Shown in pieces: positions 1 to 64,000 of a DNA stretch of 64,000 bases (within the stretch, counting starts at the first letter, position 1; each line of letters starts with the position of its first letter). The position numbers and the translations under genes are program-made. The notes under the pieces were generated by a model. That model saw only the letters and a list, made by a program, of their open reading frames with translations, did no database searches and had not been told where the DNA came from. This DNA comes from a virus, in the IMG/VR virus record IMGVR_UViG_3300044617_000226, positions 1 through 64,000 of that record. One strand, given 5' to 3'.

Positions 1-645
1 CTCTCCGGCTCCATTAACATTAAGCACACCTCCGCGCATTGCTGTAAGCATGAACTTCGCAATAACTCTATCTTCAACATCAAGTGGCCCGTATACAGCA
101 CTAGGGCGAATGATAGTATGCTTAAAACAATCTCGGCGCGAGTAATCTTTAACAAGCCATTCTCCTGCAAGTTTCATGATGCCATATTGTCCTTGTGGAC
201 GACAGATTGCATCTTCCGTCACATCGTCAGTAAAGTCTCCATAGACCATGCTACTGCTGATGTATATAAATTTTTTAACACAGCCAATTCTGCTCTCTTC
301 AAGTAGATTGAGCAATCCTTCGCTCATCACTTTAGCACCGTAAGGTGGATTGCTGTTGACTACTTTCTGTCGTGGGAAACTTGCCATATGTATTACGATA
401 TCAGGCTGAAATCTTTTAAAGACGGTGTGCATCATAAATCGTTCGCTGATATCCCACTTGACATTTTCTACAATGCCAACTTTTCTCTTACGCTGTTCCA
501 TGAGATAATCGATCTCATCTTGAGGTATGATGCCATAATTAGTTTCAGTATCAACGACCATGACACGATGTTTCAAGTCTTTTAATTTTCTAACTACATT
601 GTGGCCTATAAGACCATAGCCACCGGTCACTAATATGTCACTCAT
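1..645 (-). CDS. NAD-dependent epimerase/dehydratase (extended SDR), 3' end runs off window
   Basis: Not in the ORF track; translated by hand from ATG at 645: MSDILVTGGYGLIGHNVV (GxxGxxG), IHMAS, FIYISSSMVYG, catalytic YGIMK (YxxxK), RPSAVYGP. Start overlaps the stop of 638..877. Confidence 0.9.
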   Translation of the reverse strand, partial: MSDILVTGGYGLIGHNVVRKLKDLKHRVMVVDTETNYGIIPQDEIDYLMEQRKRKVGIVENVKWDISERFMMHTVFKRFQPDIVIHMASFPRQKVVNSNPPYGAKVMSEGLLNLLEESRIGCVKKFIYISSSMVYGDFTDDVTEDAICRPQGQYGIMKLAGEWLVKDYSRRDCFKHTIIRPSAVYGPLDVEDRVIAKFMLTAMRGGVLNVNGAGE

Positions 646-877
646 ACTTTAACTTCCAATATGTTAAATCTTGTCCATCTAGCCATGCATGTATCGTATA
701 CACATATCCATAAGTACTAGGATCGATATGTCTTTTCCACATAGGCTTTTCAACGCTACGATCCATGATCCACTTACCTTCATCTGATTGTTGCCACTTC
801 CAGATGGGTTCAGCGACAAAAAGATCAGGGTCTTCTACATCACCCATTTTTATTTGATGTACTATTACTTCTTGCAT
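638..877 (-). CDS. hypothetical phage protein (79 aa)
   Basis: Tightly packed between thyA and the epimerase on the same strand; no recognisable motif. Confidence 0.75.
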   Translation of the reverse strand: MQEVIVHQIKMGDVEDPDLFVAEPIWKWQQSDEGKWIMDRSVEKPMWKRHIDPSTYGYVYTIHAWLDGQDLTYWKLKYE

Positions 878-878
878 A

Positions 879-1727
879 TTATACTGCCATCACAGCCTTG
901 ATACTATCATGACTCTGATAGTTTTGCAACTTGATGTCATCCATAGTGAAACTGTTGATATCTTTCACAGCAGGATTCAAATACAATGTAGGTAAAGGAT
1001 ATTCTTCACGGCTCAATTGTACATTGACCTGCTCTACATGATCTTTATAGATATGGGTATCGCCCGTTGATATTATTAATTCGCCAACCTTAAGATCACA
1101 TACTTGTGCTAACATGTGTGTCAATAATGCATAACTCGCTATGTTGAATGGCAAGCCCAAGAACACATCTACGCTACGCTGATACATATGGCAACTTAGC
1201 CTGTTGTCCTTGCTCACATAATATTGACTCATCACATGACAGGGAGGTAATGCCATGTCTTTTAGTTCGCCCACATTCCATGCGCTTATGATATGACGGC
1301 GACTGTTAGGATCATTCTTCAATGAATCAACTAGATTAGATACTTGATCAATCAGGCTACCCCATCTAGGACCTTCCCATTTGCGCCACTGCACTCCATA
1401 TACAGGACCTAAATCACCTTCAAACTTTGCTTTAGACTTCCAATAGGGTGCTAACGCATTTGGTGTCCATATGGTTACTTTACCTTCTTTCGACCCATGC
1501 GTAATCTCCGCCAGTCTACGCTCATCGTTACTACCTTCAAGAAACCAAAGTAACTCACCAACGCAAGCCTTCCAAGCCAACTTCTTTGTAGTGATTGCTG
1601 GAAAACCGGAATCAAGATCAAAACGAAGCTGGCGACCAAAAACACTAATAGTGCCCACGCCAGTTCGATCATCTCTTGACTCTCCATATGCTAAAATGTC
1701 TTTCAATAAATCGTGATACTGTTTCAT
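879..1727 (-). CDS. thyA: thymidylate synthase
   Basis: DRTGVGT, ELLWFL, catalytic PPCH, YQRSVDVFLGLPFNIASY, GDTHIY. Confidence 0.97.
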   Translation of the reverse strand: MKQYHDLLKDILAYGESRDDRTGVGTISVFGRQLRFDLDSGFPAITTKKLAWKACVGELLWFLEGSNDERRLAEITHGSKEGKVTIWTPNALAPYWKSKAKFEGDLGPVYGVQWRKWEGPRWGSLIDQVSNLVDSLKNDPNSRRHIISAWNVGELKDMALPPCHVMSQYYVSKDNRLSCHMYQRSVDVFLGLPFNIASYALLTHMLAQVCDLKVGELIISTGDTHIYKDHVEQVNVQLSREEYPLPTLYLNPAVKDINSFTMDDIKLQNYQSHDSIKAVMAV

Positions 1728-2023
1728 TTGAATTTTCTTAGCAACTTGTCGGTTTCTGGTTGTACGGTTTCTGCTATACTTTCAATATTCAAAACGAATT
1801 CCACTCCCGTAATAAAATCATCGTATTCCGCTAATTTGCGGCTAACAGCCTCTTCTATCTGATGAGGCTCTAATCCTTGACTAAGGAAACGCTTAATATT
1901 GATTGTCTGCTGTCTTTTCCCGGAGAGTTTAATCACAAGTTTTGATATAAACTCTACGGGAATCTTTTGCTTGTCAACATCATCAATAATATGCTCCCAC
2001 TGTTTGATAAAGTCCGGGGACAT
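1724..2023 (-). CDS. hypothetical phage protein (99 aa)
   Basis: ATGA overlap with thyA start. Confidence 0.75.
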   Translation of the reverse strand: MSPDFIKQWEHIIDDVDKQKIPVEFISKLVIKLSGKRQQTINIKRFLSQGLEPHQIEEAVSRKLAEYDDFITGVEFVLNIESIAETVQPETDKLLRKFK

Positions 2024-2036
2024 GATTTAGATGATC

Positions 2037-2720
2037 TTATGCAGTTGTTTTCGTTTTTACTTTTCTGGCTTTAGGTGCCGCGGCTTTGACAACTTTTTCA
2101 GGTTTAGCCTTTACTGGATCAAGAGTATTTGCTTCCTTCATCAAACGCTGTGCTTCAGCCATCAAACCTTTTGCTTCACGATCCATGCGCTCAGCCTGTT
2201 GACGCAAGTTAGCGGCAATACCATTATCATCAAGTGCCGCATTTAGCTCCGCATCTGAACCAGCCGGAGCAGGTCGCTGATTGCCGCGCAAACGTCTAGC
2301 AACTTGTAATGGATCTTGCATTCCCATGCTCTGATCCATCTCAGTCAATTTCCTGACTGCTTCTTCGCCTTGCTTCATTTCGTCAAGGATCTTGTTGAGT
2401 TCATCAAGTTTGATCTGTACATTTGGTTGAGGTGTCATGACAACAAGTTCAGTACGAATCTTCTTGAGCATACCTTCACCGTGTAACTTTTGAAGAATGA
2501 TTGTACCGTCTTTAGCATGAGTACGATTCAATGCTAATGCAAGGTCTTCGCTATTCTGACCAATGTCGCTTTCAATACAAGCCATAAGTGGATCATGAAT
2601 ATTCTGACCTAGTACCTCTGTATAAACAACCAATGCCATGTGTGGCTCGCCAGGTACTTCACGGAACACTACCGCTACTTTACGATCACCATGCTTTCCT
2701 ATATGTCTTAAAAACGCCAT
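2037..2720 (-). CDS. hypothetical phage protein (227 aa) with coiled-coil and basic C-terminal tail
   Basis: AGGAG RBS upstream; helical C-half and Lys/Ala-rich tail. Confidence 0.8.
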   Translation of the reverse strand: MAFLRHIGKHGDRKVAVVFREVPGEPHMALVVYTEVLGQNIHDPLMACIESDIGQNSEDLALALNRTHAKDGTIILQKLHGEGMLKKIRTELVVMTPQPNVQIKLDELNKILDEMKQGEEAVRKLTEMDQSMGMQDPLQVARRLRGNQRPAPAGSDAELNAALDDNGIAANLRQQAERMDREAKGLMAEAQRLMKEANTLDPVKAKPEKVVKAAAPKARKVKTKTTA

Positions 2721-2743
2721 ATGTATTCTCCTAATTTGTGAAG

Positions 2744-2751
2744 TATTTAAC
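2744..2751 (-). promoter_or_regulatory. possible late promoter (GTTAAATA)
   Basis: TAAATA core in the intergenic gap ~25 nt before the ATG at 2720, same placement as other copies. Confidence 0.45.
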
Positions 2752-2775
2752 TAGCAAGTTAGACTTCAAATTATT

Positions 2776-3018
2776 TTAAGACCAAGTAAGTTCGTAAAGT
2801 ACGGCTTCTTGTGGATCTTCAAAATATATCATCACTACCTGTTCAAAAATAGTATTACGCTGTGCATTCAAACCAATGTAATATCTACCATGAAGTCTTT
2901 CTAATACCCAAAGTTTAGCCTCTTCATTAAGAGGAGTAGAAGTGGGTATAAAATGTTTTGGGCAAAAAGAAACTTCTCTAGCCTTATTCCAAGTATCAAT
3001 ATTGATGACTAAGTTCAT
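2776..3018 (-). CDS. hypothetical phage protein (80 aa)
   Basis: Overlaps the end of the upstream gene; C-terminal IYFEDPQEAVLYELTWS. Confidence 0.7.
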   Translation of the reverse strand: MNLVINIDTWNKAREVSFCPKHFIPTSTPLNEEAKLWVLERLHGRYYIGLNAQRNTIFEQVVMIYFEDPQEAVLYELTWS

Positions 3019-3424
3019 CTCTAGTTAACTCCAATAGCATCTTATAATGATTGTACGCATTTACTACGGCAGGATTATCGGTAGCCCTGGGTGCGATCTC
3101 AAGCCACAGTTGATCTCTGACAAGTTCAGGATGCACGAATCCTCCAACATTATTATACATTCTAGGTTGATGGATCTTACCTGCTTCCCATAACCAATGT
3201 GCAATCTCTTTTATTTTATCCAGATCATATTGACCCAAATCATAATTGGTACTGATCGTAGCGAAATGATTACCACTAGAATGATAATCTTCTACCACCT
3301 GCATCAAGCCCTGTTTATCAGTGCATTTAGTTCGTGTGATGATACACAATACATCATCGATATTGACTTCACCCGCCGCGATTGATTTGAGACAACCACC
3401 GAGACTAGTACCGATCAGCATCAT
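2996..3424 (-). CDS. hypothetical phage protein (142 aa)
   Basis: ATGA overlap with upstream gene. Confidence 0.75.
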   Translation of the reverse strand: MMLIGTSLGGCLKSIAAGEVNIDDVLCIITRTKCTDKQGLMQVVEDYHSSGNHFATISTNYDLGQYDLDKIKEIAHWLWEAGKIHQPRMYNNVGGFVHPELVRDQLWLEIAPRATDNPAVVNAYNHYKMLLELTRDELSHQY

Positions 3425-3792
3425 ACGATCATCTTTCTTTCTGACTTAGTGTAGTCGCTATAAATCTTAGTACCATTTTCACGAATCCATTCTACCAACG
3501 GTTGTGGACACTCCGCAAAAATAGTCTGAACCTCTTTCTTATCAAATTCGCTAGCGAAAGTATAGATTTCATAACTACGCTGGCTGTTAGCCCTAGCCCG
3601 CATAATCAATTCATTGAGTGGGATGGGATTCCTCATTGGTAGAGTCTTTTCACCCTTGAGTGTATTCCATGTCTTTTGTTTGTCATGGTTGTTGATGAGT
3701 TCTAAAGCCTCATCAACATCCCACAATGATTCAAGGCCTAGCATGTCCCAAACAGCGAGGAACCTATACTCTTTCTTTTTTCTTGAGGGCAT
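3421..3792 (-). CDS. hypothetical phage protein (123 aa)
   Basis: In-operon minus-strand ORF overlapping both neighbours. Confidence 0.75.
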   Translation of the reverse strand: MPSRKKKEYRFLAVWDMLGLESLWDVDEALELINNHDKQKTWNTLKGEKTLPMRNPIPLNELIMRARANSQRSYEIYTFASEFDKKEVQTIFAECPQPLVEWIRENGTKIYSDYTKSERKMIV

Positions 3793-4021
3793 ACAATACT
3801 TCCACTTTGCTTATTGCATCATTTAATGTTGGATCAGTATCTGCCATAAACACGGCTTCTTTAAGATTGATCCAACGCTTGGATATCTCTTGTTCCTTTT
3901 GGTATGCAGGATCTAGATAGTGCAGAGACCTGACGGTCTCTCCCGACTTGCGAGAGTAGACCGTCTTGCCACCATCTGGACTTTCGTAGATGGTTACCTC
4001 TTCAACGCTTTTTATGATCAT
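3764..4021 (-). CDS. hypothetical phage protein (85 aa, IYESPDGGKTVYSR motif)
   Basis: Start moved from 4129 to the ATG at 4021 (MIIKSVEEV) to avoid a 128-nt overlap with the VWA gene. Confidence 0.7.
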   Translation of the reverse strand: MIIKSVEEVTIYESPDGGKTVYSRKSGETVRSLHYLDPAYQKEQEISKRWINLKEAVFMADTDPTLNDAISKVEVLYALKKKERV

Positions 4022-5309
4022 CGTAGAGTGCAAAAGTACCGAACGGGGGATTCGGATTAGGATCACCGTGAATGATCCATGTCGTATCACAATAATCACT
4101 ATCACCCCAACTACCGAAGGGGTAACCATCAGTGAACACGATCAATCGATTGGGCACTCGACCTTCTTCTTTAAGATGACGGAAGATGCAAGTGAAGTCA
4201 GTACCACCACCGCCCACCAATTCATACTGATCAACACTATCGAGGTTCTCGCTAGTGAAAGTTTGCGGGTTGTAAACTTCAGTATCGAAACATGCGACAT
4301 TGATACGATAGCCGTCGAATGCACTCATCATGCCTGCAACCTCAGTCAAGAATGCACGACCTTGTTCATCGCTAATACTACCTGACAAGTCGATGAAAAC
4401 ATCAACATCGATTTCTTCGCCGGGTGTCATAGCGGGCATGATAGCATCCATATGCCAGCCCCTGCGACTAGGGCGAATGAAACTAAAGTCAGTCTTGATA
4501 GCACTGGTCAGATTAGTCTGAATCAGTTCACGCCAAGGCATGACAGGGTTAGTGACATCTTTGATAAGACGCTCGACACCTTTAGGCAAACTACCTGCCT
4601 CAGCACTACTCGCGGCATTGATGATAGCCTGCTTGATTTCTTGCTTGAGTTGTTCACGCTCTTCAGCGGTCATCGTAGGACGCTTGCCCTTACCCTTCTT
4701 GTCTCCCTCACCACCTTCTTGATCACCGTCTTCGCCGTCACCATCACCATCGAGGTGATCGTCAAGGAGTTTGTTGACAAGATCATCGAGGCTGATCTTT
4801 TCTACATTCTTCATCAGGTCATCATAGATTTCTTCGCTAGCCTTGCCGTCATACTTTGCTTCGTACAAGCAAGGTACGCTAGTGATGAACTCGCCTACTT
4901 TGTGACGCTTCAAGTCAGCATTGACCGCATAGTCATTTGCGATATTAAAAATTTGTGGGTCACGATCACCGCGACGACCAAAGTGATCATAAACAACGTG
5001 CAACACTTCATGCGCAACCAAGAATTCAACTTCTTTAGGCTTGAGCAAGGTAACGAATCTTGAATTATAGTAAAACTTCTTACCGTCAGTCGCGGCAGTA
5101 GCACACCAGTCATCAGCATTGATCAACTGAAGTCTGGTAGCGAGGTTACCGAAAAACGAATGACGCAATAGCAAACCAATGCGGGCAGTCACCAGTCGTT
5201 CACGGGCCTGCATATCAATCTTAGGGTCAGTAGGACCGATCAGATTGTCAAACTTCTTATTGCGTTTAGATTTCTTAGCACCTTTAGTGCCGGGAATTAC
5301 ATCAGACAT
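4002..5309 (-). CDS. VWA-domain protein with N-terminal HEXXH metallopeptidase-like domain (DUF2201-like)
   Basis: TAATDG, AHEVLH (HEXXH), NIANDYAVN, acidic Gly linker, MIDAS-like DLSGS, GGGGTDF, VFTDGY. Start placed at ATG 5309, which has an AGGAG RBS at 5317-5321. Confidence 0.88.
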   Translation of the reverse strand: MSDVIPGTKGAKKSKRNKKFDNLIGPTDPKIDMQARERLVTARIGLLLRHSFFGNLATRLQLINADDWCATAATDGKKFYYNSRFVTLLKPKEVEFLVAHEVLHVVYDHFGRRGDRDPQIFNIANDYAVNADLKRHKVGEFITSVPCLYEAKYDGKASEEIYDDLMKNVEKISLDDLVNKLLDDHLDGDGDGEDGDQEGGEGDKKGKGKRPTMTAEEREQLKQEIKQAIINAASSAEAGSLPKGVERLIKDVTNPVMPWRELIQTNLTSAIKTDFSFIRPSRRGWHMDAIMPAMTPGEEIDVDVFIDLSGSISDEQGRAFLTEVAGMMSAFDGYRINVACFDTEVYNPQTFTSENLDSVDQYELVGGGGTDFTCIFRHLKEEGRVPNRLIVFTDGYPFGSWGDSDYCDTTWIIHGDPNPNPPFGTFALYDDHKKR

Positions 5310-5338
5310 ATGTACACTCCTATCAGTCATATGTATAT

Positions 5339-5367
5339 ATTATACAGAAATTTACGGGTAGAGTCAA
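5339..5367 (-). promoter_or_regulatory. sigma70-type promoter for the VWA gene
   Basis: TTGACT (5367-5362), 17-nt spacer, TATAAT (5344-5339). Confidence 0.85.
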
Positions 5368-5378
5368 GCCTGCTAAGT

Positions 5379-5396
5379 TGTTGTTTTTAAACAACA
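5379..5396. promoter_or_regulatory. palindromic operator-like site TGTTG-N8-CAACA
   Basis: TGTTGTTTTTAAACAACA just upstream of the -35 box; second copy at 7555-7572. Confidence 0.6.
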
Positions 5397-5990
5397 TTAT
5401 CCTGCATCAAACCAACGCATATACAGAATGCATACATTGTTGTTTTCCTTAGGTGCATACTCATGACCCAAGTGCATATTGTGGCCAAACAATTTATTGG
5501 AAGTAGCGACTGTCCTTACTCCCATTTTCCAAAAATCAGGACCTTCAGGGGTAGGTGATACCATGAATTCGCTATTGACATCATTTTTAGTCAAAGTCAA
5601 CATAGTGAACCATAATTTCAAAGGATCCTGTATGTGGTCTATGATATTGAAATCTTTATGCCAACCATATGATTTCATATCCGGTGTAGGGCGAGGACCT
5701 ACTAAAGTTGATAAATTAAATAAAACGGGCACTTGGACACCCGACTCAATTAACTTATTTTCAATTAACTCAATTGCTAGTAATGTATCTTTTGATACCT
5801 TTGATTTTAAAATACTATTATCATGATATCGATTCGATACCACATTACCTTGAGTTTCGGTAACAGTCCCTTCTTCATCAATAAAAAGGCTAGATTTAAA
5901 ACCTAATGAGAGTGATTCTACAAGTTGGCTATGGAGGCTATCTTCTAAAAAATCAGCCTGATAAAACCATTTGTAATCTGTCTTTTTCAT
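5397..5990 (-). CDS. hypothetical protein, possible 2OG-Fe(II) oxygenase-like fold
   Basis: YGWHKD...LGHEY...ILYMRWF resembles an HxD...H facial triad; visibly more AT-rich than the flanking genes. Confidence 0.5.
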   Translation of the reverse strand: MKKTDYKWFYQADFLEDSLHSQLVESLSLGFKSSLFIDEEGTVTETQGNVVSNRYHDNSILKSKVSKDTLLAIELIENKLIESGVQVPVLFNLSTLVGPRPTPDMKSYGWHKDFNIIDHIQDPLKLWFTMLTLTKNDVNSEFMVSPTPEGPDFWKMGVRTVATSNKLFGHNMHLGHEYAPKENNNVCILYMRWFDAG

Positions 5991-5999
5991 AAAAGGGTA

Positions 6000-6053
6000 C
6001 CTACCCGGTAGATGCCAATGACTCTCACATTATTTAGCGATCTACCGGGTAGG
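6000..6053. repeat. perfect 14-bp inverted repeat (hairpin) with 26-nt loop
   Basis: CCTACCCGGTAGAT (6000-6013) / ATCTACCGGGTAGG (6040-6053); the loop contains TAAATA on the minus strand. Confidence 0.85.
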
Positions 6054-6065
6054 ATTTTTTACTGA

Positions 6066-7160
6066 TTAGTTACCAGCCTCGACAATGTACTTGCCGTACT
6101 TCTTGTGGAACTCGTCAAAGTTCTTCAACTGACTAGGTTCGATCGGCAACTTGAAAGTCTTGAGTGCGATCTTAGCACCCATAACAACCAACTCAGTCTC
6201 AAAGTTAGCCATCATATAGTTGAAGAAATTATCAGCCATAGTGTGGAACTTCTTGCTATCAACCTTGTTCTCAACAGCATCACGCAGTTCGTAGCACATT
6301 GAAGTGGTCAACGAATACATAGCCGAGATTTCTTTGACATTGAGTTCTTTGACCTTACCGCTAAGGATATCGCTCGGGTTCGGCATCTTGCTAGAAACCT
6401 TACGGTGAGCCATAAACTTGACTGCAAGACCTTCACCGATAGCCGAGGCTACAAGATTGAACAAGGTATCGGTATCGGTATCTTCTTCATCTTCAAGAAT
6501 CTCGCTAACGAATGTCCAACTACGCGGTGTAGCGAATGCACGGCTAGACGATTTGTTGTCGAAATCGTACAAGTCATTCTTAGCGAACGACAAGTAACCT
6601 ACAACATCAGTGTGAATGCCTGCATTCACAGCCCAAGTCTGCCATGAAGCAAAGTCGGCTCGCATTTCGATATGCAAGAAACGATTAGCGAGGGGCATCG
6701 GCATGCGATATGTCACACCTTTGTCACTCTCACGATTACCTGCGGCAACGATAACAACATTATCGGGCAACACATACTTGCCTACGCGGCGATTGAGAAC
6801 CAACTGATAACCTGCTGCCTGTACAGCAGGAGCCGCACTATTCATCTCATCGAGGAACAACACGATGATGGGATACTTGCTAGCAAGTTCAGCATCGGGC
6901 AGATCGACCGGGGGAGCCCAGTCCATTTTGCCGAGGTCTTTGCTATAGAAAGGGATACCGCGCAAGTCAGTAGGCTCCATCTGTGCCATGCGCAGATCGA
7001 TCATGAACCCACCTAGTTCATTAGTGATGTCTTGAACAACCTCACTCTTACCGATGCCGGGAGGACCCCAGAGAAACATCGGGCGCTTAGCCTTGAATGC
7101 TTTGAGGATTGCTTTGCGAGCCTGAACCGAAGTAACGGTCAAATTGTCAGAAATAGCCAT
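6066..7160 (-). CDS. MoxR-like AAA+ ATPase
   Basis: Walker A GPPGIGKS, Walker B LFLDE, AAGNR, PLANRF, ATPRSW; AGGAG RBS; VWA partner nearby. Confidence 0.9.
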   Translation of the reverse strand: MAISDNLTVTSVQARKAILKAFKAKRPMFLWGPPGIGKSEVVQDITNELGGFMIDLRMAQMEPTDLRGIPFYSKDLGKMDWAPPVDLPDAELASKYPIIVLFLDEMNSAAPAVQAAGYQLVLNRRVGKYVLPDNVVIVAAGNRESDKGVTYRMPMPLANRFLHIEMRADFASWQTWAVNAGIHTDVVGYLSFAKNDLYDFDNKSSSRAFATPRSWTFVSEILEDEEDTDTDTLFNLVASAIGEGLAVKFMAHRKVSSKMPNPSDILSGKVKELNVKEISAMYSLTTSMCYELRDAVENKVDSKKFHTMADNFFNYMMANFETELVVMGAKIALKTFKLPIEPSQLKNFDEFHKKYGKYIVEAGN

Positions 7161-7193
7161 GTGAGAGTCTCCTATAAAAAACGATATGATGCT

Positions 7194-7222
7194 ATCTTAC
7201 ATCAAACAAAAGTGAATGTCAA
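7194..7222 (-). promoter_or_regulatory. sigma70-type promoter for the AAA gene
   Basis: TTGACA (7222-7217), 17-nt spacer, TAAGAT (7199-7194); preceded by AGGC like the other two promoters. Confidence 0.75.
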
Positions 7223-7485
7223 GCCTTGTAGTAGTCATAACTACGAATTTTGCTTTGCCGATTTGTGTGGCTTTCGTTGAATTTGATTTCATAACCCTTT
7301 TCTTTGAGGGTGGTGATCAATACAGAAAGGTCACAGTCTTCTTCAAGGAAAGCATTAGAGCCATTTTGATAACTGTAAGTAGAAATCTTATCAGCGATAC
7401 CAAGTTTGGCTAGTTTTGCTTTTGGAAAACGAGCCCAAGCATGACCTGGGTCTGCGAAAACTTTGATACTGATTACTTTAGCCAT
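7219..7485 (-). CDS. small phage protein (88 aa, DPGHAW / LEEDCD motifs)
   Basis: Own promoter and GGAG RBS; function unknown. Confidence 0.8.
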   Translation of the reverse strand: MAKVISIKVFADPGHAWARFPKAKLAKLGIADKISTYSYQNGSNAFLEEDCDLSVLITTLKEKGYEIKFNESHTNRQSKIRSYDYYKA

Positions 7486-7516
7486 TTCACACTCCGTGAA
7501 TCAACGATATGTATGT

Positions 7517-7545
7517 ATTATGAACCCAATCATACCTAAAGTCAA
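7517..7545 (-). promoter_or_regulatory. sigma70-type promoter
   Basis: TTGACT (7545-7540), 17-nt spacer, CATAAT (7522-7517). Confidence 0.75.
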
Positions 7546-7552
7546 GCCTTTG

Positions 7553-7598
7553 AGTGTTGTTTTTGTGCAACACTAGTGGCTATGTAAGTTGTTGATTT
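7553..7598. promoter_or_regulatory. TGTTG-N8-CAACA palindrome plus IHF-consensus site
   Basis: AGTGTTG-TTTTTGTG-CAACACT (7553-7574); minus-strand AATCAACAACTTA (7597-7585) matches IHF WATCAANNNNTTR. Confidence 0.55.
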
Positions 7599-7608
7599 AT
7601 ATAGGATT

Positions 7609-7869
7609 TTACTGAGAAAGGGTCTGAATTAGCACTAATTTTTCGAAATAATCGATAGCCAGTGCTAGTCTTTCACGGGGGACTTCTACTATGCTAGGTT
7701 TCTTGGACTGACGGGCAACGACCTCAGCCGAACTGAGGTCATTAATCATTTTTTCTAGATTTTTTAAAAAGACTTTGTATTGTGGATTGTAATTAAGTTT
7801 TTTAACTTGAATTGCTAAGCCGTCTACTATGTGTCTGGCTTCTAGTGCAGTCTCAAACTTACGGTCCAT
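7609..7869 (-). CDS. hypothetical helical protein (86 aa)
   Basis: Start moved to ATG 7869 (MDRKFET), 1 nt after the stop of the upstream gene. Confidence 0.7.
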   Translation of the reverse strand: MDRKFETALEARHIVDGLAIQVKKLNYNPQYKVFLKNLEKMINDLSSAEVVARQSKKPSIVEVPRERLALAIDYFEKLVLIQTLSQ

Positions 7870-7870
7870 A

Positions 7871-8728
7871 TCACTTGAGTCCCATCTCCTGTCTGATCTT
7901 AGTCGCAGATATTGAGTGTATTGAATCATCGAACACCTCTTGCTCTATCTTGTAACCTACATCACGCCCATATGTGATGTTCACAATATTGGGCACTACT
8001 TGTATAGTATACATTCCTTGATAGAGAGGGTCAAGATCCCTGCGTATACGATCGGTAACCTGTTCAATTGCAAATGGGTTACTACCATTCCAACCCTGGC
8101 AGTCACGGATCATGATACATACTTGACCAGTCTTAGCCAATGCTCTTTCAAAAAGGGCACGATGTCCCTTGTGCCATGGTTGCCAGCGTCCTAACATCTG
8201 TACTGTTTCTTTTTGATAATCAAACACGGGTCTGCGCTCATTGTTGAGAATCTTGTTACCAACAAACGGCACCCAGAAATCTGCATTCTGTTCATTGATA
8301 CGGAAGTCATAGACAGTGGGCGGCACAAACGCTTTGTTAGTATCTTCAAACCTACCCTGATCTATACTATCTATCCATATAACCCAGTCTGCTTTGAAAT
8401 TATTGCGCATCTCTGGCAATGGTGCTACGAAATCGCATATCACGAAATCGCCTGTTGAACTCACGGCAAAATCAAACATGCGAATACTTTGCCTGATTCG
8501 TCCTTCTTTACTGAAGTCCCAATCGTTGAATTTCTTGCGAACATCGTCAGCATTAAACCAATCTACTTTTGCTTGATAATATGCAGGCTGAACTTCATAT
8601 TGTGATAATCGTTCGAATGATACATGTTGTATCGTGCAATATTCTTCTAAGTATTTCTTCAATCTTTCTGAAAAATAAGTTTTACCTGATCCAGGTAAAC
8701 CCATCACTAAAATTCTTGTTGCTGCCAC
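7871..8728 (-). CDS. fusion of APS-kinase-like P-loop kinase and HxGH (cytidylyltransferase-like) nucleotidyltransferase
   Basis: N-term MGLPGSGKT, NADDVR, DFSKEGRIRQ, CDFVAP (CysC-like); C-term GRWQPWHKGH, NPF, SISATKIR. Confidence 0.8.
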   Translation of the reverse strand: MAATRILVMGLPGSGKTYFSERLKKYLEEYCTIQHVSFERLSQYEVQPAYYQAKVDWFNADDVRKKFNDWDFSKEGRIRQSIRMFDFAVSSTGDFVICDFVAPLPEMRNNFKADWVIWIDSIDQGRFEDTNKAFVPPTVYDFRINEQNADFWVPFVGNKILNNERRPVFDYQKETVQMLGRWQPWHKGHRALFERALAKTGQVCIMIRDCQGWNGSNPFAIEQVTDRIRRDLDPLYQGMYTIQVVPNIVNITYGRDVGYKIEQEVFDDSIHSISATKIRQEMGLK

Positions 8729-8737
8729 AATGTCTCC

Positions 8738-11635
8738 TTAAAATTTTCCGTTAGTATTTGCTTTAGGCGGAATGCCTGCTCTGCTTGTGAGCCAACTAAA
8801 CGCTTTTGCGTTCTTTTTGATACTATCAGGCTTCACATCTATAGTTAGTGCTGTTTTGAAGCGCGGATCATTTTTTTCTTTTTTGCTAGGGATATAACCG
8901 CTTGCTTCTACCACACTTTGTTCTTCTATATGAAATACTCTTCTTGCTTTGTCATCTAAATCACTAGGTTTAATAAGTTTAGCAGGTATTGTTTTTGCCT
9001 GAGACTTTATCGCTTTATGTAATCTATGATTGCCATCAAGTATCCAGTCTATCTGACCTTGCTTATCTAACATAACTAAAATGGGGAACTGGTTAGAGAC
9101 TGTTACTTGATTAATTCTTTCTATTTCTTTTGGGTTCCCGTCCCAATGAAGTAGTTTGCTTTTTAGATTATCGTTTATCGGAAGATCAATTTGGTTGATA
9201 TGTTTGGTTAATTCTAAAATATCCTGTAGTGTAACTTCCTCATCGCCGTCTGACCAACTTGTTTCGGCTCCGCCTTCTGCTACATCTTTCTTTATCTTAC
9301 TTAATTCATATATGACCTTGTCTCCCGCATCAGCACGGAAAGCACGGAAACCCCATGCCCTTGCATAACGCTGAACTAATCTATCATATAATGATGCACG
9401 ACTTTCACTATTCTGTTGTTGTTTTGCCCAGTTATCTTTGCTTGCTGAAAAGATTACTCTGTTAGGCTTGTACTTTTTAATGAATGTTTTTAAAGCACTT
9501 AGTACAGTAGCGAACACTCGTTGTGCGTCACCCTCACCTGTAACTTCTTGACTGTTGTTTCTGTAGAATTCAACATTCCATGCTTCTTCTTTTGTTCCTT
9601 GACTAAACCCCTTATTGAACATAATGCTTAGATAGTTACCATCATCCATTTTAGCATATGCGTCAACATCACCGTAATCACTCTTTTCCCACTTAAGTCT
9701 ATAGGGTTGGTCAAATGCTTCATTAACTTGCTGTTGTGCTTTATACCATTCCATAGCAATATCTGATAATTCTCTTGCGCCGAATGTTCTATAGGATTTT
9801 ATTTTATTTTCCAATTCTTGACTGAATGGTTTACCAATGAATGGTTTGAAATCAGGGCCGGCGGCATATTCCTTGCACTTCTGTCTAACTTTACTGCCAT
9901 CTGGATCATACTTTTGCCATATTCTATTGCTGGTCAATTCCATATCTATTTCGTCAAATAGCCACTGGGCAATACGAGCAGGAGTAACTACTTTTGATTC
10001 TTTACGATTAGCAATTGTCTTATGCTGTTTGATTATTCTTGGATCTAATACAACACCTTGTGTTGGCTCATTGTATGCGATCCAGCCATTGCCAGGATCA
10101 AATACGCTAGTAAAGCCTAATTCACGCAATACTTTATTCCAACGGATGATAGTAGTCTCGTCACCTTTGTTTAGCCTACTCAAACAATCATAGATATACC
10201 AATATGGTGTACCATCATAGTCACCATCTTCGTCTGCTTGTTGCATTATTTCAGGAGGACAATATTTACTCAATGCTTGTTTTAGTTTAGCACTATCAAC
10301 TTTGGTCTGCTGTGTCATTTGATTTGAACGGTCATATTGAAACAACTGAATGTAGGGCATGTTATCACCCCACGGCAAAGGTTTATTTCGTTTGATCTCG
10401 CCCAACGCATAATCTAATGGATAGAAATATATGCCCTTAGGTGTATCTTCGCTAACAGCCGGTTGTGGATTGACACCTAACTTAGGCTGACTAGTCATAC
10501 TGATAGCCCAGTTTTCAGGATCACTGATAGTTTTAGCAATAGATAATAATTCTTTCTTGCCAGACTCTTCTTTGACATTTTGTTCTGGATTACTTCTTGC
10601 TTCACCTACATTGTATGTAGGATCAACTTTCTGACGGGGCATTCCTTTAGGTTGCTTTGGATCAACTGGATCGATATCAGTCGTATCTAATCCTGTCTTC
10701 TTCAATGCTTGAATATATTGGTGTTCTAAATCTTCATCGCCGAATGATAATATCGTGCTGGGAGGCCCTTTACCAAAATCATGTTTGCCTAGACCTTTTA
10801 GATTGCTGATATGCTGACCTAACTTATACCAGTCATAGACATCACTAACATCAACTCTAACTGTGCCGGCGGGCATTGTTGGTGGAAACTCTGGCCCCGG
10901 TGGAGGCCCGTTTGGATCATAATCTTCTAAACTTAATTTCTCGCTACGCAATTCGTTTCGTAGGTCCCATAACTTCTGAATCAATCCTTGCTTACGCAAT
11001 GCCTTGAAGGCTAGATTCTCAGGACCAAACTCGCCGGTCTTTTCTAATCCTGCTTTGCGATATCGTTTTATGACATCTAATACTTTATCTACACGCTTGA
11101 GGCTTCGTGATTTGATCGCTAGTTCTAATAACTCGCCTAACTTCTCGTATTTTGCTTTAGTAGCAGATTGATCAAAGTTCGCTCTGCGCTTGACTGGCAT
11201 CTTGATCCAGTCTTTCTTTAATATACTATACTCACCTAAACTATGGTGTGGCTGATTGCTATCTTGAACATATAGTTCTACCGGGACACCATGTACTTTG
11301 ATATCGTGTGTATCATTGTATATGGTCTTTTTAGCATTGAACAGTTCTTTGTACACTTCGTCATCTGGTAGTTTGCTATGATCTACTAATATATGCAAGT
11401 CTAGATCGCTATGCGGAGTATATGAATATGCCGCATTGCTACCTGATATAGTGATGTCTTCTACTTTGAGGCTGCTTAACCCTAGATATGCCATGAAATC
11501 TTTGGCTATATCCATCAATCTCTCATACACTTCGGGATCTAGTTTACCCTTATCAGTCCATAGGGCAGGATTGAGTTTGTCATGAAACTTAACCGCGTCT
11601 GCTAACTTAAAACTCTCAAGTTCTTTAATGTCCAT
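8738..11635 (-). CDS. 965-aa multi-module protein: N-terminal Pol-beta-type nucleotidyltransferase plus further modules including a ParB/Srx-like one
   Basis: ISGSNAAYSYTPHSDLDLH and VELYVQD (GS...DxD...E); ILDGNHRL (ParB-like); modules separated by (V/L)xE-(A/G/D)-type motifs. Confidence 0.8.
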   Translation of the reverse strand: MDIKELESFKLADAVKFHDKLNPALWTDKGKLDPEVYERLMDIAKDFMAYLGLSSLKVEDITISGSNAAYSYTPHSDLDLHILVDHSKLPDDEVYKELFNAKKTIYNDTHDIKVHGVPVELYVQDSNQPHHSLGEYSILKKDWIKMPVKRRANFDQSATKAKYEKLGELLELAIKSRSLKRVDKVLDVIKRYRKAGLEKTGEFGPENLAFKALRKQGLIQKLWDLRNELRSEKLSLEDYDPNGPPPGPEFPPTMPAGTVRVDVSDVYDWYKLGQHISNLKGLGKHDFGKGPPSTILSFGDEDLEHQYIQALKKTGLDTTDIDPVDPKQPKGMPRQKVDPTYNVGEARSNPEQNVKEESGKKELLSIAKTISDPENWAISMTSQPKLGVNPQPAVSEDTPKGIYFYPLDYALGEIKRNKPLPWGDNMPYIQLFQYDRSNQMTQQTKVDSAKLKQALSKYCPPEIMQQADEDGDYDGTPYWYIYDCLSRLNKGDETTIIRWNKVLRELGFTSVFDPGNGWIAYNEPTQGVVLDPRIIKQHKTIANRKESKVVTPARIAQWLFDEIDMELTSNRIWQKYDPDGSKVRQKCKEYAAGPDFKPFIGKPFSQELENKIKSYRTFGARELSDIAMEWYKAQQQVNEAFDQPYRLKWEKSDYGDVDAYAKMDDGNYLSIMFNKGFSQGTKEEAWNVEFYRNNSQEVTGEGDAQRVFATVLSALKTFIKKYKPNRVIFSASKDNWAKQQQNSESRASLYDRLVQRYARAWGFRAFRADAGDKVIYELSKIKKDVAEGGAETSWSDGDEEVTLQDILELTKHINQIDLPINDNLKSKLLHWDGNPKEIERINQVTVSNQFPILVMLDKQGQIDWILDGNHRLHKAIKSQAKTIPAKLIKPSDLDDKARRVFHIEEQSVVEASGYIPSKKEKNDPRFKTALTIDVKPDSIKKNAKAFSWLTSRAGIPPKANTNGKF

Positions 11636-11640
11636 GCAAG

Positions 11641-11648
11641 TATTTAGT
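11641..11648 (-). promoter_or_regulatory. late promoter-like ACTAAATA
   Basis: Directly after the tmRNA terminator and only 5 nt before the ATG at 11635. Confidence 0.6.
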
Positions 11649-11649
11649 T

Positions 11650-11676
11650 AAAAAGAAAGGCCCCGAAAGGCCTTTC
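11650..11676 (-). terminator. rho-independent terminator of the tmRNA transcript
   Basis: GAAAGGCC-TTTCGG-GGCCTTTC followed by TTTTT. Confidence 0.85.
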
Positions 11677-11837
11677 CCGACTATTGGTTACAAGGTTGTC
11701 AACCCCGGCTTAGCCTCAAGCGGCTAGAGCGTATACGCTATCGTTTGCGTTTACTTTGTTTCGCTCTGATTACGTCAGTCGCCTCTCGGATCGTCCATTC
11801 CGTTACTCTTTGCCCTGTCGAAACCAGGTCCGGCCCA

Positions 11838-11912
11838 TCATAAAAGGACTATTGCAAAAACTAATAAAATCACACCTAGACCAAATAACCATTTTACTAT
11901 TTCGTCATTCAT
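11838..11912 (-). CDS. putative 24-aa membrane micropeptide in the tmRNA intervening segment
   Basis: MNDEIVKWLFGLGVILLVFAIVLL*; SD-like AAGGGA 5 nt upstream; stop 1 nt before the tmRNA coding-piece 5' end. Confidence 0.45.
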   Translation of the reverse strand: MNDEIVKWLFGLGVILLVFAIVLL

Positions 11913-11984
11913 ATAATCCCTTTATGGTGGACCGGGCGGGAATCGAACCCGCGTCCAGAACACTTTTCTCTTCACTTCATACGA

Positions 11985-12329
11985 TCATAATTCTTTACAA
12001 GTTCTTTCCTTGTAAATCTTTCCATCTTCAGTAATAATTTCTTTCCATTCAGTGCAAACTTGTCTCTTTTGTTGTTTATCTTCTTTGTCTTTTGCGTTAG
12101 CATCTGCAATAACCGCACCAAGAATAACACCGCCCACTAGTGGTGCAACCCAATTATCATTGTGACGGTGAATTATAACAGGAACATGATGGCGATGCCC
12201 ATGTAAATAGTGATGTCTATGATGATTATGTGAATGGCCATGATGTGCTCCATGACCTCCATGTGCATAGGTTGAAGTAGATGCTAATGCTAACATAAAT
12301 CCCAAGACAGTTGCTAATAATGTTTTCAT
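11985..12329 (-). CDS. secreted/membrane His-rich protein with glycine-zipper-like segment
   Basis: Signal-peptide-like N-term (STYA-H), His-rich stretch, WVAPLVGGVILGAVIA, C-terminal Cys pair; GGAG RBS. Confidence 0.75.
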   Translation of the reverse strand: MKTLLATVLGFMLALASTSTYAHGGHGAHHGHSHNHHRHHYLHGHRHHVPVIIHRHNDNWVAPLVGGVILGAVIADANAKDKEDKQQKRQVCTEWKEIITEDGKIYKERTCKEL

Positions 12330-12351
12330 GTTTTTCTCCAGAACATAATAT

Positions 12352-12359
12352 TATTTAGA
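12352..12359 (-). promoter_or_regulatory. late promoter-like TCTAAATA
   Basis: Upstream of the His-rich gene and tmRNA. Confidence 0.5.
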
Positions 12360-12390
12360 CTTGAGATTGCTATTGTATATGAATATAAGT

Positions 12391-12558
12391 CGCTTCGGCT
12401 TGGATTCGAACCTTGTCCTAGTCTTGTCGATCTGTACTTCCCACAGTACTGACCGAAGCAGTTTTTTCTGGTTTATCTCTAGTACCTGCAGAGTACCTTG
12501 ATCCTTCAACAACACCATCGCTGTGCGACTAACACTACTCCAGAAGGTCGTGCGGCTG
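12391..12558 (-). ncRNA. putative structured ncRNA with a 3' tRNA-like domain (12459-12391)
   Basis: Non-coding gap after TATAAATA; 8-bp stem GCTTCGGT/GCCGAAGC, hairpin GTACT-GTGGGA-AGTAC, T-loop GGTTCGAATCC; no proper anticodon arm, no encoded CCA. Confidence 0.55.
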
Positions 12559-12563
12559 AATGT

Positions 12564-12571
12564 TATTTATA
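12564..12571 (-). promoter_or_regulatory. T4-type late promoter TATAAATA
   Basis: Perfect consensus immediately after the radical SAM stop codon, upstream of the RNA island. Confidence 0.75.
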
Positions 12572-12573
12572 CT

Positions 12574-13605
12574 TTACACATACAATCCTTCTAACAAACT
12601 AGGATCATCTATTATATTCTGTATCTCTATATTGTTCAAGTTGGGTCTGCATGGCTGACACAACTTAGTATTGATCTTGTTATAGATTTCATGATGTCTG
12701 TCGCTCAACCAATATTTTCTAAAATCATCACCGTGCCATGGGCCCAATTTAAAGTTAGGGTTTCCTCTATTCTCGCAACATAGATAAACAAAGCCATCAG
12801 CACAAAAGACAGGAAACTGAAACATCTGATGACATCTTTTGTAGTTTCGTTCTAGATGCTTAGTCTTGTTCACTTTATAGTTGACCGAATATTTTTTGCT
12901 TATAACTTCAATGTTGTTTAATAATTCATCGGTCAACGCAAACAATTGATCGTTGACGATCACCGGTCTAAAATAGACCATCCTAACCCCTATCTTTTTA
13001 GAAGTCTCAAATATGCTTTCTAGTTCACTAACAGTTGAGTTATGTTCAGTCAACAACACTTTGAAGTCTACCTTCACACCGATCTCTACTAAATTTTTAG
13101 CATTCGTCAATACACGATTGAACAGACTGGTTCTTGTCAAACTTTGCCTTATCAGTTCATATGTCTCTTCATTGCCAGCATCGATATCGATTCCTACCCA
13201 GGCTAGTTGTCGTAGTTTGTTGACACTCACTTTATCTATTAACGCTTCTAATTTGCTACCGTTCGTAGTGATGCTTGCTAAGAAACCCGAATCAATAGTG
13301 TGTTCGATCACTTTTTCATAACCAGGCAATATAGTTGGTTCTCCACCGCCCGGATAACTTATGCTATGTAATGTTCCGTAACTATTAGGTTTATAACTAC
13401 GCCAACTTGCAAGTTGGTCTAACAAAGTTATGTAGTCATTATATTTCTTTTGTACAGGCTCGGCTGCTCTAAAATCAGCACTATTACAATAAAAGCAATT
13501 TTGATTGCAAATGTTAGTGAGATCGATATCCACATGCGCAGGCATTATGGCATGAGTATCTTTGTGCCTCATCCAATGAACGATCTCAGCGTTATTATAT
13601 TTCAT
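12574..13605 (-). CDS. radical SAM protein with C-terminal SPASM/twitch domain
   Basis: CNQNCFYC, GGGEP, TNG; C-term C...DGFVYLCC...CQPC. Confidence 0.92.
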   Translation of the reverse strand: MKYNNAEIVHWMRHKDTHAIMPAHVDIDLTNICNQNCFYCNSADFRAAEPVQKKYNDYITLLDQLASWRSYKPNSYGTLHSISYPGGGEPTILPGYEKVIEHTIDSGFLASITTNGSKLEALIDKVSVNKLRQLAWVGIDIDAGNEETYELIRQSLTRTSLFNRVLTNAKNLVEIGVKVDFKVLLTEHNSTVSELESIFETSKKIGVRMVYFRPVIVNDQLFALTDELLNNIEVISKKYSVNYKVNKTKHLERNYKRCHQMFQFPVFCADGFVYLCCENRGNPNFKLGPWHGDDFRKYWLSDRHHEIYNKINTKLCQPCRPNLNNIEIQNIIDDPSLLEGLYV

Positions 13606-13606
13606 T

Positions 13607-13981
13607 TCATTTTAGTGGTAGTTCGCTTAATCCATTCTCGCGGTCAAGATATTTCATCTCGACCTTAGTTGGCTCAAACTCTTGTATAGCATTAACTACA
13701 TCATATGGATCTAGGTTACCACAAGTGTAAACATCTAGTTGCATTAATGCAGGATCATCCTCATCCCATACATGCAATGCGATATGACTTGTCTCTATGA
13801 TCGCTACGCATGTCAATCCGCGATTACCTTTGACATCAAGATATTTCGCATAGGGCCCCATCATCAACTTCATACCTATCTTTTCAATCAACTCACCCAT
13901 CCAGATTTTAACTGTTGCTTCCGCTTTAGGGGGATTTTTTATCTCAGCACGAACAATAAGATGCTTGTGGAAAACGGCCAT
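13607..13981 (-). CDS. speD: S-adenosylmethionine decarboxylase proenzyme (small prokaryotic type)
   Basis: HKHLIV, GLTCVAIIETSHIALHVWDE (self-cleaving Ser-His), DVYTCG. Confidence 0.85.
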   Translation of the reverse strand: MAVFHKHLIVRAEIKNPPKAEATVKIWMGELIEKIGMKLMMGPYAKYLDVKGNRGLTCVAIIETSHIALHVWDEDDPALMQLDVYTCGNLDPYDVVNAIQEFEPTKVEMKYLDRENGLSELPLK

Positions 13982-13994
13982 TAGTGTAGTTACC

Positions 13995-16900
13995 TCATGT
14001 ATATTTCTTTCTATAATAATCTTGTAGCCAGGACCATTCGTAAGATTTCTTCAATTCTTCGATATCACCACTGACTTCATTGTAGTATTCTACAGCATCC
14101 TTAGCGCCCTGTATACAATTTTCGGCATACATGCCTTCGCCTACTGTAGTCCATATATTTAATCGTTCTGCAGCCATGTCACTATAATCGCTCTTTAACT
14201 TGATCACTTCGCGGAACGCTGTGCGCCATGCGGCATAAGGGTCTGTATTGAAGTTTGCGACTCCTGATAACATATCCACGCTCTCATGCGGATCATCTAA
14301 TGTGAAGTCAAGGCCCATGCCCTTGTTATTCAATGTTAACTTCTTATTGTATGCGATCATCGCTTGATGACCATAAGTAAGACCATTCACAGGATTCTTG
14401 GCTGTAAAGATATAGTGCTTAGGTATCTGCAATCTGTCAGGTTGCCAGTTCCAATCGAACTGTTCATTGACCTTGAGTTTAGCAAACACCGTGAACATCC
14501 ATGGTGTATTGCTTGCTTGAGCCGCGGCATGATATGCAGCCACGCGACCATTCACACCATCTACCCTCACTACCTTGTTGGGTAGATTCTTAGTGATCTT
14601 GACTAGATGTTGATAATTTTCTTCTGCGCACTTCTCACCGTTACTCAAAAACACGATGTCTAATGGCTTTGATCTGGCTACTCGCTTAGACTTAGTTATA
14701 TAAGGATAATCATATAACTCATTATCCACATATAGTTTCGCTTCTTTTGGCAAGGCAAGAATCGTGCCACCTGTGCTTAATATCTCAATATTCTTGGTAT
14801 GATCTGCCCATAAACTCACGGGCTCGTCATAGTTGACGACTATATCACTATTGTCCTTAGTCTTGAATATAGCATAGGGGAAATCATAATCTTGCTTGAC
14901 TGCATTGATATTCGTATCTTCGTCTATCACAAACTCAGGAGCAGGTAGTCTCTTAGGTCTCATATGATTATTATAATTGATCTTATCATAATCTTCTAAG
15001 AGATTCATGTCATCGACCAAACTCTTTAGTTTGTTGACATCGACTAAGAATGTGTCCCCAAACTTCTGCTTATCGCTAGGGAACACATGCAAATTTTCTT
15101 TAGCGAATGGATCGCAGATATATGTCACATCAAAGTTTTTATAGTCACAGACTGAACTACATACCCAGATATAATTCTCTTTATTCGGTTTGACCTTTGC
15201 CAATATGTCTTTGAATGTATCGAGGTAACTCTTTCTATATGGCACTGTGAATACATTCTTTCCTGTGGCTTTAGACAATAACTGTTCTTTAATCTTGTCT
15301 GTCTCACTGTTGCCATGGTCGATCAGATAGATATCGTACAAGCAGTTAGTCGCTTTGGCACTACGGTTCTTGACAAAGTTTAGATTGCTAAGATGCTCTA
15401 TGATCTTGATATACTTGGTATCTTCTGGGAAAGTTTCTTTGTTCAATAGATATGTGGTTCCCCAATGGCTCCACTGAGTGCCAAATATATGAACCATCTT
15501 CATCTGCCAAGGATTAGGATAATACTTGAAATCAAAATTACTATAATCTAATTCGCTGTTGAGTATCCATGCTAACTCAGTGGTGCTTCTATTCAAGCAA
15601 CGGTATATCGTATCTACCCAACTGTTCAGATATCTAGTCTTTTGTATGTTAGGGAATCGTTCTTGTAATCTCTCAAATCTTTCTTTAGATTCAATGTTGC
15701 CGCGATCAATCATAAACATATCAGGTTGTATGAACAACTCAGCAAGATATTCGTTCTCTGCTTTTATGTCGCCAGTAACGAAATTGTACTGCGTGAATCC
15801 TTGCTTATAGAGTTTGCTATTGACGAAATATGTCTGTGTCTCTTTTGCTTCGGGACTACCGAATACATGAACGAATCGTGCTTGTTCGATATTAGGACGC
15901 CAGCTGAAATTGAAACTGCTGTAATTGATGTTCTTATTCAATGCCCAGAACAATTCGTCACTATGTTGATCGATCAAATCTTCTAATGTAGTCTGTATGT
16001 AATATTTAGGAATCTCTACGAACTCGTCATCGTGCTTTTTAGTCACACGCAACAACTTTACAGCCTCTCCATTGTTCTTTTTAGGAACATAGAGAGGGCC
16101 ATCTTCGTCATTCAATAATGTACCGAACTGATAGATGTAAGGTGGGCTACCGGGATTAGGTCTCCAGCTAAAGTCGAAATCTTTAATGTCGATATCTTTA
16201 GGTATCATCCAGTTAGTCATATCGCTAGCGACTTCTGCTATGATGTCGTTGACATATTTTCTTTCTGTAGCACCTTCTACAACATATTCTAATGTTGGTT
16301 CTACTTCAGAACTATTCCACTGATTACCGAACACATAGATATATGGAGGGCTAGTGGGGTCTGGACGCCAACTATAATCAAAGTTTCCCCTAACTTTGAT
16401 CAATTCACGCCACTTACTATAATCAGGTAATACATTTGCTACTTGCGTCATATATTTGCGCTGTGTAGCATTCTTGACATGATATTCTAATGTAGGTTCT
16501 ATCTCAGCATTATTCCATTGATTGCCGAACACATAGATATAAGGATCATCGTGTGGATCAGGTACCCAACTATAGTCAAAACTTGTTCTGTCTACTGGTA
16601 TGATCTCTGTGAATCTGTCATAGTTTTGCGCTAATGATGCTTTGAGAGTGTTATCATACTTGTAGTCCGTACCACCGCTGACTCTATACAATACTGTAGG
16701 CATTTTTTCTGCTGGATACTGCGTGTTGCCGAAAGCATAGATATATGGATCTTCTTTAGGATTAGGTCTCCAACTAAAATCAAAACTCTCTTCTACGATA
16801 GGATGTAGTATCTTAAAGTTTTTCTTGTCAGGTAACACATGTGCTATGATGTCTTCTACATATTTGTATTCTGTAGCACCCGGCACGACATATTCTAATG

Positions 16901-19900
16901 TATGTTCTAGTGTTGCTTTATTCCATTGATTACCGAACACATAGATATAAGGAGGTGCTTTAGGATCAGGCACCCAACCAAAGTCGAATTTGTTCTTATC
17001 TACTGGTATCTTTTCTACCCAATTAGTCATGTTATTTGCTAACTTGGCTTTGATATCATCTACATATTTGATCTCTGTAGCGTTCTCTACAGCATAGCGA
17101 ACGGTAGGCATGACTTCGCCGGGATACTGATTGTTACCAAACACATATATGAATGGATCATCGTATGGGTCTGGTCTCCAACTGAAGTCGAACTCATTTT
17201 CAACTATAGGCAATAGTATCTCAAATTTTGATTTGTCTTGCGCTACCTTACCTATGATATCATGAACATACTTGTATTCTGTAGCACCTGCTACATGATA
17301 TTCAACAGTAGGTTCTTTCTCAGCACGGTTCCACTGATTACCGAACACATAGATATAAGGTGGTGCCTCTGGATGAGGTACCCAACTGAAATCAAAACTA
17401 TCAGGTTCTAATCTGATCTTTACTTTGAAATTCTTATTGTTAGGTAATGTCTTTGCTTCTATCTCTTTGATATATTTCTTTTGTGTAGCATTCTTAGTTT
17501 TGTATATAGGTCCGCCCACATCGTTCCATACAGTAGCGAACTCATAATCATATGGTTCTTCTGTGCTATCTGGATGCCAACTAAAATCGAAACTATCTTG
17601 ATCTATGTTACTAGGTATGAACCAGTTTTCTTTATTAGGTAACTTAGTGACTTTTTGTATGTCTACATATTTTGTTTCGGTAGCATTCTCTACGACATAT
17701 CTAGGGCCATCAGTCTTTTGATGCTGTGTGCCGAACTCATAGATATATGCCGATTCAGTATCATCGGGATGCCAACTAAAGTCAAACTTGCTAATATCAA
17801 CATCTATAGGCACTTGCCAATTACTATGGTCGGGCTTTCTAACTGCTCGTTGGCTGTCTACATACTTTGTCTCAGTCGCACCTGCCACGACATATCTAGG
17901 ACCACCTGTCTTCTGCCACTGTGTGCCGAACTGATAGATGTAAGGGGGACTGCCTGGATCAGGAACCCAACTAAAGTCAAAAGACTTTGTATCTATGTTA
18001 TCAGGTATTTGCCAGTTAGTCATGTTGATGTCTAATCTAGCAACAACATCATTGATATACTTGATTTCTGTAGCGCCGGGAGTCACATATCTTATAGTAG
18101 GCATCACTTCAGCAGGATACTGATTATTACCGAACACATAGATATATGGTTCTTCTGTATTATCGGGGTGCCAACTAAAATCAAAACTCTTTATTTTGAT
18201 ATCAGACAACTGCCAGTGTTGTTGAGTAGGACTGGCTTTGACCTTATCACTATGCATGTATTTTGTTTCAGTGGCTCCTTCTACTATATACTTAGGTCCA
18301 CCGTTCTTTTGCCACTGAGTATTGAATTCATAAATGTAGGATTGATCATGCGGATTAGGTATCCAACTATAATCGAATTCATTATCATCGATATTATCAG
18401 GTACTATCCAATTAGTCTTGTTTTGTTCTAATTCAGCAACGATGTCTGTTATATACTTTTCTTTAGTCGCGCCTTCTACCCTATATTCTATAGTAGGCAT
18501 CTGTCTAGCATCGTGGTGCTGATTACCAAACACATAGATGTATGGTTCTTCTGTATTGTCTGGATGCCAACTATAGTCAAAACTCTTTATCTTATAATCA
18601 GAAACGACATGCCAGTTTTTATTAGTAGGTAATGCTTTTATTTTGTCTGAAATCATATACTTGACTTCAGTAGCGTTAGGCATCTCATATCTAATACCGC
18701 AATTCTTTTGCCATTGAGTATTGAACTCATATATGTATGGAGGATCGTGCGGATTAGGGATCCAGTCGAAATCAAAATCTTCTACTGCTATATTATCAGG
18801 TACTACCCAATATTCACGGCTGTTAGTGATAGTCGCTATGATATCATGTACATATTTGATCTTGCTTGCGCCTGGCACATGATACTCAACTGTCGCCATG
18901 ATCTCGGCACTGTAATATTGATTGCCAAACACATAGATGTATGGTTCTTCTGTATCATCTGGATGCCAACTAAAATCAAAATCTTTTATGTTAATACCTT
19001 CTGGTATCTTCCAGTTATTTGTAGTAGGCAACGCAGTAGTTTGTTGCTCACTGATGAATTTGATTTCTGTAGCATTCTCTACAATATACTTAGGACCGCC
19101 TGTCTTTTGCCATTGTGTGCTAAATTGATAGATATATGGAGGATCATTAGGGTTAGGCTCCCAACTGAAATCAAAATCTTTAGTATCAATGTTGTCAGGT
19201 ATAGACCAATTAGTCATATCTGCAAGCCTGGTGACTCTATCAGGCATGTATTTGTATTCTGTTGCACCTTCTACTATAAACTGTACACTGATCTTGTCTT
19301 CAGGTTTATTCCACTGATTGCCCCATGCATAGATATAGGGAGGCGCACCTGGATCAGGACGCCATGTGTAATCCATGTCAGAGCATTTTTCAAATACATC
19401 AAATATCTTACTGTTGGAACTTAGTTTGACATGCCATGCATTGTCGATATACTTTCTATCAGTAGCGCCGTCTACATGAAATTCTATAGTAGGCATCTCT
19501 TCAGCAGAGTAATGCTGATTGCCCCATACATAGATATAAGGTGGGTTGGTAGGATCAGGAATCCATGACCAATCAAAAGTATTCTCGTCAATATCTTGTA
19601 ATATCTTATAATTGTTTTTGTTAGGCTTTAACTCTACAAATTTTTCCATGTATTTGTAGTCTGTCGCCCCGGGAACACGATATTCTATCGCAGGCTTATG
19701 CGTAGCAGGGAAATATCTACAGCCCCATGCATAGATATAGGGAGGATCTGTAGGATCTGGGTGCCAACTGAAATCAAACAGACTCTCTTCAACATCATAA
19801 TTCAATACCCAATTATTTGACCTATCTTCAGTTCTTACTAATTCAGGTACATCTTGTCTGTATATCGTATTGCCGCCAGTATTTTTAGCGCACAACCAAG

Positions 19901-20141
19901 TACCGCTATCTTTGTTATGCTGACTGGGCCATACATTATCATGCTCGCCTGTCCATACTTGATCGTCCGGCAAGAATTCAAAATCAAAGTCCCAATCAAA
20001 ACCTGCATAGTCACAAAACTCGTTGACTATCCAAAAATGTTCAGTGGTGGCTAATGCTCTCGCTTCTTCGAGGTTTTTAGCATATCGCTCTAGTGGGTGA
20101 ACATTGGGTTTTTTGCCGAAGTAGAATACATCTCGTATCAT
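13995..20141 (-). CDS. 2048-aa tandem-repeat protein with degenerate glycosyltransferase-like domains
   Basis: About 19 core repeats of ~63-70 aa (FDFSWxPxPxxxPYIYxFxxQW...YxVxGATExKY). The C-terminal domain (LDIVFLSNGE...RVDGVNG...AWRTAFRE) is clearly homologous to the 36186..37178 product. Confidence 0.85.
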   Translation of the reverse strand: MIRDVFYFGKKPNVHPLERYAKNLEEARALATTEHFWIVNEFCDYAGFDWDFDFEFLPDDQVWTGEHDNVWPSQHNKDSGTWLCAKNTGGNTIYRQDVPELVRTEDRSNNWVLNYDVEESLFDFSWHPDPTDPPYIYAWGCRYFPATHKPAIEYRVPGATDYKYMEKFVELKPNKNNYKILQDIDENTFDWSWIPDPTNPPYIYVWGNQHYSAEEMPTIEFHVDGATDRKYIDNAWHVKLSSNSKIFDVFEKCSDMDYTWRPDPGAPPYIYAWGNQWNKPEDKISVQFIVEGATEYKYMPDRVTRLADMTNWSIPDNIDTKDFDFSWEPNPNDPPYIYQFSTQWQKTGGPKYIVENATEIKFISEQQTTALPTTNNWKIPEGINIKDFDFSWHPDDTEEPYIYVFGNQYYSAEIMATVEYHVPGASKIKYVHDIIATITNSREYWVVPDNIAVEDFDFDWIPNPHDPPYIYEFNTQWQKNCGIRYEMPNATEVKYMISDKIKALPTNKNWHVVSDYKIKSFDYSWHPDNTEEPYIYVFGNQHHDARQMPTIEYRVEGATKEKYITDIVAELEQNKTNWIVPDNIDDNEFDYSWIPNPHDQSYIYEFNTQWQKNGGPKYIVEGATETKYMHSDKVKASPTQQHWQLSDIKIKSFDFSWHPDNTEEPYIYVFGNNQYPAEVMPTIRYVTPGATEIKYINDVVARLDINMTNWQIPDNIDTKSFDFSWVPDPGSPPYIYQFGTQWQKTGGPRYVVAGATETKYVDSQRAVRKPDHSNWQVPIDVDISKFDFSWHPDDTESAYIYEFGTQHQKTDGPRYVVENATETKYVDIQKVTKLPNKENWFIPSNIDQDSFDFSWHPDSTEEPYDYEFATVWNDVGGPIYKTKNATQKKYIKEIEAKTLPNNKNFKVKIRLEPDSFDFSWVPHPEAPPYIYVFGNQWNRAEKEPTVEYHVAGATEYKYVHDIIGKVAQDKSKFEILLPIVENEFDFSWRPDPYDDPFIYVFGNNQYPGEVMPTVRYAVENATEIKYVDDIKAKLANNMTNWVEKIPVDKNKFDFGWVPDPKAPPYIYVFGNQWNKATLEHTLEYVVPGATEYKYVEDIIAHVLPDKKNFKILHPIVEESFDFSWRPNPKEDPYIYAFGNTQYPAEKMPTVLYRVSGGTDYKYDNTLKASLAQNYDRFTEIIPVDRTSFDYSWVPDPHDDPYIYVFGNQWNNAEIEPTLEYHVKNATQRKYMTQVANVLPDYSKWRELIKVRGNFDYSWRPDPTSPPYIYVFGNQWNSSEVEPTLEYVVEGATERKYVNDIIAEVASDMTNWMIPKDIDIKDFDFSWRPNPGSPPYIYQFGTLLNDEDGPLYVPKKNNGEAVKLLRVTKKHDDEFVEIPKYYIQTTLEDLIDQHSDELFWALNKNINYSSFNFSWRPNIEQARFVHVFGSPEAKETQTYFVNSKLYKQGFTQYNFVTGDIKAENEYLAELFIQPDMFMIDRGNIESKERFERLQERFPNIQKTRYLNSWVDTIYRCLNRSTTELAWILNSELDYSNFDFKYYPNPWQMKMVHIFGTQWSHWGTTYLLNKETFPEDTKYIKIIEHLSNLNFVKNRSAKATNCLYDIYLIDHGNSETDKIKEQLLSKATGKNVFTVPYRKSYLDTFKDILAKVKPNKENYIWVCSSVCDYKNFDVTYICDPFAKENLHVFPSDKQKFGDTFLVDVNKLKSLVDDMNLLEDYDKINYNNHMRPKRLPAPEFVIDEDTNINAVKQDYDFPYAIFKTKDNSDIVVNYDEPVSLWADHTKNIEILSTGGTILALPKEAKLYVDNELYDYPYITKSKRVARSKPLDIVFLSNGEKCAEENYQHLVKITKNLPNKVVRVDGVNGRVAAYHAAAQASNTPWMFTVFAKLKVNEQFDWNWQPDRLQIPKHYIFTAKNPVNGLTYGHQAMIAYNKKLTLNNKGMGLDFTLDDPHESVDMLSGVANFNTDPYAAWRTAFREVIKLKSDYSDMAAERLNIWTTVGEGMYAENCIQGAKDAVEYYNEVSGDIEELKKSYEWSWLQDYYRKKYT

Positions 20142-20149
20142 GCATTTAC

Positions 20150-21631
20150 TTATGAAATGACTTTAAGGTTATAAAGTTTTTCAAAGCGATCGGCATCCAT
20201 TCTATCGTTGACCATAGGTTCCCCGCGTATGTTCAAACTTGTGTTCAACAACATGGGGCATCCAGTCTTATCATACCATGCTTCTAGTAACTGTCGTATC
20301 CCAGATCCATCTTTTGCAACTGTCTGTACACGACTGGTATTGTCGTGATGAACGATAGCAGGAAAAAAGTCAGGATGCCTGCACCTAGCGATGACTTGCA
20401 TATACCTACTATTACTGAAACCAGCAGGCATGTCAAAATAGTTATCAACATGCTCTTCCAAAATGACTGGAGCAAAGGGTCTGAACTTCTGTCTTCGTTT
20501 GATCTCATTGACTTTATCCTTTATCTCGGGTCCTCTTGGGTCAGCTAATAAACTACGATTGCCTAATGCGCGAGGCCCGAATTCTGCTCTTCCATTAGCA
20601 ACCCCTACCATCTTATTTTTCTTTAGTTCTTTGATGATCTTATCTACTGGATATGGCCCTTTGATGTCGTGACCTAAGAATGCATCAGTCCAGTTGATCT
20701 TTCTACCATAACCCAATGCGGCTGCGCCTAGGCTGTTACCTGCATCGCCCGGATTAGGCATTATCCATATGTTATTAAAATACTTACCTAATAGTCTATT
20801 TGCTAGACAGTTTAATGCTACGCCACCACCGTATACTAGATTTTTGCTAGAACCTAAACGAAAGGCTTTGTGCATGACTTTTTCTATTAGGGTCTCGCAT
20901 ACTAACTGTGCGCTAGACGCGATATCCATATCTTCTGCTTTGTCTAAGAAGTTATTTGGTTCTAAACCTATGTGTAGATTATGCCTGAAATCTAAGTCGA
21001 ATAGATTTTCTAGATAATGACTTACCATCCTATTAGCATGTTTAGGTTTACCGTATGCAGCCATACCCATGAGGATATATTCTTCTTCATTGGGCTTTAA
21101 TCCCACACGCTGTGTCATAGCACTATAGAATAGTCCTATGCTGTTGGGATATTTTTTGCTCCATAATTTAGTATAGTGGGCAGTACCATTCTTGTCATAA
21201 CATGCATCCCATATGCTGATGCAATCTAACTCACCTATAGCATCTATGATGACCACTGTAGCATGATCAAATGGACTAGTCTGAAACCCTGCCGCCGCAT
21301 GGCTCTTATGATGTGAATGTGTAGTGATAGGTTTGTCACCTAATAGATCGCATAGTTCAGGACCTATGATCTTCTTTGCGCTTAAAGAACTCATAGGTTG
21401 TCCCGCACGAAATTGTCTGAATGCTTTAAGCCAAGGCTTCTCATAATAATGCAATTCATAATTATATGTTGCATATGATAATGCATCTTTGATTATGCCT
21501 TCACACAAATCAGGATCATGCTTCTTTTTGCTATAGCGTTCGCTATGTCCAGCAAAGAGTATATTTCCGTTATCACTTATGACACTAATACCTGCATCGT
21601 GAAAGCCCGCGCTTATACCTATATAACTCAT
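20150..21631 (-). CDS. carbamoyltransferase (NodU/CmcH/TobZ family)
   Basis: GFHDAG, ERYSKKKHD, HHKSHAA, IDAIGE, MGMAAYG, GGVALNC, GDAG, EFGPRALGNRS, RPFAP, LLNTSLN. Confidence 0.95.
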   Translation of the reverse strand: MSYIGISAGFHDAGISVISDNGNILFAGHSERYSKKKHDPDLCEGIIKDALSYATYNYELHYYEKPWLKAFRQFRAGQPMSSLSAKKIIGPELCDLLGDKPITTHSHHKSHAAAGFQTSPFDHATVVIIDAIGELDCISIWDACYDKNGTAHYTKLWSKKYPNSIGLFYSAMTQRVGLKPNEEEYILMGMAAYGKPKHANRMVSHYLENLFDLDFRHNLHIGLEPNNFLDKAEDMDIASSAQLVCETLIEKVMHKAFRLGSSKNLVYGGGVALNCLANRLLGKYFNNIWIMPNPGDAGNSLGAAALGYGRKINWTDAFLGHDIKGPYPVDKIIKELKKNKMVGVANGRAEFGPRALGNRSLLADPRGPEIKDKVNEIKRRQKFRPFAPVILEEHVDNYFDMPAGFSNSRYMQVIARCRHPDFFPAIVHHDNTSRVQTVAKDGSGIRQLLEAWYDKTGCPMLLNTSLNIRGEPMVNDRMDADRFEKLYNLKVIS

Positions 21632-22479
21632 TGATATACCTGCTGTTCTATTTTATCGACCCAATGTGCATGGTGAGCCATGCCCGGATGCATGATATCT
21701 CTAGCCAAGTCATCCTGTATGTTTTCTGGAGTAGTCCACTGTTCTAGTAATACCATGTGATTCTTTTTTAAAGTCTTTAATAGTTCATATGTAGGGAGAT
21801 CCCATGAAGATATGTACAATTGTATATCATTCTTTTTAGCCATATGTTCCATTATGTAAATGTCTTCTTTCATCTTTCTTATAAATTCAACATCAGGAAT
21901 ATATTTATAAAACATATCATGATTGATGTTATAATTTTCTAGTACAGGAGGTTTATATTGCGGTAGTAGTCCGATTAAACGAACAGATTGATTTGACATA
22001 TTTTCTGCCGCTATCGTAGTTCTCATATATGTAGGGAACAATACTACTGCCTTGTCCATCTTGATGTTGTTAGCCACAATACAGAAAACATCAGATATAG
22101 TTTTAATGCTCGCGCCCGGCAAACCGAAATTGTATGTACTATATCCTTTTGATTTAGCCAAGAGTTTATGCCATAATGTATCTTCCGGTAACCCAGTACC
22201 GAAAGTATAACTACACCCAAAAGCTGCCAAGTTAATATGATTTATAAGATCAATATCCCTGAAGCCTAATTCAGAAATCTTATAATCAAAGTCTTTATGT
22301 TGCCATCGATATCGATGTGCTTCTTCTAGGGCTGAGAATGTAGAAACTTGCCTTCTAATACTACCATCTTTTAAAATCAAATCAGGCCTAGTAGCACAAA
22401 CGGTATAATTCGTGACTTCTTTTATGTCATCACTGTCTAGGACATTTAACTGTAACAAATTGTCAATGGAGTTAATCAC
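21628..22479 (-). CDS. SGNH/GDSL-hydrolase-like protein
   Basis: FGCSYTFGTG (block I), NFGLPGAS, C-terminal RDIMHPG (DxxH). Confidence 0.7.
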   Translation of the reverse strand: MINSIDNLLQLNVLDSDDIKEVTNYTVCATRPDLILKDGSIRRQVSTFSALEEAHRYRWQHKDFDYKISELGFRDIDLINHINLAAFGCSYTFGTGLPEDTLWHKLLAKSKGYSTYNFGLPGASIKTISDVFCIVANNIKMDKAVVLFPTYMRTTIAAENMSNQSVRLIGLLPQYKPPVLENYNINHDMFYKYIPDVEFIRKMKEDIYIMEHMAKKNDIQLYISSWDLPTYELLKTLKKNHMVLLEQWTTPENIQDDLARDIMHPGMAHHAHWVDKIEQQVYQ

Positions 22480-22484
22480 TTTTA

Positions 22485-22586
22485 TTAATATATAAACGGG
22501 TCGCGCTTTTTCATGTCACGCAGTCTTTTTCTATATTGTATCTCTAGTTTGATTTTATTAAACCATTTTTTGATGAATTTGAACAT
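22485..22586 (-). CDS. 33-aa basic micropeptide ending RDPFIY
   Basis: Below ORF-track cutoff; MFKFIKKWFNKIKLEIQYRKRLRDMKKRDPFIY* fills the gap with 4-5 nt spacers; AAGGAG RBS inside the end of the upstream gene. Confidence 0.7.
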   Translation of the reverse strand: MFKFIKKWFNKIKLEIQYRKRLRDMKKRDPFIY

Positions 22587-22590
22587 TTTA

Positions 22591-23802
22591 TCACTCCTTA
22601 GTTAATAGACTTGCATCTACCGTCTTGTTATTGTATAGTTTATCTATCGCGGATAGCTCACCGCAGGTCTCTACACAGAATAACAACCTACCGTCTTCTA
22701 CTGGTTTACCTTCCCATCCATCTAAAAAGAATTTCTGAAAGTATGGACCCTTCAATATATCAAGCACATTATTTTTACGCAAATCAAATTTATCTAAACC
22801 CAATTTATTGATCATATCATTAAATTGCCAACGACTATATGTTGTATTATTTGCGCCGAACACGCCACCTAAGAAACAGCAAGGTAATAGATAGCCGCCA
22901 GCTGAAACATATAATTCTTGTGTATAACTATTAACTGATTTACACTTTATGCACGATTTCTGAGCGAGGTCTTTGCTGAATTCTGTTAGTACAGGAATAT
23001 GTTTATTAACATATCCATCAGTTATTCCAGGGCTATGATGTCCTACCGGTATATTTGTTCTCTCGCCTGTGAAATTTACAGGATAAACGCTATATTCATA
23101 TCTTTGATTTTTATCATAGACATTCATGCCTATAGGCTTGCCTTGATATTCACCAAACCCCATTGGATTCTTAGTGACAAAATGAAAGCCTAACTTGTTT
23201 GCTAATTTTTTAGCCTCTTCTACTTGATGCTGGTTATGTTCGAATACTAAAAACTCCCATATACCGAATGCACCTGTACTAGCATATGCTTCCATGTTAG
23301 CGAACAATCTATCCCATTTAACTCCCCTGCGATATATGTGATTAGTATCTTCTAATCCATCAACGCTAAACACTACTGCAGGAAATGCGAAACTATCATA
23401 GTTACTTTCTTTCAATGATTTCCATGCGCTATTATCTCTGTTAGGAACACTTGCAAAAAACTCGCCAACTTGCTTCCAATACGCGGCATTTCTCATACCA
23501 CCATTAGTTCTAACCTGCTGTGCTATATTCTTCTCGCTGTTAGATTGAAAATATTCAAGTATGGGTAGTAAGTCCAATGCTACGCCCGGATCTCCTAAGT
23601 TACCGCAGAAATTGATAGCAGAGATATTTTTAGCAAATCCCGGCGGAAAGAATGTTTTGATATCATCGATAGAAAGTTCGGTCAATACTAGATCAGGAAC
23701 TACTGGTCCGCCGCCGAAATTTCTGCTACAGGCCGGACAACTAGCATTGCATCTAGTAGTCAATTCAATGTGTAGTCTTCCAATTTTAGATAAGTTGTAC
23801 AT
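22591..23802 (-). CDS. radical SAM protein with C-terminal Cys cluster
   Basis: CNASCPAC, FCGNLGDP, TNGG, FSVDG; C-term C...GYLLPCC...CVETCG. ATG 23802 preferred over TTG 23814. Confidence 0.9.
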   Translation of the reverse strand: MYNLSKIGRLHIELTTRCNASCPACSRNFGGGPVVPDLVLTELSIDDIKTFFPPGFAKNISAINFCGNLGDPGVALDLLPILEYFQSNSEKNIAQQVRTNGGMRNAAYWKQVGEFFASVPNRDNSAWKSLKESNYDSFAFPAVVFSVDGLEDTNHIYRRGVKWDRLFANMEAYASTGAFGIWEFLVFEHNQHQVEEAKKLANKLGFHFVTKNPMGFGEYQGKPIGMNVYDKNQRYEYSVYPVNFTGERTNIPVGHHSPGITDGYVNKHIPVLTEFSKDLAQKSCIKCKSVNSYTQELYVSAGGYLLPCCFLGGVFGANNTTYSRWQFNDMINKLGLDKFDLRKNNVLDILKGPYFQKFFLDGWEGKPVEDGRLLFCVETCGELSAIDKLYNNKTVDASLLTKE

Positions 23803-23819
23803 GTTTTCTCTCAATTCAA

Positions 23820-24560
23820 TTACTTATAACTTTTTATAGTAGGTTCTATCACTCTATTAAAATATATCTGATGTCCTAACTCATTAACATGATTGTCTAT
23901 TGACCTATACGGTTTTTGTGTTTCAAGACTATGATCATGTTTACCTGAAAAATCATAATTTCTTATGTCAACCATCTGCTGAAATTTCATAGGTTTTAGT
24001 CCTTTTACAAAATCATATGTCGTGAATTCATAATTTCTTCTACAAAAAGACCAACGAAAATTGTATTTTTGTAGTGTTGCTAGTGCATAGGCTGATAATA
24101 ATGTCATCATTCCTAAATTTTGACCTATACTTTCATGGTACATGTATTTTATATATTGTCTTACTGCATCTCCCATACCATGATCATTATGGCTTCCTGC
24201 CATCGACAATACATAACTGGCAATTTGTTTTTCGTTATGTGAGGCAATTTCTATTCTATCAGGATTAGTAAGTTGAAAAAATATTAATTGTGACTCTTTC
24301 TCATCCGTGTCATTTTCACTGTATACTAAAAAATCTCTTAGTATCTGTTGATTTGATCTACCTGGGTTGGCATAATTTAAAACTTTCAACTCGGGATATT
24401 TTTTCTGTAGTAATGAGCCCCAGCAATATTCGCTAGGTGAATTTTCCGGTAGTACAGGTCCCACCATCGATTGAGTACTAGGATCATAGTGATATATACG
24501 GTCAGGACATCCATGACCATAATTAAAACTATCTCCGAAGATGACCACTTTATTAATCAT
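23820..24560 (-). CDS. SGNH-hydrolase-like protein
   Basis: FGDSFNYG, NYANPGRSN, T-x-PDR, C-terminal DNHVNELGH. Confidence 0.7.
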   Translation of the reverse strand: MINKVVIFGDSFNYGHGCPDRIYHYDPSTQSMVGPVLPENSPSEYCWGSLLQKKYPELKVLNYANPGRSNQQILRDFLVYSENDTDEKESQLIFFQLTNPDRIEIASHNEKQIASYVLSMAGSHNDHGMGDAVRQYIKYMYHESIGQNLGMMTLLSAYALATLQKYNFRWSFCRRNYEFTTYDFVKGLKPMKFQQMVDIRNYDFSGKHDHSLETQKPYRSIDNHVNELGHQIYFNRVIEPTIKSYK

Positions 24561-25342
24561 AAACTTTTAATCATTCCAATTTCTCGCTGAAAATCATATC
24601 CCATATCAACATAGCGTTGGGTTATATCTTTACTATATATAAAATCCCCATCTTTAAATAGATCCATCAACACATTTTTACCTTCAGCGAATCTATCCAA
24701 TATGATATCAGCAAGTATCCTATTATTTTCATCTGTAAGATGTGTGCTACGAACATCTCCATATCCGCCCATATCCATTTCTTTTTCTGTGACTTTAAAC
24801 AAATTATACAGGCAATCACTATGTCTATTGGAAAAATCTAATTCATTGCCGGCGTTATCGATAAAAGGTAATATATTTACTAATTTTATATTCTTGTCTT
24901 TACATATTTGATTAACATCATCAAACATCTTTTGCTGTACCCAAAAATTGAACTGAAAATCACATAAAAATTTATAACCTAATAATATCTGTACGATCTC
25001 AGACTGTTCTTCTGCATTGAATTTTTTAAATGTAGATGTTTTGTAGAATGTTTCAACATCTGGAAATCCACTAACTACAGCGTATCGGTGAGGCATAGTC
25101 TGTATCCTATGCACAAATGACCAACAAAATACAATATGGTCAAATCTATGATGATGATCTTTAAAACAAGTAAAAGCATGATTACTAGCACTACCGCTTA
25201 AACCATATGATGATACTTTATGTCCTTTAGACACGATATGCGCCATCCAACTTTCATCTGTTTTAAACTTTGACAATGGTGCAGATATATTTCTATCCGC
25301 ATAACTGTCGCCGAATACTCCTATATGCAACTTATCCATCAT
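24557..25342 (-). CDS. SGNH-hydrolase-like protein
   Basis: FGDSYAD, YGLSGSA, WSFVHR, C-terminal RSTHLTDENNRILA. Confidence 0.65.
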   Translation of the reverse strand: MMDKLHIGVFGDSYADRNISAPLSKFKTDESWMAHIVSKGHKVSSYGLSGSASNHAFTCFKDHHHRFDHIVFCWSFVHRIQTMPHRYAVVSGFPDVETFYKTSTFKKFNAEEQSEIVQILLGYKFLCDFQFNFWVQQKMFDDVNQICKDKNIKLVNILPFIDNAGNELDFSNRHSDCLYNLFKVTEKEMDMGGYGDVRSTHLTDENNRILADIILDRFAEGKNVLMDLFKDGDFIYSKDITQRYVDMGYDFQREIGMIKSL

Positions 25343-26592
25343 TTAAGTCCTATATATTTTGCTAGATTGTCAGGTTTATTTCTGCGCTTAGTATACTGCT
25401 CAAAAAAGATGTCACTATCTCTACGCATCTCTGCCTGATTCTCTCTTATGAATCCTTCATCCAAAAACTTGATCAATCTATTACAATGCTCATGTTCTAT
25501 AGGTAATAGATCATCTTTGATAGTTTCATAAAATTTTGTATATTTGTTAATATAGAAATCTCGCTCACTTCTAGTCAAACAAGCAAAACCTTGAAACTCT
25601 GGTTTATCTACCATGTTGATAGATATATAAGGCTTGACTTTAGTTCGCTTTCTGATATCAATTATATCCAGATACATCTGATCTAATGACTGTAATGCTA
25701 TCGCGCTTACTGTGGTACTGATGCTAAACTCTTTGACTGTGCTATTACCCAGTCTTTCAATGTTCGTTAACCATTCACTATAAACCATACCTTCCCGTAT
25801 GAACTCGGCAGTCTCACCCGCACTTTCATTGCTGATGTTCATGCGTAAGTTATTCAATCCTTTGATTTTTTCAAAGAATCTATCCATTACTACTGGTTTC
25901 TGACATAGATTGCTGTGTATCACAGTCTCAATATTAGGATTGATTCTAGTCATCATAGCGAACAACTGAAACACTTCTTCATGCATCAATGGTTCACCTC
26001 CGCTTACACGGATGCTCTCAAGTCCGGACATGACTGTCTCAAACCACTTCCAGAACAATTCCATGTGAGGTGGCTTGATCATCTCGTTCAATTCAGCCAT
26101 GTCTTTCTGATAATGTCTACGATCATCAGTTTTGATGTTTGTATAGACACCATTGACTCTTATATCATTTATCCAACTAGTGCTAAATTGTGGACTGCAA
26201 TAACTACAGGCTAAGTTACAAGTATTATTGAATGCTAACTCTAATGCTTTGGGCTTGAATACGAAATTAGGATTCTTATAATCTTCAGCAGTCAAATGAT
26301 CTTTGAAACTTAAACTCTTTCTAGTTCTGTCGCTAGTCAATCCTAGATTTTCATAGCGCCAGCAACTATCACATGCAGGGGGTTGTTCGCCTGCTAACAT
26401 TCTTTTTTGTTGGTCGCGCTTTTCTGCTGGATTATAGAATGTATCTACTGTGTCACCTACTTGCAAGAAAGGGGTATAATGGCAACTGGCGATCTTGCCG
26501 CTATATACCCATATACTTGCCTCATGAAACTTAGCCAAACAGAATGTGGGGCTAGTCTCATCTCTGATTTTTAATAACTTATTCAATTCCAT
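25339..26592 (-). CDS. radical SAM protein, N-terminal twitch/SPASM-type cluster (CxAK[WF] subgroup)
   Basis: FCLAKF...SCH...CDSCW; CNLACSYC; SGGEP. Confidence 0.92.
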   Translation of the reverse strand: MELNKLLKIRDETSPTFCLAKFHEASIWVYSGKIASCHYTPFLQVGDTVDTFYNPAEKRDQQKRMLAGEQPPACDSCWRYENLGLTSDRTRKSLSFKDHLTAEDYKNPNFVFKPKALELAFNNTCNLACSYCSPQFSTSWINDIRVNGVYTNIKTDDRRHYQKDMAELNEMIKPPHMELFWKWFETVMSGLESIRVSGGEPLMHEEVFQLFAMMTRINPNIETVIHSNLCQKPVVMDRFFEKIKGLNNLRMNISNESAGETAEFIREGMVYSEWLTNIERLGNSTVKEFSISTTVSAIALQSLDQMYLDIIDIRKRTKVKPYISINMVDKPEFQGFACLTRSERDFYINKYTKFYETIKDDLLPIEHEHCNRLIKFLDEGFIRENQAEMRRDSDIFFEQYTKRRNKPDNLAKYIGLK

Positions 26593-27923
26593 CAGTAGTC
26601 AAACTCATCGTCTAATTTGTTATGTATCAGATAGTTTTTAATGTTGTTGTGTTCTGGATAGATAGTGAAAAAATCTTCTTCCCTTATCTCGTCTAATTTC
26701 TTCGTGATCTTGCTGAACATCTTTAAAGATTCATGCATGTTAGGAGCACGATCTAATTCAGAGTACATGAACTTTATAGCATTATCATATCTGTGTAATG
26801 TATTACTTATTGTGGAATATTGATCCTGGAACTTTTTGAGCCATTCCATCTGATCTAAAAACAATAATTCGATCTCACGCTTTTTCCACTCGGGTATGTT
26901 TTTAAGGTTATAATATGGTGGAGTATCTAATGGGTTAATCATTATATCGTCTGGTTTTATCAGACCCAATTCCACCCACTCTTTATGAAATTCTACTAGA
27001 TTATGCGCATTAGGCCAACTCAATGTGAAGCCGATATTAAAGTCTACATGAGGACATTCTTGCATCAACAACTTTCTGTTCTCAACTATAGTAGCCCATT
27101 CTGTTCCCTTGCGCCAGTATTCGCCCTTGCTATAACTTCCATCTAAACTAGCATTGATTTGTACTCTAGTAAACTTCTTCCAGTACTCTAATACATTGTC
27201 GAAACCCTTGAGTTTGAAGTTTGAGAAGTTAGTATTATATTGTAATGATACATCTAGTTTATCTAGTTCTATCAATCTGTCAAGCATCTTATAATGATCT
27301 TCTTGCATCAATGGTTCCCCGCCTGCGAAATAGATTAATTCTGCTGTTGCTAGGTGGGGTAATATCTCTTCTAGTGCATGAACCTCAGTCTTACCGGCAA
27401 ACTGAAAACCATTATCAGTATCCTTGAACTTATCGCTTGGATATAACTTTCTATTATCTCCTACCCAACTTGTGCTATAATAAGGCCCGCATGTTCTACA
27501 TCGTAGATTACATAAATTGTTGAATCTAACATCGATATAAAAAAGTTTATGCTCTGCAAGTGATCCGTCAGGTCTAGTATTTGCTACGATGTCTTGCACT
27601 ACCTTGTTGTCTTTGAAGAACCTGTCATTGTATGCATTATAAAACTGATCACCTATAGTATGACGATTATTGCATATCGCACAGTGGGGGTGTTTTTCCC
27701 CGCGCAAAAACTGCAATCGCATGTTTCTTGTCTCTTCGTTATTCCATATTTCTGCTAATGAGTTTTCTTTCAAATTGCCGATCTGTTGCTGGTTCTCATA
27801 ACCATAAACACAGCAAGGTTTGACATCACCTCTAGTTCCTACATGTTGATGTACCCATGGAAAGATGCAAAAAGTCTTGCTAGTCTTTGCCATCTCTAAT
27901 GGATTAAATTCTTGATCGCTCAT
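26592..27923 (-). CDS. radical SAM protein, N-terminal twitch/SPASM-type cluster (CxxPW subgroup)
   Basis: FCIFPW...PCC...CAIC; CNLRCRTC; AGGEP. Confidence 0.92.
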   Translation of the reverse strand: MSDQEFNPLEMAKTSKTFCIFPWVHQHVGTRGDVKPCCVYGYENQQQIGNLKENSLAEIWNNEETRNMRLQFLRGEKHPHCAICNNRHTIGDQFYNAYNDRFFKDNKVVQDIVANTRPDGSLAEHKLFYIDVRFNNLCNLRCRTCGPYYSTSWVGDNRKLYPSDKFKDTDNGFQFAGKTEVHALEEILPHLATAELIYFAGGEPLMQEDHYKMLDRLIELDKLDVSLQYNTNFSNFKLKGFDNVLEYWKKFTRVQINASLDGSYSKGEYWRKGTEWATIVENRKLLMQECPHVDFNIGFTLSWPNAHNLVEFHKEWVELGLIKPDDIMINPLDTPPYYNLKNIPEWKKREIELLFLDQMEWLKKFQDQYSTISNTLHRYDNAIKFMYSELDRAPNMHESLKMFSKITKKLDEIREEDFFTIYPEHNNIKNYLIHNKLDDEFDY

Positions 27924-29214
27924 ATTCTATAAAATCCCTGTGTAATTCTGGGAAGAGGATCTTGAAATCTTCATTCCTTATAGTATCTAGTTTTTGTGTC
28001 TCTTTGAAAAATAATGGAATCAATTTAGATTCGTCTTTGCTATTCATCATAGTCATAGCATTTTTCCAAACATCTACATAATGATAGTAATCGTAATTCT
28101 TTACTTGTGTCTGATCTAGAAACTCTAGGTGAGCCAATATTTTTTCTGATACTCTTTGTTTTGTCTTAGGAGGTAATATAGTAGTCTGCATCCATATAGG
28201 TGCATGTAGCACATTCAAGTTAAAGTTGAATTTGTTTCCATTATTGTTAGTGAAAATATCACTCTCGCACATATGTCTGTGTAAGTCTATGGCTGCTTCA
28301 CAATTAAAGATGCTGTATACTGCGCTGACTCCATAATTAGCATTTGGTGCTTGTTCTTTGCTAGCCTTGATCCAATCTTGTGCAAGTTGCCAGTCAAAGC
28401 CTTTGCGTATATATTCTCCTTGCAGGCCCATTGCATCGATGCTGCCTATTATGAATACATTATAGAACTTGTCTAGTAATTTGAATGCGTTATAATGTTT
28501 TAATTCATAGACGCTTAAGTTGGTATTATATCTGATCTTTATATTAGTTTTACCCATGTCTATCAATAGTTGCAAGAATTCATAATGTTCTTCTTGCATC
28601 ATGGGCTCCCCGCCACTGAAATGTATCTCTGTATATTCATCACACATATTGACCATATCGATAAGATCAGTAGTCATATGTGGAATTTTTGTATTAGTCA
28701 ATAAACTTGCTTTGACGGGTAATCCCATCTTCATCACTTCAACCGCCCAACTTGTGCTAAGACCTGGGCCGCAACTACGACATTTGAAATTGCAAAGACT
28801 GTTGAATATGATATCTATGGTACCTAACTTTATATTTTTCACACTGCCGTCGGCATTTGTTTGTTCAACTATATCTTTAAATTTATTATAACCATTAAAA
28901 TTGGTATGATCCGGATAATCACGATAACGCTTATTGAATATATTGCGCATACTATCGATGCCGCTATCTTCTTCTTTCCAGCATCGTGAACATGAATCCG
29001 GTTTCTTACCTTCTAAGAAATCTTTCCTCAATTTATTCCATTGATCACCATGAAATATATCTGTGATTTTATTGTCATTCCAATTACCCAACTGGTGCTG
29101 ATGATTGTGGCTATAATAACAGCATGGCATCACCTTACCATCAGGTTCGGTGTGTATCTGTAGCCAGGGAAGACTGCAAAAATGCTCGGGAAAGTTGTCG
29201 TTTTCTAATGCCAT
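27904..29214 (-). CDS. radical SAM protein, N-terminal twitch/SPASM-type cluster (CxxPW subgroup)
   Basis: FCSLPW...PCC...CSRCW; CNFKCRSC; SGGEP. Confidence 0.92.
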   Translation of the reverse strand: MALENDNFPEHFCSLPWLQIHTEPDGKVMPCCYYSHNHQHQLGNWNDNKITDIFHGDQWNKLRKDFLEGKKPDSCSRCWKEEDSGIDSMRNIFNKRYRDYPDHTNFNGYNKFKDIVEQTNADGSVKNIKLGTIDIIFNSLCNFKCRSCGPGLSTSWAVEVMKMGLPVKASLLTNTKIPHMTTDLIDMVNMCDEYTEIHFSGGEPMMQEEHYEFLQLLIDMGKTNIKIRYNTNLSVYELKHYNAFKLLDKFYNVFIIGSIDAMGLQGEYIRKGFDWQLAQDWIKASKEQAPNANYGVSAVYSIFNCEAAIDLHRHMCESDIFTNNNGNKFNFNLNVLHAPIWMQTTILPPKTKQRVSEKILAHLEFLDQTQVKNYDYYHYVDVWKNAMTMMNSKDESKLIPLFFKETQKLDTIRNEDFKILFPELHRDFIEYERSRI

Positions 29215-29220
29215 GATGTA

Positions 29221-30513
29221 TTAGTAAATCCATCCATCAAGTTCGGGGAACACATTAGTAAAGTTTCTATCTCTACGATTGTCATATTCAGTAGTGAACT
29301 TCTTGAACTGATCTGTTCTCCATTCACGCTCAGTATCATTCATAGTTGACTTGCGGGCTTTCCAGAAATCATAGACCATAGCCCATGTTTCTTTCTCTAC
29401 GCTCTTTATCAAACTATCATTTTCTTTCATGAAGTTGTTAGTATCTTCAAAATAACTATCAGCACTATCTGGTAGTATGCGCAAATCGAACTGTTTAGGG
29501 TCAACTAATCGTGCGCAGTTGAACATGATATCGATACCATCTTTACGAAACTCAATAACTTTCTTAATAAATGTCTTAAAGTTGAAAACGCTCAACAATC
29601 CAAATGTGACCATGATACGAATAGGTACATGGAATGTTGTGCTGACTTTGCGAACAGTATCTTCCCACTGTGCTACATCTAGACCATCACGGATATACTC
29701 TGCTTGTGGTCCCCATGTATCCATGCTTGTATATACTTCAAGACCCTTGATAGTTTTAGCATTCAATAATGTCGTAGCCTTCTCAAAGAACATCTTTAGA
29801 TTCTTCTCAGGTACGCATAAGTTGGTGTTGATAACTAATGTCAAGTTAGGATTGTGGTTCTGTGCTACGAAATCTAATAGTTTCATGAAGTTGCGTGTGG
29901 CGAGTGGTTCACCACCGGTGATTCTTAGATAACGCAAATCTTTGTATGCGTCGGGTAACCACTTCCAGAATGCATCGATATATGGGTTATCATCTTCTGG
30001 CAACATGTCGTGCATCTTGTCTTTATGCACAGTAGGATCTTCGATAGGATAACTACCGAATTTACGAACTTCATGCTCCCATCGTGAACTCTGTCCCGGA
30101 CTGCAATAACTACATGCAAAGTTACAAGTGTTTGCGAAACTAATCTCTAAGTAGCTAGGATTGATCGGCTTGTCATAAGGTGCATTCAATATTTCTGCTC
30201 TGCGCTCAATAGCCCAGGACTCGTTAGTAAAACGCTTTCTATCGCTGATGACATCGGGGTTAATCGCTTCCATGTCAAAACAGTAGTAGCACTCTTTAGG
30301 CTTCTCACCATTCATCATCTGACGGCGTTGCTCAATCTTATGTCCAGTATTATGTAATGCTGAAGGGTCTTTGTCAGTCTCTTCACGCTTCCAACGATGT
30401 ATCGGTGGATGATAACAACTGTGGTTCTCGCCCATACCGAAATGCATAGTGACCATAAGCCATTTTGCCGCACAAAAACTGTTTTGAATCTTAATTGGAA
30501 TTTCTACACTCAT
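29221..30513 (-). CDS. radical SAM protein, N-terminal twitch/SPASM-type cluster (CxAKW subgroup)
   Basis: FCAAKW...SCYHP...CYYCF; CNFACSYC; TGGEP. Confidence 0.92.
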   Translation of the reverse strand: MSVEIPIKIQNSFCAAKWLMVTMHFGMGENHSCYHPPIHRWKREETDKDPSALHNTGHKIEQRRQMMNGEKPKECYYCFDMEAINPDVISDRKRFTNESWAIERRAEILNAPYDKPINPSYLEISFANTCNFACSYCSPGQSSRWEHEVRKFGSYPIEDPTVHKDKMHDMLPEDDNPYIDAFWKWLPDAYKDLRYLRITGGEPLATRNFMKLLDFVAQNHNPNLTLVINTNLCVPEKNLKMFFEKATTLLNAKTIKGLEVYTSMDTWGPQAEYIRDGLDVAQWEDTVRKVSTTFHVPIRIMVTFGLLSVFNFKTFIKKVIEFRKDGIDIMFNCARLVDPKQFDLRILPDSADSYFEDTNNFMKENDSLIKSVEKETWAMVYDFWKARKSTMNDTEREWRTDQFKKFTTEYDNRRDRNFTNVFPELDGWIY

Positions 30514-31688
30514 AATATTTCACCTAATTCTGGTATATAATCTTTGTAACTTAAAGTTCTTGCCTTGTCTACTGCGTTGATGAACTGACTTGCCTTCGTC
30601 AATAACTTGGGATCATGCTCTATCATTAATTTAGCATACAATTCATTACGCTGCCATTCATGCAATTTATCTTTATAATAATCCCTGATCTTGTCTTTAT
30701 AACTCTCAGGTAATGCGGCGAGACTTAGATAGTCTGGATACAATACATAATTGTGATGAGGTATCTTGTTATAATTTGTTTCTAGCCAAGTATTTAACAC
30801 ATCCAAATTCAATATGTTTAGTATGCTTACAGTCTGTGTGACATGCCAATATACATTATCTACTTTGTTTAATTTCTCTATGCTAGTGACAGTTTCATCC
30901 CATTGTGTAGGATATCTGATATAATAGTTTCTAATATCGTAATCATCGATGCTTGCATTGACTGTGACTTTCATGAATGACTTCCACAATTCTATCAGAT
31001 TATCAGGAATGTCCATCATGTTTAGGCTATATACAAGATGTACTTTTTGTGCTGTACCATTATCGATTAGATTTTGCAGATAGCGGAAGTGTGCTTTGAT
31101 CAATGTGGGTTCACCACCATTGATGTATATTTCTTCTACACCTTCGCTATACTTTGTCAACTCGTCATAGAACTCTGGATCTTCGAACCACTTAAAGTTC
31201 TCTACGGGTCTTAGAACGAACCAAGGTAAGTCTTTGCTTATTTTCTTTTCGTCTGGATACCATTTGCTACTACTATAACTGTTACAAGTCAAGCAGGCAT
31301 TATTACACACATTGCCTAAACGCAATTCGATATAACGATAATTAGGTCTCTTGATGAAAGATGTTTTCTCAAGTTGATCTATGATGTGTGCCCAGCGTTT
31401 GTTTTCGTACTGTCTTTTGCTTTCTAGTCCTGCATCTTCATCACGCCAGCATCCTTCACATTCGATAGGGCGTCTGCCGTCGATCATATCTTGTCTTACT
31501 TTGATAAACTTATCGCTGTTGATGACATCATCGAGGCTGTCATTATCTAATGTAACAAGGCTGTTAGTACCTTGTTTCTTAGCCCAACTAACTGCATCAT
31601 TATGATTGCTACGGCAACAAAGGCTGACACCACCGTTAGGGTGTGTCGCTAGATGCATCCAAGGTAGCACACATAATGTTTTACTCAT
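30510..31688 (-). CDS. radical SAM protein, N-terminal twitch/SPASM-type cluster (CxxPW subgroup)
   Basis: LCVLPW...LCC...CEGCW; CNNACLTC; NGGEP. Confidence 0.92.
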   Translation of the reverse strand: MSKTLCVLPWMHLATHPNGGVSLCCRSNHNDAVSWAKKQGTNSLVTLDNDSLDDVINSDKFIKVRQDMIDGRRPIECEGCWRDEDAGLESKRQYENKRWAHIIDQLEKTSFIKRPNYRYIELRLGNVCNNACLTCNSYSSSKWYPDEKKISKDLPWFVLRPVENFKWFEDPEFYDELTKYSEGVEEIYINGGEPTLIKAHFRYLQNLIDNGTAQKVHLVYSLNMMDIPDNLIELWKSFMKVTVNASIDDYDIRNYYIRYPTQWDETVTSIEKLNKVDNVYWHVTQTVSILNILNLDVLNTWLETNYNKIPHHNYVLYPDYLSLAALPESYKDKIRDYYKDKLHEWQRNELYAKLMIEHDPKLLTKASQFINAVDKARTLSYKDYIPELGEIL

Positions 31689-33082
31689 ATCTTATCCCAC
31701 CATTCTAACAATTTAGGATGACGGCTATAGATATCACGCAATGTTAATTTAGCCTCGCGTATCTGTTCTAGTCTATGAACCCAACCTTTACCGTTCTTAG
31801 CTGCCTGGCGGAATGTGTCGGGCCATTCTTCTTCGTGTGTTTTTCTAGTATATTTCAATGCTTCTAAGTTAGCGATCAAAGTACCATGACGCCATTCATC
31901 TGCTTTAGGTCTGATATAATCAAGTATATCATCGCATACTTCATTCAGTACTTCTCTAGGCCAACTAGTTGGACTCCACATGATGTCAGGATGGAACGCG
32001 AATGTGATCTTTGTCTCAATCTTTACGCCCAACTCATTACTCAAATCAAACAAATCTTTCAATGCGAACATACCGGGTGCTGTGATAGTCAAATCTAATA
32101 CCATCTTTTGTCTGCCACCGGGCAATTCACAACCACGCTTGAAGTTTTCTAACCAACGATCCCACTTGATACCTGTGCGTATATATTCAACGATTTCACC
32201 CGTGCCGTCAATACTTGCGCACATCATCCAATCTTTGAAATGCGGTAGATAATCAAATAAGTTCTTATCACCAAATTGAACGCGGCTTAAGTTACTATTG
32301 TATCGCATGAAACAATTCTTTGCGCTACCATTCTTTAACATTTCTTCCAATGTCCACCAATGCACATCATACATCAATGGCTCGCCACCTACCCAGTACA
32401 TTTCTTCAACGATACCGCGACTTACTGCATCACGAAACTCTGGCTCGACAACCTCAGTCTGGAACTTCTCCATAGCAGTCTTGATCTCTGGGACCATGAA
32501 TGGTTGATTCTTGGGAGTCCACATATTGTTGATCTTCTTTTCAGATTCCCATGAACTGCTTAACTGCTCACCGCACATGCGGCATTTGAAATTACATAGA
32601 TTGCTGAAACGGTAATCGAATGATATAGGTTCCATAGTGGTATGACCTGTATCATCGGTCTTGTCGAATGCCTCTTGTATCTTATGCTTGAATAGTGTGC
32701 CTGTGAACCATCCGCGATAACTGTGACCTTCCATCAATAGATTCTTGTTACAGACATCGCATTGTGGAATCTCTTCTCCGCGCATTAACTTTACACGGAT
32801 ATCACGCATATATGGACTGTTCCAATGTTCTTTCAATGACATTGGTCTATATTTGTCTAGTGATGTCTCACTATCCTTTACTGCGCCATAACGCTCATCA
32901 TTACTGCTGTCGATATATTGCTTTTGAAAACTATGTTCTTCACGGCTAGCACAACATAATCTGCGTTCGCTTTGTGGACTTATGTATGTGTGCGTCCATG
33001 GAGCCATGCAAAAGACTTTGTTTTCGCTGTCTTTTGCTGGCTTCGCATCATCACCCCATATCGGAATTATCTTATTTGTCAT
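31685..33082 (-). CDS. radical SAM protein, N-terminal twitch/SPASM-type cluster (CxxPW subgroup)
   Basis: FCMAPW...LCC...CDVC; CNFKCRMC; VGGEP. Confidence 0.92.
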   Translation of the reverse strand: MTNKIIPIWGDDAKPAKDSENKVFCMAPWTHTYISPQSERRLCCASREEHSFQKQYIDSSNDERYGAVKDSETSLDKYRPMSLKEHWNSPYMRDIRVKLMRGEEIPQCDVCNKNLLMEGHSYRGWFTGTLFKHKIQEAFDKTDDTGHTTMEPISFDYRFSNLCNFKCRMCGEQLSSSWESEKKINNMWTPKNQPFMVPEIKTAMEKFQTEVVEPEFRDAVSRGIVEEMYWVGGEPLMYDVHWWTLEEMLKNGSAKNCFMRYNSNLSRVQFGDKNLFDYLPHFKDWMMCASIDGTGEIVEYIRTGIKWDRWLENFKRGCELPGGRQKMVLDLTITAPGMFALKDLFDLSNELGVKIETKITFAFHPDIMWSPTSWPREVLNEVCDDILDYIRPKADEWRHGTLIANLEALKYTRKTHEEEWPDTFRQAAKNGKGWVHRLEQIREAKLTLRDIYSRHPKLLEWWDKI

Positions 33083-34613
33083 TTTCTAAGTCAGGGTTGA
33101 CGAACACTTCCTTGCTAGGATCTTCAGGTGGATGCTCTGGTACTAAGTCCATACCTTCACGATAGTTACCTGTGATGATCTCTGCACTAGTAGGTACTTC
33201 AGTATCGATACTGTCGAACCAATCAACGAATTCCTGGGGGAAAGTCTCACGGAAATTCTTTGCACGGCGTACATCATACTGACTATAGAACTGTTTGAAG
33301 TCTCGTTTATTCTGCTCAGGATCCTTCACATTCTTGTGAGGAGTCTTGATGACGTCAAGATAGTCAATCAATCTTTGAGTCTGCTCACGCTCAATAGCAG
33401 TCAACAATGGTTCACCGTTTGTAGTCTTCTCGTTGAGATGAACATAATGATTCAACCAATGTTGTAATTTTTCGCTATACTTCTGACGAATCTCCATAGG
33501 CAACATCGCGCAACTCTGGAAACTTGGGAAACGCAAGATGTTCAATGACATAGTTGGATATGTAGAATCATGCTTACGCTTGAAGTTCATGATCTCTGTC
33601 ATGAATTCTGTGATGCTCGACAAGCAGAGGCTATTGATAGTCATCATGATATGTGTGCGCTTGACATTGCCTTCTGTGTGCAATCTTTCTAGGTTGCGCA
33701 ACCATATATCCCAATTGAATCCATCGCGGATATACTCAGCATGTTTGCCGGTCGCTTCACAGCTAGTATAAACTTCTAGCCAAGGAACATAATGGCTCAA
33801 TTCGATAAAACGATCCATGATGTCATCTTTAGGTACGAGGTTACTATTGATAGCATAACGCATGACCTTGCCGTCTGGACGATTCTTTACACGCTCTTGA
33901 TTTGCTTTGAACCATTCGAACAACTTCCATACACCGGCAGCCATTAATGGCTCACCGCCAGTGATACGAATCTCTTCTAGGTTATCAGCAAGACCATTCT
34001 CTTGTTCCCACCAGCGCCAGAACGCTTGTGTGTATGGGTTCACATCATCAGGCAGTGGCTTGGCATGATCTGCTTTGTTGATGAAGTGACTACGGGCGTC
34101 ACCGTTGATGTTACGATATGGTCCGAACTTGACGATATCCTTTACCCATGTCGTGCTGAAACTTGGATTGCAGTATGAACATGCGAAATTACAAGTTCTA
34201 TCGAATGCGATCTCAAGTGTACGCAACATAGTATTTTCTTGCCAGTCTGCTTTGGCAGTCTGTGCGATATACTCTTCTTGGTGTACAGCAGTCTTATATA
34301 CACGGTCTGAGATAGATCCGCGACCTAGGTCTTCGATCTTCCAACAATATTCACATTCTTGTGGACGAGTACCTTCCTGCATCATTTTACGCATCAATTT
34401 CTTGTGCGGAGTATTATGAATAGCAGTTGGGTTATCTTTCAACTCATTAGCATCGATCTGATGTCCTAATGGGTGGTGACAACTTGCTGTCTGTCCATTG
34501 CCTAACCAAATAGTAGCGTTTAGCCACTTGGCTGCACAATAACTATCGCTAACGATGTCAATGACTCGCTTCTTATAGTCTGCGTATGTTTCTTCCGGTC
34601 TTTTACCTGCCAT
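33072..34613 (-). CDS. radical SAM protein, N-terminal twitch/SPASM-type cluster (CxAKW subgroup)
   Basis: YCAAKW...SCHHP...CEYCW; CNFACSYC; TGGEP. Confidence 0.92.
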   Translation of the reverse strand: MAGKRPEETYADYKKRVIDIVSDSYCAAKWLNATIWLGNGQTASCHHPLGHQIDANELKDNPTAIHNTPHKKLMRKMMQEGTRPQECEYCWKIEDLGRGSISDRVYKTAVHQEEYIAQTAKADWQENTMLRTLEIAFDRTCNFACSYCNPSFSTTWVKDIVKFGPYRNINGDARSHFINKADHAKPLPDDVNPYTQAFWRWWEQENGLADNLEEIRITGGEPLMAAGVWKLFEWFKANQERVKNRPDGKVMRYAINSNLVPKDDIMDRFIELSHYVPWLEVYTSCEATGKHAEYIRDGFNWDIWLRNLERLHTEGNVKRTHIMMTINSLCLSSITEFMTEIMNFKRKHDSTYPTMSLNILRFPSFQSCAMLPMEIRQKYSEKLQHWLNHYVHLNEKTTNGEPLLTAIEREQTQRLIDYLDVIKTPHKNVKDPEQNKRDFKQFYSQYDVRRAKNFRETFPQEFVDWFDSIDTEVPTSAEIITGNYREGMDLVPEHPPEDPSKEVFVNPDLENDK

Positions 34614-34620
34614 ATTATCC

Positions 34621-36186
34621 TCAATTTTGTGTATATGCTTTCACACACTCTTTCCAATAGTTCTTAAACTCAGGAAAGGTGAGTAAAAAGTTAGTGCCCC
34701 GTCTTTTGTCAAACTCTTTAATGAAAAGATAGAAATTTCTTTTATTTATAGACTTTTGATTTTGGGGTAAAGATTCCTTCATCACAGCCAAATCTCGCTT
34801 GACTTTAAGAATCTCATAGGGCTTGAACCCCTCGAATGTCTCAAGGTAATCATCACCCTGTACATTATCTTCCATGAACTTTAAGCAACGCTCTACTTCT
34901 TCTATCTCTTTCTCCGTCGCATTGGTCACGCTGAACCAAGGAGGGAAACGCAGTATAGGGATGTCAAAGAACACTCTTTGGAACTTCTTTTGTGTGTAAA
35001 CTTTATGCACGATTCCATGCTCTTTTTCTGTTTCAGTTTGCTCGGGCGCTATAGTGAATTCTGTCTGCGCACGACCACCGAATTCACGGCGTAGTTCCAA
35101 TATCATCTCTAAGAACTTGTATAGGCTAGGGATGCTCAACAAGTTAAAAGTATTGATGAAACTCACAGTGGTATACTTTGTTTCACGCAAGAAAGTCCTG
35201 ATATTATTCAGCATCCTATCAAATTCTAGGCCTGTACGCATATATTCTGCTTGTGGGCCTACACCGTCTAGTGATACGAATAACCAGAAATGCTTGAAGC
35301 CTTTGTCTACATACCAGTGATTTCCGCTGAACTCATTGAAGTTTTCCTTGTCTTCATATGTACGCAACTCTTCGATAGCCTTGACCTTCTCAAGGAACTT
35401 GTCGAATAGTTTCTGATCGGGCGGGCACATGTTGCTTGTGATGCTCAACTCAAGTTGACCATGTGGATTATTGTTCACATAGTCTAATACCTTGAATGTG
35501 TTCTTATCCATGAGTGGCTCACCACCTGTCATGCGGAACACACGCAACTTTCTATAGATAGTAGGCCACCATTTCCAGAATGCCTCGACATAAGGATTTT
35601 CCTTCTGTGCTACTCTGATGGGCATGAGTCCCTTTTGTTCTAATGATGGTAGATCATTATGAACATAATTATCTAATACGAATCCGCCATACTTTCGTAC
35701 TTCTTCTTCCCATGATGTTGACAAATGTGGGCTACAATACATACACTTGAAATTACATGCTTGATTAAAGTTCACTTCAACATAGCGGGGAGTCACATCA
35801 TAGTCCCAAGGATTACCGGTGACTTCATCAAATGTAGGTGCGTTCCACCATTCACTACTGCGATAATGACGATCACTCAAATGTCCTTTGGGGTCTTCAC
35901 TTTGTGCGTCTTCTACTCGCCAGCAATATGCGCAGCCATCAGGGCGTTTGCCCTCAATCATCATCTTGCGCTCTGCTATCTTCTGCGGCGTGTTGTGTAG
36001 TGCGCTTGGTTGCTTTTCTAGTAATTCGACAGGTATCTTGTGTGTAGGTGGATGATAACAACTCTGTGTCAATCCTTGCGGTAAGTGTAAACTAACCTGT
36101 TGCCATTTTGCTAGGCATAAAGAAGGACTGACCGCATTTAAGCGGTCTCGCATGTCCCTAGCAAATTGATCGTATTCTCCTGCCAT
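34621..36186 (-). CDS. radical SAM protein, N-terminal twitch/SPASM-type cluster (CxAKW subgroup)
   Basis: LCLAKW...SCYHP...CAYCW; CNFKCMYC; TGGEP. Confidence 0.92.
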   Translation of the reverse strand: MAGEYDQFARDMRDRLNAVSPSLCLAKWQQVSLHLPQGLTQSCYHPPTHKIPVELLEKQPSALHNTPQKIAERKMMIEGKRPDGCAYCWRVEDAQSEDPKGHLSDRHYRSSEWWNAPTFDEVTGNPWDYDVTPRYVEVNFNQACNFKCMYCSPHLSTSWEEEVRKYGGFVLDNYVHNDLPSLEQKGLMPIRVAQKENPYVEAFWKWWPTIYRKLRVFRMTGGEPLMDKNTFKVLDYVNNNPHGQLELSITSNMCPPDQKLFDKFLEKVKAIEELRTYEDKENFNEFSGNHWYVDKGFKHFWLFVSLDGVGPQAEYMRTGLEFDRMLNNIRTFLRETKYTTVSFINTFNLLSIPSLYKFLEMILELRREFGGRAQTEFTIAPEQTETEKEHGIVHKVYTQKKFQRVFFDIPILRFPPWFSVTNATEKEIEEVERCLKFMEDNVQGDDYLETFEGFKPYEILKVKRDLAVMKESLPQNQKSINKRNFYLFIKEFDKRRGTNFLLTFPEFKNYWKECVKAYTQN

Positions 36187-37178
36187 TACCAGCCTTCGAT
36201 CCTTCTGATCACATCCATCTCTGTGACAAGCGGTCCTAGATTATGCTTATCACTATTATAATGACGCTTGAAGAATTTGCTTTGCTCAGGTGACAATGTA
36301 CAGATAGGCAAGCCTAACTTATTTTCTAAGTGCGCGCCTGCATCTTCCATAGCGACTTTAGGATCTTTACCTTCAGCATATTCTTTCCATAACTCAGGAT
36401 AGTTATCGAACCACTGAACATTTGTGTGATCCCATTCACTCAACATAGTTAAGTATGTTCCCAATCTTGCGCCATACATAGCCCAATAACCGTTCTCAAC
36501 ATCACTACCAACATTCTGCCAGATAGTGAGATTATTCAAGTTTCTGCTAGCCACTGTCTCTTTGAATTCTTCTACTGTAGGTACAGCGCCTTTATTCAAG
36601 CACATCTTGACACCTTCACGAAAGCCTGCACGCCATGCTTGAAAAGGTGTATAGTTAGGATATGTTGTTGAATAGCAATCATACATAGCCCAATAGAGGC
36701 TGTCTTTGCTATCTAAACAGAAATCAGCGATTCGTGATACATCGCCTTCAGTCTGATGCTCATGTGTCTTCATCTCACGCACATAAGTCTTAGTCCAACT
36801 GCTCATGCCACCATTGCCATAACGCAGTCCATTGATAGCATTGATCGCTTTCCAGCGAAACTGTGCTAATTTGAATTTAGGATCTTTGTCTGTGAAGTCT
36901 AACTGAATGTTGAAGAAACTCTCGTCAGGCATATTGTCGCCGTCGATCAATATGAATCTTTCTGTGTCGCTTGCTTCACCTGCGGCTTTGTGTGCGGCAT
37001 CGCTACCCTTGACACCGTCTACGCGCTTTGCCCAAGGAACCATGTTTTGAATTTGTAGCCAGAATTCTTCTTTCTGTGGCTCATCATAACTTAGGTAAAT
37101 GCAGTCGAGTTCTGCAACATCTACAATATCATAACTCATGTGTATGTAACTTCCATTTTTGTTGATCTGCGTAGTCAC
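36186..37178 (-). CDS. putative GT-A-fold glycosyltransferase
   Basis: LDCIYLSYDE, RVDGVKGSDAAHKAA, FILIDGDN (DxD), YGNGG, AWRAGFREGVKM. True start may be the ATG at 37139 (MSYDIV). Confidence 0.65.
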   Translation of the reverse strand: MTTQINKNGSYIHMSYDIVDVAELDCIYLSYDEPQKEEFWLQIQNMVPWAKRVDGVKGSDAAHKAAGEASDTERFILIDGDNMPDESFFNIQLDFTDKDPKFKLAQFRWKAINAINGLRYGNGGMSSWTKTYVREMKTHEHQTEGDVSRIADFCLDSKDSLYWAMYDCYSTTYPNYTPFQAWRAGFREGVKMCLNKGAVPTVEEFKETVASRNLNNLTIWQNVGSDVENGYWAMYGARLGTYLTMLSEWDHTNVQWFDNYPELWKEYAEGKDPKVAMEDAGAHLENKLGLPICTLSPEQSKFFKRHYNSDKHNLGPLVTEMDVIRRIEGW

Positions 37179-37485
37179 TATTTACTACCACGCTGACATC
37201 TGTTTTTGCAGTAGGTTGACCTTCATCGTCTGGCTTGAGTTTAGAGTAAGTCATACCTGGAATGATCTTTTTGATCTGACCATCAACTACTTTGATATCG
37301 TAGCGCATCTCGGCAAAAGTATTCTTATCGATTATGATATACTTGCCTTCTGGTTTTTCGCAGGTATAAAAGTCTACACTACCATCGTCTTTGTAGTATA
37401 GTCTAAATTCAACGGGTTCTGGTACAGTCTCTTCAGCCACTAGATATTCTACCCCGTTTATCTCTATTACTTTAAGTCTTTCCAT
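37129..37485 (-). CDS. hypothetical phage protein (118 aa)
   Basis: In-operon ORF overlapping both neighbours. Confidence 0.7.
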   Translation of the reverse strand: MERLKVIEINGVEYLVAEETVPEPVEFRLYYKDDGSVDFYTCEKPEGKYIIIDKNTFAEMRYDIKVVDGQIKKIIPGMTYSKLKPDDEGQPTAKTDVSVVVNSDYADQQKWKLHTHEL

Positions 37486-38275
37486 ATACTTTTTCTATTT
37501 TACTACAAAAGTCCTTGATATGATAATGAAAAGGATACATTTGTGGTATAGTATTGACTCTTAGTGTATCAGGTAATATTTCATAGATCAACTCATTAGT
37601 CCAATCTTCGGTCTTGAGATGGTTGATCATCTGTTTCATATGTACCATACTGAATTCGGTAAACATAGGCATCGTTGTTTTCTCTCTGCCTATGATATTG
37701 CAAGCGATGGCATATACCCAATCAGTAGTCGCTTCTTCGTCTACTTTACATTGCAGTAAAGATTTATAATCATCCCAATTCTCAAATATATGTCTGACCA
37801 ACTTGAAAAAATATTCAGCAGTTTCGCTTTTCTTGAAATAAGTTATGGCATTGTAGCAATCAGGAAGATTGTTATTGTCGATGAATTTTCTATAATATCT
37901 GACATTAGATAATTTCTGATTGTAACTTCTGATGTTAGTGCTGACTACCACATCAAGTTGTGAACAAACATCAAAATAATATTCTATATTTTGAGGTATG
38001 AATAAGTCTGCTTCTAATTTGATAGTATGATCATATGGACTGGCTTCATATACTTGCCAGTCGTTTATCAGTTTCCACTTGCTATCTTTTGCTAGATCGC
38101 CATATGGTAATGCAATAACACTGTCAAAGTAAGGACTCGCTTCTATATCATCTGTAAGTAATGAAACATGCATGTTTGGCATAGTTTTCTTTATGCTTCT
38201 TGCCAACACTTCTGCGCATTTGATATAATCGACATCAGTGGTGTTTTGTGCTAAGACTAAAAAGCCCTTGTTCAT
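37472..38275 (-). CDS. glycosyltransferase-like protein (GT-A/GT8-like)
   Basis: Start moved to ATG 38275 (MNKGFLVLAQN, ATGA overlap); SPYDHTIKLEAD; paralog of 38272..39084. Confidence 0.65.
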   Translation of the reverse strand: MNKGFLVLAQNTTDVDYIKCAEVLARSIKKTMPNMHVSLLTDDIEASPYFDSVIALPYGDLAKDSKWKLINDWQVYEASPYDHTIKLEADLFIPQNIEYYFDVCSQLDVVVSTNIRSYNQKLSNVRYYRKFIDNNNLPDCYNAITYFKKSETAEYFFKLVRHIFENWDDYKSLLQCKVDEEATTDWVYAIACNIIGREKTTMPMFTEFSMVHMKQMINHLKTEDWTNELIYEILPDTLRVNTIPQMYPFHYHIKDFCSKIEKVYGKT

Positions 38276-39084
38276 TTTGTTAACTCCACAAATATGTCTT
38301 TGTTTATCACATGGAAGTCCATGTCTTTTAATATGATGTATTCTTTTTTGATCTTGCCGCGCATCCACTTGTCATAAATGACTGTGTATTCTGTGCAAAA
38401 TTCATCATCGTTATTTTTATAAACGAATGTCTTGGGACCTATATGTGTAAGATTCCAAGGTATGATATCTGATCTAACATCGCTATGACCATTCACGATC
38501 CTGTGTGCTAATGTCAATCCATAATCGTTGCGGTATGTGTCGCAGGAGAACTTATGTATATTTCCATAATGACGATAGTTCTCTTGAACCATCTTTAAAC
38601 ATTCAAAGATGTTTTGTACTCGTTTTGTCTTTTTGAAGCCTACTACTGTAGCCCATAATGCAGGTATCGTCAAATCATTTGAGAAATCTAAATGTTCTTT
38701 TTTATCATACCCATTCATCAAAAAATTTATTGATTCGTGGCAACAGAAATCATCCATGACATCAAAAACTTTTAATAATGAATCGCTGTTTACTACATAA
38801 TCCACATCTAACAATATTGTCTCATCGTATGGGCTAAGTTCATAACTGCGGTAACGACCTTTGTTCAACCATACTCTTCCCTGAAAAGTATTATTGGGAT
38901 CGCTGTCTATCGTATACACATTATCGAATTTATAACCAGTGTTAGTTGCTACAGAATTGTTATCTGTTACTATGCTTACTGGAAGATTGAGGAAGTGGTT
39001 CACACGCTTTGCAGTGAATTCTGCCATGTGATAGTAATTGTATTCTGGAGAATTGAAGGCGAAGAGCAGTACACCTTTAGTCAT
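38272..39084 (-). CDS. glycosyltransferase-like protein (GT-A/GT8-like)
   Basis: KGVLLFAFN, SIVTD, SPYDETILLDVD (DxD), WATVVGFKK, YRND. Confidence 0.7.
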   Translation of the reverse strand: MTKGVLLFAFNSPEYNYYHMAEFTAKRVNHFLNLPVSIVTDNNSVATNTGYKFDNVYTIDSDPNNTFQGRVWLNKGRYRSYELSPYDETILLDVDYVVNSDSLLKVFDVMDDFCCHESINFLMNGYDKKEHLDFSNDLTIPALWATVVGFKKTKRVQNIFECLKMVQENYRHYGNIHKFSCDTYRNDYGLTLAHRIVNGHSDVRSDIIPWNLTHIGPKTFVYKNNDDEFCTEYTVIYDKWMRGKIKKEYIILKDMDFHVINKDIFVELTK

Positions 39085-39386
39085 CGTTTAGTCTCTGTCT
39101 CTTTAAACTCTTTAAGATATGCTGCCATATTTTCTTGATAAACAGATTTTAGTTTATCTAACAGAGAAAGTCTATCGACTTCTACAGGTCTATTATGCGT
39201 GTCTAATAATACAACCTTTTCACTATCAAAACTCTGTAAAAAGGTAATGGTCGTGGCGTCTGCTATCCACAAACCATTTTGATCGGCTACTAGAAATTTG
39301 TTTTTGTATTTTTCCCTAAGGTAATCTTTAGCGGAATTATGTGCGAATCTTGCTTTTGCTTCAGATAGAAGACTTTGGATATCCAT
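39081..39386 (-). CDS. hypothetical phage protein (101 aa), first gene of the enzyme block
   Basis: GAGG RBS and TATAAATA upstream; ATGA overlap with next gene. Confidence 0.75.
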   Translation of the reverse strand: MDIQSLLSEAKARFAHNSAKDYLREKYKNKFLVADQNGLWIADATTITFLQSFDSEKVVLLDTHNRPVEVDRLSLLDKLKSVYQENMAAYLKEFKETETKR

Positions 39387-39404
39387 ATAAACCTCTCTTC
39401 CGAG

Positions 39405-39412
39405 TATTTATA
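39405..39412 (-). promoter_or_regulatory. T4-type late promoter TATAAATA
   Basis: Perfect consensus 18 nt before ATG 39386. Confidence 0.75.
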
Positions 39413-39442
39413 TGGTGCTAGACTACGCTAAAAATTAGGTGA

Positions 39443-40390
39443 TCAGGATACTACGTTAGAGCCGGCTAATGTGATAGTGCCCCAGCTATTTGCAATATTA
39501 GTTGTTGATGGAGGAACTAAAGTACAAGTGACGCTTGATCCGCTACCTAAAGTACCGTTACCGCTGATCTTGTCGAACAAGCAATGTACTGTAACTACTG
39601 AACCGTTGTCACCATTTGAACCTTGTACACCATTAGTTCTTGCTAGATATTGAATCTGAACAGTAGTAGTGTACGGCGCTGTACCTGAATCTTGGTCAAA
39701 GATTGTTGTGTTTCCAGTGCTTAGTCCGAAATAACCTGAGTTAGTTGAGACTGTTGCTGAACCGCTACCGCCTGTCTTTGTTACACCGGTGTATGATGTA
39801 CCTGCGATTGTGCGTGAACCTGAGTTTTGACCGCTAATGTTCAATGTACCACATGCAGTTGCCAATGTATTCATGGCTGCATTGATACCTGCTTCAGTAT
39901 TTGAGTGTGAAGCTGAAAACTTCAACTGACCGCCTGCATTAAAGAAATAACGAGCGGCATCACCGTTTGCGAATGTGCAAGTGAATGTGAAGTTCGCATA
40001 GTCTGTCCATGCTGAAACTGTTGTCTGTGTGTTTGAACTTGTAGTACCTTGAGCAGCGGCGTTGCCTTTGCTTGCCCAAATTGTTTGTAAGTTTGTAGGA
40101 ATTGCGGCGATATAAGTTACTAGACCACCTGCTACCGGAGCAGTTACGCTTGTGATGCTACTGCCTTGGTGTGCCGCGGCGCTTGCTGTGTTGTTTACTA
40201 GGCTAGCCCAACTAGTAGCGGCGACCACTTGACCAGTTGCGACGTTTGCTACAGCAGTCTGACCATACCCGCCCTGACCGCTACCCGTTGCCCAAGTAGC
40301 ATTCAATGTATTAGCAGTACTGGTAGGGTTACCTCCAACCAAGGTGTTAAAGTCTGTTGCTTCAATCAAATTAAATTGTGCGTAGCTCAT
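39443..40390 (-). CDS. putative virion structural protein (tail fibre/baseplate-associated)
   Basis: Gly/Ser/Thr/Ala/Asn-rich, GYGQT, ARYFFNAGG; in the structural module; GATAAATA at 40419-40426 upstream. Confidence 0.65.
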   Translation of the reverse strand: MSYAQFNLIEATDFNTLVGGNPTSTANTLNATWATGSGQGGYGQTAVANVATGQVVAATSWASLVNNTASAAAHQGSSITSVTAPVAGGLVTYIAAIPTNLQTIWASKGNAAAQGTTSSNTQTTVSAWTDYANFTFTCTFANGDAARYFFNAGGQLKFSASHSNTEAGINAAMNTLATACGTLNISGQNSGSRTIAGTSYTGVTKTGGSGSATVSTNSGYFGLSTGNTTIFDQDSGTAPYTTTVQIQYLARTNGVQGSNGDNGSVVTVHCLFDKISGNGTLGSGSSVTCTLVPPSTTNIANSWGTITLAGSNVVS

Positions 40391-40421
40391 GTTTTAAATT
40401 CCTATCAATCTATAGTTTTAT

Positions 40422-41372
40422 TTATCTTATTATGACGATTGCTTCGACCTCACCCAAGTCTTGGGTAGCCTTGTCTTCTAGACTTCGTCCTATAGTGTTA
40501 AATGCTGTGGCCTCACCATTTTTAGCTGATCTTGCGGTACCTTCGCCCGCGCTTACTAGACGATCACCCTTGGCTACTGTGCCTATAACTTTGACTTTTA
40601 CTCGTCCGGATACTGCTACAGCAGGGTGTGTCTTATCTGATCCTGCCCCTGCGTTCATGAGATATGCGGCTGTGTTTGATATAACCCCGAACACATCTTC
40701 ACTTAATTCATAGCGTACTGCTCTGATCTCTTTTTGACCGCCCAATTCTACTACTGTACCCGGAGACAATTCTGTTTCTGATTCAAATCTCTCAGCCAAG
40801 TCAGCGTATGTCGCTTCCATTCTGGAGTTTCCTACTAAAGACCATGTACCTGTGATAGTACCTGCAGTAGTGTTTCCGCCGGTCGTAATCACAGAAGTCA
40901 AAACTGTAGTAGCATTTGCTATCGTGCAATTGATGTTACCTGCGTTGACATTTCCTGATGCTGTAAGACCTACAGTTGCGATATTACCTGAAACAGACAG
41001 ATTACCGGCTGCGGACATGTCACCGCCTACCGTCAAGTCTGAACCTATCGATACATTACCGAAACTTGTAGTACCAGTTGAACTAGTTGCAGTCAATACT
41101 AACCAGTTGCTAGTAATTGTTTCGCCATCTGATGGGCATACGCAAAGAGTATTGTTGTTGGTATTAAACCATAACTGACCGCGTATTGGATTTGGGGGAG
41201 GGGTGCTGTCTGCGAAATTCTCTAAGACATGCACGAAATTAGTGTCAAGCACTTGGCCGTATCCTGCGTAGTTACGACCAGGAAGCCCTAAAGAAGTACT
41301 TGTTGTGTTAATTTGTCCGTCAGCGATGGTTGTAAGTACTTGTCCGTCGCTTTTAACAATCGTATATGCCAT
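40422..41372 (-). CDS. putative tail fibre/spike protein with C-terminal chaperone/autocleavage-like domain
   Basis: N-term LPGRNYAGYG...LENFA...GQLWFN; beta-rich middle; C-term YADLAERF...VAVSGRVKVKVIG...KGDRLVS; GATAAATA at 41393-41400 upstream. Confidence 0.65.
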   Translation of the reverse strand: MAYTIVKSDGQVLTTIADGQINTTSTSLGLPGRNYAGYGQVLDTNFVHVLENFADSTPPPNPIRGQLWFNTNNNTLCVCPSDGETITSNWLVLTATSSTGTTSFGNVSIGSDLTVGGDMSAAGNLSVSGNIATVGLTASGNVNAGNINCTIANATTVLTSVITTGGNTTAGTITGTWSLVGNSRMEATYADLAERFESETELSPGTVVELGGQKEIRAVRYELSEDVFGVISNTAAYLMNAGAGSDKTHPAVAVSGRVKVKVIGTVAKGDRLVSAGEGTARSAKNGEATAFNTIGRSLEDKATQDLGEVEAIVIIR

Positions 41373-41401
41373 AGTTTATTATCCGCTAATTTTATTTATC
41401 A

Positions 41402-42016
41402 TCACAAAGTTATCTGATTTGTGAGGCTTTGTATTCTCACTGTATAGTCAATCTGTATCTGACGGTTCAATGATTTCTGCACTGGGTGGAATATGACATG
41501 GGTCAACAATCGTGTTATGATGTTTCCATCACTGTCAGTTCCATAATTTGCAAGTAATCCCAATTCGTCAAAAATGTAATCTGAGTCAGTCTGTGTGCTG
41601 TTATCGAATGCTCCTTGACCTGAAGGCTCACCGTAATCTAACAAACACTGCACTAAGATATCTGTGTACAATCTACCTGAAGTATGATTGACAGTCATCT
41701 TGTTTCTTGTAGGGTCTTGGTTGAAGACGCTGGTATCGTCAACGATCTTAGCATAGGTTTCGTTATAAAGAGCGGCGTTTTGCCCTGTTGTATTGGGCGG
41801 CAGATATGTAATGATACCTGTTTCGTCTACGCTAGCACCACCGTTGCCGAAGGCCATTTGATAAATCTCGCCGAACCCGCGATTGCTAAGTGTGTCGGCA
41901 AGAGCCTCACTCATATTTTCATAATTGATGGCATTTTTCTTATCTACGAATACTTCCAAACTATTTGGATCATAGATTTTCAAAAATCCCTCAATCTTAT
42001 AAGATAGTGTTATCAT
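41402..42016 (-). CDS. putative virion structural protein (baseplate/tail-fibre attachment type)
   Basis: MAFGNGG, FDELGL, LLTHVIFHPVQKSLNRQIQIDYTVRI; structural context. Confidence 0.6.
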   Translation of the reverse strand: MITLSYKIEGFLKIYDPNSLEVFVDKKNAINYENMSEALADTLSNRGFGEIYQMAFGNGGASVDETGIITYLPPNTTGQNAALYNETYAKIVDDTSVFNQDPTRNKMTVNHTSGRLYTDILVQCLLDYGEPSGQGAFDNSTQTDSDYIFDELGLLANYGTDSDGNIITRLLTHVIFHPVQKSLNRQIQIDYTVRIQSLTNQITL

Positions 42017-42180
42017 TAATCGTCAGCCCTCTTTTGCACAAAAACTTCCTTTGTGTTAGGATCATAAATCTTTATATGTGACGACAGATAAACCCCGTTA
42101 TTTTCATTGGGTTTCTTGGGCTGGATTTCCGGCTTTTTATCGTCTGATTCCGATTTTTTTCCTACAGAATTATTTATCAT
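42016..42180 (-). CDS. 54-aa hypothetical protein
   Basis: Below ORF-track cutoff; MINNSVGKK...HIKIYDPNTKEVFVQKRADD*; abuts the upstream stop and shares TAATG with the downstream start. Confidence 0.65.
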   Translation of the reverse strand: MINNSVGKKSESDDKKPEIQPKKPNENNGVYLSSHIKIYDPNTKEVFVQKRADD

Positions 42181-45100
42181 TTAAGTAACATCCACTTTTA
42201 AGAATCTTGCCCCTGCAGTATCAGCGATCTGCAATGGATCTCCTTGTGTCTCGTTATATATGCCCGGGATAGGGTTCCATACACTAATATAGTTAGATTC
42301 TGTCATCTTGTTGTATTCAAGCAAACCAAACACAGTCGTGTATATCGGTATATTTGGACTGATGATCGATCCTAATACGCCTCTTTGTACGCTTATTATG
42401 TTGGCTTCTTCATCGACATTCAATATCTGCATATATTCACCGTTGACATATAACAATTTACCTTCCAATGAAGTGATGGTTAAATTATCGCCGGTTTCTA
42501 TCCAGATACCTGCTTGTATCGATACGAATGCTCCTTGACCGCTTGAACTCAATATCAGATAATCTTGATCTATATACTGACCCTTAGTGTCGTTATATAC
42601 CGTGACTTGTATTAAGTCTAGTCTGTTAGCGATCAACGGTACCTTATGATATCCATATTCTTGAGCAGGAGTTACTGATTCCTGAGTCACAGTATTTGTC
42701 AACTTTGAAGCATCCCCTACTTTTATAGAAGTGCTATATTCACCTACTGCCTCACGCAACCAAGTTCTTGTCTCTGTGTTTGCGCGGTATACATCTGCTT
42801 GTCCTGCAACATTGACGATCTGTAGATAAGTCTGTTGATCAGGTGTTGATGAAGGCATCATGCTTGTGATGATGACATCATCGCCGGGCAATACTTCAGT
42901 CAATATGCATACTTCGTTAGCATCATGGAGTTTTAGATTACTGCTTGCAACGCGCTTGCCGTTAACAGTTACCCACAATCTGTCAACATTAGTCTGCTCC
43001 CACTGTGTGACCTTGATGTTCAAACCACTTTGTACTGACAATGTTTTTGTGACACCGTTTCTAGTCTCAGAGATGCTAAACTTATCATCGAGGCTATCGA
43101 TCTCAACAACCTGTTTGATATAATACTTCTGACCAGCAATGATTTGCGGTATGTTTGTTGGCTTACCAAGATCGATACCATCTTCTGTGAAGTATACCGG
43201 AGTGCCTTCTACTAATCCTGTCACTTTACCAACTGTTATGAACTCGCTATCGCTGGCAGTTGCTGTCTTATTGTACAACACATAACTTTGATGTAATGAA
43301 ACATAACCGCCACTCACATAAGTGTTGACATCAGTTAATGGAACTGATGCAGTATATGGTACATCTGCGATATACTCGTACAATGCAAATTCGTTAGGAC
43401 CTAATACATTGATAGTAAACATTTGACCGTTCAACTGTACAGAACCCTGAACTCCTTCGATTCTCACTACATCGTTATCTGATAAGTTGTGAGGTATGCT
43501 TGTAGTTACTGTTGCAGGTATCACTACATTATTGACATATGATATAGGTGATACTTGTTGTCCTGTATATTCATTAGTAAACAAGTATTGTCTTTCTGTA
43601 TCATTGTAAGTAGTCACAGCGATAGTATCTGATATACTTGGAGCCAATGAATTGAACACCAATGTTGATGTTGTATAGTTTACATTATATTCTGTAGGAC
43701 TTCTTCTTTCGCCATTTACTTCAACGATAGCATTTTGCGGATTATCGCCTTCTAGATTATTGACTAATGTGTATGGTCCAACTGTACCATTACCTAAGAA
43801 CTGCTGTGTCTGAGGTACTGCATATCCATACTGTACAGGTTGTGTCTCACCAAAGAATGAATATGAGATATAATCTGTCTCTGGATCATAATGATCTGCA
43901 AATACGATCTTAGCATTGATCTGATTATCAGCAGGCATAGCCGCATAGTCTTGTGTGACGAATACTGCTGTTCCTGTAGCACCTGTCAATGTCACAGGAT
44001 TACCAAACTGATCCTTGATAGTGAATGTAGTTGGTGACAACACTTGATCGATATAATAACTTGTCAATGGAGTGATATCCCCGAATATAGTATCGCTGAA
44101 AGTGACTCTTTGATCAGATGCTAAACCAACTGTGCTGAATACTGTGACGGAGTTATTGACTGCGCTAGTAGCGATAACATAGTTCGCTAATCCAGGTACT
44201 AACTTCTGTCCGTTATAGAATACTGCTGGTTCTGTATAAAACACACCATCAGTATCAACTTGTACGATACCACCACCGTTGTAATCTAAATTAGTATAAT
44301 TGCAATCAAGTGAAATCTCATCAAAACCTGTAGTTGTATTGATCTCTATAGGATCGTTGTCAGTATTTGATTTGACTAACTGATCGCCATTGCCGATCTC
44401 GTAAACATCTATGCGTAATTGCTGTCCTGATGTCAATGGATTGATCAATGTGACAGTCTTGTTATACCAGTTAACTGTATAATCATTGTTTTCATATAGT
44501 GTCACGCTCAAGCCGTCTATCAACAAGAACACATTGATCTGCGCAGGAGTCTGCGTGGCAGAACTGAAATCATATTCGTTTGATGTTTCTAAATCTAATT
44601 CAAGTGATACAACTTTATAACCAACATGTGCATATTCACTTGCTGGCCAGTTAGTGCCAGGTCTTGTGTTTACAGTCATCACTAATTGATCTGATACGAT
44701 GCCAGGAACCATTTCTTCTGGACCATAACCGAACATGAATGGATCACCTTGTACAACATATTCACTCTGTCTTTCTTGGAACACATTAGTGTTGCTCCAA
44801 TATACGGGAGTACTTGCTATATCGCCGGTCTGCAATACTGTGTTATTATCTCCGACTATAGTATATTCATTCTTTTCTTGTACATATATCACGCTGTTCA
44901 AGTTTTCTGTTACACCAGTGGTTACAGTCGTGAAGTTTAATCCATCACTTGATCTCTTTACGACACCGTTGTTTCCTGCAAGAACTAATACACCGTTTGC
45001 AAAGTATACATCATTGTAAACTATACCTGTCTCTGTTATGTCAGTCCAAGTAGTACCATTAGTACTATAAGAGATTATCTGGTTACCTACAGCATAGATT

Positions 45101-48100
45101 CTACCAAACGCAGAAGTTACCGCATTGTATGCTCTGTTGAATGTACCTGATACCTGATTCCAATTTAGTCCATCTAGACTTCTATAGATTATACCACCTG
45201 TTGCTGTGCTACCTACAGTGATGAATCCATTGAATCCTGAAGCCGTAACATAAGAAACATCATTCAAACTATTTGTGGATACTACAGCAGGCAATCTTGC
45301 TTGCCAGTTTACTAAATCAGTACTTGTGACAATATTTGGATTTACTGCTATCCATAAACCATTGTGATAAGTTACTGCCTTGAATGCCTGATTTGCGGAG
45401 ATCATCTTTATCTTGAAGAAATCGATCAAATTCGCACTAGTACCAAACGGTATATAGAATGAATCTGTTCTCCATGTCATTTGATCATCACTAGTGAATA
45501 ATGGAATCGCGCTATTTGATGATGTCATAACATAATTGTTATCTTGCTTGACGATATCAGTTATAGATAAAGTCTCGTCTGCCAATTTGAACAATGACCA
45601 ATCATTTTGTATCTCAATGTCAGCGATCACACCTGAGTAATTAGGTAGATTTGCAGGTGCTACATAATTCGTACCATCAAATGTTATAGCAGGTATGTTT
45701 ACATTAGTTGCATTGAATGATTGATTGATGAGTTGTGTATCTAGTGGATACTGCTCATCAGGATTGAATTCATTGCCCTTGTATGTAGTGTTAGGATAGA
45801 CCAATCCAGTGAACAACTGTGTCAAATCACGACCAGGCATGTTGATGCTAGGTGCATACCAACCTTCTGCTCTGTCAAGTGCATTCAATCTGCGATCACC
45901 TGCGTTCAATTCTTCCCACTTACCAAACACGAATGTTGGATCATTGTTTGATACTACGCAGATATAGACTCTATTATTGTATCTAACAATGCTTGGATCG
46001 AAATAGAACGGTTCTGGCAACGTCATGAATGAGCCTGCTCTTGCTACAGTCATATTTGTGAGTTGTCCGCTTATTATAGTTAGCGGTGCGCCGCCCGGGT
46101 TAGTTGTGATAGTTATAGTGTTTAATAATGGCGTGTCAACCGTCTTCACATAGTAAACAACACCCATCTCTATTTCTGTCGGTAATGTTGTTCCAGTAAA
46201 GACGACTGGATCATTGACTGAGAATCCTGCAGTGCTTGTCACTACTATAGCGTTACCTGAAGTAGTGCTAGATGATGTAGTCAATGTATAACCATTATAT
46301 GTGAAATCATCCCCGCTGACTGGTACTTGGAACAACGGATCATTATAAACTTCTAATGTGTTCGCGTTGATTACCTTCAAGTAGTATTCAGCAGTTTCAC
46401 CTATAGGTGTTCCTTCAGTAATTAACTTAGTGATAGCACCGTCACTAGTGACCGGCAATGACCAACTATATGCGCCTGGCACTATAGGATTGATTCTTGA
46501 TACAGTCAAAGTCAAATCGTTTGTTGGGCTAGTTCCGCCTAAATCATTACCTAGTATAGTGATAGTATTATTCTGAGTGAATCCTAGACCACCTGAACCT
46601 ATCAATACATTATATCCGCCTAGAACATAACCAATATCGAATATAGGATCTGCTATGATCTCTTGTGTCATAGTGACATTGCCTGATTCATCATTCAATA
46701 TAACTGTTGCTTGTCCTGTGCCTGTTTGTGCGACATTGTTGCAAGTAAAGTTTGCAACATAGGCATCGCCAGTACCTGAACCAATTCCTGTAGCTACGAA
46801 TATTACATCAATCTCATTTGCTTCTGCACCTATAGCGGTGAAATCAGTATTACCTAAACTGTTGATGATATAAGTATTTCCGATTACGAACGACCCAGCA
46901 TTAACTAATGTTGAACCAACATCGTCCCAGTTACCTGTACCTACTTGCTTGATCTGATAATCTTTGTTGAATACTAGATCGCCCATGTTTTGATAAACTT
47001 TGAACGATGCGCTGCCTTTAGCAGTCAATGATCCTGCGCCTGTGACTAGGTTCAATGCGCCTTGATTCTTTTGCTCAGAGATAGTGAATGTTGAGCCATT
47101 AATGATATGTCTCACATAATAATCCGTATCCAGTTCTAATCCACCGAATACTAGACCACCTGTGAATGTGAATGGCATACCTACATATATGTTATCTGTG
47201 TTATAATCTGATGACAATGTTACTATGCCATTATCTGCGGCTAGGTCTGTTCCTAATGTTGATGGTAGATATGGTTTGTTTATGATATAGTCACCGTTTC
47301 CACCTGGACCTGACAAGATATAAGTATTATCTTCTATCTCTGTTCCCGTGAACACACTTCCTGGATATAGATTTCCACCACTGATGTTAGATACTGACAT
47401 CACATTTCCATTAAATGTAGCATCGAAAGTTACAATACTATCTGTGCTTAATGTACATACGAATGGGATCTTACCCACATCATAAGCATAGTAAGTATTA
47501 TTAGTTTCTAACTCACCTATGTTATCGCTAACTGTGAATGAGAATCCATTATAAAGTTGGCTAGTGTTTCCAGTTATTGCTACTGTGTTATCTACCAATG
47601 TCTGTTCTATAGTCTTGGTCGCAAGATTACCATAAATCAGTTTAGATCCCGTAATATCAGCATAATTGTTTGATGATGGGTAGAAAGTGAACTTCTGACC
47701 ATTCACTTGACCAGGGCTTACTGGTAATGATATATTGACTATCATGCTACCGCTAGCCGCTGATAGATCAACGACTTGTGATTGACTTGTGATGAAGCAA
47801 TAGTTACCAGAACCTGCTGTCTGAGTAGTGGTTGTGAATACTGCTCCGCCCGGTGTAGTGCTGATAGTGATCGTGTTGTTTACACCGATCTCCTTGACAT
47901 AGTAAATCGTCTTAGGACTGATTCCACCAAAACTAGTTACCGCTATATTATCGACATACATCGTGTCAAATACTATAGCATCTCCTACTTCTAATCCATT
48001 AGTAGTCTCGACACCAATATTGCCGAATGCGTCAGTAGCAGTAACTCTGATATATGTTGAATCTGTGTTCTCGCTAATAGTAAATGACTCAGCACTTAGT

Positions 48101-51100
48101 ACCGATACTACATAATAAATCTTGTTTTCTTCGATACCGCCGAACACATCACCTGTGAACACTACTGGTGCATTTAAGTATAGACCAGTCGCGCCACCTG
48201 TACCTATAGGATTCAATGGGACGATCACAGTATTGTTGCTTGAGTTAGTACCTGTGACTGTTCTAATACCAGGATATGCTGTAGTGATTCTGGCAGCATT
48301 AGTGACCTTGGCAGTATAGCATTTCATATCTGCAGGACCTGACGGACCTAATACTAATGGTGCACCATCAGGTGTTGCGCTGACAAAGAATCTTGTTAGA
48401 CTTGTGATAGAACTCACATAATAGACAGTATTCGCTGATAGACCACCGCTAGCACTAGAGAACTTCACTGGCATATTGACTGTCATGCCTAATGTAGAAC
48501 CTGAAGGATTGCTTATGCTTGGTTCTACTGCAAGTTCTATACCTAACGGACCGGTGCTTGCTACTCTTCTTTCAAATCCTGACCATACAACACCTGCGCT
48601 ATCTGAAGTAGTGATCGTTGTAGGATTATTAGACACCGAGATGATTGGGAATACGGTCCCGCCTGCGCTTGACAATATGTTATTGATATCTGGCTGTGTG
48701 CTTGACATCAACATGCTTGAGCCAGAACTATCTTGGTAATAACCTACGAATTCGCTAGCATAGAATGAGTTTGGAGCCCAGTCTGTGATTTGAGTATCAT
48801 AACTTGTTCTATCAAATTTGATAGTGATATTGTTTTCTCTTACAGGACTACTTGATGTTACTGCTAATGCTCTAGCACCAACCTTGAAACTCTGCGTGCC
48901 TGAACCTTGAGAAGAATACTCAACTCTGTTTTTATCTTCTATAGCATCTAGGTAACTATCATATAGTGCTATGATTGTGACTGGACTTGAATCTAATACA
49001 TTGATATAGTAATATTCATTGTCAGCGAGGTTACCTATGTTAGTAGTACCTTCTACATATCTTACCATATCACCAGTAACGAATGTAGGTGCATCCAATG
49101 TTATAGTGTTTGTTTCTATGTTGACATTACCACTAGCAAATGTATATGTGGCTGCTTCTTCGATCACAATATCAGGTGTTACTGCATATCCTTCACCTGG
49201 ATTTATGATGTTGATCGTAGATACTTTGTCAAGGCTCATAGTAACTTCTAACTGAGCCTGAACTCTTGGTTCTGGATATATACTTGTATCTATGATCGCC
49301 AATGCTCTTGGTGGGTTAGCATAGTTCTTACCGCCATCCAACACTATGACAGGAGGTAAATCCATGTATACATTAGTGCCAGGCAAGTGTACTGCTACAG
49401 TTGTCTGGTTTATACCTCTCGTTAATCCTGATAGTTCGCCGGTAGCTCTGTTCACGCTAGCATAACTTATCAATTCATCGTTGATCTTGATAGTACCGTT
49501 GATTGGATATCCTTGAGCATTATCAACAATGATAGAATTGCTTACCAAAGTAACATAAGATAACAATTCGCCCATGAGATAATCTGGTTGACCTGTGAGG
49601 CTTAATCCATAATTGTTAAACCATTCTTTATATTTTTCAGTCTTCCATATTGGGCTGTCTGGTAAGAATTCGTATTCTGTATCAGCATTGTTGTAAACTA
49701 ATTGTGGGCTTACAAACTTATCTATGTTAGTATCATATTCTGCAGGAACATCAAAGTCTGTGATAGTACCTGGATATACATCGCCACCTGTGTAATCAAA
49801 CAAGAATTCTTTGATAACCACATGATATGGCTTAGTCTCATTGACATAGCCACTTAAGAACTCTTGATTGTCTGATATGAAATTCTGCAATGGTTTCAAT
49901 TCACGAATCTTATGTGAGACATCTACTAATGATGTCTTGTTTAGCCATGGCAGATAATTTTGATTTTCAATAGTCTCTTCTTGGATGTATTCAAACATCA
50001 ATATGAGGCTCTTGTTTCTATGAATCAACAATTCATCAGTATAAATCTGTTCGTTCAATGATCTAATGATCCAGCGTGTAGGCTGACTTGGGAACACATC
50101 ATAACTGTCTGTATCGTAGAATGTGCCACCGAATCCAAATCCACCTGCATCATAGTCATATAGTTCAGATTTAAATCTGATAGTGCCGTTTTCAAGGCCT
50201 ATTCTAGTCCAAACATTGTCACCATCATAAATATAAGTTTCACTTAAACCTAAACCGTTCTTAGATACTGTTACTATAGTACCTGCCGCAACATTCAATG
50301 TTGATAGATCGGCGTATACAGGCACTTGCAATACTGATCGTGTGTTGTTGTCAAAGCCGACTGCCCACCAGTTTACATATTCCCAGTAATCTGCTGTGTC
50401 ATAATATGTGCCTGATTCGAATAAGAAATCAAATGAACGAATCTCGGCTATAGGATATTGCTCCATTATGCTGTTAGCATACTGCAAGTAATTCTTTAAT
50501 GCCGCGAATCTGTCATAGAAGAAAGTCTGTCTTGGTCTTGCTAATACACCTGACTGTACAGCCTTAGGTAAGAACGGATCAGGTACTGAGTTGCCTGATT
50601 CATCTACACCGCTGAAACTATCTAAGAATCTATCATATAATGATTCTGGTTGTGTGATACCAAATGAGCCGGGTACGCCAGGCAAGAAATCATCAGCAAA
50701 GTTGCTTCTAATCAAATCAAACTGCTGGTGTGCTGGATTGTTTTCTTGACCTGTAGTGAATCCAACATGCAATACACTACTGTTAGCGTTGATGAACGGT
50801 TTGCAATTATAGATAGCAAATATGTTTGTTGACAATGTGGCAAGATAACTTATACCGGAACCTTGTGGGTTGCTGATATAGTTGGCGATATTGATATCTG
50901 CTAGATTTTTGTTAGATGCTATCACCCCAGTATTTCTAGCCCAGAAATAGTACACAGGAACAACAGTGTTATTTGAATTTAATGCTGTTTGTACTGTGAA
51001 TCTTGATATATCTTTTGGTATGCCAGGACCTTGATATGCTGTAGGAGGTACAGTACTTGCTACCCATGTGCATACTGCAACATCACTGCCTGGGAACAAT

Positions 51101-54100
51101 TGTCCCCAATATCTTGCATTATATTCATTATCATTTTGATGATAGTTTAAGAATCTAATGTTAGTTGTGTCGAACCATATCTTACCAACTTGATCTGCAC
51201 CCCATACTAAGTTAGGTGCTACTGCGTTAGTATTGTTATAACCTGCAGGATCAATGTTGCTGATATAATCTATGTTTTGTCTTACAGCACCTAAGATTTT
51301 GCCTTGTAATGGGTCGATATAATCTAGGTTTATTAAAGTATTATTAGTCTCGGCGTCGAATATCTGTAGATTCTCAACACGGTCGATATCAACGACCGGG
51401 CTAGTTTGTCTAAACACTGTCCAGTTTTGTTCACCTACATTGTTGATGTAAGTCACTACTTGACCATCTATCACAGTAGGTCTGAAACCAGGCGCACCGA
51501 TCACAATTCTATCTTCGTTCCAGTCTAACGCATAACCATAAGTTGGTTGTGCGCCGTATACTAGATTCTTAGCATTAACACTTTGACCATATGTATATGA
51601 TCCTATGTTGTTCAACGATTCGTTGTAATTGCCTAGATAATCGAAAATGTATACTGCGCCAGCATTGTCGAATACATCAGTAAATTGTGTTGAGTTGTTA
51701 TCAAAGATAGTATCGTTGTCGTTTATATTGTCATCAACGAAATCAAAAGTAGTTAATGTATATCTGTCACCTACTGGTGCGCTTACTGCTACACTGTTGA
51801 ATTCATTGAATTTAACTGTCGTACCAAACTGGCTAGCACCCACTGGATGTGGGCAACTTATGATTTGAGTTTGAGTGTAAAGTTTTAATCCAAGTTCAGT
51901 TAATGTGACTGGATTATTAGTTGATACTAACAACTCTTGATTGATATTTGCAAGATTTTGATTTGCTAGTGTGATCACTAATCTGTTTTCTTGAGCCGAT
52001 GCGATAATATTAGGTACATTGGCTGTGTTGATTGCTGTCGCCGCTACAGTAGCATTACCTGCAGGTATAGTGACTAAGAAACCATTTATCAATATTTGTC
52101 TGGTTGCAGTAACATCGACTTCTTCGACACCTATCACAGTGCCGAATCTCGCGCCACCACAAGTATATCTAAACACAGCACCTTCTGCGTTAGTTGCGCT
52201 CAAGTAGAAAGGAGCACCTACTAATATCTCAGTACCGAAATTGTTAGCATCTAGGCTATATCCAAACTGTACACCTATTCTTGGTGTCTGCTCGTTAGTC
52301 AATGTTTGTACTAATACAAATTCATTGCCGCCGATAGTTAATATATCACCGTAATCAAACTCGCCACTATATGTGAAAGTAGTACCTGATACTGAGTATA
52401 ATGAAGTGTCTACTAATATACCATTCTTAGTTACTGTCAATGGTAATAGAGGATTTGGGCTCCATATCAAAGTGAATGTAGCAGGAGTATCTTCATCGTA
52501 TGCTTGATTGATCTCAATGTTTTGTACCAATCTGTCATAGATATAACTGTTACCATAATTTGCTAATGCACCTTCATCAACATTTGGTGCGCCGACAACT
52601 AATGTTGTACCATAATGATTTGTACTAATTGAGTGGCCGAACTTATCAACAACTGTTGAAGGGCCGTTTATAGTAGTCATGTACTGATAATCACACTGTG
52701 TAGCAGAACCAGTACCTGAGCCAACTCCAGTGGCTCTGAAGTATATACCTACTTCGTTTGATACTGCGCCTATCGATGTAAATTGAGGGTTGCTTCCTAA
52801 TGAAGTTATTTGATATGTGGCTCCAGATACAAAACTTCCAGCATTTGTTTCTACATTTCTTCTACGATAAACATGAACCTTGTTTCTTGCAACAGGTGTT
52901 GTTTCATTATAATCGCTGATGTATAACCAATTCAAATCACCAGACAATGCTAGACTGCTACCGAAATTAGTTGAACCTGATGTTGCTGATTCTGATGAAG
53001 CAGATATCAACTGATACAACTCTAATTCGTCACTTACTGTTGTGTTGTTTAATGTATAAATCTCTACCTTAGGGCTTGTAGTAGGTTGGCTGATGACATA
53101 CAAATTGTCTTGATGTATGACCGCTGTACCAAAACTTGCACTGCCTGATAATGTTTCGGTATTTGTATATTCATTTGTGATGACATCTAGGCTATATCTG
53201 TAAACATCGCCTTCACCGCTATCAGCGAATAGATAACCAACATCTGAATCATATGCCACTGCATTACCGAAATTGATACTGCTTGGCTGATAATATTCAT
53301 TATCATACAGATAATTGATGCTCTTCAAATATACTGCCCAGCTACCGTCAGTATTAGTATCTACCCAAACTTTGTTCTTGACGAATTCTGTGTCAGTCAA
53401 TGGTAGTGAGTTCACATCGCCGGGTTGTTCTACTCGTTGTGTGCCAAATTTCAATCCTATACCTTGACCAGTCAATATTTTAGTTGATCCTGGCAATGAT
53501 AGTGTGATTAATATCTGTCTAGGATTGATGATAGTATTCGCTACAAAGTATCCGTTCACCGCAGTATCAAAGTTGATGATAGCAAAGATATCATACTGTG
53601 ATAGATTATGTTCTTCTTTGAATGTTACCGTGCAAGTACCGTTTAAGTTGCTACGAACTTGTAATACTTGTCCAACGCTAGTAGGAGTCAATACTTGCCA
53701 GTTTGACTGATAATCAGCGATCCATATAAAATCATTGACATAAAGATTACCTAACGGTACGACTATGCCATTTTTATCTACAGCAGTCGGTAAATTGCTG
53801 TAGAAGTATGCTGACATCTTGACATCATCGATGTTTACATATCCTGCGTTTGGATATACTCTGTTAGGTGTATCTAACGCTAAAGTAGGTAATATGTAAG
53901 GGGTCGTTATCGGTCTACCATAGTTATATAAACTGTATAGAGGAACTAATTGTTGTGCATCAGGCACATCATTACCATTAGTCAATCCTATGATACCTGG
54001 ATTACCGGTTAACTGACTCTCATTCAATTTGAATTCAATGAAATTATCGTTTAGTGTACCACCGAATGTACCTTGCAATATAGCCCAGTTTTCATAGACA

Positions 54101-57100
54101 TCGTAATCGATACCGCCCTGAGGCAAGTTTGCGCCCTTGAATGCTTTGACAGAATTCAAAGTACCTTTTTCTTTGATTAGGTTCTTATAAACATTGACCT
54201 GAGTGATGTCTGTCAAGTCTGCGCTTGCCATGTATTCTCTTGGTCTGAAACCGATCAAACTAAATGATAACAGATCGGCATCTGTCTCTAAATTGGCTGA
54301 ATCACTGTTATAGTACAATGCGCTTTCGAAACTGCGTGTGCTACTGTTAGGCAACAATCCTTTTTGTATCTCATCATAATCAGTTACCTTCCACTGATTC
54401 TGATTGAACTTAGGATTAGGCTGAATTATCTCTAGTGCTGTGAAATATTTGTTCTTGTACTTGACGATCTCGCCCTTAGTATATTTGAGATCACCAGTCC
54501 ATTCTTGTATATTATCCTGATTGTATATGAAGCCGCTAGCAAACACAGTGCCGTTCCACTCTGCGCTCTTAGTTCCGCGAACAAATATACGGCTCTGTCT
54601 CAAACCTGATACTAGATTATAGATCACATCATTGAACAATGTCTCGTTCTGGAACACGATACCATGTTCGATGTTGCTTAGATTGAATTGTCCATAACCT
54701 ATAGCGTCGCCCTCGTTCAATGGTTTGATAGAAAAATATGTTGAATCTCTTTCAATACACAAATCTTTATTTTGTATTGGATATAAATTATTATTCAACA
54801 CAAAATTTGTTTGATTGTAAGTCAACGGTTGAACAATATAATTTTCTTTATCGATTGATAACTTCTTGGCAGAAGGATTTAATGTTATCACGCTACCTGA
54901 AGTGAATCCTATCTGTGTCCAATATAGGAACTCAGCAGCCATCTGATTCCAGTTGATTACGACATCTTGTATTTGATCATCAAATATTGCACCTCTGCTA
55001 GTTAACCATGCACCATAATCGATCAAGAATTGACATACATCATTTATTGTATAATAAGTCGTTCCATATGGTACTAATATTTCAGACTGATAATGATCTA
55101 TTGCGACCTGCACAGTCAAATCTTGTACTGTGATTTTGTCTTTAGGTCCGCTGATGATAGGACGCAATGTTCTGAAATAGGCGCTGTTCTGACTATTGCC
55201 GAATACAGAATATCCGTTAGTAGTTTTTTGTACGACTACTCCAGAATATACAAGTTTGAAACTTGGTTGATTTTCATACAACAACACCTGATAACTTTCA
55301 TCAGGAATCATCAAACTACTGTTATTTGAGCCCGGTGTGCCTTTTTCAACAAAGAACTTCAACAAGGCTTTATCACTAAAGCCTGCAAGTCTGTGTACTA
55401 GTCTTACATCAAGGTTGTTGAGCAACTTAGTGATATTATCAGTAGCATTTATACCTAATTGTTTTGTATAATCTACTATCCAATTGATATAACTCGTCTT
55501 TGCTGTGCCATTACCATATATCTGAATCTGATTTGGAACGAGGTGAGTTCTACCATTCACTAAGAATTGGTTGAATTCTGCATCGTATTTGTAATTGTCT
55601 AGGTCAACACCTAAGTTATAAAAGTCTGCTGGCTTCAATAATGATTGCAAGCGCATCAAGTCGAATGGATATGTAGAACTCTTTCTATATGAGAATTCTA
55701 CGGGAGCATCATCACCTACAATCCAATCACGCTTGAATGTCAATTGATTGTAATTTGCGATCAATGTTTCTAGTGGTGCTTTAAGATTTCCTTGATCATC
55801 TACTGGGATGATGTTCAGCAATCCAGGTCTTGCATACAATGGTCTTACTACAGGGTTGCCGCCGTTATAGTCTATACCATCCTGTAAATCATTCCATAAT
55901 ATCAAGTTTTGATTTGTCCATGGTGCGGGACCATAACGATCTACCCACCAGTCAGGTTGAATAGCATAACCGATCATTGCCCATGGCGTCAAGTTTGGAG
56001 TAGAAGTATCATATACATACTGGTATATGCCTCTCCAATTGCCTTGCAATACTAAACTATTATCAAGTTTTAATGTGCTTTCTCTATAGTTGTAAGTATA
56101 CTCATCGGTCGATCTATATAATTGAGTCTTGTAATCTAATCTGTTCTGTCCTACCCAATCAAGGAAATTTTTGCTATAAATTTCTGTGTATTCGACATAA
56201 CTCAATGTGTTAGTTCTGAAATAACCAGGAGTAGTCAATGCAAGATCGATAGGTAATGATCTGCTTAATTTAATATTATTGTAAACTCTAGTCTCATATT
56301 CAAGCAATGCTTGATCTCTAAAGTCTAATGGCATTCCATATACTTCGCTATATTCTCCGTATAGTTTATTATATGAACCATCGTGTCCTTGTATGAAATA
56401 AGTAGGCTCAGAGTAAGTATCGTCTATCAATACTTTTGGTGTATATAGAGGATATAAGCCTAACTTAGATGGTGTGTTTGGTATATAAGAACCATAAGTC
56501 TGATTATACTCTTTAACGATGATGCTATCGTTCGCCTGCAAGAATACATTCACTCTAACGCTTGGGCTATCTGTGCTGACCACATATTCTGTGCCGCGCA
56601 ACAACTGTTTTATGACTGATACTCCATTTATCTTTCTAGAAAGATAAACTAACACACCGTCATAATTTGCAGTAGTAAAATCATAAATCTTGCTTAATGG
56701 GAAGTTGCTTACTTCTGCTTGGTTAGCAAAATTATAACTATTGGTTGCGAACGGTGCCTTGCTTGGTATCATGTCTGACCAGAAGAAAGGTTGTTCTTGA
56801 TTCTTTACACTTGTAATAATATCGATGGCTTCGTCAAGCAACATTGCAGGATCGAATTTTTGATCTGCCGCTATCTGATTTACTGTATCAACTAACAAAT
56901 TCTTAAACTTGATGTATTCTCTGCTGTTGAATAGTAATGCATCTGATAGATTATATTGAGGATCGCGCAAGAATGCGCCGGGTAATACAAGGCTCGCGCT
57001 ATTCTGTATGATCGCTGTTCCCCATGGTACTAAGTTTCCTAGATCACGGAAGTTGTTAGGACCGAATACAGGACCTGTAGTATCAGGGTTATTTTGGAAA

Positions 57101-60100
57101 ATAGATTGATATTGACCTCTGATATCTCCGATGTCTACACTTGTTGGATCAGTATTGAATGGGTTATTAGCGAGGTTGATAGGTATAGTGTAATATGCGT
57201 TCTCACTAGTCTCGTTGCTTAATATCAATACTTCAATAGGAGTATCGACATCTTCAGTCAACTTGATAGTGATGATAGTTTCTGTCGCAGTATTTTCTAC
57301 AGTATAATCTGTGCCTAAAGTTAATATATTATTATTATTGAATACTTGCAAACTAGGCCAAGTAGTATCTTCTACACTTGCTTGAGGAATATCGACTACA
57401 ACTGTATAATCTATGCTTTCATCAGCATTCAATATTAATGGAGGATTATTGGCTGTATAATCAAATTGGAATACTTGATATTGGCCGCTTTGTGCTACGG
57501 CAGTCTGCCAGCCGGTTAATCTTGTATATTCAGTTCTTGAACTATAATCATAAACGAAACCATTCTTAACATCGCTAGTGATTGAATTACCACCGGTCAC
57601 ATAATCAAATTGTTGTGTATATAATGATATTTCAAAACTTATATCACCCACATTGTTGATAGAACTATAACTGATAGGGAAACCTAATACGCTATCACTT
57701 ATACCAACACCTAATTTATAATTGAATAATTTGCAACCATCAAATGTAGTTGATGGATATACAGAATTATTTCCATAACTAATTCCGTTTTCATCGAACA
57801 AGTCAAATCTTGGTGCTTGGTTTACAGTAGTCTTTTGCTGTGCCTCAGCAAAATCGTTTACTGTACCTGAATAGTATTCGCCGTTAAAGTATACTACTAG
57901 ACCTTCAAAATTAAATCCATTTTTAACTGAGAACTGATCATCTATTAATACTGGGCTATCCACAGCTTCAGTCAATGTGATTACCGGAAAACTTGCTGCA
58001 CCGGTATTATTGAACTCAGCGACATATATTTTGTTTCTTACATTTAAGTTAGTATCTTTTGCGAAAACAACTCTTGCTCCCGGGAACAATTGCAAATCTG
58101 CATTATCTCTTGGGTTCGCTATAAAAGAAACATTTGCGCTTGATGATACTGAATCGCTAGGTATAGGCCAATATACAGTCATCTCAAAGTTAGGACTGGT
58201 ATCTTGGATAGATAGTATTCTTGTGCCTGTTGGTAATACACTAGCGGCATCGATCTTTACATCGTTGATCCATAACCCTTGACTAAATGTACCTGAAACA
58301 ATATCGGCAGCAGGGATAGTCACTGTTGTAGTAGTCTTTTGTAGTACTTGACCAGTACCTTGAGTTGCTAGGCCTGTACCATATACAGTTAATGTTGTTC
58401 CTAAACCTATAGGCCAATTTGCAGTAAATGTATCACCTACTTGAGGTGCATCACCGGGATAGTCCGCTATCCATCCTATATTTGTCCATAATGTGTTGCC
58501 TACTTCTGCGATAGTATATTGATAACCATATACGAAAGTATTTTGAGTGTAGCCTTGACCTGTTGCTTTAAACAATAACTTGAATGCTTCGCCGTCGCCG
58601 ACAGTATCACCTGTTGGTGCGCCGCAAGTGAATATCTCGTCTACAACATAAGGGCTATACCCTACTGCTGTATATCTTTTAACTTTACCTGTTCCCCCTG
58701 CAGGGCCGGTCGCTTGGAATCTAACGCCGGGAGCAGGAGTAGTAAAGCATCCAGCAGATGTCCAATCTGTGCTGCCTACGATCAATATCTCATACCATAC
58801 TCCGGCAACGATCTCATCACTGAATATATTGTTAGTACCGGCTATAATGCTCCAGTCATCTTGTGTTGTAGTGCCTAGATTATAGATTACATATTCAGTG
58901 CCGGTTAAAAAGTTACCATCAACATCTAATTCTGCGCCTAGATTTAACCAAGTATCTTTTTGTGTATTTCCTAGACTATCAATCTGATAATATTGATCTT
59001 GTAATATACCTGATAGACCTATAGATGCTGAGTTTGAATTTACTGTGCCTGTATATTCAGTATATGTCTGAACATCAGGGTAATAAGTCTGCTGACCTTC
59101 TACGAAATCGAAAGCATTCTCAGTTCTATTATCTAAGAAATCGATGTTATCTTTACCGATTATACCATTGTTGAATAATCTTAAGTTAGGATAAAATTCA
59201 ATGATAGGTCTTTTTGCTTTATTTTCAGGCAATGCTAAATCAGTCGCTATTTGCGGATTATTATTATAATCTGCGGTCGCATTGATGACATCAATATGGA
59301 ACCAGCGATTACTTCTTGACCATGCATTTTTATTGATACTATTTCTTGCTATAGTGATATAGTCAGGTGTTGTAGGAATATTCAAGCCTTCATCATAAGG
59401 ACCAATATCATAGTTCAATATGTCATATGGGCTTGCTGCCTGAGTAGTGAATGGTTCTGGCACATTCAATGATTCTACTGGAATCAATTCAATCGCGGTG
59501 CCTACACCTTCTACATAATATTCACCTTGCAAGTAACTTACAGGTATCACATCACCGTCAAATTCAACTTTTAAACCATTAGTGAATACTACACCATTTT
59601 TACTTGTATAATTCTTTTTACCTAATATGTCATTGTTGACATCAATAGTATTTGTTTCGTTGTTTTCAATTAACTGTATAGTGCCAACTCTATTAGCATT
59701 AGTACCGTCTTGATAATACAAGGTATCTAGTACTGCTGATATATAAGGAACCTGTGTGATAACACCGGCTGCTGATTTGTAGAAATTCAATCCAGCGTAA
59801 TCATTACCATATAACACAGTTATTTTTTGTTCTGTCGGTATCAATCCCGCCGGGGTGATGAATGAGAGCAATCCTCCGAACACTCGTATAGTAAAGAAAT
59901 AATCACTGACTTTATAATCTATACCGCCTATAGTTACAACTTCATCGGGATCTCCTGTGTTATAGAACATCACTGTTCTTAAGTTAAGGAAGGTTACTCC
60001 ATCGATACCGTCACCTACAGGTTGACCAATCAGTTCACTATATGGTTTAGTGCTGACTAAACCTACAGTATTGTTCCCTGGAAAATTGTATTCGTCTTGC

Positions 60101-60831
60101 GCATCTTTTTCGGGAACAGTAAATGTCACTACCCCTTGGCTTGCGCCGTTATTAGTGACCCCGAACACATCTCTTACATATAGATTTTCTTGAGTGGCGC
60201 TATAACCGCTTAATCCTGGTTCACCTTGTATCCAAAATTGACTATCTTGATCTACTATAAAGTTATATGTACCGCCACGCAATAATACAAGATTAGGATT
60301 GTTTGTAGCCTCTGCACTACCTAAGGCCTTGATGCTGTATGAACTGGCTTCAGGCGTGACTATGAAATCATCAGTGTTATAAACTGTTGATGCTGACACA
60401 CTTACTGCGGGAGGTCCTGTTGGAATCCAGTAGTACTGGTTGTAATTAATGATCTTATCAAGATCAGTGAAACTATCCCAACTATAAAACTGGCTAGAAA
60501 ATAGATTGGTGTTGTTAGTTGTTATAGAACCTTGCTGTTGTAAAGCGTCTAGTATTCCTGGATAACTTATGAAATCTTTAGCAGTAGTCTCATTTTCTTT
60601 GACAAAGACTACACCAGGATCTAACTGATAATCGCGTCTGACTTTGTTTGGTTCTGTTACATAATAATCTTTGGCATCTACGCCATAACCAACTTTACTT
60701 CCTATGAAACCTTGTATCTTTTTAGTGACTGGTGGATTGACCAATTGGTCAAGAGTCGCGCCCAAGAACTGACTATTTGTTTCAGTCTGGAATATCTGCG
60801 GTAAAAACTCAAGTGTTCTTATTCTAGTCAT
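42181..60831 (-). CDS. 6216-aa giant virion structural protein (baseplate/tail-fibre-like mosaic)
   Basis: One 18.65-kb open frame after the baseplate wedge gene; contains FG-GAP-like repeats, BNR-like SxDGxxW repeats and repeated beta modules. Confidence 0.8.
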   Translation of the reverse strand: MTRIRTLEFLPQIFQTETNSQFLGATLDQLVNPPVTKKIQGFIGSKVGYGVDAKDYYVTEPNKVRRDYQLDPGVVFVKENETTAKDFISYPGILDALQQQGSITTNNTNLFSSQFYSWDSFTDLDKIINYNQYYWIPTGPPAVSVSASTVYNTDDFIVTPEASSYSIKALGSAEATNNPNLVLLRGGTYNFIVDQDSQFWIQGEPGLSGYSATQENLYVRDVFGVTNNGASQGVVTFTVPEKDAQDEYNFPGNNTVGLVSTKPYSELIGQPVGDGIDGVTFLNLRTVMFYNTGDPDEVVTIGGIDYKVSDYFFTIRVFGGLLSFITPAGLIPTEQKITVLYGNDYAGLNFYKSAAGVITQVPYISAVLDTLYYQDGTNANRVGTIQLIENNETNTIDVNNDILGKKNYTSKNGVVFTNGLKVEFDGDVIPVSYLQGEYYVEGVGTAIELIPVESLNVPEPFTTQAASPYDILNYDIGPYDEGLNIPTTPDYITIARNSINKNAWSRSNRWFHIDVINATADYNNNPQIATDLALPENKAKRPIIEFYPNLRLFNNGIIGKDNIDFLDNRTENAFDFVEGQQTYYPDVQTYTEYTGTVNSNSASIGLSGILQDQYYQIDSLGNTQKDTWLNLGAELDVDGNFLTGTEYVIYNLGTTTQDDWSIIAGTNNIFSDEIVAGVWYEILIVGSTDWTSAGCFTTPAPGVRFQATGPAGGTGKVKRYTAVGYSPYVVDEIFTCGAPTGDTVGDGEAFKLLFKATGQGYTQNTFVYGYQYTIAEVGNTLWTNIGWIADYPGDAPQVGDTFTANWPIGLGTTLTVYGTGLATQGTGQVLQKTTTTVTIPAADIVSGTFSQGLWINDVKIDAASVLPTGTRILSIQDTSPNFEMTVYWPIPSDSVSSSANVSFIANPRDNADLQLFPGARVVFAKDTNLNVRNKIYVAEFNNTGAASFPVITLTEAVDSPVLIDDQFSVKNGFNFEGLVVYFNGEYYSGTVNDFAEAQQKTTVNQAPRFDLFDENGISYGNNSVYPSTTFDGCKLFNYKLGVGISDSVLGFPISYSSINNVGDISFEISLYTQQFDYVTGGNSITSDVKNGFVYDYSSRTEYTRLTGWQTAVAQSGQYQVFQFDYTANNPPLILNADESIDYTVVVDIPQASVEDTTWPSLQVFNNNNILTLGTDYTVENTATETIITIKLTEDVDTPIEVLILSNETSENAYYTIPINLANNPFNTDPTSVDIGDIRGQYQSIFQNNPDTTGPVFGPNNFRDLGNLVPWGTAIIQNSASLVLPGAFLRDPQYNLSDALLFNSREYIKFKNLLVDTVNQIAADQKFDPAMLLDEAIDIITSVKNQEQPFFWSDMIPSKAPFATNSYNFANQAEVSNFPLSKIYDFTTANYDGVLVYLSRKINGVSVIKQLLRGTEYVVSTDSPSVRVNVFLQANDSIIVKEYNQTYGSYIPNTPSKLGLYPLYTPKVLIDDTYSEPTYFIQGHDGSYNKLYGEYSEVYGMPLDFRDQALLEYETRVYNNIKLSRSLPIDLALTTPGYFRTNTLSYVEYTEIYSKNFLDWVGQNRLDYKTQLYRSTDEYTYNYRESTLKLDNSLVLQGNWRGIYQYVYDTSTPNLTPWAMIGYAIQPDWWVDRYGPAPWTNQNLILWNDLQDGIDYNGGNPVVRPLYARPGLLNIIPVDDQGNLKAPLETLIANYNQLTFKRDWIVGDDAPVEFSYRKSSTYPFDLMRLQSLLKPADFYNLGVDLDNYKYDAEFNQFLVNGRTHLVPNQIQIYGNGTAKTSYINWIVDYTKQLGINATDNITKLLNNLDVRLVHRLAGFSDKALLKFFVEKGTPGSNNSSLMIPDESYQVLLYENQPSFKLVYSGVVVQKTTNGYSVFGNSQNSAYFRTLRPIISGPKDKITVQDLTVQVAIDHYQSEILVPYGTTYYTINDVCQFLIDYGAWLTSRGAIFDDQIQDVVINWNQMAAEFLYWTQIGFTSGSVITLNPSAKKLSIDKENYIVQPLTYNQTNFVLNNNLYPIQNKDLCIERDSTYFSIKPLNEGDAIGYGQFNLSNIEHGIVFQNETLFNDVIYNLVSGLRQSRIFVRGTKSAEWNGTVFASGFIYNQDNIQEWTGDLKYTKGEIVKYKNKYFTALEIIQPNPKFNQNQWKVTDYDEIQKGLLPNSSTRSFESALYYNSDSANLETDADLLSFSLIGFRPREYMASADLTDITQVNVYKNLIKEKGTLNSVKAFKGANLPQGGIDYDVYENWAILQGTFGGTLNDNFIEFKLNESQLTGNPGIIGLTNGNDVPDAQQLVPLYSLYNYGRPITTPYILPTLALDTPNRVYPNAGYVNIDDVKMSAYFYSNLPTAVDKNGIVVPLGNLYVNDFIWIADYQSNWQVLTPTSVGQVLQVRSNLNGTCTVTFKEEHNLSQYDIFAIINFDTAVNGYFVANTIINPRQILITLSLPGSTKILTGQGIGLKFGTQRVEQPGDVNSLPLTDTEFVKNKVWVDTNTDGSWAVYLKSINYLYDNEYYQPSSINFGNAVAYDSDVGYLFADSGEGDVYRYSLDVITNEYTNTETLSGSASFGTAVIHQDNLYVISQPTTSPKVEIYTLNNTTVSDELELYQLISASSESATSGSTNFGSSLALSGDLNWLYISDYNETTPVARNKVHVYRRRNVETNAGSFVSGATYQITSLGSNPQFTSIGAVSNEVGIYFRATGVGSGTGSATQCDYQYMTTINGPSTVVDKFGHSISTNHYGTTLVVGAPNVDEGALANYGNSYIYDRLVQNIEINQAYDEDTPATFTLIWSPNPLLPLTVTKNGILVDTSLYSVSGTTFTYSGEFDYGDILTIGGNEFVLVQTLTNEQTPRIGVQFGYSLDANNFGTEILVGAPFYLSATNAEGAVFRYTCGGARFGTVIGVEEVDVTATRQILINGFLVTIPAGNATVAATAINTANVPNIIASAQENRLVITLANQNLANINQELLVSTNNPVTLTELGLKLYTQTQIISCPHPVGASQFGTTVKFNEFNSVAVSAPVGDRYTLTTFDFVDDNINDNDTIFDNNSTQFTDVFDNAGAVYIFDYLGNYNESLNNIGSYTYGQSVNAKNLVYGAQPTYGYALDWNEDRIVIGAPGFRPTVIDGQVVTYINNVGEQNWTVFRQTSPVVDIDRVENLQIFDAETNNTLINLDYIDPLQGKILGAVRQNIDYISNIDPAGYNNTNAVAPNLVWGADQVGKIWFDTTNIRFLNYHQNDNEYNARYWGQLFPGSDVAVCTWVASTVPPTAYQGPGIPKDISRFTVQTALNSNNTVVPVYYFWARNTGVIASNKNLADINIANYISNPQGSGISYLATLSTNIFAIYNCKPFINANSSVLHVGFTTGQENNPAHQQFDLIRSNFADDFLPGVPGSFGITQPESLYDRFLDSFSGVDESGNSVPDPFLPKAVQSGVLARPRQTFFYDRFAALKNYLQYANSIMEQYPIAEIRSFDFLFESGTYYDTADYWEYVNWWAVGFDNNTRSVLQVPVYADLSTLNVAAGTIVTVSKNGLGLSETYIYDGDNVWTRIGLENGTIRFKSELYDYDAGGFGFGGTFYDTDSYDVFPSQPTRWIIRSLNEQIYTDELLIHRNKSLILMFEYIQEETIENQNYLPWLNKTSLVDVSHKIRELKPLQNFISDNQEFLSGYVNETKPYHVVIKEFLFDYTGGDVYPGTITDFDVPAEYDTNIDKFVSPQLVYNNADTEYEFLPDSPIWKTEKYKEWFNNYGLSLTGQPDYLMGELLSYVTLVSNSIIVDNAQGYPINGTIKINDELISYASVNRATGELSGLTRGINQTTVAVHLPGTNVYMDLPPVIVLDGGKNYANPPRALAIIDTSIYPEPRVQAQLEVTMSLDKVSTINIINPGEGYAVTPDIVIEEAATYTFASGNVNIETNTITLDAPTFVTGDMVRYVEGTTNIGNLADNEYYYINVLDSSPVTIIALYDSYLDAIEDKNRVEYSSQGSGTQSFKVGARALAVTSSSPVRENNITIKFDRTSYDTQITDWAPNSFYASEFVGYYQDSSGSSMLMSSTQPDINNILSSAGGTVFPIISVSNNPTTITTSDSAGVVWSGFERRVASTGPLGIELAVEPSISNPSGSTLGMTVNMPVKFSSASGGLSANTVYYVSSITSLTRFFVSATPDGAPLVLGPSGPADMKCYTAKVTNAARITTAYPGIRTVTGTNSSNNTVIVPLNPIGTGGATGLYLNAPVVFTGDVFGGIEENKIYYVVSVLSAESFTISENTDSTYIRVTATDAFGNIGVETTNGLEVGDAIVFDTMYVDNIAVTSFGGISPKTIYYVKEIGVNNTITISTTPGGAVFTTTTQTAGSGNYCFITSQSQVVDLSAASGSMIVNISLPVSPGQVNGQKFTFYPSSNNYADITGSKLIYGNLATKTIEQTLVDNTVAITGNTSQLYNGFSFTVSDNIGELETNNTYYAYDVGKIPFVCTLSTDSIVTFDATFNGNVMSVSNISGGNLYPGSVFTGTEIEDNTYILSGPGGNGDYIINKPYLPSTLGTDLAADNGIVTLSSDYNTDNIYVGMPFTFTGGLVFGGLELDTDYYVRHIINGSTFTISEQKNQGALNLVTGAGSLTAKGSASFKVYQNMGDLVFNKDYQIKQVGTGNWDDVGSTLVNAGSFVIGNTYIINSLGNTDFTAIGAEANEIDVIFVATGIGSGTGDAYVANFTCNNVAQTGTGQATVILNDESGNVTMTQEIIADPIFDIGYVLGGYNVLIGSGGLGFTQNNTITILGNDLGGTSPTNDLTLTVSRINPIVPGAYSWSLPVTSDGAITKLITEGTPIGETAEYYLKVINANTLEVYNDPLFQVPVSGDDFTYNGYTLTTSSSTTSGNAIVVTSTAGFSVNDPVVFTGTTLPTEIEMGVVYYVKTVDTPLLNTITITTNPGGAPLTIISGQLTNMTVARAGSFMTLPEPFYFDPSIVRYNNRVYICVVSNNDPTFVFGKWEELNAGDRRLNALDRAEGWYAPSINMPGRDLTQLFTGLVYPNTTYKGNEFNPDEQYPLDTQLINQSFNATNVNIPAITFDGTNYVAPANLPNYSGVIADIEIQNDWSLFKLADETLSITDIVKQDNNYVMTSSNSAIPLFTSDDQMTWRTDSFYIPFGTSANLIDFFKIKMISANQAFKAVTYHNGLWIAVNPNIVTSTDLVNWQARLPAVVSTNSLNDVSYVTASGFNGFITVGSTATGGIIYRSLDGLNWNQVSGTFNRAYNAVTSAFGRIYAVGNQIISYSTNGTTWTDITETGIVYNDVYFANGVLVLAGNNGVVKRSSDGLNFTTVTTGVTENLNSVIYVQEKNEYTIVGDNNTVLQTGDIASTPVYWSNTNVFQERQSEYVVQGDPFMFGYGPEEMVPGIVSDQLVMTVNTRPGTNWPASEYAHVGYKVVSLELDLETSNEYDFSSATQTPAQINVFLLIDGLSVTLYENNDYTVNWYNKTVTLINPLTSGQQLRIDVYEIGNGDQLVKSNTDNDPIEINTTTGFDEISLDCNYTNLDYNGGGIVQVDTDGVFYTEPAVFYNGQKLVPGLANYVIATSAVNNSVTVFSTVGLASDQRVTFSDTIFGDITPLTSYYIDQVLSPTTFTIKDQFGNPVTLTGATGTAVFVTQDYAAMPADNQINAKIVFADHYDPETDYISYSFFGETQPVQYGYAVPQTQQFLGNGTVGPYTLVNNLEGDNPQNAIVEVNGERRSPTEYNVNYTTSTLVFNSLAPSISDTIAVTTYNDTERQYLFTNEYTGQQVSPISYVNNVVIPATVTTSIPHNLSDNDVVRIEGVQGSVQLNGQMFTINVLGPNEFALYEYIADVPYTASVPLTDVNTYVSGGYVSLHQSYVLYNKTATASDSEFITVGKVTGLVEGTPVYFTEDGIDLGKPTNIPQIIAGQKYYIKQVVEIDSLDDKFSISETRNGVTKTLSVQSGLNIKVTQWEQTNVDRLWVTVNGKRVASSNLKLHDANEVCILTEVLPGDDVIITSMMPSSTPDQQTYLQIVNVAGQADVYRANTETRTWLREAVGEYSTSIKVGDASKLTNTVTQESVTPAQEYGYHKVPLIANRLDLIQVTVYNDTKGQYIDQDYLILSSSGQGAFVSIQAGIWIETGDNLTITSLEGKLLYVNGEYMQILNVDEEANIISVQRGVLGSIISPNIPIYTTVFGLLEYNKMTESNYISVWNPIPGIYNETQGDPLQIADTAGARFLKVDVT

Positions 60832-60832
60832 T

Positions 60833-63800
60833 TTATGCTACTTGCAATTGGTCTGGTGTTAAAGCTGCGATAACTCTAATGTCATTCGCTGTTGCCGCGT
60901 TTACAAAAATCTCAAATGGTTTACATTTGATCTCATATAATGTGCCGAATGGTTCTGTTGGATCGTTAGGTACTAATACAGCACTACTGATGATATCACC
61001 TAATTGATTGTGTAGATAGGCGCTGAGTTCACTAAAGAAGAATGTATCGCCGAAATTCCAATTATTGATATCAAAATAATTATTCATGGCTGTCAATACC
61101 GCACTCTTAATGTCACTGTCACTGGCAGTAGTATCGCTGGTCTTGATGACTTTGATAGTACCACGCAATGCGCTTTGTGCTTTAGGACCAAATAATGGTT
61201 TAAACACTACACTATTTAATACCACAGAATCACTCAACATTTTGTAATCTTGCAATTGTCCATACTCTGCATTCAACTCATTGATAGTTGGTCTGCTTGG
61301 CATAGGCACAGTGTTTGCAGTGTCTTGAATATAATTTTGATATGCGGTATAATATGCCTGTGTCACTACATACAAATCGATTATGTTTGTAGTCGATGGA
61401 TCTATTCGTGTAGTGTTGTTACTATTATGTCTATATAGGTAACTCAAGCCTTGTCTACCTGGCTTGACCGAATAATTAGTCTGTTCTACAAGAGTGTAAC
61501 TTGTTTGTGTTACTGTAGCATCTTGAACTGACTTATAGAATTTATTATCTGTCGTAGCATAGTACAATTGTCCGACAGGATAATCATACTTGATCACTTC
61601 GATTTGACTCTTGATGGCATATGAATATATGATATCGGTGCTAGGAACTATCTGCTCTCTAGTTAGATTTACTGCATCTTGTATAGTTTCAAAGAACACA
61701 TATTTACCAGTATTTGCTGATCCCGGAACTACTCCTGTTATCTCAGTAAAGAAATCAGGATTCACAACAAGCAAATTATTGTTTACATCTGTGCTTGCTA
61801 CTTCAACTTCAAAATCATTTACATAACCGTCACTTTGTGTTGTTTGACCAATGATGTTTACTGGTATGTCATTGCCCAATGCAGTAGCACTATTTGGTTG
61901 AGTGTTTATACCCAATACATTAATGAAGTCTTGTAAAATCTTACCAGAGAATGGATCGTATACAAGTTCGTTCAATGCATATGTAAAGCGTGTCTCATCT
62001 ACGCTACCAAAATAATAACGCAATGAACGGAACTGTACCACATATGTATTGTCTGCTATATTATTAAAATATACGAACCAGTCACTATCTTGCCCCAACT
62101 CGATAGACCAGCGACCATTGTCGATTCTGCTATTGTTATATACCAAACTAAAATCTTGTTGTAACTCTATTCTTAATATGGCTTCTTGTATGATGCTAAC
62201 AGGTAAACTGTTATCCCAAGCAGGTATCACGCTATTGAGTACTGAACCGTCAGGCACATAACCATTTAGTGTCACAGGACCTACTCCATTACTGAAGTTA
62301 CCTTGACCAGTATTGCTACCATCACCTGATACATTTAATACAGTAGTCCATATATAAGATTTATTTGTGGCGCTTGCTGTAGTAGTCAATCTATTATTCT
62401 GATCGAAACTATAACCTATAGGTGCTACAAATTTACACAAAGCACCCTTAGAGATATACTTTCTGTTGCTATCTGTATTTGCGCCTAGCATAACAGGAGT
62501 TTCGATAGTATTATCTAAAATATAGAAATAACCATTGACGCTATTTCCATTTACATTACTAGTATTGAAATAAGTGACATTAGTTCCTGATGGGAAACTA
62601 TAGCGTTTATACCAAGTCTGTGAAGAATCTGCGGTAGCGTTTATATAATATTGTATAGTTCTGTTGTCAGATAATATAGCAGCCAGAGTTTCTGTAAAGA
62701 ATGATATGACGCTACTTGAGTTTAAAACATTTAAGTTTACTGACCCAGGAGTATCATCTTCCCATAATCCACCGTCATTGCCTAGATTATTGATGCTACT
62801 ATATTTGCCAGTTGGATCTAATAGATCAAGGTTCTTGCTGACACCTATACTTGAGCGATTTACTGCTTTTGATTTGATGATTGATGAATATAATGTGAAT
62901 GGGAAGTTATTATAATCTTCACCATTTACCATTCTATTCTGTGTATAATATCTTGTAGGTGCTCTTTGCTTTATGCTAGCGATACTTTCACGCGCCTGAC
63001 CATTACTTACAGGCTGTGTCAAAGATAGACCTAAAGTCAAAGTCTCTGATCTACCTGTGCGGCTGATGTAAGTGAACGCCACGCTTATACCTTGCATCTC
63101 ATTGATGTCAATAGTATATGTCAAGCCATTACTTGCACGAACATATGCTCTGAAAGTACCTACTGGGATATTGCTGAATACGCCATCTCCAAACACATAT
63201 GTTACTTGATCGTTGAATCGTGAGTTGACGCTAAAAATATTCTTTTTGCTTGTCTCAGTTTGTAGATATGCGTCGGCATAAACATTATCGACCTTTTCCC
63301 AAACTAATCTACTGTTGTTATTGAGATTCAATTGATATAACCAAGTATCTGTATTATTGATACCTTCGATATCAATATTCACAGCCTGGTTGCTAATCTG
63401 CTGTTCTAATACAAAATCATAATTATTCAATATACCTTGCTTGAAGTATACGAAATATCCTGTGTTACTACTAGCAAAACCCAACTTATCATTCTTATAT
63501 AAGAAATTAAATTTACCTGTTGGTGCAGGTGGAATCTCATATAGATAGTCCTCATCAACACTAGTCACGCTGACAAGTTCAAAATTCATAGTCGTGCCAT
63601 CTACTGTGCTAGTGAATGGTACGATAGGTAAACTTCCGTCCGGTATCTGCATACTATATTCAGCAGTAGTGACTCCTAATATATCAGAAACATTGCTAGG
63701 GCGACCTATTCTCTGAGAACTGATTAATGTAGCATTTAAAATAGTGTTGAACTGTTCGAACCAGTTAGCATTAGCAGGGTCATTCCATAATATAGGAACA

Positions 63801-64000
63801 TTGCTTAGATTGACCCCATTGAAATCTGTGATATCCTGACTAGTCTGTATGCTAGTGATCTTCAGTGTGCCCTCAGCACATATATTTCTTTTAGGTGTAT
63901 AACTGACAAGATTGGCTAACTTGATCACGCTATCACGGCGTTCGGCAGTGTCTATAAAGTTTTCACGCGCATTCAAGTCATTTCTAAAAGCAAGACCTTG
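60833..64000 (-). CDS. baseplate wedge subunit (T4 gp6-like), 5' end outside window
   Basis: Frame open to the window edge (QGLAFRNDLNARENFIDTAERRDSV); FGDGVF, ESIASIKQRAP...QNRMVNGEDY are gp6/baseplate-J-like motifs. Confidence 0.8.
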   Translation of the reverse strand, partial: QGLAFRNDLNARENFIDTAERRDSVIKLANLVSYTPKRNICAEGTLKITSIQTSQDITDFNGVNLSNVPILWNDPANANWFEQFNTILNATLISSQRIGRPSNVSDILGVTTAEYSMQIPDGSLPIVPFTSTVDGTTMNFELVSVTSVDEDYLYEIPPAPTGKFNFLYKNDKLGFASSNTGYFVYFKQGILNNYDFVLEQQISNQAVNIDIEGINNTDTWLYQLNLNNNSRLVWEKVDNVYADAYLQTETSKKNIFSVNSRFNDQVTYVFGDGVFSNIPVGTFRAYVRASNGLTYTIDINEMQGISVAFTYISRTGRSETLTLGLSLTQPVSNGQARESIASIKQRAPTRYYTQNRMVNGEDYNNFPFTLYSSIIKSKAVNRSSIGVSKNLDLLDPTGKYSSINNLGNDGGLWEDDTPGSVNLNVLNSSSVISFFTETLAAILSDNRTIQYYINATADSSQTWYKRYSFPSGTNVTYFNTSNVNGNSVNGYFYILDNTIETPVMLGANTDSNRKYISKGALCKFVAPIGYSFDQNNRLTTTASATNKSYIWTTVLNVSGDGSNTGQGNFSNGVGPVTLNGYVPDGSVLNSVIPAWDNSLPVSIIQEAILRIELQQDFSLVYNNSRIDNGRWSIELGQDSDWFVYFNNIADNTYVVQFRSLRYYFGSVDETRFTYALNELVYDPFSGKILQDFINVLGINTQPNSATALGNDIPVNIIGQTTQSDGYVNDFEVEVASTDVNNNLLVVNPDFFTEITGVVPGSANTGKYVFFETIQDAVNLTREQIVPSTDIIYSYAIKSQIEVIKYDYPVGQLYYATTDNKFYKSVQDATVTQTSYTLVEQTNYSVKPGRQGLSYLYRHNSNNTTRIDPSTTNIIDLYVVTQAYYTAYQNYIQDTANTVPMPSRPTINELNAEYGQLQDYKMLSDSVVLNSVVFKPLFGPKAQSALRGTIKVIKTSDTTASDSDIKSAVLTAMNNYFDINNWNFGDTFFFSELSAYLHNQLGDIISSAVLVPNDPTEPFGTLYEIKCKPFEIFVNAATANDIRVIAALTPDQLQVA

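Follow-up and report, generated by a model that had tools for sequence, protein, structure and literature searches.

The spacer that a two-piece tmRNA would seem to discard very probably also serves, in the phage studied here, as a messenger. In the window, that is, the whole stretch of 64,000 nucleotides that was analysed (positions 1 to 64,000 of the IMG/VR virus record IMGVR_UViG_3300044617_000226), the intervening segment (IV) of a circularly permuted tmRNA contains a reading frame of 24 codons, and the pattern of substitutions among its relatives strongly supports the view that this is a real gene maintained by purifying selection. The explanation that best accounts for the observations as a whole, and which we hold to be distinctly probable, is that the IV is a nested gene for a 24-residue membrane peptide, the expression of which would be gated by the stem that closes the segment.

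The tmRNA gene and its host phage

A single permuted tmRNA is present on the minus strand (ARAGORN, 'Permuted'; Table 1), and the covariance models of Rfam match at the same place, RF04321 with 139.8 bits (cut-off 47) and RF01850 with 135.9 bits (cut-off 84), in agreement with the permuted tmRNA that an earlier, sequence-only reading of this DNA had claimed. The tRNA-like domain is split, in such a way that its 3′ half with the encoded CCA (11925-11927) precedes the 5′ half, and the frame of the tag, which ends in ...LAA, comes after. By direct reading, the acceptor stem is GGGCCGG/CCGGUCC, with a G3:U70 wobble at the third pair, and this pair is needed for charging with alanine. The gene is therefore an intact, circularly permuted two-piece tmRNA of the beta type.

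As for its bearer, the source record has 78,988 nt and a CheckV completeness of 23%, and relatives found via the neighbouring 965-residue protein sit on contigs of up to 364 kb, from which it follows that the source is a jumbo phage; its DNA is present in 20 public runs from 17 studies, labelled as freshwater, lake-water or plankton metagenomes. At the level of RNA, the assembled contigs of four freshwater metatranscriptomes cover both mature pieces of the tmRNA, with a depth of up to 770 (in one run), and leave the interior of the window phage's spacer uncovered, an uncovered part being uninformative in assembled contigs. Several of these contigs, all from one study, begin at 11925, the CCA end; and two RNA contigs enter the spacer-like sequence of relatives by 14 and 18 nt, which is below the 31-nt bridging rule and could be due to DNA carry-over, so that the RNA contigs carry no weight in what follows. 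Promoter-like hexamers found on the plus strand (12010-12038) lie outside the spacer and are directed away from it.

Because the acceptor piece ends with its CCA at 11925 and the coding piece starts with the G at 11836, the IV is placed at 11837-11924. The sequence-only reading had the length of the segment right, at 88 nt, but it placed the start at 11838, where the stop codon has its final base; the segment in fact starts at 11837. The mechanism of two-piece tmRNAs (Keiler et al., 2000, as cited in PMC9004378 and PMC11915505) requires this segment to be removed. Within it, the AAGGGA, the ATG, exactly the 24 residues that had been proposed, and a stop codon placed 1 nt before the mature 5′ G are all read directly.

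Table 1. Features of the tmRNA gene and of its spacer, in window coordinates.
Feature	Position	Strand	Basis or remark
Permuted beta-type tmRNA gene	11625..12017	minus	ARAGORN; Rfam RF01850 11652-12034, RF04321 11716-11986
Candidate sigma-70-like promoter, TTTACA-18-AATTAT	11987..12016	minus	Weak, only 9/12 consensus matches; adjoins the precursor upstream
Acceptor piece of the precursor	11925..11986	minus	ARAGORN 3′ tRNA domain (T-arm, 3′ acceptor strand, CCA) 11925-11963
T-arm of the tmRNA, GGUUCGAUUCC	within the acceptor piece	minus	Direct reading
Intervening segment (IV), 88 nt	11837..11924	minus	ARAGORN domains and Rfam alignment
Closing stem, 5′ strand, UAAAGGGAUUAU	11913..11924	minus	RNAfold; contains AAGGGA
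Shine-Dalgarno-like AAGGGA	11917-11922	minus	Inside the 5′ strand of the closing stem
ATG start of the spacer ORF	11910-11912	minus	AAGGGA 4 nt upstream
24-codon ORF and stop, MNDEIVKWLFGLGVILLVFAIVLL	11838..11912	minus	Translation; acidic N-terminus, then a hydrophobic stretch to the C-terminus
Closing stem, 3′ strand, AUAGUCCUUUUA	11841..11852	minus	RNAfold; codons 21-24 (I-V-L-L), anti-SD mimic
TGA stop of the spacer ORF	11838-11840	minus	One U (11837) between TGA and the mature GGGCCGG
UGAU leader directly 5′ of the mature G	11837..11840	minus	UGA is the stop codon of the ORF
Coding piece of the tmRNA	11650..11836	minus	ARAGORN, Rfam, direct reading
5′ acceptor strand in the coding piece	11810-11836	minus	Mature 5′ G at 11836
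Tag reading frame, ANDSVYALAA and stop	11716-11748	minus	Direct reading
Strong terminator hairpin and U-run	11650-11678	minus	Directly before the start of the 965-residue gene

Selection on the spacer reading frame

Related tmRNAs were gathered via the downstream protein, the exact 3′ strand of the acceptor stem, a general T-arm pattern and the end of the closing stem, the last of these searches covering metagenomes and viral contigs. The family of the window ORF comprises 48 loci, among which 34 nucleotide ORFs and 31 peptides are distinct; each of these ORFs is intact, with 23-24 codons and the same UGA stop, and the sole change in length is of one whole codon. Every family locus with callable flanks (34/34) lies inside an ARAGORN permuted tmRNA; the tags of these host tmRNAs number at least 20, and five acceptor stems occur among them. 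A phage-type tmRNA with a family ORF is also found on a 7.6-kb contig that was binned as Bifidobacterium, probably in error. The back-translated pattern MNDEIVKWLFG gave 0 matches in viral contigs, the pattern being overly strict, as relatives differ at the N-terminus.

A minimum spanning tree of the 34 distinct ORFs has 33 edges, and the changes along them in codons 2-20 are 139 synonymous and 130 non-synonymous, the range being so limited because the last search pattern fixed the final four codons. With a synonymous-site share of 0.256, this amounts to a raw dN/dS of 0.32 (binomial P = 6e-20; the count assumes independence of the edges, which holds only approximately), and the same alignment read in the shifted frames +1 and +2 yields 0.84 and 1.95. 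The changes are distributed over codon positions 3:1:2 as 142:83:44. Four independent pairs, taken from the sets collected first, whose selection took no account of ORF content, give P = 3e-5. At the level of single residues, Gly11 is encoded by GGT 17 times, GGC 12, GGG 3 and GGA 1; Asp3 is kept through GAC and GAT, Phe19 through TTT and TTC, and Ala20 through four codons, and five Leu codons are used at the position of Leu16. Under random substitution at the observed divergence, the frame would survive with a probability of 0.02-0.05 per distant lineage.

The sequence-only reading had proposed a micropeptide gene in the segment, to be checked by ORF conservation with dN/dS below 1 in relatives, and had also admitted that T-rich sequence can give hydrophobic ORFs by chance. 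Chance of this kind should leave no conservation in close relatives, and what these show is conservation; the micropeptide gene is strongly supported both by it and by the synonymous excess.

The closing stem and access to the start of the ORF

In the fold predicted by RNAfold, UAAAGGGAUUAU (11924-11913) pairs with AUAGUCCUUUUA (11852-11841), and a C-G and an A-U pair extend the stem from 12 to 14 pairs, including the two G-U pairs that had been described for the segment ends. Folded alone, the IV has a minimum free energy of -17.4 kcal/mol (z = -2.1 vs shuffles), and in the predicted fold of the whole precursor the 14-pair stem stacks on the acceptor stem. Taken as a duplex, the stem is worth -16.6 kcal/mol, and opening the region of the Shine-Dalgarno (SD) and the AUG costs 9.8 kcal/mol. 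The SD is predicted to be unpaired with a probability of 0.3-0.6 in nascent transcripts and of 0.00 in the complete RNA, which bears out, at the level of prediction, the earlier claim that the site is hidden in the pairing of the ends. With the SD wholly paired in the predicted fold of the RNA, translation would need a kinetic window or a helicase-like event.

The stem has a wide distribution among tmRNAs of this kind. Among the 85 distinct related IVs with a length of 45 nt or more, 69 pair 10 or more of their first 14 bases in a common register with 4 nt left over as a tail, against 0-6 in other registers, and the stem is both conserved and covarying; the tail is UGAU in 65 of the 85, with the ORF present or absent. 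In the bacterial beta-type tmRNA of Pelistega europaea, too, the 61-nt spacer is closed by a stem, has UGAU as its tail and holds no ORF, and the RF01850 consensus of the spacer start is cAAGggCAUU. The closing stem and the UGAU tail thus belong to the tmRNA type and not to the ORF, and from their generic character it follows that the ORF borrows its stop codon from the leader that stands before the RNase P site. If we call a filling ORF one with an ATG within the first 20 nt and covering at least 75% of the IV, 16 of the 24 filling ORFs listed use the UGA of this leader as their stop. At the other end, the AAGGG of the spacer start may be partly ancestral stem sequence instead of a dedicated ribosome-binding site; and as the C-terminal I/L-V-L-L is fixed by the stem, part of the apparent conservation of the peptide is an RNA constraint. 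Neither this constraint, nor the generic character of the stem and its UGA, nor the exchange of spacers described below had been noticed in the sequence-only reading.

On the other side, SD-like 5′ strands (GGAG, AGGA, GGGA) are associated with the IVs that bear ORFs (Fisher P = 7e-5, clusters), and the ORF-less IVs carry AAAGCAUA or AAAGUAUA as the 5′ strand of the stem. This test was made on spacer clusters at 68% identity, in which the family of the window is lumped with three ORF-less spacers, and for this reason it is conservative. In most members of the family a canonical UAAGGAGAUUAGU lies upstream of the ATG, with GGAG 6-7 nt before it. The spacer ORF therefore has the spacing of a ribosome-binding site, in a place where the bacterial consensus is also AAGGG-like.

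It could be argued that only the act of translation matters, the ORF being a cis element, similar to a leader peptide, that times the formation of the stem and of the tRNA-like domain, and the peptide a by-product. Such an element would explain why unrelated ORFs share a start just past the stem and a stop at the UGAU leader, why the stem sets the last four codons, and why SD availability and stem formation are mutually exclusive in the predicted folds. However, it does not anticipate selection at the level of amino acids (the raw dN/dS of 0.32, with Asp3, Gly11, Phe19 and Ala20 held through synonymous change), nor that the unrelated spacer ORFs of other loci (L139, L145, L157, L171, L224, L095) should also encode short hydrophobic helices; and the many functional-looking tmRNAs of the same type that have no ORF indicate that processing does not need translation. 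We thus consider this explanation unlikely.

Even less can be said for an untranslated ORF, in which case the spacer would be conserved as RNA, whether as a hairpin for processing or as a small RNA that is stable after excision, with the frame as a by-product of a U-rich structured sequence. A structure predicts neither the three-nucleotide periodicity (142:83:44) nor a synonymous excess in one frame, and it leaves unexplained the variety of four codons at an invariant Gly and a frame that is intact in 34 distinct sequences with a single indel, of a whole codon; moreover, the interior of the hairpin has no conserved structure across families. These considerations make the explanation very improbable, even though the stem and the UGAU tail occur irrespective of an ORF, the SD-like start resembles the bacterial consensus, the fold is somewhat better than that of shuffles (z = -2.1), and one spacer is 98% identical between the window and L086 where the mature parts are 79-87% identical.

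The spacers of related tmRNAs as an exchangeable slot

The IVs of this type of tmRNA vary in length between 4 and 218 nt, and their sequence is also highly variable; in related phages they are plain hairpins or contain other small genes. In the sampled set, a filling ORF is found in 22 of the 72 distinct IVs of at least 60 nt, compared with a mean of 6.5 and a maximum of 14 in dinucleotide shuffles and with 2 on the antisense strand. Besides the six short hydrophobic peptides mentioned above, these spacers encode soluble proteins of 31-71 residues (L093, L183/L201, L092, L202), those of L183 and L201 being 50% identical (E = 2e-15).

The mature parts of the tmRNA of L091 are 96-100% identical to those of L083 and L102, and their IVs are unrelated; in the pair formed by the window and L086 the mature parts are just 79-87% identical, and the IV is the better conserved. 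From the existence of near-identical tmRNAs with unrelated spacers, it follows that the spacer behaves as an exchangeable slot. The many related tmRNAs without any ORF show, in turn, that the peptide is dispensable for tmRNA function. Four other ORF families continue beyond the RNase P site and end 13-39 nt inside the mature coding piece; as an ORF that crosses this site can be read whole only from the unprocessed precursor, they favour translation of the precursor. A genome scan for beta-type tmRNAs with spacers of 60-90 nt gave 43 pattern matches, 41 of which were non-tmRNAs, the other two being the Pelistega europaea tmRNA and the contig binned as Bifidobacterium.

A second class of spacers, without the stem and the UGAU tail, was observed in L004, L048, L049, L059, L129, L193 and L196. 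Here the spacer lies within a frame of 76-103 codons that starts at the extreme 5′ end of the precursor, right after a AATAAATA motif, and continues through the acceptor piece of the tRNA-like domain and the spacer into some 20 codons of the coding piece. The protein has matches in 39 protein clusters, with all indels in frame, and its best-conserved part is the core encoded by the spacer (YYTENEWSRLGMxGPLPPERNKQLLTNE); AlphaFold2 models it with low confidence (mean pLDDT 53, and only about 70 for this core). From its reading frame, this class looks like a protein gene that overlaps the tmRNA gene on the same strand.

The least probable of the explanations is that the spacer is a selfish mobile cassette with an ORF that would favour its own propagation or persistence, acting for instance as a toxic peptide of the addiction type: spacers are indeed swapped between near-identical tmRNAs, the same spacer occurs in diverged tmRNAs, the SD is sequestered as in the mRNAs of type I toxins, and the size and hydrophobicity of the peptide resemble those of such toxins, but no antisense antitoxin, nuclease or recombinase is present, 24 residues are too few for an enzyme, homologous recombination in the conserved flanks of the tmRNA explains the exchange, and a family kept under purifying selection on at least 20 tmRNA backbones fits a benefit to the phage equally well.

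Nature of the peptide

The peptide has a hydrophobic stretch of 17-18 residues with Kyte-Doolittle values of 2.95-3.39 (2.95 for the best stretch of 17 residues). This stretch, together with the acidic N-terminus, implies that the peptide should sit in a membrane, and the span is short for a full crossing. The peptide is most likely single-pass or membrane-embedded and would act at the inner membrane of the host, where the most likely roles are the modulation of a host membrane protein or a mild perturbation of the membrane. A holin proper was considered and rejected, given that the peptide has 24 residues (holins typically have at least 60) and ends in ...FAIVLL without a charged hydrophilic C-terminal tail. 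Of the roles that the sequence-only reading had suggested (toxin-, holin-regulator- or exclusion-like), all of them conjectural, the peptide may still have that of a regulator of lysis.

Neither the window peptide nor nine further ORFs from spacers could be assigned to a family of Pfam or PHROGs, and a match to DUF2721 was rejected (E = 0.061; 13.7 bits, far under the cut-off of 28.3 bits). Against cultured phages, tblastn of the peptide gave no match and no cultured relative was found, and blastn gave only matches of the T-arm, in tmRNAs and tRNAs of phages of Stenotrophomonas, Xanthomonas and Streptomyces and of other phages.

A proposed working and its consequences

If the reading as a nested gene is accepted, the precursor of the tmRNA would also be the mRNA of the peptide. 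During transcription, the SD (AAGGGA) and the AUG would emerge some 75 nt ahead of their pairing partner, so that a ribosome could load on the nascent chain, read the 24 codons and terminate at the UGA of the UGAU leader, one nucleotide short of the RNase P cut. Once free, codons 21-24 (AUA GUC CUU UUA) would then pair with the strand of the SD to form a stem of 12-14 bp, which, stacked on the acceptor stem, would stop further initiation and present the tRNA-like domain for the processing of its 5′ and 3′ ends, the spacer being released as a closed hairpin. The output of peptide would thus be small and tied to the transcription of the tmRNA, and the content of the spacer would be exchanged by recombination in the conserved tmRNA flanks.

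Two aspects of this working deserve comment. Firstly, a ribosome in the act of terminating at the UGA would sit over the 5′ acceptor strand, which would make translation and the folding of the tRNA-like domain mutually exclusive in time. The sequence-only reading had already supposed a competition between translation and the folding of the tmRNA; the geometry and the predicted closure of the SD (from 0.3-0.6 to 0.00 unpaired) are in its favour, as prediction and not as observation. Secondly, as the 3′ end of the gene is the anti-SD of its own start, the gene would, if translated, have a built-in off-switch.

A broader generalization, over which we find ourselves evenly divided, is that the spacer of phage tmRNAs could be a dedicated, structure-gated expression slot, in which the stem would limit translation to the nascent precursor and processing would retire the messenger. 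Its contents, membrane peptides or soluble proteins of 49-71 residues, would be traded via the tmRNA flanks; the peptide of the window would be an effector of the host membrane dosed by the transcription of the tmRNA, and the sister class would be read through the tRNA-like domain. If this were true, it would constitute an undescribed way of nesting protein genes inside the gene of a stable RNA.

Several consequences can be drawn. Spacers of tmRNAs are annotated as non-coding and gene callers presumably skip such short ORFs, with the result that selected micro-genes of phages are invisible in annotation; no database record of the window peptide was found. The spacers of tmRNAs are, accordingly, a new place in which to seek phage effectors, and they offer a concrete case for the dosing of small membrane peptides during infection. 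If translated, the precursor would be a compact case of one transcript that is both a messenger and the precursor of a stable RNA. With regard to the evolution of the tmRNA gene, the spacer appears as a hot spot of recombination, and in the pair of the window and L086 its conservation exceeds that of the mature tmRNA on either side.

Comparison with known systems

The type I toxins Ibs, ShoB, TisB and Hok are hydrophobic, have 19-50 residues, and have their ribosome-binding site sequestered by an intramolecular helix. The spacer ORF shares with them a small hydrophobic peptide and a folded RNA that is predicted to be translationally inert, with the SD hidden in a helix. It differs in that it is nested in the precursor of a phage tmRNA, instead of being a standalone chromosomal or plasmid gene, and we do not assign it to the type I toxin-antitoxin systems.

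Another point of reference is found in the dual-function RNAs, such as RNAIII of Staphylococcus, which encodes the 26-residue delta-haemolysin, and SgrS/SgrT. In these, as would be the case here, one transcript is a functional RNA and also the messenger of a very small peptide that is active at, or associated with, membranes; however, their coding part stays in the mature RNA, whereas the phage ORF is located in the part that is cut out of a ribosome-rescue RNA.

Two-piece tmRNAs are known to occur commonly in aquatic phages, for instance in the OM43 phage Melnitz and the pelagimyophages, and 53 unique ones, mostly aquatic, have been counted among cultured phages (PMC9004378). The window tmRNA resembles the published ones in the order of acceptor piece, spacer and coding piece, in the G3:U70 pair, the encoded CCA and a tag that ends in ...ALAA; the difference lies in the spacer, which is treated in them as non-coding, and which here appears to be a selected peptide gene with its SD in the stem. 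The paper on the tmRNA database reports a tRNA-Ala gene in one spacer and a repetitive element in another, and leaves ORFs unmentioned (PMC11915505); a study of the small proteome of Sinorhizobium refers to the tmRNA tag only; and a full-text literature search found no published description of ORFs in tmRNA spacers.

The promoter-stem-loop cassettes (PeSL) of T4-type phages also shuffle small genes (PMC2839356; PMC4122927). In both cases, small genes without an assigned function, bounded by conserved structured repeats, are swapped between close phages, but the phage spacer is bounded by the tmRNA gene and the closing stem, without promoter-terminator motifs, and the slot lies inside an RNA gene.

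Finally, the closest analogue is the intervening sequence (IVS) of the 23S rRNA of Coxiella burnetii, where an ORF is also located within a stem-closed segment that is excised from the precursor of a stable RNA. This IVS carries the ORF of S23p, which is reported to be apparently untranslated in vivo and to be undergoing reductive evolution; the IVS is excised by RNase III, the excised RNA is quickly degraded, and the element was horizontally acquired (PMC4990558). The phage spacer does not belong to this type, because the S23p IVS lies in helix 45/25 of the 23S rRNA and the host RNA here is a tmRNA, with an ORF that has no family in Pfam or PHROGs. What most separates the two is that the ORF of the phage spacer is under clear purifying selection and has an SD, and that the ends of the spacer would be released by processing of the tRNA type.

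Coding capacity of the tmRNA spacers

The permuted phage tmRNAs include a class of spacers with neither a closing stem nor the UGAU tail before the mature 5′ G, found in seven of the related loci that were collected (L004, L048, L049, L059, L129, L193 and L196), and in this class the spacer is read in frame with the tRNA-like domain. A frame of 76–103 codons, on the same strand as the tmRNA, runs through the tRNA-like acceptor piece and the entire spacer and extends roughly 20 codons into the coding piece; it starts with ATG or GTG, 4–6 nt 3′ of a AATAAATA/ATAAATA motif that resembles a late promoter. The frame is matched by 39 protein clusters in which every indel is in frame, its spacer-coded core reads [WY]YYTENEWSRLGMxGPLPPERNKQLLTNE, and between the spacers of L004 and L049 a hand count gives 11 synonymous and 2 non-synonymous changes. 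In the AlphaFold2 model the mean pLDDT is 53, and about 70 for the spacer-coded core only.

Further spacers, belonging to the tmRNA type of the window, encode soluble-looking proteins of 31–71 residues; those of L183 and L201 share 50% identity (E = 2e-15), and comparison of all five with Pfam and PHROG matched no family.

Frames and neighbouring features, with coordinates
Feature	Location	Strand	Score
Stemless-class frame	L004:3635-3862		
Stemless-class frame	L049:2809-3063		
Stemless-class frame	L059:3142-3366		
Stemless-class frame	L048:3625-3885		
Stemless-class frame	L193:3852-4088		
Stemless-class frame	L196:3936-4226		
Soluble-looking spacer protein	L183:955-1101	-	
Soluble-looking spacer protein	L201:412-561	+	
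Soluble-looking spacer protein	L092:7916-8107	-	
Soluble-looking spacer protein	L202:12655-12867	-	
Soluble-looking spacer protein	L093:288-380	-	
114-residue His-rich protein	window 11985-12329	-	
COG2908 RNA cis-regulatory motif (Rfam), borderline	window 12513-12557	-	59.7 bits (cut-off 58.7)

Surroundings and conservation

In the window, the tmRNA precursor begins next to the stop codon of the gene for the His-rich protein, and the 3′ end of this gene overlaps the promoter-like hexamers ahead of the tmRNA; the N-terminus of the protein resembles a signal peptide, and one stretch, HGGHGAHHGHSHNHHRHHYLHGHRHH, is very rich in His. The COG2908 match sits between this gene and a radical-SAM gene.

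As for the tags, 10 residues is the usual length in the related phage tmRNAs, and alongside these occur many unusually long ones of 24–31 residues (L276, L289, L277, L279, L302, L325 and others), such as ANADTFDFSAMSFTGNTVSGKSKVALAA and ANAKAITTEAEVMTFTWDLPANESRYALAA.

The peptide ORF of the window family is also present, as MDDLSSLGIGVIVVLVVFALVLL, in a phage-type permuted tmRNA on a contig of 7,585 nt (L247, CAZCDW010000126.1) binned with an uncultured Bifidobacterium MAG; this contig most likely comes from a phage and was mis-binned.

Finally, between the window and the related locus L086 the spacer (window 11837-11924) is 98% identical, the mature acceptor piece 87% and the coding piece 79%; the excised segment is more conserved than the mature pieces, which points to a recent exchange of the spacer or to a constraint on it stronger than that on the mature pieces.
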